Part shown: piece after piece, positions 1 through 32,000 of the stretch
Position numbering within the stretch: position 1 is the first letter of the stretch
Layout of the letters: every line of letters begins with the position of its first letter
Assembly: GCA_003516025.1 (NCBI GenBank)
Contig: CP023991.1
Span: 961,374-993,373 of the forward strand
Origin: Candidatus Saccharimonadota bacterium
Lineage (GTDB): Bacteria > Patescibacteriota > Saccharimonadia > Saccharimonadales > UBA4665
DNA length: 32,000 nt
Direction of reading: 5' to 3'
Notes under the pieces: model-generated
Told to the model about the DNA's origin: nothing
Seen by the model: only the letters and a program-made list of their open reading frames with translations
Databases searched by the model: none
Program-made: the position numbers and the translations under genes

Positions 1-190
1 CGGCCGCACCAACAAACGGCTCACCTTTCAGATCCTCGTTCTTACCGGGCGCTTCACCGACAAACACGATGTCAGCATCCGGATTACCGCTACCGAATAC
101 CAGCTGCGTGGCAGTTTCAGCCAGTTCCGGCGTGACCTGGTTGTCCAGGATCTGCTGCCGGATTTCATCGAGTTTCTGTTGCTTATTCAC
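1..190 (-). CDS. Uracil-DNA glycosylase, family 4 (N-terminal part; the gene runs off the left edge)
   Basis: Not in the ORF track, because it starts with GTG at 190 and is truncated by the window edge. My translation of the reverse complement of 1-190 is [63 protein letters not shown]. The GEAPG..ED..G.PFVG block is the family-4 UDG signature. The GTG overlaps the upstream ORF's stop by 8 nt (GTGAATAA). Confidence 0.8.
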
Positions 191-392
191 GCTTACCAAC
201 CTTTTTAAACAGTTTCACGATTTGGCCAACAGTAAGCGCCAGAAATACAATCGTCAGGAAGTAAGTAATAAGGCTACCCGTATCAATCGCGATCGAAGCA
301 AATAGATAGGTGATAAAAGCATCCATGGCAATAATAATCGCCAGTCCGCCCTTAGTATCCTGCCACGAAAGCGATTTTTTCAAATCAGCCAC
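183..392 (-). CDS. Small hypothetical membrane protein (69 aa, two predicted TM helices)
   Basis: Track ORF with two hydrophobic stretches ([22 protein letters not shown] and [19 protein letters not shown]). It is tightly packed in the pnp-to-UDG gene string and overlaps the UDG start. I recognise no family. Confidence 0.5.
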
Positions 393-397
393 CTATC

Positions 398-619
398 TTA
401 ACCTTTCGCCTCTTCACGTTTAGCAAGCGTTCCATAGACGCCGCCTATTATCATGATGACTACGCCGATACTAATTTGTATCCATGCCGTACGGGAGATG
501 CCCACAATTGAGACACCCCCCAGAAACGTAGCCAAGCCAAAGCCGTATAAAAAGTTGGCAAGCTTTTCATATTTGCGCACCATTGAAGCCATTACGGATT
601 TATTTGCCTTCCAGTTCAC
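398..619 (-). CDS. Small hypothetical membrane protein (73 aa, two predicted TM helices)
   Basis: Track ORF with two hydrophobic stretches (FLYGFGLATFLGGVSIVGI and IQISIGVVIMIIGGVYG). The start at 619 is a GTG lying 20 nt inside pnp. An alternative ATG at 592 lies 8 nt after the pnp stop and downstream of GGAAGG. The start is therefore uncertain. Confidence 0.5.
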   Translation of the reverse strand: MNWKANKSVMASMVRKYEKLANFLYGFGLATFLGGVSIVGISRTAWIQISIGVVIMIIGGVYGTLAKREEAKG

Positions 620-2732
620 GCACAGCGGCTTTCATGGAAAGCTGCAGGCGGCCACGGTCATCAATAGCAACCAGTTTGACCGTCACTTTATCGCCTTCTT
701 TTACGACGTCGCTCGGTTTGTTGACACGCTCTTCACTCATTTCGGAGACATGTACCAGGCCGTCTTTGCCTGGCATGATCTGTACGAAGGCACCGAAATC
801 CAAAACGGACACTACCGGTACGTTTTCGTAGATCTTACCGACTTCGGGTTCGGCCACGATGCTTTCAATCCACTGGATAGCCGCCTTGATGCTGGCCCCG
901 TCCGGGCTGGCGATCAGAACCGTACCATCATCGTGAATATCGATTTCAGCGCCGGTCTCAGCGGTGATCTTCTGTATCACTTCCCCGCCCTTACCGATCA
1001 CTTCGCGGATCTTGTCTGGATTGATGGTGATAGTTTCAACGCGAGGCGCGTACGGGCTGAGCTCCTTGTTCGGCTCGGCGATAGTGGTTAGCATGTGCTC
1101 CAGGATCTCGGCACGGCCTTCGCGGCCCTGCTCAAGCGCCTTAGCGAGCACTTCAACTGGTAAACCATGGACTTTCATATCCATCTGCAGCGCGGTGATA
1201 CCCTTGCTGGTTCCGGCGGTCTTGAAGTCCATATCGCCGGCAAAGTCTTCAGCGTCGGCGATATCGCTCATGATGTACGGCGTGTCACCATCGATCATCA
1301 GGCCCATCGCGATACCGGAAACCGGTGCCTTCAAAGGAACACCGGCGTCCATCAGGCTGAGCGTACTGGAACAAGTAGCCGCCATTGAGGTTGAACCGTT
1401 CTGGCTCATGATTTCAGTCACTGTGCGGATAGCATACGGAAAATCGTTCTCAGATGGTAGTACGGCGCTGAGGGCGCGTTCGGCCAGGTAACCGTGGCCA
1501 ATTTCGCGGCGGCCCGGCGAACCTAAGCGGCGGACTTCGCCAACGGTCCAACCCGGCGCGTTGTAATGGTGCATGTAGCGGCGCTCGGTATTGCGCTCCA
1601 TGGTGTCGACCAGCTGCGAATAACTCAACGGCGCCAAAGTGGTGATGTTCATAGCTTGGGTCACACCTCGGGTGAACAAGCTGGAACCATGGGCACGTGG
1701 CAGGAAACCGACTTCTGAGCTCAACGGACGGATTTCCGTCAGTTTGCGGCCGTCAGGACGGGTTTGGTGCTCCACAATTCCCTTACGGACATCTTTGTGG
1801 ACAGCCATCGTAAATGCTTCGTCGTACTCGTGCTTCACCGCGTCCCATTCGTCGCCAAGCTCTTCTTCGAAATGCGCCATGGTTTCTTTGCGTAACGTAG
1901 CGACCAGGTCATTGCGCTCCGGGTATGGCTTACGCAGGTTCTCGCCAAGCTCTTTTTCAAGATATTCGGCTACAGTCTGCTGGATGCCCTCGTCGGGCAG
2001 GACCACTTCGTATTCCATAGGAGTCACGCCGACTTTTTCAGCCAGTTCCTTTTGCAAGGCGATTGCCGGCTGGATAGCCTCCTGGGCAAATGCCAATGCT
2101 TCGATAACCTGAGCTTCCGGTACTTCGGAAGCGCCAGCTTCAACCATCATGATGCCATCGGCAGTACCGGCGACAACCAGGTCGAGGTCACCGTCGTTCA
2201 GCTGTTCCGGCGTGGCAAAAGCCGTAACCTTGCCATCGACCAGGCCGAGGCGGACACCGGCGACCGGGCCGTCAAACGGCGCGCCGGTGAGCGTAAAGGC
2301 GGCGCTCATGGCAATCATAGCTATCATGTCCGGGCGGAATGCTGGGTCCATTGATAATACCGTAGCGATTCCCTGTACTTCATTGCGGTAGCCCTTCGGC
2401 CACAGCGGACGGATTGGGCGGTCAATCAGGCGGCCAATTAAAACGGCGTCGTCCGAAGGGCGGCCTTCGCGCTTAATAAAGCGTGAACCGCTGATTTTTC
2501 CGGCAGCATAAAATTTTTCTTCGTAGTCGATGCTGAGCGGAAAATAATCCATGCCATGGATGCGGTTCTGGCTGACCATAGCCGTACCAAGTACTACGGT
2601 GTCACCGTAGCGGGCAATAACGGAAGCCGTTGAACGAAAGCCAACGCGGCCAACTTCCAAGCTTAGCGTGCGGCCGCAGAACTCGGTTTCTACCTTAATT
2701 ATGTCTTTACCCATTGGGTTAATAGTACTCAT
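600..2732 (-). CDS. pnp: Polyribonucleotide nucleotidyltransferase (PNPase)
   Basis: 710-aa ORF with duplicated RNase PH-like cores, a KH domain (GKGGEVIQKITAETGAEIDI) and a C-terminal S1 domain (GKIYENVPVVSVLDFGAFVQIMPGKDGLVHVSE). AGAGG lies upstream of the ATG. The conserved rpsO-pnp adjacency is present. Confidence 0.97.
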   Translation of the reverse strand: MSTINPMGKDIIKVETEFCGRTLSLEVGRVGFRSTASVIARYGDTVVLGTAMVSQNRIHGMDYFPLSIDYEEKFYAAGKISGSRFIKREGRPSDDAVLIGRLIDRPIRPLWPKGYRNEVQGIATVLSMDPAFRPDMIAMIAMSAAFTLTGAPFDGPVAGVRLGLVDGKVTAFATPEQLNDGDLDLVVAGTADGIMMVEAGASEVPEAQVIEALAFAQEAIQPAIALQKELAEKVGVTPMEYEVVLPDEGIQQTVAEYLEKELGENLRKPYPERNDLVATLRKETMAHFEEELGDEWDAVKHEYDEAFTMAVHKDVRKGIVEHQTRPDGRKLTEIRPLSSEVGFLPRAHGSSLFTRGVTQAMNITTLAPLSYSQLVDTMERNTERRYMHHYNAPGWTVGEVRRLGSPGRREIGHGYLAERALSAVLPSENDFPYAIRTVTEIMSQNGSTSMAATCSSTLSLMDAGVPLKAPVSGIAMGLMIDGDTPYIMSDIADAEDFAGDMDFKTAGTSKGITALQMDMKVHGLPVEVLAKALEQGREGRAEILEHMLTTIAEPNKELSPYAPRVETITINPDKIREVIGKGGEVIQKITAETGAEIDIHDDGTVLIASPDGASIKAAIQWIESIVAEPEVGKIYENVPVVSVLDFGAFVQIMPGKDGLVHVSEMSEERVNKPSDVVKEGDKVTVKLVAIDDRGRLQLSMKAAVRELEGK

Positions 2733-2954
2733 TCGTACCTCTATTTTCTGAGGGGATTGATCAGGCTATGCAAACAGAGTGCAAATATAGTCGTGCGCTT
2801 GTGCAAGCAACTGTGTGGGTTGGCACGATATATCTGTGGCTCTATTTGCAGAGCTGCATTAAACCCTCTTAACGTTTAATGTGCACAAGCTTGGTTCCAC
2901 GAGTTTCGTGAAACCTGGTCTATGCACGGCCTAGACCAGCCGCTAGCGGCGTCT
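2733..2954 (-). promoter_or_regulatory. Structured rpsO-pnp intergenic leader with several hairpins and no canonical U-tract terminator
   Basis: This 222-nt non-coding gap is the longest in the window. I read three stems: 2915-2922/2932-2939 (CTGGTCTA/TAGACCAG, 8 bp, 9-nt loop), 2857-2864/2874-2881 (CATTAAAC/GTTTAATG, 8 bp, 9-nt loop), and the palindrome GCCGCTAGCGGC at 2939-2950. None is followed by a T-run on the minus strand, so read-through from rpsO into pnp is likely. In E. coli the equivalent leader is an RNase III/PNPase autoregulatory target. Confidence 0.35.
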
Positions 2955-3221
2955 CTACCTTCTAATCCCGAGTTTTGCGATGAGGTCCAGGTAGCCCTGG
3001 CTATCACGCTCAGCGATGTAGCGCAGCAAACGGCGGCGCCTGCCGACGAGCTGGAGCAGACCACGGCGGGCAGCAAAGTCTTTTTTATTGACCTTAAGGT
3101 GCTCAGTTAGTTCTTTGATACGCTCAGTTGCGACTGCAACCTGAACGCTGGCCCCACCAGTGTCCTTGTCGTGGACTTGGGCGCTCGCAATAGCGGCTTG
3201 TTTTTTCTCACTTGTAATCAT
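2955..3221 (-). CDS. rpsO: 30S ribosomal protein S15
   Basis: The track ORF 2955-3227 begins at a GTG. An ATG at 3221 gives MITSEKKQ..., about 88 aa, which is the typical S15 length. The conserved C-terminal block RRGLLQLVGRRRRLLRYI is present. The gene sits immediately upstream of pnp. Confidence 0.93.
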   Translation of the reverse strand: MITSEKKQAAIASAQVHDKDTGGASVQVAVATERIKELTEHLKVNKKDFAARRGLLQLVGRRRRLLRYIAERDSQGYLDLIAKLGIRR

Positions 3222-3229
3222 ATGCACCT

Positions 3230-3258
3230 ATTCTACCAGATAGACAGCGCAGGTTCAA
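3230..3258 (-). promoter_or_regulatory. Putative sigma-70 promoter of rpsO (TTGAAC-17-TAGAAT), placed for a leaderless or near-leaderless transcript
   Basis: On the minus strand, TTGAAC is at 3258-3253, the spacer is 17 nt, and TAGAAT is at 3235-3230. Only 8 nt separate the -10 box from the ATG at 3221. Confidence 0.4.
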
Positions 3259-3279
3259 GGGGTGGCGTGTGCCTTTTGT

Positions 3280-4008
3280 CTAATTACCCTGAGCGGCGGC
3301 GAGAACGGCCTGGGCATGGACTAATATATTACTCTGGTCGGCGGCAGTCGCCTGCGCGCCTGTTTCGGTAATGGCGCCGGTATCAGTGAACTCGACTGAG
3401 CGGGTAGCGTACTCATTGTCGCGGATCAGATCGGTTGCCTGATACTTGTACAGGCTGCCATCAGGGTAAAACGAGGCGGCGAAATCAGTTGCCATGTTGC
3501 CGTTAGCGCTAAAAGCAGTAACTGATACAGTCTCGAGATTAACGCCTTCGGATGGCATTTCTGGGTCAAAACGCTGTAACTGCAACGTGTACGACTGATC
3601 ACCCACCGTAAGGTCGACGTGTTGAATATTGCTGCCATCATCGCCGGCGGCCTCATCTACAACAAGGCTGGAGTACATTTGAAAGGTCTCGTTAATCGAG
3701 TCCTTCATGGCTACGACGGTCTCGCTGGCCTGACTACGCAGTTCAGCGGCGCTCACCTGACCTGTCGGAGCTTCGATGGTAGACGGAACGGTTGGAGCCG
3801 GACCGGCGCCCTCAGCACCGACAGATGTTGGAGCCGGAGCGGATTCACCGCCGCTTGGAGCACTACAACCAACTAAGGTTAGGGCGCCAACTCCCATAGT
3901 AATGGCCGCCGCCTTGCGCAAACGGCTTACCTTTACCTCAGTTTTAGGAGTCGACTGGTCTTCGACGACGATTTGGGTTGCTAATGATTCTGTTTGTTTT
4001 GTTTTCAT
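3280..4008 (-). CDS. Hypothetical lipoprotein
   Basis: The ORF contains a lipobox-type signal, RKAAAITMGVGALTLVG|CSAP. The ATG at 4008 gives an unusually long 31-aa n-region. An internal TTG at 3921, preceded by AAGGT, would give a canonical signal peptide MRKAAAITMGVGALTLVGC. The mature part is Ala/Pro/Thr/Ser-rich and I recognise no family. Confidence 0.6.
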   Translation of the reverse strand: MKTKQTESLATQIVVEDQSTPKTEVKVSRLRKAAAITMGVGALTLVGCSAPSGGESAPAPTSVGAEGAGPAPTVPSTIEAPTGQVSAAELRSQASETVVAMKDSINETFQMYSSLVVDEAAGDDGSNIQHVDLTVGDQSYTLQLQRFDPEMPSEGVNLETVSVTAFSANGNMATDFAASFYPDGSLYKYQATDLIRDNEYATRSVEFTDTGAITETGAQATAADQSNILVHAQAVLAAAQGN

Positions 4009-4014
4009 ACTTCC

Positions 4015-4043
4015 ATTATAGCATAAGTTTTATAAATTGTCTA
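4015..4043 (-). promoter_or_regulatory. Putative promoter (TAGACA-17-TGcTATAAT) directly upstream of the lipoprotein ATG
   Basis: On the minus strand, TAGACA is at 4043-4038, the spacer is 17 nt, and an extended -10 TGCTATAAT has its TATAAT at 4020-4015. Only 6 nt (4014-4009) separate the -10 box from the ATG at 4008. Confidence 0.45.
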
Positions 4044-4053
4044 TATGATTTTA

Positions 4054-5634
4054 TTACTGATGATTGCCGACGCGGTTCAGGACCGTTTCAAGTTGCATAC
4101 GCACCTGGTCATACGGCGCGACCGCAGCTTCCAGCTCCTGGTACGTTTGGCGTAACGAGTCATTAGCTGGCAACAAGAACAGGTCTGGAGTCTGGGCGAT
4201 TATTTCGTTCATCTGTCCCCAGATCGGAAATACATTTTCATCAGTCGACGCGTGGATACGTCCGGCCTGCAGGAAATTCACGTAGTATTCGGCAAGCGCC
4301 GGATTCTGCTCATCAAGCCGGGCAAGCAATAAGGCATACTTCTCTCGGACGGGTATCAGGTCACGGCCAGGGGCGCCGTCCAACCCATACAGGTCACGGG
4401 CATTCGGACCGTAAAAGATAGTCTCGCCTTCGGTAGCAACATCTTCCATGACGTTCGTCATGCCGTACGGTCGGGTGCTGATAATACTGCCGGCACCATC
4501 GACTTCCAGCGTGTATGTCGTCTGAGCGGTGTCTGGGTTCTTCAGGTCATCCTGATAAATGGCACCGTTATTCAGGAAGCGCATGGCATTATCAACACCG
4601 ACGTTGTCCTCCATGACAGTCCAGCACAAATTCTGGTGCAGCAGATGGGTGGACTCATGGACGCCAATGACCTGCATGACGCTGTCGTTATAGGCTAAAT
4701 CTTCAACCCTGTCATTGGTGAACATAGAGGTGTCTATCATAATGTTTTCCTTGTCGGCTAAATGTACCTCGCCGAGCGCACCTTCATCGTGCAGGTCACC
4801 GAAGAATACGCGCCTGGCGCCTGACTCGGTAACGAATTCTTTCGGCATATAGGCAAACCCGCCAAGGATGTCCGCCATGGCACGCCGGGCCATGTTGTCG
4901 GTATTCGTCTTATCGTTGTCGATCGGTTCGATGACGTCCTCGTCCGGCACACCCTCCATGTCGGATTCCCAGTCGAAGAAGGGTTCTAAACCGATTTGCG
5001 GGAGGTAACCCTTTAGGGCACGCTGGTACTCAGACAGTGGGACGACCGGGCGTTCCGAAATGGCATCAGCATACAGGCGGTTGTAGTCATCAAGCGGGAA
5101 TTCGCCGAAGGATAGGTTGTTGCTTGCCGCCTCCAGTCGTTCTATGTTCCGCATGGTCTGATCCTGTAAAACCGACGGATTTTCGGAAGGAGCCGTTTCT
5201 TCCCCGAACAGACGCTGATACATGCTGACGACTTGGTTTGGTGTAACCTTTGTATCACAGGTATCCACCGTAAGTGCGTTACGCGCATCGACGAATACGC
5301 GGCCGATATCTGGCGGCAAATTAGCTCCGGTAGGAGCTTCGGGAAGCGTTTGGGTTACCGGCAATACATAAGGCTCGCCGACAGACATGTCCAGGTCCGC
5401 CGAACGGTCTTCCATGATATCGCGGACCGAATGAACAATCACCGTCGAAGAAACTACTACACTGGCGAGTGCTATAGCGGTACTCAACTTCCGCCCGCGG
5501 TTCGGCTGTTGGGTAGCCTCCTGCTCTACCACCTCTTCTATGGAAGCTTCATATGCTTTGGAGAAGTCGGCGTCTGGGCTCTGCGGTACTTCCGGAGCGG
5601 CAAAGGATGATAACGGGATTGGCTTCATTGACAT
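4054..5634 (-). CDS. Membrane-anchored hypothetical protein with an HExxH zinc-metallopeptidase-like motif
   Basis: 526-aa ORF with a single N-terminal TM segment (LSTAIALASVVVSSTVIVHSV) followed by a large domain carrying VIGVHESTHLLHQ (HExxH). I recognise no protease family. The gene is inserted between truB and rpsO. Confidence 0.6.
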   Translation of the reverse strand: MSMKPIPLSSFAAPEVPQSPDADFSKAYEASIEEVVEQEATQQPNRGRKLSTAIALASVVVSSTVIVHSVRDIMEDRSADLDMSVGEPYVLPVTQTLPEAPTGANLPPDIGRVFVDARNALTVDTCDTKVTPNQVVSMYQRLFGEETAPSENPSVLQDQTMRNIERLEAASNNLSFGEFPLDDYNRLYADAISERPVVPLSEYQRALKGYLPQIGLEPFFDWESDMEGVPDEDVIEPIDNDKTNTDNMARRAMADILGGFAYMPKEFVTESGARRVFFGDLHDEGALGEVHLADKENIMIDTSMFTNDRVEDLAYNDSVMQVIGVHESTHLLHQNLCWTVMEDNVGVDNAMRFLNNGAIYQDDLKNPDTAQTTYTLEVDGAGSIISTRPYGMTNVMEDVATEGETIFYGPNARDLYGLDGAPGRDLIPVREKYALLLARLDEQNPALAEYYVNFLQAGRIHASTDENVFPIWGQMNEIIAQTPDLFLLPANDSLRQTYQELEAAVAPYDQVRMQLETVLNRVGNHQ

Positions 5635-5661
5635 GTTTATTTTATGTAGTTTACTAATACT

Positions 5662-5690
5662 ATTGTATCAAAACATTAGCATTATGTCAA
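5662..5690 (-). promoter_or_regulatory. Near-consensus sigma-70 promoter (TTGACA-17-TACAAT) of the 4054-5634 gene, with a shared 13-nt motif inside the spacer
   Basis: On the minus strand, TTGACA is at 5690-5685, the spacer is 17 nt, and TACAAT is at 5667-5662. The spacer contains ATGCTAATGTTTT (5682-5670), which is identical to the block at 10285-10273. Confidence 0.6.
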
Positions 5691-5771
5691 TAAGATGACA
5701 TAGAATAACCGTTTCTTCCGCTCATCCCGAATAAAATAGAGATACTTATACAGCCAATGGCATCACGCTTG

Positions 5772-6464
5772 TTATATCGTTTGCATTGAAGATGCCAATT
5801 CGTCAACCGTAATGCCCTGCACTGATATAGCCTCGTCAATCGTGAAGTCTCCGATGCTGGTCCGGCGCAGGTCGCTCATGTAAGCGCCTGTCTGGAGCTG
5901 GACGCCCATGTCTTCCACTAAGGAGCGGATATACGTACCGGATGAAACATGGCTGGTAAAGCGGACATACGGGTAGCCGTACGCCGTCAACTCATTGCTA
6001 AGAATAGTGGCCGGGCGTGGCTCCATTATTACTTGTTTGCCTTCCCGGGCCAGCTTATAGGCTCGTACGCCATTAACTTTCATCGCTGAATAGGCGGGCG
6101 GTGTCTGTATCAGTGCGCCGGTGAACTGATGCAGAACTGACTCGATTTCTTCGTGAGTTGGTACGCGGTCGCTGAGAACAGTTTTCTCACCCTCCTCATC
6201 AGCCGTAGTGCTGGTAACACCCAGTTTCATAGTAACTTCGTAAGTCTTACTGAGCTTGCTCCACTCGGTGGCACGGCGAGTGTAATCTTTGCCGACCAGA
6301 ATGACCAGCAAGCCGGTCGCCAGGGGGTCGAGCGTGCCAGTGTGGCCTACTTTGACATTTTTGGGCTTTTTATCGAGCTGCGTAGCAACCATCCGGCGTA
6401 CGTAGTTAACGACATCAAAACTGGTCCAGCCCTTGGGCTTATCGGCTAGTAATATTCCTTGCAT
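5772..6464 (-). CDS. truB: tRNA pseudouridine(55) synthase TruB (short form with no obvious C-terminal PUA domain)
   Basis: 230-aa ORF with the catalytic-Asp motif GHTGTLDPLATGLL. It sits in the conserved DHH-truB-...-rpsO-pnp neighbourhood. Its length is about 80 aa shorter than E. coli TruB. Confidence 0.95.
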   Translation of the reverse strand: MQGILLADKPKGWTSFDVVNYVRRMVATQLDKKPKNVKVGHTGTLDPLATGLLVILVGKDYTRRATEWSKLSKTYEVTMKLGVTSTTADEEGEKTVLSDRVPTHEEIESVLHQFTGALIQTPPAYSAMKVNGVRAYKLAREGKQVIMEPRPATILSNELTAYGYPYVRFTSHVSSGTYIRSLVEDMGVQLQTGAYMSDLRRTSIGDFTIDEAISVQGITVDELASSMQTI

Positions 6465-6494
6465 GCTGCAAGTATACTGAATTTTAGAAACATT

Positions 6495-8174
6495 TTAGAA
6501 ACTGCCGGGAGTGAACGGCGGTGGTACTGGCGGCGGTGGCGGGCCCTGCGGCGGCAGATTATTATTATTTGGCGCTGTTACGGGCGGTTGGGCCTGGCCG
6601 AATCCGGCGGGCGGCAACGGCATAGTAAACGGTTGATCAGCCGGAGAAGCTTGCAGTGGTGCCGGTTCGTTCGTTGCTGGGTTGAGCGGCTGCGCCGATG
6701 GTGCTAACGGAGCTGCCTGGCCAGGCGTCGGCGAGGCGGGCATATACGCGCCGGCGGCTGGCGACATGGAAGGTGTCTGTAAGTAATCAGGGATGGCGGG
6801 AGCCTCTACTTCTAATGGTGCCGGCTCGGCAAGCTGAGTTGTCAGGGCAGCAGCGGCTTCTTCATCGTGGCCAAGGTCAAGGTTTACCGGTACGGCATTG
6901 AGCGCGACAAGCGGTTCGGTAGACTCGGCGTCAGTACTGACAAGAGCGCTTTCAACAGCCTTGCGGGCCGAGTCAAGATCTGTATCTAATAATTCTGGTG
7001 CGGTTGGTTCATCAGCGGCAGGTTGCTGGTTCTGGGTTATTGGTGCTGCCTCAGTTTCCTGTTCTACTTGAGGAGTCTGGGCGAGATGCGGGCTATGCAC
7101 GGCGGCTTCAATGTCAGCTAAAGTATCTTCGTCGTCTATCTCCGGTTTGCCAACAGTGCTGGCCAAGCTTGGCGTGGCAGTCGCGGTTGGTTCAGGCAGC
7201 GTTAGAACACCGTTTTCTGATATCAAGTCATTAATTTCTGGCTCGGCTGCGGCATCCAGTTTCAGGGTTGACGGCAATTCATCGTTGTCATCAGTCCCCT
7301 CCGGTTCGGTGTGCGTAATTTTTAGCGGGCCGGAATCAGCGGCCGGTGCCTCTTCGGCTTGTTCCACCGCTTCGATTGGTTCAGCGGCCGGCTTAGCGGG
7401 CGCGGCAACCTGAATCGGGTGCTCAGCTTTGGCAAGTTCATTTGATACGAGCTGCTGATTGGCACCGGCGGCCAGCAGCGTAGCGCTCATGGTCATAGTA
7501 TATGGAGTAGTCTTTTGGTTGCCGAAATGATCGGTCTGGGCAACAATACCGGTTAAGAGCGCGGTGGCGATCTGACCATCAAACAAATTGCTGCCAAGAT
7601 CCCCTGCCAGACTGGAGACCAACTCCGACACGCCACTGGCGCTAATATCCTGCCAGTTGACTGAGCCAATGTTATTATCGGGCGTGTTATTAACACTGAT
7701 AACCGTAGCATCGTGGAGTATCCGGCCATGGGCTGTGATGGCAGTATCGATATCCTGTTGTTGACGCACGCCAAGCGCCATCACGACATCGACGTTAAAG
7801 TCTCCCTGGCTATAGATCAGGTCTTTTTCGCCGATACTGGAACGATACGGCGTGATGAAAATCTTAACAACCTCGTCTTCGACTTTGTAACGCAGTTTAT
7901 CGGCCTTGGCTTTGTCGATAGCAATAATAAAATCGCGCAAGCTGTCGGTGTTCTTCTCGATAGTCTGCTCAGGCTTTAAGAATTCCAGAGTTTCGGGCAC
8001 CTGGCCACTGAAGACAGCCGTAGCATGCTTGCCCATTTTAGTAAGCAGCAGCGTCAGGCCAATACAGGCCGCCAGCTGATCCACGGACGGATTAGTACTA
8101 ACCGTCACAAGAATATTGTTGGCGGCTTTCAGTTTTTCGACGACGGTCTGTTTCTGCTGGTTTTGATCGTTCAT
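6495..8174 (-). CDS. DHH-family (NrnA-like) domain protein with degenerate catalytic motifs and a long Pro/Ala/Glu-rich disordered C-terminal tail
   Basis: 559-aa ORF. The N-terminal ~250 aa resemble the DHH fold, with LLTGIVAQTDHF matching the GIxTDTGxF motif. The position upstream of truB matches nrnA in Gram-positive and actinobacterial operons. The C-terminal ~310 aa (about 6495-7420) are low complexity and end in PPQGPPPPPVPPPFTPGSF. Confidence 0.7.
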   Translation of the reverse strand: MNDQNQQKQTVVEKLKAANNILVTVSTNPSVDQLAACIGLTLLLTKMGKHATAVFSGQVPETLEFLKPEQTIEKNTDSLRDFIIAIDKAKADKLRYKVEDEVVKIFITPYRSSIGEKDLIYSQGDFNVDVVMALGVRQQQDIDTAITAHGRILHDATVISVNNTPDNNIGSVNWQDISASGVSELVSSLAGDLGSNLFDGQIATALLTGIVAQTDHFGNQKTTPYTMTMSATLLAAGANQQLVSNELAKAEHPIQVAAPAKPAAEPIEAVEQAEEAPAADSGPLKITHTEPEGTDDNDELPSTLKLDAAAEPEINDLISENGVLTLPEPTATATPSLASTVGKPEIDDEDTLADIEAAVHSPHLAQTPQVEQETEAAPITQNQQPAADEPTAPELLDTDLDSARKAVESALVSTDAESTEPLVALNAVPVNLDLGHDEEAAAALTTQLAEPAPLEVEAPAIPDYLQTPSMSPAAGAYMPASPTPGQAAPLAPSAQPLNPATNEPAPLQASPADQPFTMPLPPAGFGQAQPPVTAPNNNNLPPQGPPPPPVPPPFTPGSF

Positions 8175-8256
8175 ATGTCTTTATTTTAACGCTTTAGGGT
8201 AGATAAGACCACATTACCATAAGCTTATATAGTTGTCGAGAACATTATGTATCGTT

Positions 8257-8285
8257 TTGACAAAACTCTCCTACCCCTGTATAAT
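8257..8285 (+). promoter_or_regulatory. Consensus sigma-70 promoter of rpsT (TTGACA-17-TATAAT)
   Basis: TTGACA is at 8257-8262, the 17-nt spacer follows, and TATAAT is at 8280-8285. This gives a ~40-nt leader with AAAGGAA ahead of the ATG at 8332. Confidence 0.65.
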
Positions 8286-8331
8286 TTCTCTTCGATTAGC
8301 GTAGCAATTAAACGTGAAAAGGAATTAGTAC

Positions 8332-8742
8332 ATGCCAATCATTAAATCAGCTAAAAAGCGTGTCCGCACCGCTGAAAAAGCTGCCATCCGTAACAGCAAG
8401 ACCAAGCGCACTTTGAAGACAGCCCTTAAGGCGTTCCGCTCTTCATTTACCGCTGATGACCAGGCTAAAGCGCAGGGTGCGCTCGATACCGCTGCTAAAA
8501 AAGGTCTGATCCACAAGAACAAGGCTGCCCGCCAAAAGGCTCAGTTAGCCCGTGCCGCTAAAGCTGCCGGCACTGACGCTCCAGCAAAGGCACCCGCTAA
8601 GAAATCAACTGCCGCCAAAACCGTTAAGTCCCCTGTAGCTGCTCCAGCTAAAAAGACTACGGCCGCCAAGAAAGCTACGACTGCTAAGCAGGCTCCTGTC
8701 AAGGCAGCAGTCCGCAAGACCACCAAAAAGACCGAAAAGTAA
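8332..8742 (+). CDS. rpsT: 30S ribosomal protein S20 with a Lys/Ala/Thr-rich C-terminal extension
   Basis: The N-terminus MPIIKSAKKRVRTAEKAAIRNSKTKRTLKTALK is typical of S20. The protein is 136 aa versus roughly 87 aa for usual S20. The extra ~50 aa consist of AKAPAKK / AAKK(A/T)T repeats. Confidence 0.9.
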   Translation: MPIIKSAKKRVRTAEKAAIRNSKTKRTLKTALKAFRSSFTADDQAKAQGALDTAAKKGLIHKNKAARQKAQLARAAKAAGTDAPAKAPAKKSTAAKTVKSPVAAPAKKTTAAKKATTAKQAPVKAAVRKTTKKTEK

Positions 8743-8763
8743 TACTTTCAGTCTTTGCTAAAA

Positions 8764-8794
8764 CCACCTGCTCCAGCGGGTGGTTTTTTATTTT
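8764..8794. terminator. Bidirectional rho-independent terminator between convergent rpsT and the 8788-10236 gene
   Basis: The stem pairs 8764-8771 with 8776-8783 (CCACCTGC/GCGGGTGG, including one G-U pair) around the loop TCCA. It is followed by TTTTTTATTTT on the plus strand and preceded by AAA, which becomes a short T-run on the minus strand. The stop codon of the minus-strand gene (8788-8790) lies inside the T-tract. Confidence 0.7.
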
Positions 8795-10236
8795 GTCGCG
8801 GCTTGCAAAGTCGCGTATTCCGCCCAGCGGGCAACTTCTTCTATTTGCTCGCGGAGCAACGTATTGTCCGGTGATTGTTCCTGGCATTTTTCAAGTAATT
8901 GCTGCCTGTCCCCGCCACGAGCCAGGACGCCAAGGATGGTTATGCCGCGCTTGATGTAACTCGCGGCCATAGAGGCCTTGTCGTCATATTGGGCATCGGG
9001 CTTGTTTTTCTCCGCTCTACGAAAACCACTGCTAAATTGGTCTTCGAGAAAAGCGAACACGTCAACGCCGCCATAAGACGCATCAAGAATTTCATGGAAA
9101 TCGCGGGCGGTCGGACCGTCGCCATCTCCTTCTATAAAGGCCGCGATGGCCGGTTGCAACAAATCGCTATTGATTCCGGACGTCAGAACTGCCGCCATAG
9201 CTGAACGATAATTAACGTACTTACCCTTGTCACCCCGCAGACTGGGCATAACGGTTTGATAATCGCCGTTCACCGCCGCCAGCGTCAAATGCTCAGTCAT
9301 AGCCTCATTCATAAAAGCGATGTTGAACTTGCCAAATACGGCATGATACATTTCATGGCGGAACAATTCCCGGTCAAAGTCTTCTTCGACTACAACGCGG
9401 CCCGAATCGTATATGTGGTAACCGCCCGTATTGGTCATCAACAGATCGAAGACATCGCCAACCGTAACCTTGATGTTATCGATGCGCGCGAGGGTATCCA
9501 GGGCCGCGCTAGGTAGTTCGCCACTTGCAACGTCATCGGCGATACGTGCCTTCATTTCTTCGCGGTAAGCGTCGATGCGCTCGCATACCTGAGGATCACG
9601 GTTACGCTCCATAGTGCGCTGATCATGCCACTGCAAAAAGTTCACCAGCGTTTCATTCCCGGCGTGAGCTAACCATTCAACCCGGTCCGGCGTATCTACA
9701 CGACCGCGGTCGTGTATTTTAGTAATATATTTTTCATAACTATTCTGAAACGTCACGGGAACATCCGTTTCGAGATAGGCGTTAAGTGACTGACGCTTTT
9801 CGTTCGGGACTACTTCGCCGTCCTGCTCGACATCGCGTTCCAGGGTTTCGATTTCCTGCAGTTTATCGCGGATCTGCGATAAAGCCTGCGTGCTCGCCTC
9901 TTTAAATTTGACCGACTGGTTAAAGATTTGATCAGCACTGATGCGGTCGGCAACGGTCGAATTTTGAGTTTCGGAATGGCCGCGCATAGCGAGGCCAGCG
10001 ATATAACGAAGGCCTGAGTCTTCGTGGTGCAGCCGATGAACCCCGCTTTCCTGAAATCCCATTTGCTGGTTGTAATCGGCCGAGCGGTCATACCAGTCGG
10101 CGTGCATTTCGGCGCTCAAGCGGTATTCATCCTGCTTTATAACATCTTGGCCAAAAGGCACGTAACCGGGCATATGCTCGGGCTGTGGTATATCGAGGGG
10201 CTGTGGCGGCAAGGCCAACTGTTCATTTTTTGACAT
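8788..10236 (-). CDS. Hypothetical protein with a gluzincin-like HExxH...NEAxxE metallopeptidase motif and no obvious signal peptide or TM segment
   Basis: 482-aa ORF containing FRHEMYHAVFGKFNIAFMNEAMTEH. This is an HExxH followed 13 residues later by NEAMTE, reminiscent of the thermolysin-type NEAxSD third-ligand segment. I cannot assign a family by eye. Confidence 0.6.
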   Translation of the reverse strand: MSKNEQLALPPQPLDIPQPEHMPGYVPFGQDVIKQDEYRLSAEMHADWYDRSADYNQQMGFQESGVHRLHHEDSGLRYIAGLAMRGHSETQNSTVADRISADQIFNQSVKFKEASTQALSQIRDKLQEIETLERDVEQDGEVVPNEKRQSLNAYLETDVPVTFQNSYEKYITKIHDRGRVDTPDRVEWLAHAGNETLVNFLQWHDQRTMERNRDPQVCERIDAYREEMKARIADDVASGELPSAALDTLARIDNIKVTVGDVFDLLMTNTGGYHIYDSGRVVVEEDFDRELFRHEMYHAVFGKFNIAFMNEAMTEHLTLAAVNGDYQTVMPSLRGDKGKYVNYRSAMAAVLTSGINSDLLQPAIAAFIEGDGDGPTARDFHEILDASYGGVDVFAFLEDQFSSGFRRAEKNKPDAQYDDKASMAASYIKRGITILGVLARGGDRQQLLEKCQEQSPDNTLLREQIEEVARWAEYATLQAATK

Positions 10237-10272
10237 ATTTTTGTTTTTATACGTAAAGTATTACTTACATAT

Positions 10273-10297
10273 AAAACATTAGCATATTATTGCTAAT
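10273..10297 (-). promoter_or_regulatory. Shared 13-nt motif plus a 7-6-7 inverted repeat in the promoter region of the 8788-10236 gene
   Basis: On the minus strand, ATGCTAATGTTTT sits at 10285-10273, 36 nt upstream of the ATG. An inverted repeat ATTAGCA-N6-TGCTAAT spans 10278-10297. A candidate -35 TTGCAA lies at 10300-10305 with TAATGT 17 nt downstream, so the promoter is weaker than the one at 5662-5690. Confidence 0.45.
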
Positions 10298-10318
10298 TTT
10301 GCAATATGTTTAGTCTAA

Positions 10319-11239
10319 TCAGACCGCAATAGTCAGCAGATAATTAAGTAGGGCATCGTCAGCATTCAGCGCTTCCCTTTTCAGGCGTTGGTCAATGACG
10401 AGCAAATCGTGGACCAGGCGTTTAGTTTCGGCCAGGCTTATGCTGCGGGCGATGCCGGCCGTCTTCTTAACAACGTAGGGGCTTAGTTTGGCGGTTTTGG
10501 CAATTTCCTCAGGAGTTTTACCGGTGCCGGCTTTAACCAAAGCTAGAATATGCAGCTGCCAGGCCAGCATGGCGATAATTTGCTGGGGTTCAACCTTAAG
10601 CGCCCGCTGTTCGCCGTACAGTTGTGAAGCTTTTTTGGTATTACCGGCAAAGGCGGCTTCCAATAACTGAAAAATAGTACTCTGTGGTGTGGCTGGCGTA
10701 AGTTCCTCGATAGCCTTCCGGTCGATTTTACTACTGTACAGTGATAATTTTTCCAGTTCGCTGGCTAAGCTTTGCTGGTTGGTGCCGACCCGGCTCACCA
10801 GATAAAGCGCGTCGCTTTGTGAAATGGCAGCCTGTTTTTCTTTAGCCAGGTCGCTCAGCCAGCGGGCCAGGCCGCGTTCGTCGAGCTCGTTGAACTCCTG
10901 AAAACCTGTTTGCTTCTTAAGGAATTTGTAATAACTGGAGCGCTTGTCCAGTTTTGGCTCGACAATGATGAGACTGGTAGTGTCCGGCAATTCCCTGAGT
11001 AAACTTTCGATATTTTCAGCGAACTGCTTATTATTGCCGGGCGCCTGGAGGACGACCATTTTACGCTCAGTGAGGAATGGCAGGCTTTGCAGGGCCTCAT
11101 GCAAACGTTCAAAACCGGTTTCGTCTCCGTCAAGCCTTTCGAGCGCCATATCATCATACTCAGCCACGAAGGCGGCGACAAGCTTACGCAGTTCAGCGCG
11201 CAGGCCAAAATTATTTGTCCCGGTAAGTATAGTGATCAC
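10319..11239 (-). CDS. holA: DNA polymerase III subunit delta
   Basis: 306-aa ORF whose N-terminus MITILTGTNNFGLRAELRKLV...ALERLDG, length and helical C-terminal domain are typical of HolA. Confidence 0.85.
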   Translation of the reverse strand: MITILTGTNNFGLRAELRKLVAAFVAEYDDMALERLDGDETGFERLHEALQSLPFLTERKMVVLQAPGNNKQFAENIESLLRELPDTTSLIIVEPKLDKRSSYYKFLKKQTGFQEFNELDERGLARWLSDLAKEKQAAISQSDALYLVSRVGTNQQSLASELEKLSLYSSKIDRKAIEELTPATPQSTIFQLLEAAFAGNTKKASQLYGEQRALKVEPQQIIAMLAWQLHILALVKAGTGKTPEEIAKTAKLSPYVVKKTAGIARSISLAETKRLVHDLLVIDQRLKREALNADDALLNYLLTIAV

Positions 11240-11321
11240 TCCTACCAGTATACCGGTAGCGGCCGTTTGTAGGATATCCCGCTTTCACGCCAGCAAAAAT
11301 ATGGTATAAACATGCATAGGT

Positions 11322-13508
11322 ATGAGACCATCTGTAGTTATTGTTTCGAATCGATTACCGATTAGCGTTAAGAAAGTTGATGGCAAACTGGAATTCTATC
11401 CGAGCGTCGGCGGTTTGGCCACTGGCTTGTCTTCCTACGTCCGCGACAAACGCAACAAGTGGATTGGCTGGCCGGGTATTCCCAGCGAGCAAATCACCGA
11501 AAAAGAACGCCAGGAGATAACTGACGAACTACTGAAACATAACTGCTACCCTGTGTTTTTGAAACAAAAACAGCTCGACGATTACTACAATGGCTACTCA
11601 AACACTATCCTCTGGCCGCTATTCCACGACCTGCCGGCTCGGGTAGGATTGGAAGACCACGACAAGTTCTGGAAAGCCTATCAGTCCGTCAATACAGCCT
11701 TCGCCGACACGGTGTTGGCTCTCAGTGAAGCCAACAGTACGATCTGGGTCCACGATTATCAGTTGCTGACACTCCCGGCCATATTGCGCGCCGGCCGTCC
11801 TCAAGCAAAAATCGGCTTCTTTTTGCATATCCCTTTCCCCGGCCTGCAAAGTTTCGGCAAAATTCCGTCCGGTAAAATATTACTGGCCGGCATGCTCGGC
11901 TCCGACCTGGTGGGGCTGCACACTAAAACGTATGTTGATAACTTCTTAGCAGTTACAAGCGAGCTGACCAGTGATGTTGTCGGCAAAAACCAGGTTATCC
12001 TGGGCGATCGGGCGGTACGGGTCACTGATTTTCCAATGGGCATTGACTACGAACGCTTCACCCGGGCGCGCGAGCTTAAAACCGTCAAAAGCGAGCTTAA
12101 AAAACACCAGCGCAAGTATAAGGGCCTCAAAGTTATCTTAACAGTCGACCGCCTGGACCCGACAAAGGGCGTGGCCGAACGCCTGGAAGCGTACCATGAA
12201 TTCCTGCGGCAAAATCCTGGTTGGCGCTCAAAAGTCATCATGGCTATGTTAGCCGTTCCATCCCGTACCGAAATCGAAGAATATAAGCAGCTCCGTGAAA
12301 AAGTCGAAGGCCTGGTAGCCAAAATCAATAGTGAATTCGGAACCAGCAAATGGCAACCGGTCGATTACATGTACACCACCCTGCCTGTCGAGTCAGTAAC
12401 CGCCTTATACCAGGTGGCGGACATCGCATTTATCACCCCTATCCGTGATGGCATGAACCTGGTAGCCAAAGAATACATTGCCAGCAAACCGAAGAATGAC
12501 GGCGTACTTATTCTCAGTGAAACCGCGGGCGCGGCCCAGGAATTAACGCAGGCCCTGATGGTGAATCCTAAAAAACCGGGCACACTGGTCGACGCCCTGA
12601 CTAGCGCAGTTAATATGCCGAAGCGTGAACTGAAGCAACGGATCACCACCATGCACAAACAAATCGCTACTCATACCGTACAGGATTGGGCAGGCACGTT
12701 TATGAAAAACTTACAGAAGCCTATCCCGAATACCCGGCATATCACCCGTACGGTCACCCGTGACCGCGAGCAGGACATGGTTGATTCCTTCCGGGCCGCC
12801 GGCGCGCGTATGATTTTACTTGACTATGATGGCGTCCTAGCCCCGTTCGCTGACAAGCCAGCCAGTGCTAAACCGTCTGCGGCCACAATTAAGTTACTGG
12901 AAAAGTTGGCCGCTTTGCCGAATACCGACGTTATTATTATCAGTGGCCGAGGCAAAATTGATTTGGAATTGTGGCTGGGCGATTTGCCATTGACATTAAT
13001 CGCCGAACATGGCGCCATTATCCGTAAAGCCGGTAATAAAAACTGGCGGCGAGTGGTAAATGGCAACCAGGACTGGCAAAAAGATGTCGAGGTCTTGCTG
13101 GAACGCTACGCCGCCCGCACACCCGGAGCCTTCGTAGAACATAAAGACTATTCACTCGTCTGGCACTACCGTAAGGCTTCCGCCTATTACGCCCAAAAGC
13201 ACCTGGTGGCACTCAAGCGGCTACTCAAAAAGCCAGCTAAAACATATAACCTGGACGTCCGCACCGGCAACAAAATTTTAGAAATCCGGCCTGTTGGTGT
13301 CACCAAGGGCACGGCAGCTGCGGACATGGTTGAAGCCAAACCGGATTTCGTCCTGGCGATTGGCGACGACTACACCGACGAAGACATGTTTACCAGCCTA
13401 CAGTGGCCAGCTTACACCGTTAAAGTTGGCCGCGGACCCACGGCAGCCCGCTTCCGTATTCCACGGATTGACGGCGTACAAAACTTGTTGAAAAAATTTG
13501 TCCGCTAA
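11322..13508 (+). CDS. Bifunctional trehalose-6-phosphate synthase / trehalose-6-phosphate phosphatase (OtsA-OtsB fusion)
   Basis: 728-aa ORF. The N-terminal ~470 aa form a GT20 domain (VVIVSNRLPISV..., GGLATGL, WIGWPG, LWPLFH, TPIRDGMNLVAKEY). The C-terminal ~240 aa form a HAD phosphatase (LLDYDGVLAPF, ISGRG, GDDYTDEDMF). Confidence 0.9.
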   Translation: MRPSVVIVSNRLPISVKKVDGKLEFYPSVGGLATGLSSYVRDKRNKWIGWPGIPSEQITEKERQEITDELLKHNCYPVFLKQKQLDDYYNGYSNTILWPLFHDLPARVGLEDHDKFWKAYQSVNTAFADTVLALSEANSTIWVHDYQLLTLPAILRAGRPQAKIGFFLHIPFPGLQSFGKIPSGKILLAGMLGSDLVGLHTKTYVDNFLAVTSELTSDVVGKNQVILGDRAVRVTDFPMGIDYERFTRARELKTVKSELKKHQRKYKGLKVILTVDRLDPTKGVAERLEAYHEFLRQNPGWRSKVIMAMLAVPSRTEIEEYKQLREKVEGLVAKINSEFGTSKWQPVDYMYTTLPVESVTALYQVADIAFITPIRDGMNLVAKEYIASKPKNDGVLILSETAGAAQELTQALMVNPKKPGTLVDALTSAVNMPKRELKQRITTMHKQIATHTVQDWAGTFMKNLQKPIPNTRHITRTVTRDREQDMVDSFRAAGARMILLDYDGVLAPFADKPASAKPSAATIKLLEKLAALPNTDVIIISGRGKIDLELWLGDLPLTLIAEHGAIIRKAGNKNWRRVVNGNQDWQKDVEVLLERYAARTPGAFVEHKDYSLVWHYRKASAYYAQKHLVALKRLLKKPAKTYNLDVRTGNKILEIRPVGVTKGTAAADMVEAKPDFVLAIGDDYTDEDMFTSLQWPAYTVKVGRGPTAARFRIPRIDGVQNLLKKFVR

Positions 13509-14380
13509 CTCTGTTCGACCTGTTCTTTCGGACAGATATGGGTACCCCGTCCGGCCACTCGGAGCTTTTCGATAATCGTACCGCAGCGCGGGCATGGTTG
13601 TCCTTCGCGGCGAAAGACATTGGCGAACGTCAGATACTTGCCACGCTTCCCTTCGGCGTCAACGTAGTGCTGGTCGGTCGAGCCGCCTTTGCTGATACTC
13701 AGTTCCAACACATCGCGCAATGCTTTATATAAAGCTTTAATTTCCTGATCAGTTACTGTCTTGACCAGCCGCTTAGGGTGGATTTTTGCGCCCCATAAGC
13801 TCTCGTCGGCATAAATGTTACCGACACCGGCAATTACGCTCTGGTCGAGCAGCGCGGCTTTGATGTTAGTGTTTTTACGGCGCTGCAGGCGCTCCCTCAT
13901 AATTTCCCAGGTAAAGTCATTGCCGAGCGGCTCGGGGCCAACTTTTTGAAAGAAGTCGATCATGGGGATTTCGGCGGTCGGAACCAGGCGTACCCAGCCG
14001 AACTTACGCTGGTCGTTAAAGAACAGGCGGGCGCCGTCGCTAAGGTCGAAGATCACTCGCGTTGAGCGGTCGGGCAATTCGCCGATCAGGCTGTCGTTGG
14101 GATGTCCGGCACCAAACCGCTCATTGTCTGCCCGGTACACCATCTGGCCGGTCATCTTAAGGTGGATAATTAGGCTGTACTTGGTACTGAGTTCAATCAT
14201 CAGTACCTTGGCGCGGCGTTTAACGGCTACGACTTGAGCGCCAATCATGAATTGTTCCACATCGGCGGGCGCGTTAGGAAAACTTTTTGGGTTGTCGGAA
14301 GATACGGCGATAATAACAAGGCCTTCGAGTAGACGGCTCAGGCCACGGCGGACGGTTTCAACCTCTGGAAGTTCCGGCAT
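13505..14380 (-). CDS. mutM: Formamidopyrimidine-DNA glycosylase (Fpg/MutM)
   Basis: The N-terminus MPELPEVETVRRGL carries the catalytic Pro2/Glu3. H2TH and C-terminal finger regions are present. The finger reads CPRC...THICPKEQ, so the fourth Cys is replaced by Glu. Confidence 0.92.
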   Translation of the reverse strand: MPELPEVETVRRGLSRLLEGLVIIAVSSDNPKSFPNAPADVEQFMIGAQVVAVKRRAKVLMIELSTKYSLIIHLKMTGQMVYRADNERFGAGHPNDSLIGELPDRSTRVIFDLSDGARLFFNDQRKFGWVRLVPTAEIPMIDFFQKVGPEPLGNDFTWEIMRERLQRRKNTNIKAALLDQSVIAGVGNIYADESLWGAKIHPKRLVKTVTDQEIKALYKALRDVLELSISKGGSTDQHYVDAEGKRGKYLTFANVFRREGQPCPRCGTIIEKLRVAGRGTHICPKEQVEQS

Positions 14381-14397
14381 ACTACCATTGTAACAAG

Positions 14398-14955
14398 CTA
14401 AACTAGTCTAAGAAGCAAATTTGTGAGGACGGACCTTGTTTTGCGATGACGACGCGTGGTATCAAGTATTAACTTACTGACACCACCTTCGAGGCGGCTA
14501 TCTGATTTTTCTGCTAAAAAGTCGAGAGCCACCAGGTCGTCACCTTCACGCCTAGGCTTGAGCGCGGTCTTCTTTACTGCATCGTGGACAATTACACGTT
14601 CCCTATCAGTAAACTGAGCCGGGAGCTCTTCACCCATCTCGTCATTAAGATGAAAAGGCTTTTCAAATATCACTTCCCCACCATTGTGGCGGGTTTCGTC
14701 TGCCTGAGCGCCCTCTTCAACTACAACCTCGTGGCGTACAAACCTACGAGTCAAATCTTCGACCGCCGTTGCAACGCTTGGCGTAGCCGCTATAACTGCG
14801 AACTCGGCGATAGGTATCGCTTTATGTAATGCCCGCAACCTGGCTTCGGACCCATAAGTCGCATCTAACTCCATAGTGATAGCCTCATCAGTCAAGACAT
14901 GAGTGAGAAAAAATGCTTCTTCGACTCGAGTGGGTTCAGCTAATGCGTGGGTCAT
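14398..14955 (-). CDS. Hypothetical protein (185 aa, acidic, no recognisable family)
   Basis: Long ORF with no competing frame. CATAAT lies 5 nt upstream of the ATG, and the perfect palindrome TTAGCGCTAA (14967-14976) sits just upstream of that. The function is unknown. Confidence 0.45.
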   Translation of the reverse strand: MTHALAEPTRVEEAFFLTHVLTDEAITMELDATYGSEARLRALHKAIPIAEFAVIAATPSVATAVEDLTRRFVRHEVVVEEGAQADETRHNGGEVIFEKPFHLNDEMGEELPAQFTDRERVIVHDAVKKTALKPRREGDDLVALDFLAEKSDSRLEGGVSKLILDTTRRHRKTRSVLTNLLLRLV

Positions 14956-15075
14956 TATTTATTATGTTAGCGCTAATGGTTAAACTACTTATAGTATACA
15001 CTGATTCCTATTTTTATGCAATAGCGTGATGAAAAATGTCACAGTGCTTTTGCCATAGAAGGTATAATAAGGAGT

Positions 15076-15315
15076 ATGAGCAGTTCCCTGGCTGACATTT
15101 TAGCGAATAAGAACTTTGATGAGCCGTATGAGGCCACGCAGATTAAAAAGTACGTCCTGGAAACGTATCAAAAAAGCGTAGCCGTTACCGTGAGGGAGAA
15201 AGACATCACCATTACGGCGCAAGGCGCTGCCTTTACCCATGCCTTGCGCATGCGCTGGAAACAGATACAACGGGCCGCCGAAACCGACAAACGGCTAATT
15301 TTCCGTATAGCCTAA
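15076..15315 (+). CDS. Small DUF721/DciA-like protein (tentative)
   Basis: 79-aa ORF. The pattern of an N-terminal short helix followed by VAVTVREKDITITAQGAAFTHALRMRWKQIQ...IFRI resembles the DUF721 layout. TATAAT (15063-15068) lies 7 nt upstream of the ATG. Confidence 0.4.
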   Translation: MSSSLADILANKNFDEPYEATQIKKYVLETYQKSVAVTVREKDITITAQGAAFTHALRMRWKQIQRAAETDKRLIFRIA

Positions 15316-15887
15316 CCTGCTTGAAGCAGTGTCTGCAGCTCCTGTTTCATCCGCGTGAAGTCCTGGTAGAATATGGCATGCATGCCCACGTCGCGGGCAC
15401 CAGTACAGTGCCGTTCCTGATCGTCGATGAACACGATATCTTGCGGTGATACCTCCAGCCGGTCCGCGATAGTGAGGTACGCGCGGGCCTCTGGTTTTAC
15501 GGTGCCCATCTCATACGACAAGGCGATCTGGTCGAACAGGCTTATCTGGTCGGCTAAAAAGAGTTTGTGCAGCAAGTTTGAGCCGGCATTGCTTAACATG
15601 CCAATGGCGTAGCGTGGTTTTAATTCGGTAGAAATATAGGTAAATAATCCCGTATTAATGCTGCTAGCGTCAATTTCTCTGGCAGCCTGGCTCGGTGACA
15701 GGCTAGCCATATCGGCCACCTGATCCAAGAAGTCATCGGGAGACAATATGCCGGCACCCGCCTGCTTATTGAGGTCACTGGCTTGCTCGAATAAATCCGG
15801 CTTATCGCCGAAGTATTTCTGCTTAAACGGCAGCCAACCATCAGATGTCAGTACGCCGAAACAATCAAAGACTATAGCCTGGATCAT
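15312..15887 (-). CDS. HAD-superfamily hydrolase (subfamily IA-like phosphatase)
   Basis: 191-aa ORF with motif I AIVFDCFGVLT, a helical cap region, LSNAG, and motif IV VFIDDQERHCTGARDVGMHAIFY. Confidence 0.8.
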   Translation of the reverse strand: MIQAIVFDCFGVLTSDGWLPFKQKYFGDKPDLFEQASDLNKQAGAGILSPDDFLDQVADMASLSPSQAAREIDASSINTGLFTYISTELKPRYAIGMLSNAGSNLLHKLFLADQISLFDQIALSYEMGTVKPEARAYLTIADRLEVSPQDIVFIDDQERHCTGARDVGMHAIFYQDFTRMKQELQTLLQAG

Positions 15888-15912
15888 AGTTCCAGTATAG
15901 CGAAGTTTGGAC

Positions 15913-16470
15913 TTATTGGTTTAAGTTCGAAGTGAGCTTATTGTAGTCAGGCACCTGGCTGCGATAGAGGCTGCGGATAGTGTCGGTCTTACCCTTGAAA
16001 TTACCGATGTTACCGCATGAAGTGGACCAGTAGCGCTGCGTAACGTTGCCGCTACCATTGATAATTTCATAAATATAACGATAGCCAGTTGGGCAGTAGC
16101 CACGCTCGTCACGCTTGTCGGCATCACTGGTACCGTTGTTATAGCCAGCCACCTGCAAGGCGCGCAGGAAGTTGGCGTAGGCGGTTTCATTGTTCGCGTA
16201 GTTCTGTGAGCGTAGTACCTGGCCCTCATAACCGTTTTCTACAGTAAAGGTTACCTGATCGCGGCCAACAGTAGTTACCAGCTCGTGGTGGGTCTGGTTA
16301 GCGGTGACAGGATAATCCTGTATAAGGCGTACGGTGGTGTCAGTGGTGGCGTACGTGACCAGCTGCGCCGGCTGGTTTTGCGGCGTGTCATCACCGCCGC
16401 CACGAAAAATAAGGACAAAAACCAGAATCAGGAGACCGATGCTAACTAAAAATCCAATAATGTACTTCAT
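15913..16470 (-). CDS. Membrane-anchored or secreted hypothetical protein
   Basis: 185-aa ORF with an N-terminal TM/signal anchor (IIGFLVSIGLLILVFVLIF) and a soluble domain with two Cys residues. A strong SD (AAGAGGTGA) and a promoter lie upstream. Confidence 0.55.
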   Translation of the reverse strand: MKYIIGFLVSIGLLILVFVLIFRGGGDDTPQNQPAQLVTYATTDTTVRLIQDYPVTANQTHHELVTTVGRDQVTFTVENGYEGQVLRSQNYANNETAYANFLRALQVAGYNNGTSDADKRDERGYCPTGYRYIYEIINGSGNVTQRYWSTSCGNIGNFKGKTDTIRSLYRSQVPDYNKLTSNLNQ

Positions 16471-16501
16471 ATTATTCTGCTCACCTCTTATAGGTATCTA
16501 T

Positions 16502-16530
16502 ATAATAGCACAAACAGATAAAAATTGCAA
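16502..16530 (-). promoter_or_regulatory. Putative sigma-70 promoter (TTGCAA-17-TATTAT) of the 15913-16470 gene
   Basis: On the minus strand, TTGCAA is at 16530-16525, the spacer is 17 nt, and TATTAT is at 16507-16502. A ~31-nt leader containing AAGAGGTGA follows. Confidence 0.5.
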
Positions 16531-16610
16531 TACTTATGCTTGCGGTTAGAATTGGATATTGTCCCGGTAATCATATGGCCTGAGGGCGGTTGCGCATTGG
16601 CGGTAGAATA

Positions 16611-19292
16611 TTATAACGCGCCCCAGTTTTCAGCGACAGTAACATCAACATCCAGCCGGACCGGAAGCTTGTAAATGTTCTCCATGGCGCCCTGTAGCAG
16701 CTTGCCTACTTCTTCAGCGGCGTCAGCCGGACATTCGACCAGAATCGAATCATGAACCTGTAGCAGCTGTTTAGACCCCGGGTAGTCAGCTAACAGCTTA
16801 TCGACCTCGATCATGGCCATCTTCATCAGGTCAGCCTCGGTTCCCTGGATAGGCATGTTAATGGCGGCGCGCTCGGCAGCCTGGCGAACAATGAAGTTCG
16901 AGGAATGGATATCCGGCATCGGCCGGCGGCGGCCAACCAGAGTTTCGACGTAACCTTGTTTGCGGGCCAACTCCCGGGTGCGATCCATATAATCGAACAG
17001 CGGCTGACGGACTTTTTTGTAACGCTCAATAAAGGTAACGGCCTGCTCGCGGGTCATACCGGTAGCGATAGACAGGCCGTGCGGACTCATACCGTACAAA
17101 ATACCGAAGTTAATGACTTTGGCCGCCCGGCGCATACCCTTGGTGACATCTTCCACTTCGCGGCCGTAAACCAATGCCGCGGTGGCAGTATGGATATCCG
17201 CGCCGCTGTTGAACATGTCGACCAGTTCGCGGTCTTTGGCCATAACAGCGGCCAGGCGAAGTTCGAACTGGCTGTAATCGGCACTGACTAATTTATTGCC
17301 AGGTCCAGCGACAAAGGCGGTACGAATGCGACGTCCGAGGTCGGTGCGGGTTGGGATATTCTGTAAGTTCGGATCGGTGCTGCTCAGGCGGCCGGTTTGG
17401 GCAATAGTAAGGTTGAATGTCGTATGGACTCTACTGTGCCCGTCGACAAGTTTCGGCAGCGTATCAACATAGGTATTTTTAAGCTTGGCGACTTCGCGGT
17501 ATTGCGTAATGAGGTCAATAATTGGATGCTGGCCACGCAGTTTATCCAACTCGCTGGCAGCGGTAGAGTAGCCGGTTTTGCCCTTCTTGATACCACCGGT
17601 TGGCAGCTTAAGAAACTCAAACAGGATATCGGCTAGCTGCGTCGGGCTGCCGATGTTAAATTCCTGCTCGGCAACACCGTAAATCTGCCCTTCGAGATCA
17701 GCGATGGTAGCGTCAATTTCGGCGGCGAACTTTTCCAGGTAATCAGTATCGAGCAGCATTCCCTCGTATTCCATACGGGCCAGGACTTCGATGACCGGCC
17801 ATTCCACGTTGCTGGCCAGTTCATCCACTTGTGGCATGTCCTTAAGCGCCGGAATTTGTTTGTCAGCTAAGGCAGTTATGACAGCAACTATTTCGGCCGC
17901 GCGGGTAGTCAGCTCCTCGTCGTCACTATCTTCGAACGGCGACCCATCGTAATCGAGCTCACTAGCAGCAAGTTCGCTCAAGGTAAGGTCGCGGCGCAAC
18001 GAATCGAGTAAAAAGGCGGCAATCTGCGTGTCGTGTCCTACCCCGACTACCGTAATCCCCAACTCGTATAACACTTGTAGCGTGCTTTTAATGTCATGGC
18101 CCACTTTACGTATGCCCGCATTCGACATAAACGGCTCCAGCACTTCGCGGACCTGATCGGCCGACACTTTAGTCAGGTCAATAGTATACGTGTGGCCGGC
18201 GCTTGGGCTGACCATCAGCACACGCGGGTCTTTGCCGTGGCGGCCGGCAGCCCGGGAGTGCAGTACCAGGCGATCGGTTTTACCAAGGTTGGCCGGCAGC
18301 TCCGCGAGCTTGGCGTCACTATCAATTACATTGTTGGCGCCGATTTTAAGGTCAGTCCGGCTGGTACTAGGCAGACTATCGGACGAGACCTGCATGATTT
18401 CCGGCAGTTGCCGGGCCAGGCTGCGGAATTCCAGACGTTGTAACATTTCAGCGATTTTTTCGGGATTTCCTTTAGAGCCGTCAAGTTCGTCAAGATCAAG
18501 TGTCATCGGCGCGTCGGTCCAGATAGCACCCAGTTCTTTACTGAGATAGGCCGATTCCCTGCCCGCCTCAAGTTTACGGCGCATGGCGTCCTTAACCAAA
18601 CCCAGGTTTTCATAAATGCCATCAAGCGTTTCGAACTGCTGCAACAGCTGCACGGCACCTTTTTCACCTATTCCGGGCACGCCGGGAATATTGTCAGAGG
18701 AATCACCCTTAAGCGCCTTAAGGTCAAGCATTTGGTCGACCCGGATGCCGTATTTGGCTTCCAGCGTCTTCGGTGAGTACAGCTCAATGTTACTAAGGCC
18801 TTTTTTGAGAGCATAGACGTGGACCAGCGGATTAACCAACTGCAGCATGTCGAGGTCGCTGGTAATCAACAGTGTCTCGATGTTCTGATCGTGCGCCAGC
18901 CGGGCCATGGTGCCCATAATGTCATCGGCTTCGTAATCGTCAAATTCGTATAGAGGCCAGCCAAAGGCCTGCAACAGTTCGTGGAGCACGGGAATCTGCG
19001 CCTTAAAATCAGGCGGCGTCGGTTTGCGGCCGGCTTTGTATTCCGGGTAGAGCTCAAGGCGGCGGCGGATGTTCGTTTTTGGCTTATCCCAGGCTACGGC
19101 CACGTAGTCCGGCTGCAGACGCTTAATAACTTCCAGGGCCATGGTAGCAAAACCAAACACGCCGCCAGTCGGCGTGCCGTCCTTGGTGCTCAGGTTCGGC
19201 ATGGCATAATAACCACGATAAAACACCGATTTTCCGTCGATGACAGCAAGTTTTTTACGGGGAGCGGTCGTTTCGCGTGAAGTGTCAGTCAT
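16611..19292 (-). CDS. polA: DNA polymerase I
   Basis: 893-aa ORF with a 5'-nuclease domain (DGKSVFYRGYYA..., GVPGIGEKGA), a central 3'-5' exonuclease-like domain and a family-A polymerase domain (DYSQFELRLAA, RRAAKVINFGILYG, QVHDSILVE). By eye the Exo I/II/III acidic residues are not conserved, for example LVLHSRAAG where DTET is expected. Confidence 0.97.
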   Translation of the reverse strand: MTDTSRETTAPRKKLAVIDGKSVFYRGYYAMPNLSTKDGTPTGGVFGFATMALEVIKRLQPDYVAVAWDKPKTNIRRRLELYPEYKAGRKPTPPDFKAQIPVLHELLQAFGWPLYEFDDYEADDIMGTMARLAHDQNIETLLITSDLDMLQLVNPLVHVYALKKGLSNIELYSPKTLEAKYGIRVDQMLDLKALKGDSSDNIPGVPGIGEKGAVQLLQQFETLDGIYENLGLVKDAMRRKLEAGRESAYLSKELGAIWTDAPMTLDLDELDGSKGNPEKIAEMLQRLEFRSLARQLPEIMQVSSDSLPSTSRTDLKIGANNVIDSDAKLAELPANLGKTDRLVLHSRAAGRHGKDPRVLMVSPSAGHTYTIDLTKVSADQVREVLEPFMSNAGIRKVGHDIKSTLQVLYELGITVVGVGHDTQIAAFLLDSLRRDLTLSELAASELDYDGSPFEDSDDEELTTRAAEIVAVITALADKQIPALKDMPQVDELASNVEWPVIEVLARMEYEGMLLDTDYLEKFAAEIDATIADLEGQIYGVAEQEFNIGSPTQLADILFEFLKLPTGGIKKGKTGYSTAASELDKLRGQHPIIDLITQYREVAKLKNTYVDTLPKLVDGHSRVHTTFNLTIAQTGRLSSTDPNLQNIPTRTDLGRRIRTAFVAGPGNKLVSADYSQFELRLAAVMAKDRELVDMFNSGADIHTATAALVYGREVEDVTKGMRRAAKVINFGILYGMSPHGLSIATGMTREQAVTFIERYKKVRQPLFDYMDRTRELARKQGYVETLVGRRRPMPDIHSSNFIVRQAAERAAINMPIQGTEADLMKMAMIEVDKLLADYPGSKQLLQVHDSILVECPADAAEEVGKLLQGAMENIYKLPVRLDVDVTVAENWGAL

Positions 19293-19350
19293 TACTTCTT
19301 AGTATACCTTGAAGTGGCGGGTTTTTATGGGCGGAGCTCTCTAAACGCGG

Positions 19351-19935
19351 TTATTCAGCCAGTAAGGCGGCAACTTCCTGCTTCAGCAGGTTCAATTCGT
19401 TGCCGCCGTTGGTCATATGGGTATCGGCTTTATCGCGGACGGCAGCCATATCAAGAGTAGCGGCGTCACCCGTAGAGTGCATTTCCGCCTGCTCTTCAGC
19501 TACAAATTGCTCATAGGTTTTTTCGTCTTCCCCGGCACGAGCCCGCTCGGCAGCATTAGAGCGGATACGAGTAAAGCGCAGCAGCGGATCAGCGTCAAGC
19601 CACCAGACCTCACCGCCCAGTTCATGTATGCGGTCAACCTCGAATGGATTACGTAAACTGGCGATGGCGACGCCTTTATATCTGCCTTTCGGCTGCTCGT
19701 AAAAAATATCCATCGCCCGGTCAACCAGCACGCCAAAACCGAACTGTCGGCGCCATGAGGCACTCAGCTCACGCAGGTGCTCACGGTCGATCGGAAAGCC
19801 CTGCCGGCGTAGTTCCGCCCGCAGTACATCAGTTACAGATACGAACAAATAGCCATGCTCTACGGCAAGCGTATGGCCCACGGTGTCCTTACCGGATCCG
19901 TTTGTTCCGGCAATACCAATAATTTTCTTACTCAT
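19351..19935 (-). CDS. P-loop nucleoside/nucleotide kinase-family protein (dephospho-CoA-kinase/uridine-kinase-like Walker A)
   Basis: 194-aa ORF with the Walker A motif IIGIAGTNGSGKDTVG at the N-terminus. Its size and layout match small-molecule kinases. The substrate is not inferable. Confidence 0.7.
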   Translation of the reverse strand: MSKKIIGIAGTNGSGKDTVGHTLAVEHGYLFVSVTDVLRAELRRQGFPIDREHLRELSASWRRQFGFGVLVDRAMDIFYEQPKGRYKGVAIASLRNPFEVDRIHELGGEVWWLDADPLLRFTRIRSNAAERARAGEDEKTYEQFVAEEQAEMHSTGDAATLDMAAVRDKADTHMTNGGNELNLLKQEVAALLAE

Positions 19936-19965
19936 GTCACAGCTATTATAGCGGTAATCAACAGT

Positions 19966-20565
19966 TTAATCGAGTATTCGCGGCCTGAGCAAAACCAGCC
20001 GGGTAAAGACAACACATATGTGCAGTACAAATATACTCACCAGTAACCATACGACAGACCGCAAAAAGACGTCCGGACCAATCCAGTCGACAAATATCGG
20101 CCCTTCAAGCAGGTGCGCGCCAGGCACAAAGACCATAAACACCAGTCCGGCGAACGCCAGGACACGAAATAATACGCGTTCACCCGCTTCGATCAACCGG
20201 CGGTTGCGATTCGTGCCGTTCGGCCAGACAAATTCCCGCTGCTCCATACCTTCGCCCAACTCCGTGATAAACTGTGCTATTCCCCGTAAAAACAGGTACA
20301 CAATCAAACCGACAACCGCCCAAAAGGCGCCGACAACCAGAGCAGCCGTACGCCCCGATCCAATGAGTGAGTTCAGGACATCCTCGAGACCGCTTGATAA
20401 AAGGCGAGCAACATTGAAGTCACGCGGAATACGCAAATATTGCTGAATTGCCGGCAGTTGATGAAGCGAAAAGACCAGCCCGGAGAAAAACAGGTACCAT
20501 ACGACGCCGATAGCGCTTGGACTAAAGACACTGGCAACTGTTTCTGTTTTAAACTGGTTTCGCAT
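19966..20565 (-). CDS. Hypothetical integral membrane protein (4-5 predicted TM helices)
   Basis: 199-aa ORF with several long hydrophobic segments (VVWYLFFSGLVFSL, ALVVGAFWAVVGLIVYLFL, VLAFAGLVFMVFV, VVWLLVSIFVLHICVVF). Confidence 0.55.
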   Translation of the reverse strand: MRNQFKTETVASVFSPSAIGVVWYLFFSGLVFSLHQLPAIQQYLRIPRDFNVARLLSSGLEDVLNSLIGSGRTAALVVGAFWAVVGLIVYLFLRGIAQFITELGEGMEQREFVWPNGTNRNRRLIEAGERVLFRVLAFAGLVFMVFVPGAHLLEGPIFVDWIGPDVFLRSVVWLLVSIFVLHICVVFTRLVLLRPRILD

Positions 20566-20649
20566 AATTTAGCTTAAGCTTAACAAAAAGCCACGGCAGT
20601 ACAAAACCGACTCGCCTTACTAACGCGCTCAGAAAGCGCCGCCTACTGG

Positions 20650-21792
<1,143 letters not shown>

Positions 21793-21817
21793 GTGTATTC
21801 CTCCGTTATAAATGTAT

Positions 21818-23587
21818 CTAAAGTTCTTTCGCTTGAGCTAGGATCTGGCTCAATTCGCTTAACTGCCGGGCAAGCTGCTGTTTACGGCTGTCGTCGGCGT
21901 CGCTATATTCGATACTGATAGTTTGTTGTTTGGTTTTGACATATTGATCAACAATAGTGACCTGCTGATGAGACGCACCACTCTCCAGGTCAGCATCGGG
22001 CGTGTCCTGGTAATGCTCTTCATCGAATGCTACTGATAATATTTTAACATAGTCTGCCACTGGCCGCAATGCTTCCACATGGGCGGCGTCAGTGCCGTCA
22101 AAGCCAGGATTTTGTTGTAAAAATTCCAATAAAGTTTTGGCATCGCCGTCAATAAGCATATCCGGCCTGATGTACTGCAGATATTTACGCATGGCCGGCC
22201 GCATCAACGCAAAGGTTAGCAGGCGGTTTTGAGCGCGCCGGATGGTTGTTTGTTGCTTATCGGGTATGACCGGCCGATAGTTTGTCTGACGCCTTGGCTT
22301 AGGCGGAGCCGCTTTAGTTGTAGCCTCATACTTATCAGTCAGCGCCTCCCTGCTCACCCCAATAGTGGTGGCGAGCGTTCGCAGATAATGGTCACGTTCG
22401 ACGCTATCGGTTAAGGCACGGACAACGGGCAGTAAGATGTCGCTAAACTTGCGCTTGCCTTCGGCGCTCGTTATATCCAATACACCCTTATAACGTTCGA
22501 TCAGCCAGTCCAGCGCGTACTGGTTTTTACCAATCACTTCACGCCAGACATTAGCATCCTGCTTAATGAGCTCGTCAGGATCTTTGCCGCTTGGAATCGA
22601 GATAATACTCAGCGACACGCCAACCTTGCTGGCGATAGGTATAGCGCGTTCAGTAGCATTAATGCCAGCCTTGTCAGCATCAAAACTGAGACGAATATCA
22701 CCCGTAAACTTACTAAGCGCTTTAAGGTGTTGCTCCGTCATGGCCGTTCCTGCCGTGGCGACCACTTGTTTTACACCGGCTTGATGACTCTGAATAACAT
22801 CCAGATTACCCTCGGTCAGCACTACGAAGCCACTTTTACGTATGCCCTCTTTAGCCAGGTGCAGGCCATACACATGGCGGCTTTTGTCATACAGCATAGT
22901 TTGCGGCGTGTTGATATATTTGGGTGCGTCTTTAGCATCTGTTAGCAACCGTGCCGTAAAACCAATGGCTCGGCCCTGCGCGTCATGCAGTGGAATCATT
23001 AGGCGGCCGCGGAACATATCACCCAAACCACGGTAGCGCTGGGCGCTTAAACCGGCCCCCTTGATTTCATCAGACGTAAAGCCCTTGCTGACCATAAAGT
23101 CGCATAATGCCGTGCCGGTGTTCGGCGAATAGCCAAGTTGCCACTCCAGAGCCGTTTCTTTACTAAACTGGCGTTTTCCCAGCGCGTATTCCAAAGCGAC
23201 CTTATTTTTGCTGAACTGCACCTGGTAAAACTTAACTGCTAGTTCCATGGCCGCGAACAAACGCTCGAGCTGTTTACCGTTATTAGAACCGCTGGTACGG
23301 TAATCCGCCAGCTCGATGCCGGCCTTACGGGCTAATAACTCTAATGCTCCCTTGAAGTCGAGACCTTCCATCTCCATAACAAAACTGAACATCGTGCCGC
23401 CCTTGCCAGAACTGAAGTCATGCCAGATGCCTTTCTCGGGACTAACCATAAAACTGGGTGATTTTTCGCTGCTAAAAGGACTTAGACCCTTAAAATTGCG
23501 ACCGGCTCGCTTGAGTTCCACATACTCACCAACGACGTCCTCAATACTCAGGCGGGCTTTAACCTCTTCGACAGCATCCATGCTCAT
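21818..23587 (-). CDS. dnaG: DNA primase DnaG (the zinc-ribbon ligands are all substituted)
   Basis: The track ORF starts at a TTG (23602). An ATG at 23587 (MSMDAVEEV...) or 23581 is more plausible. The RNA-polymerase core ([20 protein letters not shown]) and TOPRIM motifs ([18 protein letters not shown]) are intact. The N-terminal zinc-binding motif reads [13 protein letters not shown]...[10 protein letters not shown] instead of CPFHxEKTPSF...HCFGCG. Confidence 0.92.
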
Positions 23588-23617
23588 TAGTATAAGGGGC
23601 AACTCACGGAATGGCTA

Positions 23618-23633
23618 ACGCTACATGTAGCGT
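23618..23633. promoter_or_regulatory. Perfect 16-bp palindrome ACGCTACATGTAGCGT in the divergent dnaG / 23677-24300 intergenic region
   Basis: Read directly: ACGCTACA|TGTAGCGT at 23618-23633. It lies 31 nt upstream of the dnaG ATG (23587) and 44 nt upstream of the ATG at 23677. It is a candidate operator or RNA hairpin. Confidence 0.4.
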
Positions 23634-23676
23634 CTGATTGTATCAAGTAACCCGTTCATGGTTAAATATAAGCAAT

Positions 23677-24300
23677 ATGCCGCCAAACCAATATCAATTC
23701 CCTGCTCCAGCACCGCAACAGCCGGAACACAATCCGTATGGCTTCTTCATGGAGCCCGACAAACCGCAGCGTTCTCCCATTGGCGGCTCACCCCTCAAAA
23801 AATATGGTCTCATCGTTGGAGTAATTGTTGCCGTAGTGTTATTGGTTATTATCATTATTGCCATGGCTACCGGCGGAAAAGACTCTAGCGCAGGTTTACT
23901 GACCATCGCCCAAGAACAACAGGAGCTCATTCGAGTATCGGCGGACGGCGCTAAAAACAGCAAGAGCACTCAATTGTTGAATTTTTCCGCCACAGCCCAG
24001 GTTAGCCTGGCCTCTTCCCAGAAAGACCTTACAGCATTTATGGCCAAGCACGGCGTTAAGACCGACGACAAGGTTCTGGCTCTCGGCAAAGATGCTCAGA
24101 CCGACCAGGCGCTCAGCGGCGCGCTGGCTTCCAATACATATGACACGACATTCAATTCAGTCATTCAAGCCGAATTGGCTACCTATGTCAAAAATCTCGA
24201 CGCGGCCATACAGACCGCGACGACCAAAACAGAACAGAACCTGCTCAAAAAGCAGAGCGCTAACGCCCAGTTATTAAGCAAGATGCTCACCGCCTTATAA
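23677..24300 (+). CDS. Hypothetical single-pass membrane protein (Pro-rich N-terminus, TM segment, helical Ala/Gln/Thr-rich ectodomain)
   Basis: The track ORF starts at 23638. The ATG at 23677 (MPPNQYQFPAPAPQQ...) is more plausible. The TM segment is YGLIVGVIVAVVLLVIIIIAMA. I recognise no family. Confidence 0.5.
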   Translation: MPPNQYQFPAPAPQQPEHNPYGFFMEPDKPQRSPIGGSPLKKYGLIVGVIVAVVLLVIIIIAMATGGKDSSAGLLTIAQEQQELIRVSADGAKNSKSTQLLNFSATAQVSLASSQKDLTAFMAKHGVKTDDKVLALGKDAQTDQALSGALASNTYDTTFNSVIQAELATYVKNLDAAIQTATTKTEQNLLKKQSANAQLLSKMLTAL

Positions 24301-24302
24301 GG

Positions 24303-24623
24303 CTAGTTTTCGGTCACTAAAATATAGGAGTGGCGAATCAGGTCCTGTACTTCTTCCCATTCCAGCTGCCCGGACAATACAATAGTATTCCAGTGTTTCT
24401 TGTTCAGATGATAACCCGGCATAACAGTTTCATATTTTTCACGTAATACCTGGCTGAGCTGCGGATCGCATTTGAGGCTAAGCCGGACAGGGTCCGAGCC
24501 CTCGGCTATCAGGGCAAACATTTTGTCCCCTGCTTTGTACACGGCCACGTCCTTACCAAACGGGTAATCGCGCACGGCGTTTGGCATGCTTAAAATATAG
24601 TCTTCGACAGTCTTATGATCCAT
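24303..24623 (-). CDS. MmcQ/YjbR-family (predicted DNA-binding) protein
   Basis: 106-aa ORF whose pattern ...YPFG.D..VYK...KMFAL.......LSLKCDP.....LRE.Y..V.PGYHLNKKHWNTI is characteristic of the YjbR family. An extended -10 TGGTATAAT (24639-24631) lies 7 nt upstream of the ATG. Confidence 0.8.
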   Translation of the reverse strand: MDHKTVEDYILSMPNAVRDYPFGKDVAVYKAGDKMFALIAEGSDPVRLSLKCDPQLSQVLREKYETVMPGYHLNKKHWNTIVLSGQLEWEEVQDLIRHSYILVTEN

Positions 24624-24705
24624 TAAGACTATTATACCAAAAGATTGTCTAATATATATTATGCTATGAGACCTTTAGTGACCAGGGGCATGTTATATAA
24701 CAACT

Positions 24706-27700
24706 TTACTTCAAGTCGTAACGCCAATTTAAAATGATATCTTGACTCAAATCATTTTCATCAGATAAGGTGAACATGTTATCTGATATCGTACCAAGGT
24801 TCCATATAAGTGCACCATCTAACTCATTGGCCATAATGGAATTGCGAGCATTTTGGAAGAACACCCGCCTATCGGATTCAGTACCCACGTTAAGGTCGTA
24901 GCCAATTTCTCCAACATAAAATGGTTTGTTATATTTATCCGCCAACTCACGCCACGTATGGAGAGCTGTCCCTAGCGCGCCATAATTAACATTACTTTCA
25001 GCAGCACTGCCAAGGTATTTGCTATATACGTGGCCGCTGCATAACGTAATTACTTCCAACGTACATATATCTTCTATGGAACTGCCATGACGCTCATTAT
25101 ACGGCTGCCCAGTATAGTTACTAGTAAATCCTTCCGTTCCTGGGGATATCAAGTGCTTCTGGTCTATACTCGATACATACTGTCCAATCTCTTCAGTCCA
25201 TGCCGTAAGCTTTACGGAATCCTGCTGTCCTTCAATTCTAGGCTCGTTAATTAATTCCCATGCGGCAATAGTGCCTTGGTCTTTCAACTTTAACCCGTTA
25301 TAGGCAGACCTATGTTCCAATATATGGCTGATATGTTCTTTATATAAATCCTTAGATGCTGTTGTAGTGAAAAAGGTTTGCGCGTTACCATTGGTACTAA
25401 AGTTATCGGGGCCTCCATAATCGTTATAGGTATTACCGAAGACGCATACAATTTTTACGCCGCTTAGTTCAGCTCTCTCAATGAGGTAATCCATCTTTGC
25501 TAGCTCAGCATCAGTTAACTTTCCACCTTTGTCGAAGCACCATATACGCATCGTATTAAGGTTAGCCTTTTCGAGTACCCTCAAGCGTTGGTCAATAACC
25601 TCAACAGGTTGAGAGAGCACATCGTATGAATTCATGCCACTCATGACAAACGGCTTACCGCGCAAGGACAGGTGTTGGCCAGACCGCTGGATAAAATGTG
25701 GGTTTAAATCTTTCTTTTTATAAACATACAGGTAGCCTGCCCGATACACATTAACGAATTTCTGATCTAATAAATCTTTGCGCTTAAGGTTTTTCCATAT
25801 AGCGTCGGTGTCTGATTTTTGCAAGACAATCCACTCGGCATGCTTAGCCGGGTCGTCAAAACTTTCATTCCAATACGGTTTGTTGCCTGAACCAATAAAA
25901 CTTTGCATAGGAACGCCAGATTCTACCGGCCCAATAGGACGCCTATAGTCATCCATAAGCACTAGACCCTTATCATAGTGGTCACGCATATACTCTTCGA
26001 CCTCAGGAGAGTCGGGGCCCTTAGAAACCGCTTGTGATGAAAGTCCCCTCGTGCCGTCTACATATGTGATAACCGTGTCTGTCTTTATAAACATAAAAGC
26101 TTGAATACCTATAATCATAATTATTATGGGTATCAATTTTTTGAACCTTGCCCCAAGGAAAGCAGCAAATATAGCGATGAATAGCAGAATTTGTAAACCG
26201 TACCGCGTGTTAGAAATAGTGTACTTTGCGTCTTCTGCGGCGAATGTAGGTAGTATAAGACTTGCTTGCCCAATATACAGAGAAAGAACATAAAAAAACA
26301 CGGGGGTTAACATTAAAATAATAATTAAAAGGTACCGCATTTGTTTTTGAGATACAACTTTATACGTAAAGAAGCCCAATCCACACAATGCAAGCAGCAC
26401 AACTGGTAATCCAACGACCAGCCTAATATCCTCTAGGAAGTAAACTATTGATTTTGTAAAATTATGATAAGTAGGTAAATATCCGTTGTTTAAAAAGAAT
26501 AGCTGCTGTTCCTTGGAACCGTAGACACTTTCCGAAAAATATAAAAAAGAATTAAATATAACTTTATTCCATATAAGCCAAAGCAAAATCCCCATAAATG
26601 CAATGAAAGAATATAAGAAAATCGTACCCTCAACAATTTTGTAGGATACCTTTTTGAGGACAAGGAATAATGCAATACAAGCCACCTCGATACACACAAG
26701 AGCCCACCCATCATAACGCGACAGACTGGCCAGAGCGGTAAACACAGAGGCAAGTACTAAGTGCAAAAGATTCTGGGTTTTAAGCCACTTGGTAAAAAAG
26801 TATACCGATGAGGTAAACATGCTCAAAAGCAATATTTCTGTCATAGGTGTGGTTGCCAAATATACAGAATTAGGATTTAACAAAACTACCAAAGGAGCTA
26901 TGTAGCTTGCCGTAAAGTTTTTGGTCACTTCGTATGCTAGACGATACAACGTAACACACAGAAAAACGAATGCGGCAACGGATACTATACTGCCGCCAAT
27001 TCCGCTACGCCAAAGCGGATCAAACGCGACAAAGGGCGCCATTAAAATATGGGGGAGCGGAAGCCATATCCCCCCTAGTTGGGCTGCACCTGCAGTAAGA
27101 CTATCAGTAACTCGTTTAGCGATGTTAAGGTGAGCTTCGGCGTCACCATAAGCCAAAATAACATTATTATGATACGCCCATGCAGTTGCAACCACAGCAA
27201 CAGCCAGTGAAAGCAAAAACACCACTCTTATATTTAATTTCATACGAGCGCGTTCAGACCGGAGAAGCACCCAACGCAATGTATAAAATTCCTTAACGGC
27301 TCTCTTTATGACATCAGCGTTTCCACCTGTCGACTCGCCTGCCATTCTTGGCTTGTGAGTGACGGGTACTTGCTTTATGGGCATCTTGGCAACTTTGGCG
27401 CGATGCAGAATCTCCGTGTTAATCATCGCACTCTCAGATAGCAACTCCAGCTCATGTAAGCGCGTCCGCTTCATAAGCTTAAAAGCACAGTCAACGTCTT
27501 TTACTTTAATACCAAAGAATATACGTGCGGCTATATTGAATATACCAGCATTTAATTTACGCCTAAATGAGTCCTTGCGGTCGCTTCTTTTTCCTATTAT
27601 AAAATCGAACGAATCAGAGAATGCCACTAACCTGCTAATTTCATGTAATTCAAACTGACCATCAGCATCCGTAAAGAAAACCCAATCATTTTTTGCAGAA

Positions 27701-27984
27701 TCTAATCCTTTGCGCACAGTTGGCCCGTAGCCAATATTCACTTCATTGTTAATTAACCGCACATGGGGATTATGCAACGCGTATTGTTCAACAAGCTCAC
27801 CGGTGGCGTCTTTGCTACCATCGTTAACGACAATGATTTCATATTGCTCAGTTACAGTCTGAGCACTCTTAACTGCGTCTTCAAGAACGGCAACTATGTT
27901 TTCCGACTCATTATATGCCGGCAGGACTATAGACAGTGAGCCGAGTGTTTTAGGTCGCTGGTAAGTTAGTTGATCGGTGGCCAT
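24706..27984 (-). CDS. Triple-domain fusion: GT2 polyprenol-phosphate-sugar-synthase-like domain + multi-pass GT-C (PMT/ArnT-like) membrane domain + GH5 (beta-mannanase-like) glycoside hydrolase domain
   Basis: The track ORF extends to 28134, but its first 50 codons overlap the upstream gene. The ATG at 27984 (MATDQLTYQ...) overlaps the upstream stop as TAATG and is preceded by GGGGAG. The GT2 domain spans about 27250-27945 (LSIVLPAYNESENI, VVNDGSKDAT, FTDADGQ, DCAFKL). Roughly 12-13 hydrophobic helices span about 26090-27243, with YGDAEAH in the first loop. The GH5 domain spans about 24706-25675 (NTMRIWCFD, AWELINEPR with Glu at 25243-25245, HLISPGTEGF, FYVGEIGYD with Glu at 24907-24909). 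Confidence 0.8.
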   Translation of the reverse strand: MATDQLTYQRPKTLGSLSIVLPAYNESENIVAVLEDAVKSAQTVTEQYEIIVVNDGSKDATGELVEQYALHNPHVRLINNEVNIGYGPTVRKGLDSAKNDWVFFTDADGQFELHEISRLVAFSDSFDFIIGKRSDRKDSFRRKLNAGIFNIAARIFFGIKVKDVDCAFKLMKRTRLHELELLSESAMINTEILHRAKVAKMPIKQVPVTHKPRMAGESTGGNADVIKRAVKEFYTLRWVLLRSERARMKLNIRVVFLLSLAVAVVATAWAYHNNVILAYGDAEAHLNIAKRVTDSLTAGAAQLGGIWLPLPHILMAPFVAFDPLWRSGIGGSIVSVAAFVFLCVTLYRLAYEVTKNFTASYIAPLVVLLNPNSVYLATTPMTEILLLSMFTSSVYFFTKWLKTQNLLHLVLASVFTALASLSRYDGWALVCIEVACIALFLVLKKVSYKIVEGTIFLYSFIAFMGILLWLIWNKVIFNSFLYFSESVYGSKEQQLFFLNNGYLPTYHNFTKSIVYFLEDIRLVVGLPVVLLALCGLGFFTYKVVSQKQMRYLLIIILMLTPVFFYVLSLYIGQASLILPTFAAEDAKYTISNTRYGLQILLFIAIFAAFLGARFKKLIPIIIMIIGIQAFMFIKTDTVITYVDGTRGLSSQAVSKGPDSPEVEEYMRDHYDKGLVLMDDYRRPIGPVESGVPMQSFIGSGNKPYWNESFDDPAKHAEWIVLQKSDTDAIWKNLKRKDLLDQKFVNVYRAGYLYVYKKKDLNPHFIQRSGQHLSLRGKPFVMSGMNSYDVLSQPVEVIDQRLRVLEKANLNTMRIWCFDKGGKLTDAELAKMDYLIERAELSGVKIVCVFGNTYNDYGGPDNFSTNGNAQTFFTTTASKDLYKEHISHILEHRSAYNGLKLKDQGTIAAWELINEPRIEGQQDSVKLTAWTEEIGQYVSSIDQKHLISPGTEGFTSNYTGQPYNERHGSSIEDICTLEVITLCSGHVYSKYLGSAAESNVNYGALGTALHTWRELADKYNKPFYVGEIGYDLNVGTESDRRVFFQNARNSIMANELDGALIWNLGTISDNMFTLSDENDLSQDIILNWRYDLK

Positions 27985-29363
27985 TACTCCCCTGCCTTTT
28001 GTAAATGTAAACCATGTGTAGTTTTCTCCCAGTAATGTGGTTTGACTATGAGCTGATAAAACGCGTACATAGCAGCAATTGACATCATGAGCCAATAAAA
28101 CGGCACAATGACTACGAATTTTATTAAATTCCACTGTCCTCTTTGGGCGGTTCCCAGCATAAAATAATAAAGATACAGTAAATTACCTATAACTAATGTG
28201 ATAAGGGCAATATAGAATACTGGCGCCGGATATACACTCTCAATAGCTTCCCCCACCAAAGGCTTAAGTATAAAATAAGAGATGGTCAAAAGCCACATTA
28301 AGGGATTCGCTAGAATTGAAAGTACTTTGCCACCAACAACAAGATAAAATGTGAAGATATGCAGGTCGAATGGATGCTTCTGAATTTGCCGCGGCTGGCG
28401 GGTGTGTACCAGAAAAGTTTGCATATAGCCTTTAAGCCATCGAGACCGCTGCCGTAGCCAGTTACCGAATTTACTGTTGGCTTCCTCGAGCGTATACGAA
28501 TCAAGAATACCAGTCCTAAATCCTTGCTTATATAGTCTTATGCCGAGGTCACAGTCCTCGGTAACATTGTAAGGGTCCCAACCAAAAAGACCTTTCAGTA
28601 CATATGTCTTAAAATGGTTAGAAGTACCACCTAAAGGAACTGGTCCTTTTATATTCTGTAGTCCAACCAAAGTTAAATTAAACCATAGGGAGTATTCTGC
28701 AGTGAACATACGAGTTAAAAGGTTTTGATTAGCATTATAAAAATTTAATTTTGCTTGTACGCATGCAATATCACCAGGTGCGTTTTCAAACGCTATGACA
28801 GCTTTTTTTATTTGGTCTGGCTCGGGAATATCTTCTGCATCATATATAACACAATATTCCGATTCAGTGAGGCTGAGCCCGTAGTTACACGCCTTAGGTT
28901 TGGTTTTTGGCAAGCTATGTGGAACAACGACTATTTCAAAATGTTTCTCGAGATTTAGAGACTTTGCCGCACCGATAGTTTCCACGTCATCCTCTTCTAG
29001 TAAAAGCATGATGCGTAATTTCTCTTTAGGGTAATTTAGGTTGTTCATGGCTTCGGTGAACTGCCTCAATACTGATATCTCTTTATATAACGGACAGAAG
29101 ACTGTATATGTCGGCCACTCTCTTTCTATGGTAATTTCGCTTTTTGAAATTTTAAATTCAGAGCTGTTGTGAAGGCTAGAACCTACTAAGAACAGATTAA
29201 AGAGCATATCTGCGAAATAAAGAATACTTATGAGAGCAACGGCTATGGTTATGGTAAGAATAGGTCCGAGCGTAAGGCTGGACGCAATAAACAGTACGAT
29301 AAAAAATGGCAATATGAGTGCCTGCCAAAGCGTAAATGTCTTAAATGCTGAACTGTTTTTCAT
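27984..29363 (-). CDS. Processive family-2 glycosyltransferase (membrane-embedded synthase with D,D,D,Q(R)xRW motifs)
   Basis: 459-aa ORF with two N-terminal TM helices, a cytoplasmic GT-A domain (TVFCPLYKE..., VIYDAEDIPEPDQ, FTAEY, GGTSNHF) and RQRSRW at 28437-28454, followed by about four C-terminal TM helices. This architecture is typical of cellulose, chitin, hyaluronan or (gluco)mannan synthase-like enzymes, or of processive glycolipid synthases. Confidence 0.8.
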   Translation of the reverse strand: MKNSSAFKTFTLWQALILPFFIVLFIASSLTLGPILTITIAVALISILYFADMLFNLFLVGSSLHNSSEFKISKSEITIEREWPTYTVFCPLYKEISVLRQFTEAMNNLNYPKEKLRIMLLLEEDDVETIGAAKSLNLEKHFEIVVVPHSLPKTKPKACNYGLSLTESEYCVIYDAEDIPEPDQIKKAVIAFENAPGDIACVQAKLNFYNANQNLLTRMFTAEYSLWFNLTLVGLQNIKGPVPLGGTSNHFKTYVLKGLFGWDPYNVTEDCDLGIRLYKQGFRTGILDSYTLEEANSKFGNWLRQRSRWLKGYMQTFLVHTRQPRQIQKHPFDLHIFTFYLVVGGKVLSILANPLMWLLTISYFILKPLVGEAIESVYPAPVFYIALITLVIGNLLYLYYFMLGTAQRGQWNLIKFVVIVPFYWLMMSIAAMYAFYQLIVKPHYWEKTTHGLHLQKAGE

Positions 29364-29459
29364 TATTTACAAACTAGTTAATACAACAATATCATTAAGA
29401 AATACTTTTGTCACATTTTCGTACTTACAGCGTACGCTATTGCATAGTCTTTTGATGCG

Positions 29460-30020
29460 TTACTTGCCAGAGTTCTGTTTGAACCACTCTAAATAGTGCT
29501 GCAGCTCAGCAATTGAGGCCTGAATATCATCGAAGGCGCGGTGTACATTGGCCTTTTCGAAATCAACACCGTAGCGGCCCTGCATATATATTTTCCACGA
29601 ACTGACATCGAGCATACGGTAATGCAGTTTGAGGTCAAGCTGCGGCCACCATTCGGAAATAAACTTCCGGTCATTGTAGATAGAGTTTCCTGCCAACACG
29701 GCGGGTTCGCGGCCAAATTCCTTCTCCACAAAGGCAATCATATCCTGCTCGACTTCACTGCTCAGTTTCCCCTGATCCAGCTTATTGACGAACTCATCGC
29801 GGTTTTCCGGATAATCGGCCCACCAGATATTCTTTTGCATACGATCGAGTACCGTTTCGCGCGGTTGGCGTAGCCGGGCCTCGTAGCGGGCCAAGGTTTT
29901 AAATTCAAAATCAGTTATTTCAGCTGCCACTTCCAGAATAACGTCCTGTTGCGGATCGAGCCCGGTCATTTCCAGATCAACCCACAGCAGCTTGGTCGGG
30001 AGTATAGTCTTGTCTATCAT
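29460..30020 (-). CDS. orn: Oligoribonuclease (DEDDh 3'-5' exoribonuclease)
   Basis: 186-aa ORF with LLWVDLEMTGLDPQQDVILEVAAEITD (Exo I), GNSIYNDRKFI (Exo II) and HRAFDDIQASIAEL (Exo III, His type). The match to Orn is very close. Confidence 0.9.
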   Translation of the reverse strand: MIDKTILPTKLLWVDLEMTGLDPQQDVILEVAAEITDFEFKTLARYEARLRQPRETVLDRMQKNIWWADYPENRDEFVNKLDQGKLSSEVEQDMIAFVEKEFGREPAVLAGNSIYNDRKFISEWWPQLDLKLHYRMLDVSSWKIYMQGRYGVDFEKANVHRAFDDIQASIAELQHYLEWFKQNSGK

Positions 30021-30060
30021 ATGCCTCTTTCGTTTCCCTTATTATATCCCGAACAGAGGT

Positions 30061-30095
30061 AAATAAAAACTCCGGCCACTCATGATGGCCGGAGT
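30061..30095 (-). terminator. Rho-independent terminator downstream of the FMN-reductase gene
   Basis: A perfect 10-bp stem ACTCCGGCCA/TGGCCGGAGT (30069-30078 / 30086-30095) encloses a 7-nt loop. On the minus strand it is followed by TTTTTATTT (30068-30061). Confidence 0.8.
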
Positions 30096-30116
30096 TAGGA
30101 GTGCGCTTACAGTAGA

Positions 30117-30704
30117 TTAGGCTTCTTGAGCGCGGGCAGCGGCAAGTGCGTCGCTGTACCACTTAAGCTCAGCCAGCATGCCGTCGAGCTGCGCCTGCGG
30201 GCCGTATGGGTTAGCCTTAAGGGCTTCGCTGAGGTTACCATCGTCGTCGATACCTTCGCTGACGCCATGGAAGGCTACAAAGCTAGGGATTGGCACAGTC
30301 TTACCTTCGCTCAGGATTTCCTTGAGGTGCATAGCTGCGCGCGCGCCGCCAACCGTACCGTGCGATACGATAGCCGACGGCTTGCGGTTCATCTGGAAGT
30401 CCAGGTAGTCAAAGGCGTTCTTGAGCACACCGGGGATCGAGTGATTGTATTCAGGAGTTACAAAGATGTAGGCGTCCTGCTCGGCCAGTTTGTCCAAAAA
30501 TTTCTGAGCGGTTTCGTCAACAACGCGGTTCGGGTTGTACCGTGGTGAAATCGGCTCCGCGAAAAATGGCATCGGGTAATCGGCCAAGTCGATAATCTCG
30601 ACGTCTACGTCTTCAAGCTTCGCGGCCGTAGTAGCAACCCACTGTGCCTGCTTTGGTGTCTGGCGTCCTTCACGGGTCGTACCGACAACTATACCTACCT
30701 TCAT
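30117..30704 (-). CDS. NAD(P)H-dependent FMN reductase-family oxidoreductase
   Basis: The track ORF extends to 30806. The true start is most likely the ATG at 30704 (MKVGIVVGTTREGRQT...), preceded by GGAGGAAAC. TPEYNHSIPGVLKNAFD is the family signature. Confidence 0.85.
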   Translation of the reverse strand: MKVGIVVGTTREGRQTPKQAQWVATTAAKLEDVDVEIIDLADYPMPFFAEPISPRYNPNRVVDETAQKFLDKLAEQDAYIFVTPEYNHSIPGVLKNAFDYLDFQMNRKPSAIVSHGTVGGARAAMHLKEILSEGKTVPIPSFVAFHGVSEGIDDDGNLSEALKANPYGPQAQLDGMLAELKWYSDALAAARAQEA

Positions 30705-30740
30705 GTTTCCTCCTGTATGGTGTTTATGATAGAAATTTGA

Positions 30741-30771
30741 TACTATAAATAGTATAGTAATCTTTAGTATA
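30741..30771. promoter_or_regulatory. AT-rich divergent promoter/operator region with repeated TAGTATA motifs
   Basis: TACTATA is at 30741-30747. TAGTATA occurs at 30750-30756 and again at 30765-30771, a 15-nt spacing. ACTAT-AA-ATAGT forms a small inverted repeat. The region lies between the divergently transcribed HxlR regulator and FMN reductase genes. Confidence 0.35.
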
Positions 30772-30796
30772 AGGCCATTGCTATACAAAGTAAAGT

Positions 30797-31135
30797 ATGA
30801 AAACAATTACACAACCACCAACTTTGGAATCTCACGTCGGCTGCATCGCTGCCGCTATGGAGATTATCGGTAACAAGTGGACCGCCCTGCTGCTACGTGA
30901 TCTCACCAGCGGCCCTAAGCGCTTTAGCGAGCTCGAACGCTCCCTAAACGGCATCAGCCCGCGCACCCTGTCACAGCGTATGGACGACCTGGAAGCTAAC
31001 GGCATCGTTACCCGCCAGACCTACGCCGAAGTACCGCCACGCTGCGAATACAGCCTGACCGACAAAGGCCACGACCTGGTGCCTATCCTCAAACAAATGG
31101 CTGTTTGGGGCGAAAAGTATTACCAGTCCAAATAG
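30797..31135 (+). CDS. HxlR-family winged-helix transcriptional regulator
   Basis: 112-aa ORF in which IIGNKWTALLLRDL..GPKRFSELERSL.GISPRTLSQRMDDLEANGIV.R......PPR.EYSLT.KG..L is the HxlR-family pattern. Confidence 0.85.
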   Translation: MKTITQPPTLESHVGCIAAAMEIIGNKWTALLLRDLTSGPKRFSELERSLNGISPRTLSQRMDDLEANGIVTRQTYAEVPPRCEYSLTDKGHDLVPILKQMAVWGEKYYQSK

Positions 31136-31546
31136 TTATTTTTTCTCGAAATCCAGTGAAACCGAGTTGATGCAGTAATGCTTCCCGTTTGGGCTGGTCG
31201 GATCATCGAATAAGTGGCCCAGGTGGCTGCCACAAGTAGCACAGACCGCCTCGGTACGTTCCATGCCCAGGCTGCTGTCGGGCATCAGTTTTACCGCTCC
31301 CTCGTCGGCAGCATCAGAAAAGCTTGGCCAGCCGATCAGTCCGGGCATTGTTGACTCGTATTTGCTGTCACTCTTGAACACCACCGCGCCGCAGGCAGCA
31401 CAGGTGTAGTTACCGGCGTCTTCGTTGTATAGCAGTTTACCGGTTCCGGGAATTTCGGTTCCCTTTTCGCGCAGCACATGGTACTGCTCCGGGCTCAGTT
31501 TCTGTTTCCAGTCGTCTTCGGTCATACTCGTCGCGTCTATTGCCAT
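31136..31546 (-). CDS. msrB: Peptide-methionine (R)-S-oxide reductase MsrB
   Basis: 136-aa ORF with both zinc-binding CxxC pairs (CAACG, CATCG), GWPSF, HLGHLFDD, and the catalytic Cys in HYCINS. Confidence 0.93.
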   Translation of the reverse strand: MAIDATSMTEDDWKQKLSPEQYHVLREKGTEIPGTGKLLYNEDAGNYTCAACGAVVFKSDSKYESTMPGLIGWPSFSDAADEGAVKLMPDSSLGMERTEAVCATCGSHLGHLFDDPTSPNGKHYCINSVSLDFEKK

Positions 31547-31560
31547 AGCGCCCCCTTTCG

Positions 31561-31944
31561 TTATTTCTTCTTTTTCTTGTCGTCTTTAGCAGGTTCTGCC
31601 ACTACTTCTTTCGGCTTTTGCAGTCTATCAAGTTTTAAGATTTTTATCAGTGCGTAAATCGTACCGAGCACAATAATAAGGTTTAGCAGCGTATAGACCA
31701 TATCACCCCATTTAAAGACTTCGCCACGGCCATGGAACTGCCAATAAAAGGTGCGCTCACTGAGCTTAACGCCACCAAAGAATAGTTTAGTCGCCGGGTC
31801 GATAAAGTCGGCGATCAGCTGCTTAACCACAGCCTGAGCCTGCGAACCGGCTACAAAACCGATCGCCAGCCCCACGATACCATTATCACGCAGAAAGTTT
31901 ACAAAGCCGCCAAACTGGGCCTTGACGACGTCGTCGGTATCCAT
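31561..31944 (-). CDS. mscL: Large-conductance mechanosensitive channel MscL
   Basis: 127-aa ORF. FVNFLRDNGIVGLAIGFVAGSQAQAVVKQLIADFIDP matches the MscL TM1/periplasmic-loop pattern. A second TM helix and a Lys-rich C-terminus are present. The reading frame stays open upstream to the window edge, so the start is not fully certain. Confidence 0.85.
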   Translation of the reverse strand: MDTDDVVKAQFGGFVNFLRDNGIVGLAIGFVAGSQAQAVVKQLIADFIDPATKLFFGGVKLSERTFYWQFHGRGEVFKWGDMVYTLLNLIIVLGTIYALIKILKLDRLQKPKEVVAEPAKDDKKKKK

Positions 31945-32000
31945 AAGTACCTGGACGCTCGGCTTCGGAAGGTGTTTACGGCCATTGCCTTTAACGTGAG

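What the first reader, a model, noticed from the sequence alone, without database searches (positions are those of the whole stretch)
24706..27984. Single polypeptide fusing GT2 (polyprenol-P-sugar synthase-like), a GT-C membrane transferase and a GH5 mannanase-like hydrolase
Three enzyme modules that normally sit in separate proteins lie in one roughly 1092-aa ORF. The first is a Dpm1/GtrB/ArnC-like GT2 domain (PAYNES, NDGSKD, DADGQ). The second is a run of about 12-13 TM helices with a YGDAEAH first-loop motif typical of GT-C enzymes, which use polyprenol-P-sugars on the outer face. The third is a GH5 domain with both catalytic glutamates in canonical context (WELINEPR, VGEIGYD) and mannanase-like blocks (NTMRIWCF, HLISPGTEGF). 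The logic would be a built-in relay: make polyprenol-P-mannose (or another sugar) in the cytoplasm, use it outside via the GT-C domain, then cut, trim or transglycosylate the product with the GH5 domain. Fusions of GT2 with GT-C are known in principle, but I do not know of a described GT2+GT-C+GH5 triple fusion. The GH5 domain can act on an exported polymer only if the number of TM passes between GT2 and GH5 is odd. My by-eye count of 12-13 cannot settle that.
Basis: partly seen in the sequence, partly recalled or inferred. Interest (0 to 1): 0.8.

Follow-up and report, generated by a model that had tools for sequence, protein, structure and literature searches.

The report
Glycan-synthase cassette with tethered mannanase
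The 1092-residue three-enzyme protein is real, but it is one half of a rare, horizontally acquired two-gene unit whose other half is a cellulose-synthase-like enzyme. Together they most likely build, decorate and trim a surface sugar polymer that nobody has yet characterised.

Summary
One intact ORF (minus strand, 24706-27984, 1092 aa) encodes three modules: an ArnC/GtrB/Dpm1-type GT2, an 11-helix GT-C transferase with a conserved outer-face domain, and a GH5 domain closest to GH5_7 beta-mannanases with all catalytic residues conserved. Charge bias and GT-C homology place the GT2 inside the cell and the GH5 outside.

The upstream gene (27984-29363), whose stop overlaps the fusion's start, is a BcsA-like processive GT2 synthase. 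It sits immediately upstream in all 11 distinct full-length loci examined, in Saccharibacteria, Actinomycetota and Dormibacterota. In other lineages it is fused directly to the GT-C module. Only these two genes are a low-GC3 island (0.38-0.41 versus 0.53-0.66), so the pair was acquired as a cassette.

Best reading (inferred, confidence 0.45): the synthase exports a beta-mannan-type chain, the GT-C module fed by its own GT2 glycosylates it outside, and the tethered GH5 trims or transglycosylates it, like BcsZ or CcsZ.

The full triple fusion forms one 50%-identity cluster among 1.84 billion representatives. GT-C+GH5 fusions without the GT2 are more diverse. I found no published description. Verdict: a new variant of known kinds.

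The parts
27984..29363 (-). Gene 1 of the cassette: a 459-aa BcsA-like processive GT2 synthase. Hydrophobic segments flank the catalytic domain at the N- and C-termini.
   Evidence: Pfam Glyco_trans_2_3 E=8e-21 and Glyco_tranf_2_3 E=2e-19. The alignment to BcsA (5ej1/4p00/4hg6) matches the DxD (YDAED), TED (VTEDCD), QxxRW (QRSRW) and KAxN motifs. A homologue of 56-82% identity lies immediately upstream of the fusion in all full-length loci examined.
24706..27984 (-). Gene 2: the 1092-aa GT2 + GT-C + GH5 fusion ORF, including the stop codon.
   Evidence: The identical protein was read on 4 contigs. AlphaFold full-length model: pLDDT 87.2, pTM 0.76.
27982..27986 (-). TAATG junction. The synthase stop codon TAA overlaps the fusion's ATG by one base, and an AGGGGAG Shine-Dalgarno-like run lies just upstream. 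This implies translational coupling.
   Evidence: Sequence read. Homologous loci have overlapping or abutting start/stop junctions.
27250..27984 (-). Module 1, aa 1-245: a cytoplasmic GT-A fold GT2 of the polyprenol-phosphate glycosyltransferase type (ArnC/GtrB/Dpm1-like), ending in an amphipathic helix at aa 223-240.
   Evidence: PF00535 E=4e-26. Profile hits to ArnC (9hwj) 2e-25, GtrB (5eke) 1e-19 and DPMS (5mlz) 1e-16. Foldseek hits to ArnC, DPMS and GtrB. D106 and D108 (DADGQ) are at least 90% conserved and D163 is invariant.
26077..27249 (-). Module 2a, aa 246-636: the GT-C membrane domain with 11 predicted TM helices. TM1 is 249-271. The first outer loop carries the invariant D281 within YGDAEAH. 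Further conserved outer-face motifs are TPMTE (379-383), RYDGW (423-427) and the loop at 482-504.
   Evidence: Foldseek search with the aa 240-770 model returns ALG12, STT3, DPY19, ArnT (TM-score 0.56/0.55), PglB, Pmt4, ALG9, AftA/B and Emb. PMT_2 is matched at E<=0.001 by 18 of 34 family members. Topology comes from alignment-averaged charge bias.
25690..26076 (-). Module 2b, aa 637-765: a very highly conserved alpha/beta soluble domain after the last TM helix (motifs GLSSQxVSKGPDSP and GLVLMDDYRRPIG). It is predicted to lie on the outer face, like the C-terminal domains of ArnT and PglB.
   Evidence: Invariant columns 643-730. Secondary structure. Placement from the charge bias of loop 613-616 and GT-C homology.
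24709..25689 (-). Module 3, aa 766-1092: a GH5 (beta/alpha)8 domain closest to GH5_7 beta-mannanases. The acid/base is E914 (NEP motif) and the nucleophile is E1026. R813, H985 and W1061 are also conserved.
   Evidence: PF00150 33.3 bits against a cut-off of 23.5. PDB 8gf3, 4qp0 and 3pz9 at E=1e-34 to 1e-30. Profile E=2e-53. Foldseek 8gf3 (BlMan5_7) E=1e-20 with target TM-score 0.81. Catalytic residues are invariant in 31 homologues and at least 90% conserved in 18 diverse GT-C+GH5 proteins.
24706..29363 (.). Compositional island: exactly these two genes have low GC.
   Evidence: GC3 is 0.41 (fusion) and 0.38 (synthase), against 0.53-0.66 for all 19 other genes measured in the window. The flanking genes differ in every homologous locus.
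29386..29414 (-). Weak sigma-70-like site (GTGACA-17-TATTGT with an extended TG) in the 96-nt gap upstream of the synthase. It is a possible cassette promoter, with low confidence.
   Evidence: The total number of such sites in the region is not clearly above the shuffle expectation.

Best explanation
The ORF is the second gene of a horizontally acquired two-gene cassette for making an extracellular beta-linked glycan, most likely of the beta-1,4-mannan or glucomannan type.

Gene 1 is a BcsA-like processive GT2 synthase. It would polymerise the backbone from a nucleotide sugar in the cytoplasm and export it through its own membrane channel.

Gene 2 would supply three activities in one chain:
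- The cytoplasmic ArnC/GtrB/Dpm1-type GT2 module loads a sugar onto polyprenol phosphate.
- After the lipid-linked sugar is flipped (no flippase is identified in this cassette), the 11-TM GT-C module uses it on the outer face to glycosylate the emerging polymer, or possibly its acceptor. Its candidate catalytic residue is the invariant D281.
- The GH5 mannanase-like domain, tethered outside, cuts, trims, releases or transglycosylates the chain. This is the role BcsZ and CcsZ play for bacterial cellulose synthases, and the role membrane-anchored GH5_7 mannanases play for plant CSLA glucomannan synthases.

Shown here: the ORF, the domain identities, the conservation of catalytic residues, the gene pairing and gene fusions, and the compositional island.

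Inferred: the topology, the identity of the polymer, the sugar carried by the lipid donor, and the GT-C acceptor.
For: Domains.

Intact catalytic residues in all three modules across phyla.

Synthase hallmark motifs aligned to BcsA.

Start/stop overlap between the two genes.

Synthase immediately upstream in all 11 distinct full-length loci, from three phyla, with unrelated flanking genes.

Synthase also upstream of the GT-C+GH5 proteins that lack the GT2 (L088, L089).

Rosetta-stone fusions:
- P0054 is a second GT2 domain + a synthase orthologue (54% identity) + GT-C.
- P0092 and P0074 are synthase (47% and 44% identity) + GT-C.

Topology: cytoplasmic loops are rich in K/R (5.7, 3.2, 3.3 and 2.8 per loop, with almost no acidic residues), while outer loops are acidic or neutral. 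This gives 11 TM helices with the N-terminus in and the C-terminus out. It agrees with ArnT and PglB, whose C-terminal soluble domains are periplasmic (plus family knowledge).

GH5_7 enzymes all act on beta-mannans, and some transglycosylate (PMC3526467).

Precedents for a hydrolase cognate to a synthase: CcsZ, a GH5 (PMC7710045), and Arabidopsis MAN2/MAN5, TM-anchored endo-beta-1,4-mannanases needed for CSLA-dependent glucomannan synthesis (PMC13181414).

Acquisition as a unit.
Against: - No biochemical data exist for any member of this family.
- The synthase product is unknown. Its only solved relative by sequence is BcsA, at E=1e-7.
- The GH5 domain is only about 26% identical to GH5_7 structures.
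- No flippase (GtrA-type) lies in or next to the cassette in this window.
- I know of no described case in which a GT-C enzyme decorates a synthase-made polymer, so this step has only indirect analogies: Gtr, YfhO and GacL decorating other polymers, and BcsG modifying nascent cellulose.
- Many related loci lack the GT2 module, so the lipid-sugar donor must sometimes come from elsewhere.
- The position of one TM helix (either 307-327 or 357-377) is ambiguous, although parity is fixed by the flanking charged loops.
Confidence: 0.45

Rival explanations
1. Lipid-primed polymer plus ligase. The Dpm1-like GT2 makes a polyprenol-P-sugar primer. The processive synthase extends and exports it. The GT-C module then transfers the whole chain from the lipid to a final acceptor (wall, protein or lipid), as AglJ and AglB do in archaeal N-glycosylation or as oligosaccharyltransferases and WaaL-type ligases do. 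The GH5 sets chain length or releases the product.
For: - STT3/OST and PglB are among the best fold matches of the membrane domain.
- The GT2 scores against AglJ and the haloarchaeal dolichyl-P-hexose transferase.
- The synthase is fused to GT-C, and a GT2 is fused to synthase and GT-C, in single chains.
- The outer-face domain is extremely conserved, with an invariant LMDDYRR motif at a position resembling the WWDYG motif of OSTs. The resemblance is recalled from memory and was not tested.
Against: - BcsA-type synthases, as characterised, extend at the non-reducing end and push a free reducing end through their channel. A lipid on the reducing end is topologically awkward. This is family knowledge and was not tested here.
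- ArnT and ALG12, which use monosaccharide donors, match the fold as well as or better than OSTs.
- Many loci have no GT2 next to the synthase and GT-C.
Confidence: 0.2
2. The GT2 makes polyprenol-P-mannose, the GT-C module itself uses it to build or mannosylate an outer-face product, and the GH5 trims that same product. The neighbouring synthase plays no part.
For: - All three modules are in one chain with intact catalytic residues.
- The PMT_2 family link suggests mannose.
- A retaining GT-C (AftB) is known and is among the fold matches, so a beta-linked GT-C product is not strictly impossible.
Against: - The usual stereochemistry (inverting GT2, then inverting GT-C) gives alpha-linkages, which a GH5 cannot cut. 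This is family knowledge.
- The synthase is present in every full-length locus, is translationally coupled, and is fused to GT-C elsewhere.
- GT-C+GH5 proteins without the GT2 are more diverse than the triple fusion.
- The GT2 resembles ArnC and GtrB more than Dpm synthase.
Confidence: 0.1
3. A surface-tethered degradative enzyme. The GH5 is displayed on the cell to digest external or host-derived beta-mannan for nutrition or host attack (the organism is probably an epibiotic Saccharibacterium). The GT2 and GT-C parts serve an unrelated envelope-glycosylation function or act merely as a membrane anchor.
For: - Free GH5_7 enzymes are typically degradative.
- L089 carries an additional stand-alone GH5 next to the fusion.
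- Saccharibacteria have reduced genomes and depend on hosts (general knowledge).
Against: - The same architecture and cassette occur in free-living Actinomycetota with large genomes, such as Catenuloplanes at 8.9 Mb and Mycolicibacterium at 6.0 Mb.
- The strict pairing and the fusions with biosynthetic modules argue for one pathway.
- The GT-C catalytic residues are invariant, so it is not a passive anchor.
Confidence: 0.08
4. Artefact: a frameshift, read-through or chimeric assembly joined separate genes.
For: None found. The only related observation is that one homologue (P0046) has a truncated, frameshifted GH5 end.
Against: - The identical ORF was read on 4 contigs from different data sets.
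- About 45 full-length homologues occur in three phyla, with conservation running continuously through the domain junctions.
- The AlphaFold full-length model is confident.
Confidence: 0.01

Closest known systems
Synthase-dependent exopolysaccharide systems with a cognate hydrolase: BcsA/BcsZ (GH8) in Gram-negative bacteria and CcsA/CcsZ (GH5) in Clostridia (PMC7710045)
   Same: A BcsA-like processive GT2 synthase with DxD, TED and QxxRW motifs is encoded next to an extracytoplasmic endo-type glycoside hydrolase, whose specificity is expected to match the polymer.
   Different: Here the hydrolase is covalently tethered to a GT-C transferase rather than being a free or anchored protein. It is mannanase-like, not cellulase-like. 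No BcsB, BcsC or PilZ parts were found, and the whole system is two genes.
Three-component polyprenol-phosphate glycosylation systems: GtrA/GtrB/GtrC, ArnC/ArnT, CsbB/GtcA/YfhO, GacI/GacL, Ppm1/Pmt
   Same: A Dpm1/GtrB/ArnC-type GT2 makes a lipid-linked monosaccharide, and a GT-C enzyme uses it on the outer face to modify an envelope polymer, lipid or protein.
   Different: The GT2 and GT-C are fused in one chain. There is no flippase in the cassette. The GT-C is coupled to, and in some lineages fused with, a processive synthase, and it carries a GH5 domain. The membrane domain is a divergent PMT_2-like family with no curated NCBIfam model.
Plant CSLA glucomannan synthases with membrane-anchored GH5_7 mannanases AtMAN2/AtMAN5 (PMC13181414)
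   Same: A GT2 processive beta-mannan-type synthase works with a membrane-tethered mannanase (the tomato and soybean GH5 endo-beta-mannanases are among the closest solved relatives), and the mannanase's catalytic activity is needed for normal polymer synthesis.
   Different: The plant system is eukaryotic and located in the Golgi, with separate proteins and a single TM anchor. No GT-C is involved. The bacterial polymer has not been identified.
Fungal alpha-1,3-glucan synthase Ags1 (recalled from the literature, not checked here)
   Same: One membrane polypeptide combines an intracellular glycosyltransferase with an extracellular glycoside-hydrolase or transglycosylase domain on opposite sides of a multi-span membrane domain.
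   Different: The families are unrelated (GT5 and GH13). It handles an alpha-glucan. The membrane domain is an exporter rather than a GT-C transferase.
GH5 subfamily 7 beta-mannanases (BlMan5_7 8gf3, RmMan5A 4qp0, TpMan 3pz9, LeMAN4a 1rh9)
   Same: The fold matches (target TM-score 0.77-0.81). The NEP acid/base, the nucleophile Glu and the conserved Arg, His and Trp are all present.
   Different: Identity is only about 21-26%. The domain is fused to the C-terminus of a GT-C enzyme rather than being secreted or carrying a CBM. Formal subfamily placement was not done.

Membership tests
GT2, polyprenol-phosphate glycosyltransferase type (Dpm1/GtrB/ArnC) | GT-A domain matching Pfam PF00535 above its gathering score | tested here: met
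   92.3 bits against a cut-off of 23.3, aa 18-174.
GT2, polyprenol-phosphate glycosyltransferase type (Dpm1/GtrB/ArnC) | DxD metal/nucleotide-sugar motif and a conserved catalytic Asp | tested here: met
   DADGQ at aa 106-110. D106 and D108 are at least 90% conserved and D163 is invariant in 31 homologues.
GT2, polyprenol-phosphate glycosyltransferase type (Dpm1/GtrB/ArnC) | The closest solved relatives are lipid-phosphate glycosyltransferases rather than other GT2 enzymes | tested here: met
   ArnC 2e-25, GtrB 1e-19 and DPMS 1e-16 are the best non-GH5 profile hits. Foldseek gives the same order. The best NCBIfam hit is ArnC, far below its equivalog cut-off.
GT2, polyprenol-phosphate glycosyltransferase type (Dpm1/GtrB/ArnC) | Transfer of a sugar to polyprenol phosphate, and the identity of that sugar | not testable with these tools
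   This needs membrane assays with labelled UDP- or GDP-sugars.
GT-C fold glycosyltransferases | A multi-span membrane fold superimposable on solved GT-C enzymes | tested here: met
   The aa 240-770 model has pLDDT 91.6. All of the top 43 Foldseek PDB hits are GT-C enzymes or GT-C-fold membrane proteins (three are PIGU of GPI transamidase). Examples: ALG12 4e-7 and ArnT TM-score 0.56/0.55.
GT-C fold glycosyltransferases | A conserved acidic residue in the first extracytoplasmic loop after TM1 | tested here: met
   D281 in YGDAEAH is invariant in alignments A1, A2 and A3. E283 is invariant only among the closest homologues.
GT-C fold glycosyltransferases | N-terminus in the cytoplasm and the C-terminal soluble domain on the outer face | tested here: inconclusive
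   The alignment-averaged positive-inside rule gives 11 TM helices with the N-terminus in and the C-terminus out. This is consistent with ArnT and PglB. No dedicated topology predictor or experiment was available, and one helix position is ambiguous.
Pfam PMT_2 (PF13231) | Score above the family gathering threshold | tested here: not met
   This sequence scores 20.6-21.6 bits against a cut-off of 26.1. 18 of 34 aligned relatives match PMT_2 at E<=0.001 (best E=9e-11). The L014 protein, 44% identical over the GT-C module, scores 36.2 bits. It is therefore filed as a divergent relative in the GT-C clan, not as a PMT_2 member.
GH5 (subfamily 7-like beta-mannanase) | Pfam PF00150 above its gathering score | tested here: met
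   33.3 bits against 23.5 when aa 763-1092 is scanned alone. It was not reported in the full-length scan.
GH5 (subfamily 7-like beta-mannanase) | Clan GH-A catalytic pair (Asn-Glu acid/base on strand 4, Glu nucleophile on strand 7) plus conserved Arg, His and Trp | tested here: met
   N913-E914 aligns to the NEP motif of 8gf3, and E1026 aligns to the nucleophile of 3pz9. R813, N913, E914, H985, E1026 and W1061 are invariant in 31 homologues.
GH5 (subfamily 7-like beta-mannanase) | Formal CAZy subfamily assignment to GH5_7 | not tested
   No dbCAN or CAZy models were available. Of the 16 solved sequences at E<1e-4, twelve are endo-beta-mannanases (the closest is named BlMan5_7; 1rh9 is the GH5_7 representative structure) and four are exo-beta-mannosidases. 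Identity is only about 21-26%.
GH5 (subfamily 7-like beta-mannanase) | Hydrolysis or transglycosylation of beta-1,4-mannan | not testable with these tools
   This needs the recombinant domain assayed on mannan, glucomannan, galactomannan and CMC.
Synthase-dependent EPS system (BcsA-type) | A processive GT2 with D, D, D, QxxRW and TED motifs and flanking TM segments | tested here: met
   The alignment to BcsA shows YDAED, VTEDCD, QRSRW and KPKACN. Pfam Glyco_trans_2_3 matches. Hydrophobic N- and C-terminal segments are visible in the translation. The channel itself was not modelled.
Synthase-dependent EPS system (BcsA-type) | c-di-GMP-binding PilZ domain, or BcsB/BcsC-type partners | tested here: not met
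   The 459-aa synthase has no PilZ or other extra Pfam domain. Its neighbours are housekeeping genes. It works like a synthase system but is not a Bcs operon.
Gtr-type three-component glycosylation system | A dedicated GtrA-family flippase encoded with the GT2 and GT-C | tested here: not met
   There is no GtrA-like gene in or beside the cassette in this window. A GtrA gene lies upstream in the Mycolicibacterium locus L003, and GtrA is fused in more distant relatives such as P0076 and P0083.

The most novel reading that the evidence does not exclude
A self-sufficient, mobile two-gene machine makes a branched beta-mannan-type exopolysaccharide. It would be the first bacterial synthase-dependent beta-mannan pathway, and the first case of a GT-C transferase and a glycoside hydrolase acting in one chain on a polymer as it leaves a BcsA-like synthase. 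The cassette would have been exchanged horizontally between Saccharibacteria (epibionts) and Actinomycetota (their usual hosts), and Dormibacterota.
Probability: 0.3. Interest if true: 0.75.

Novelty: new variant of a known kind. Interest (0 to 1): 0.6.

Why it matters
If the model holds, the cassette is a minimal, portable route to an extracellular beta-mannan-like polymer, made of only two genes. It would add a new way of modifying synthase-made polysaccharides: a GT-C enzyme using a lipid-linked sugar on the outer face. It would also give a bacterial counterpart to the recently found need for membrane-bound mannanases in plant glucomannan synthesis.

Culturable carriers make it directly testable. 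These include Catenuloplanes atrovinosus, Amnibacterium endophyticum, Mycolicibacterium mengxianglii, Symbioplanes lichenis and Actinoplanes.

For Saccharibacteria, an acquired surface-glycan cassette could bear on attachment to hosts. If the model is wrong, the finding is still a well-documented, rare multi-enzyme architecture that current annotation labels only as "glycosyltransferase".

Tried and rejected
- PDB profile searches with alignments A1 and A2 found no solved GT-C by sequence, only GH5 and GT2 hits. The GT-C assignment therefore rests on fold comparison.
- NCBIfam has no model for the GT-C or GH5 part.
- Six literature searches found no description of this architecture or of a bacterial synthase with a GT-C and GH5 partner.
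- A plasmid collection search found no instance of the fusion, only isolated GH5 or GT-C relatives below 31% identity.
The Saccharibacteria origin is therefore inferred from the closest homologue (71% identity, Candidatus Saccharibacteria) and the 1.0-Mb contig.
- Promoter and terminator scans were not above the shuffle expectation.
- I considered and rejected the following:
  - A longer ORF starting at the GTG at 28134. It overlaps the synthase gene, and homologues start at the position equivalent to the ATG.
  - A frameshift artefact.
  - A cytoplasmic GH5.

Full report
**1. The observation**

The window carries an open reading frame on the minus strand from 27984 down to 24706, stop included. 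The mechanical ORF list extends it to a GTG at 28134, but that extra stretch lies inside the upstream gene.

The ORF is not an assembly or frameshift artefact:
- The identical protein was read on 4 contigs (2 places shown, from a JGI metagenome and a Logan run) and is on record on a 1.0-Mb NCBI contig.
- About 45 full-length homologues of 1074-1113 aa and 43-71% identity exist.
- In an alignment of 31 of them, conservation runs straight through the domain junctions, with mean column identity of 64%.

**2. The three modules**

*GT2.* Pfam PF00535 matches aa 18-174 at E=4e-26. With a family profile, the best solved relatives outside the GH5 part are all lipid-phosphate glycosyltransferases: ArnC (2e-25), GtrB (1e-19) and archaeal Dpm synthase (1e-16). 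Foldseek on the AlphaFold model gives the same answer. The DADGQ motif is at least 90% conserved and D163 is invariant. The donor sugar is not determined. ArnC and GtrB score above Dpm synthase, so mannose is not specifically favoured.

*GH5.* PF00150 was not reported when the whole protein was scanned. It passes its threshold when the C-terminus is scanned alone, at 33.3 bits against 23.5. The 16 solved sequences that match at E<1e-4 are twelve endo-beta-mannanases (the closest named BlMan5_7) and four exo-beta-mannosidases, at E=1e-34 with the single sequence and 2e-53 with the profile. The model superimposes on BlMan5_7 with target TM-score 0.81. The acid/base (N913-E914 in WELINEPR) and the nucleophile (E1026) align to those of the solved enzymes. 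Together with R813, H985 and W1061 they are invariant in 31 homologues. According to the GH5 subfamily paper, all activities reported for GH5_7 enzymes concern beta-mannans, and some enzymes transglycosylate (PMC3526467). Identity to the solved enzymes is only about 21-26%, and I could not run a formal subfamily assignment. "GH5_7-like" is therefore the honest label.

*GT-C.* Pfam PMT_2 scores only 20.6-21.6 bits, below its cut-off of 26.1. Sequence profiles find no solved GT-C. An AlphaFold model of aa 240-770, built on 34 diverse relatives, is confident (pLDDT 91.6, pTM 0.91). All of its top 43 Foldseek hits in the PDB are GT-C enzymes or GT-C-fold membrane proteins: ALG12, STT3, DPY19, ArnT (TM-scores 0.56/0.55), PglB, Pmt4, ALG9, AftA, AftB, Emb, AftD, GPI mannosyltransferase I, and the PIGU subunit of GPI transamidase. 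Eighteen of 34 relatives match PMT_2 at E<=0.001. D281 in the first loop (YGDAEAH) is invariant in all three alignments, as are R423-Y424-D425 and several residues in the outer loops. I file it in the GT-C fold superfamily as a divergent PMT_2-like family. It is not a PMT_2 member in the Pfam sense.

**3. Topology**

I had no dedicated predictor and no model coordinates. I combined the helices of the AlphaFold models with hydropathy and K/R counts averaged over 31 homologues.

Four short segments are strongly positive with almost no acidic residues:
- the segment before TM1: 5.7 K/R
- 444-451: 3.2 K/R
- 542-550: 3.3 K/R
- 613-616: 2.8 K/R

The long conserved loops (272-306, 475-521, 572-594) are acidic or neutral.

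This gives 11 TM helices, not 12-13: 249-271, 329-352, one broken helix at about 357-377 (or alternatively 307-327), 383-401, 404-422, 426-443, 452-474, 522-541, 551-571, 595-612 and 617-635. The ambiguity does not affect parity. From the clearly cytoplasmic loop 613-616, a single helix leads to the C-terminal part.

The result is GT2 inside, with D281, the conserved domain at aa 637-765 and the GH5 outside. This matches ArnT and PglB, whose N-termini are cytoplasmic and whose C-terminal soluble domains are periplasmic (family knowledge; fold match). Two invariant cysteines in the GH5 domain (C974, C982) are weakly consistent with an outer-face location. The topology is inferred, not shown.

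**4.

The upstream gene (27984-29363, 459 aa) ends in a TAA that overlaps the fusion's ATG by one base, with a Shine-Dalgarno-like AGGGGAG just before it. It is a processive GT2 synthase. It matches Pfam Glyco_trans_2_3. Its alignment to BcsA shows the DxD, TED, QxxRW and KAxN motifs.

Evidence that the two genes form one unit:
- In all 11 distinct full-length loci I could examine, a 56-82% identical synthase lies immediately upstream, while the flanking genes are unrelated. These loci come from Candidatus Saccharibacteria, three Actinoplanes/Symbioplanes, Catenuloplanes, Mycolicibacterium mengxianglii, Nocardioides, Amnibacterium, two Actinomycetota MAGs and the dormibacterial Nephthysia.
- Across phyla the synthase is better conserved than the GT2 or GH5 modules.
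- In other lineages the same synthase is fused to the same GT-C module in one chain. P0054 is a second GT2 domain + synthase (54% identity) + GT-C. P0092 and P0074 are synthase + GT-C.
- In still others the synthase sits next to a stand-alone GT-C (L014, L022, L023).
- GT-C+GH5 proteins that lack the GT2 are genuine full-length proteins. In the two cases where the upstream gene is identifiable, it is the synthase (L088, L089).

**5. How rare it is**

Among 1.84 billion representatives (50% identity clusters of about 15 billion proteins), one cluster (P0027) covers the full GT2+GT-C+GH5 architecture. By contrast, at least 13 clusters are GT-C+GH5, at least 11 are GT2+GT-C, and many are synthase+GT-C.

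Among 185,579 species genomes, nine carried the full fusion under the patterns used. About 400 loci carry the GT-C module, many of them in Bryobacteraceae and Patescibacteria.

The GT-C module is therefore the hub. GH5 and the synthase are frequent partners. The GT2 was added in one lineage.

**6. Acquisition**

Only the two cassette genes have low GC3 (0.41 and 0.38). All 19 other genes measured in the window have 0.53-0.66. The surroundings are housekeeping genes: dnaG, rpoD, polA, fpg, holA, truB, pnp and an RNase T-like gene. The closest homologue, in another Saccharibacterium, sits in a different neighbourhood. The pair was acquired as a unit.

**7. Mechanism**

GH5 enzymes cut beta-linkages. 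A GT2 that loads polyprenol phosphate inverts, and nearly all GT-C enzymes invert again, so the GT-C product would normally be alpha-linked (family knowledge; AftB is a retaining exception). The GH5 substrate is therefore unlikely to be the GT-C product. It is much more likely to be the beta-linked chain made by the coupled synthase.

I therefore favour the following model (confidence 0.45):
- The synthase makes and exports a beta-mannan-type chain.
- The GT-C module, fed by its own GT2, glycosylates it on the outer face.
- The tethered GH5 trims, releases or transglycosylates it.

Precedents exist for each pairing:
- BcsZ and the GH5 enzyme CcsZ with cellulose synthases (PMC7710045).
- Membrane-anchored endo-beta-1,4-mannanases (plant GH5 mannanases are among the closest solved relatives) required for CSLA-dependent glucomannan synthesis in Arabidopsis (PMC13181414).
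- Gtr/YfhO/GacL-type decoration of envelope polymers (family knowledge).

The main rival (confidence 0.2) is that the GT2 makes a lipid primer, the synthase extends it, and the GT-C module ligates the chain to an acceptor, as in AglJ/AglB.

**8. Verdict**

The thing is a new variant built from known kinds of parts. It is uncharacterised and rare, and it is testable in culturable actinomycetes. I found no paper describing it. Public annotation calls it only "glycosyltransferase" or "hypothetical protein".

Noticed in passing
window 24706-29363: A sharp compositional island. GC3 is 0.38-0.41 for exactly the two cassette genes, against 0.53-0.66 for all 19 other genes measured. This points to recent horizontal acquisition from a lower-GC donor.
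   Followed up: yes
window 11322-13508 (+): A single 728-aa protein fuses trehalose-6-phosphate synthase (Glyco_transf_20) with trehalose-phosphatase (OtsA-OtsB fusion).
   Followed up: no
window 3280-4008, 4054-5634, 6495-8174, 8788-10236 (all -): Four sizeable ORFs (242, 526, 559 and 482 aa) among housekeeping genes have no Pfam match at E<=1e-5.
   Followed up: no
window 23638-24300 (+): A 220-aa ORF between dnaG and the YjbR gene has a Pro/Gln-rich N-terminus and one hydrophobic helix. It has no significant Pfam match (only DUF4148 at E=0.04).
   Followed up: no
L087 681-8619: A GT-C+GH5 gene without the GT2 lies directly next to type IV secretion or conjugation-like genes (TrbC/T4SS pilin, TrbL, TraC-like, TraG-like ATPase, M23 peptidase). 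It may sit on a mobile element. The gene upstream of it is a second, distant GT-C paralogue rather than the synthase.
   Followed up: partly
L089 3755-4846: A second, stand-alone GH5 (363 aa, only 24% identical to the fused GH5) lies immediately downstream of a synthase + GT-C-GH5 pair.
   Followed up: no
L014 7521-11846: In a Saccharibacteria locus with synthase + stand-alone GT-C, the next genes encode a 1016-aa glucose/sorbosone-dehydrogenase-PKD-PA14 protein and a CarboxypepD_reg-domain protein. The CarboxypepD_reg domain is also found fused to this GT-C family in other Patescibacteria (P0053-P0071).
   Followed up: no
L003 5064-6382; L011 3573-4259: In Mycolicibacterium mengxianglii, a GtrA-family gene and an extra Dpm1-like GT2 precede the cassette. 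One Actinomycetota MAG (L011) also has an extra GT2 upstream. In these two loci the fused GT2 is unusually divergent (34% identity against about 50% elsewhere).
   Followed up: partly
window 25930-25968 (aa 673-685): The motif GLVLMDDYRRPIG in the outer-face domain is largely invariant. Its position shortly after the last TM helix recalls the WWDYG acceptor-binding motif of oligosaccharyltransferases. This is a resemblance from memory and was not tested.
   Followed up: no
P0046 (homologue, 896 aa): One full-length-type homologue ends in a frameshifted, truncated GH5 domain. Either it is a sequencing error or a lineage is losing the hydrolase.
   Followed up: no
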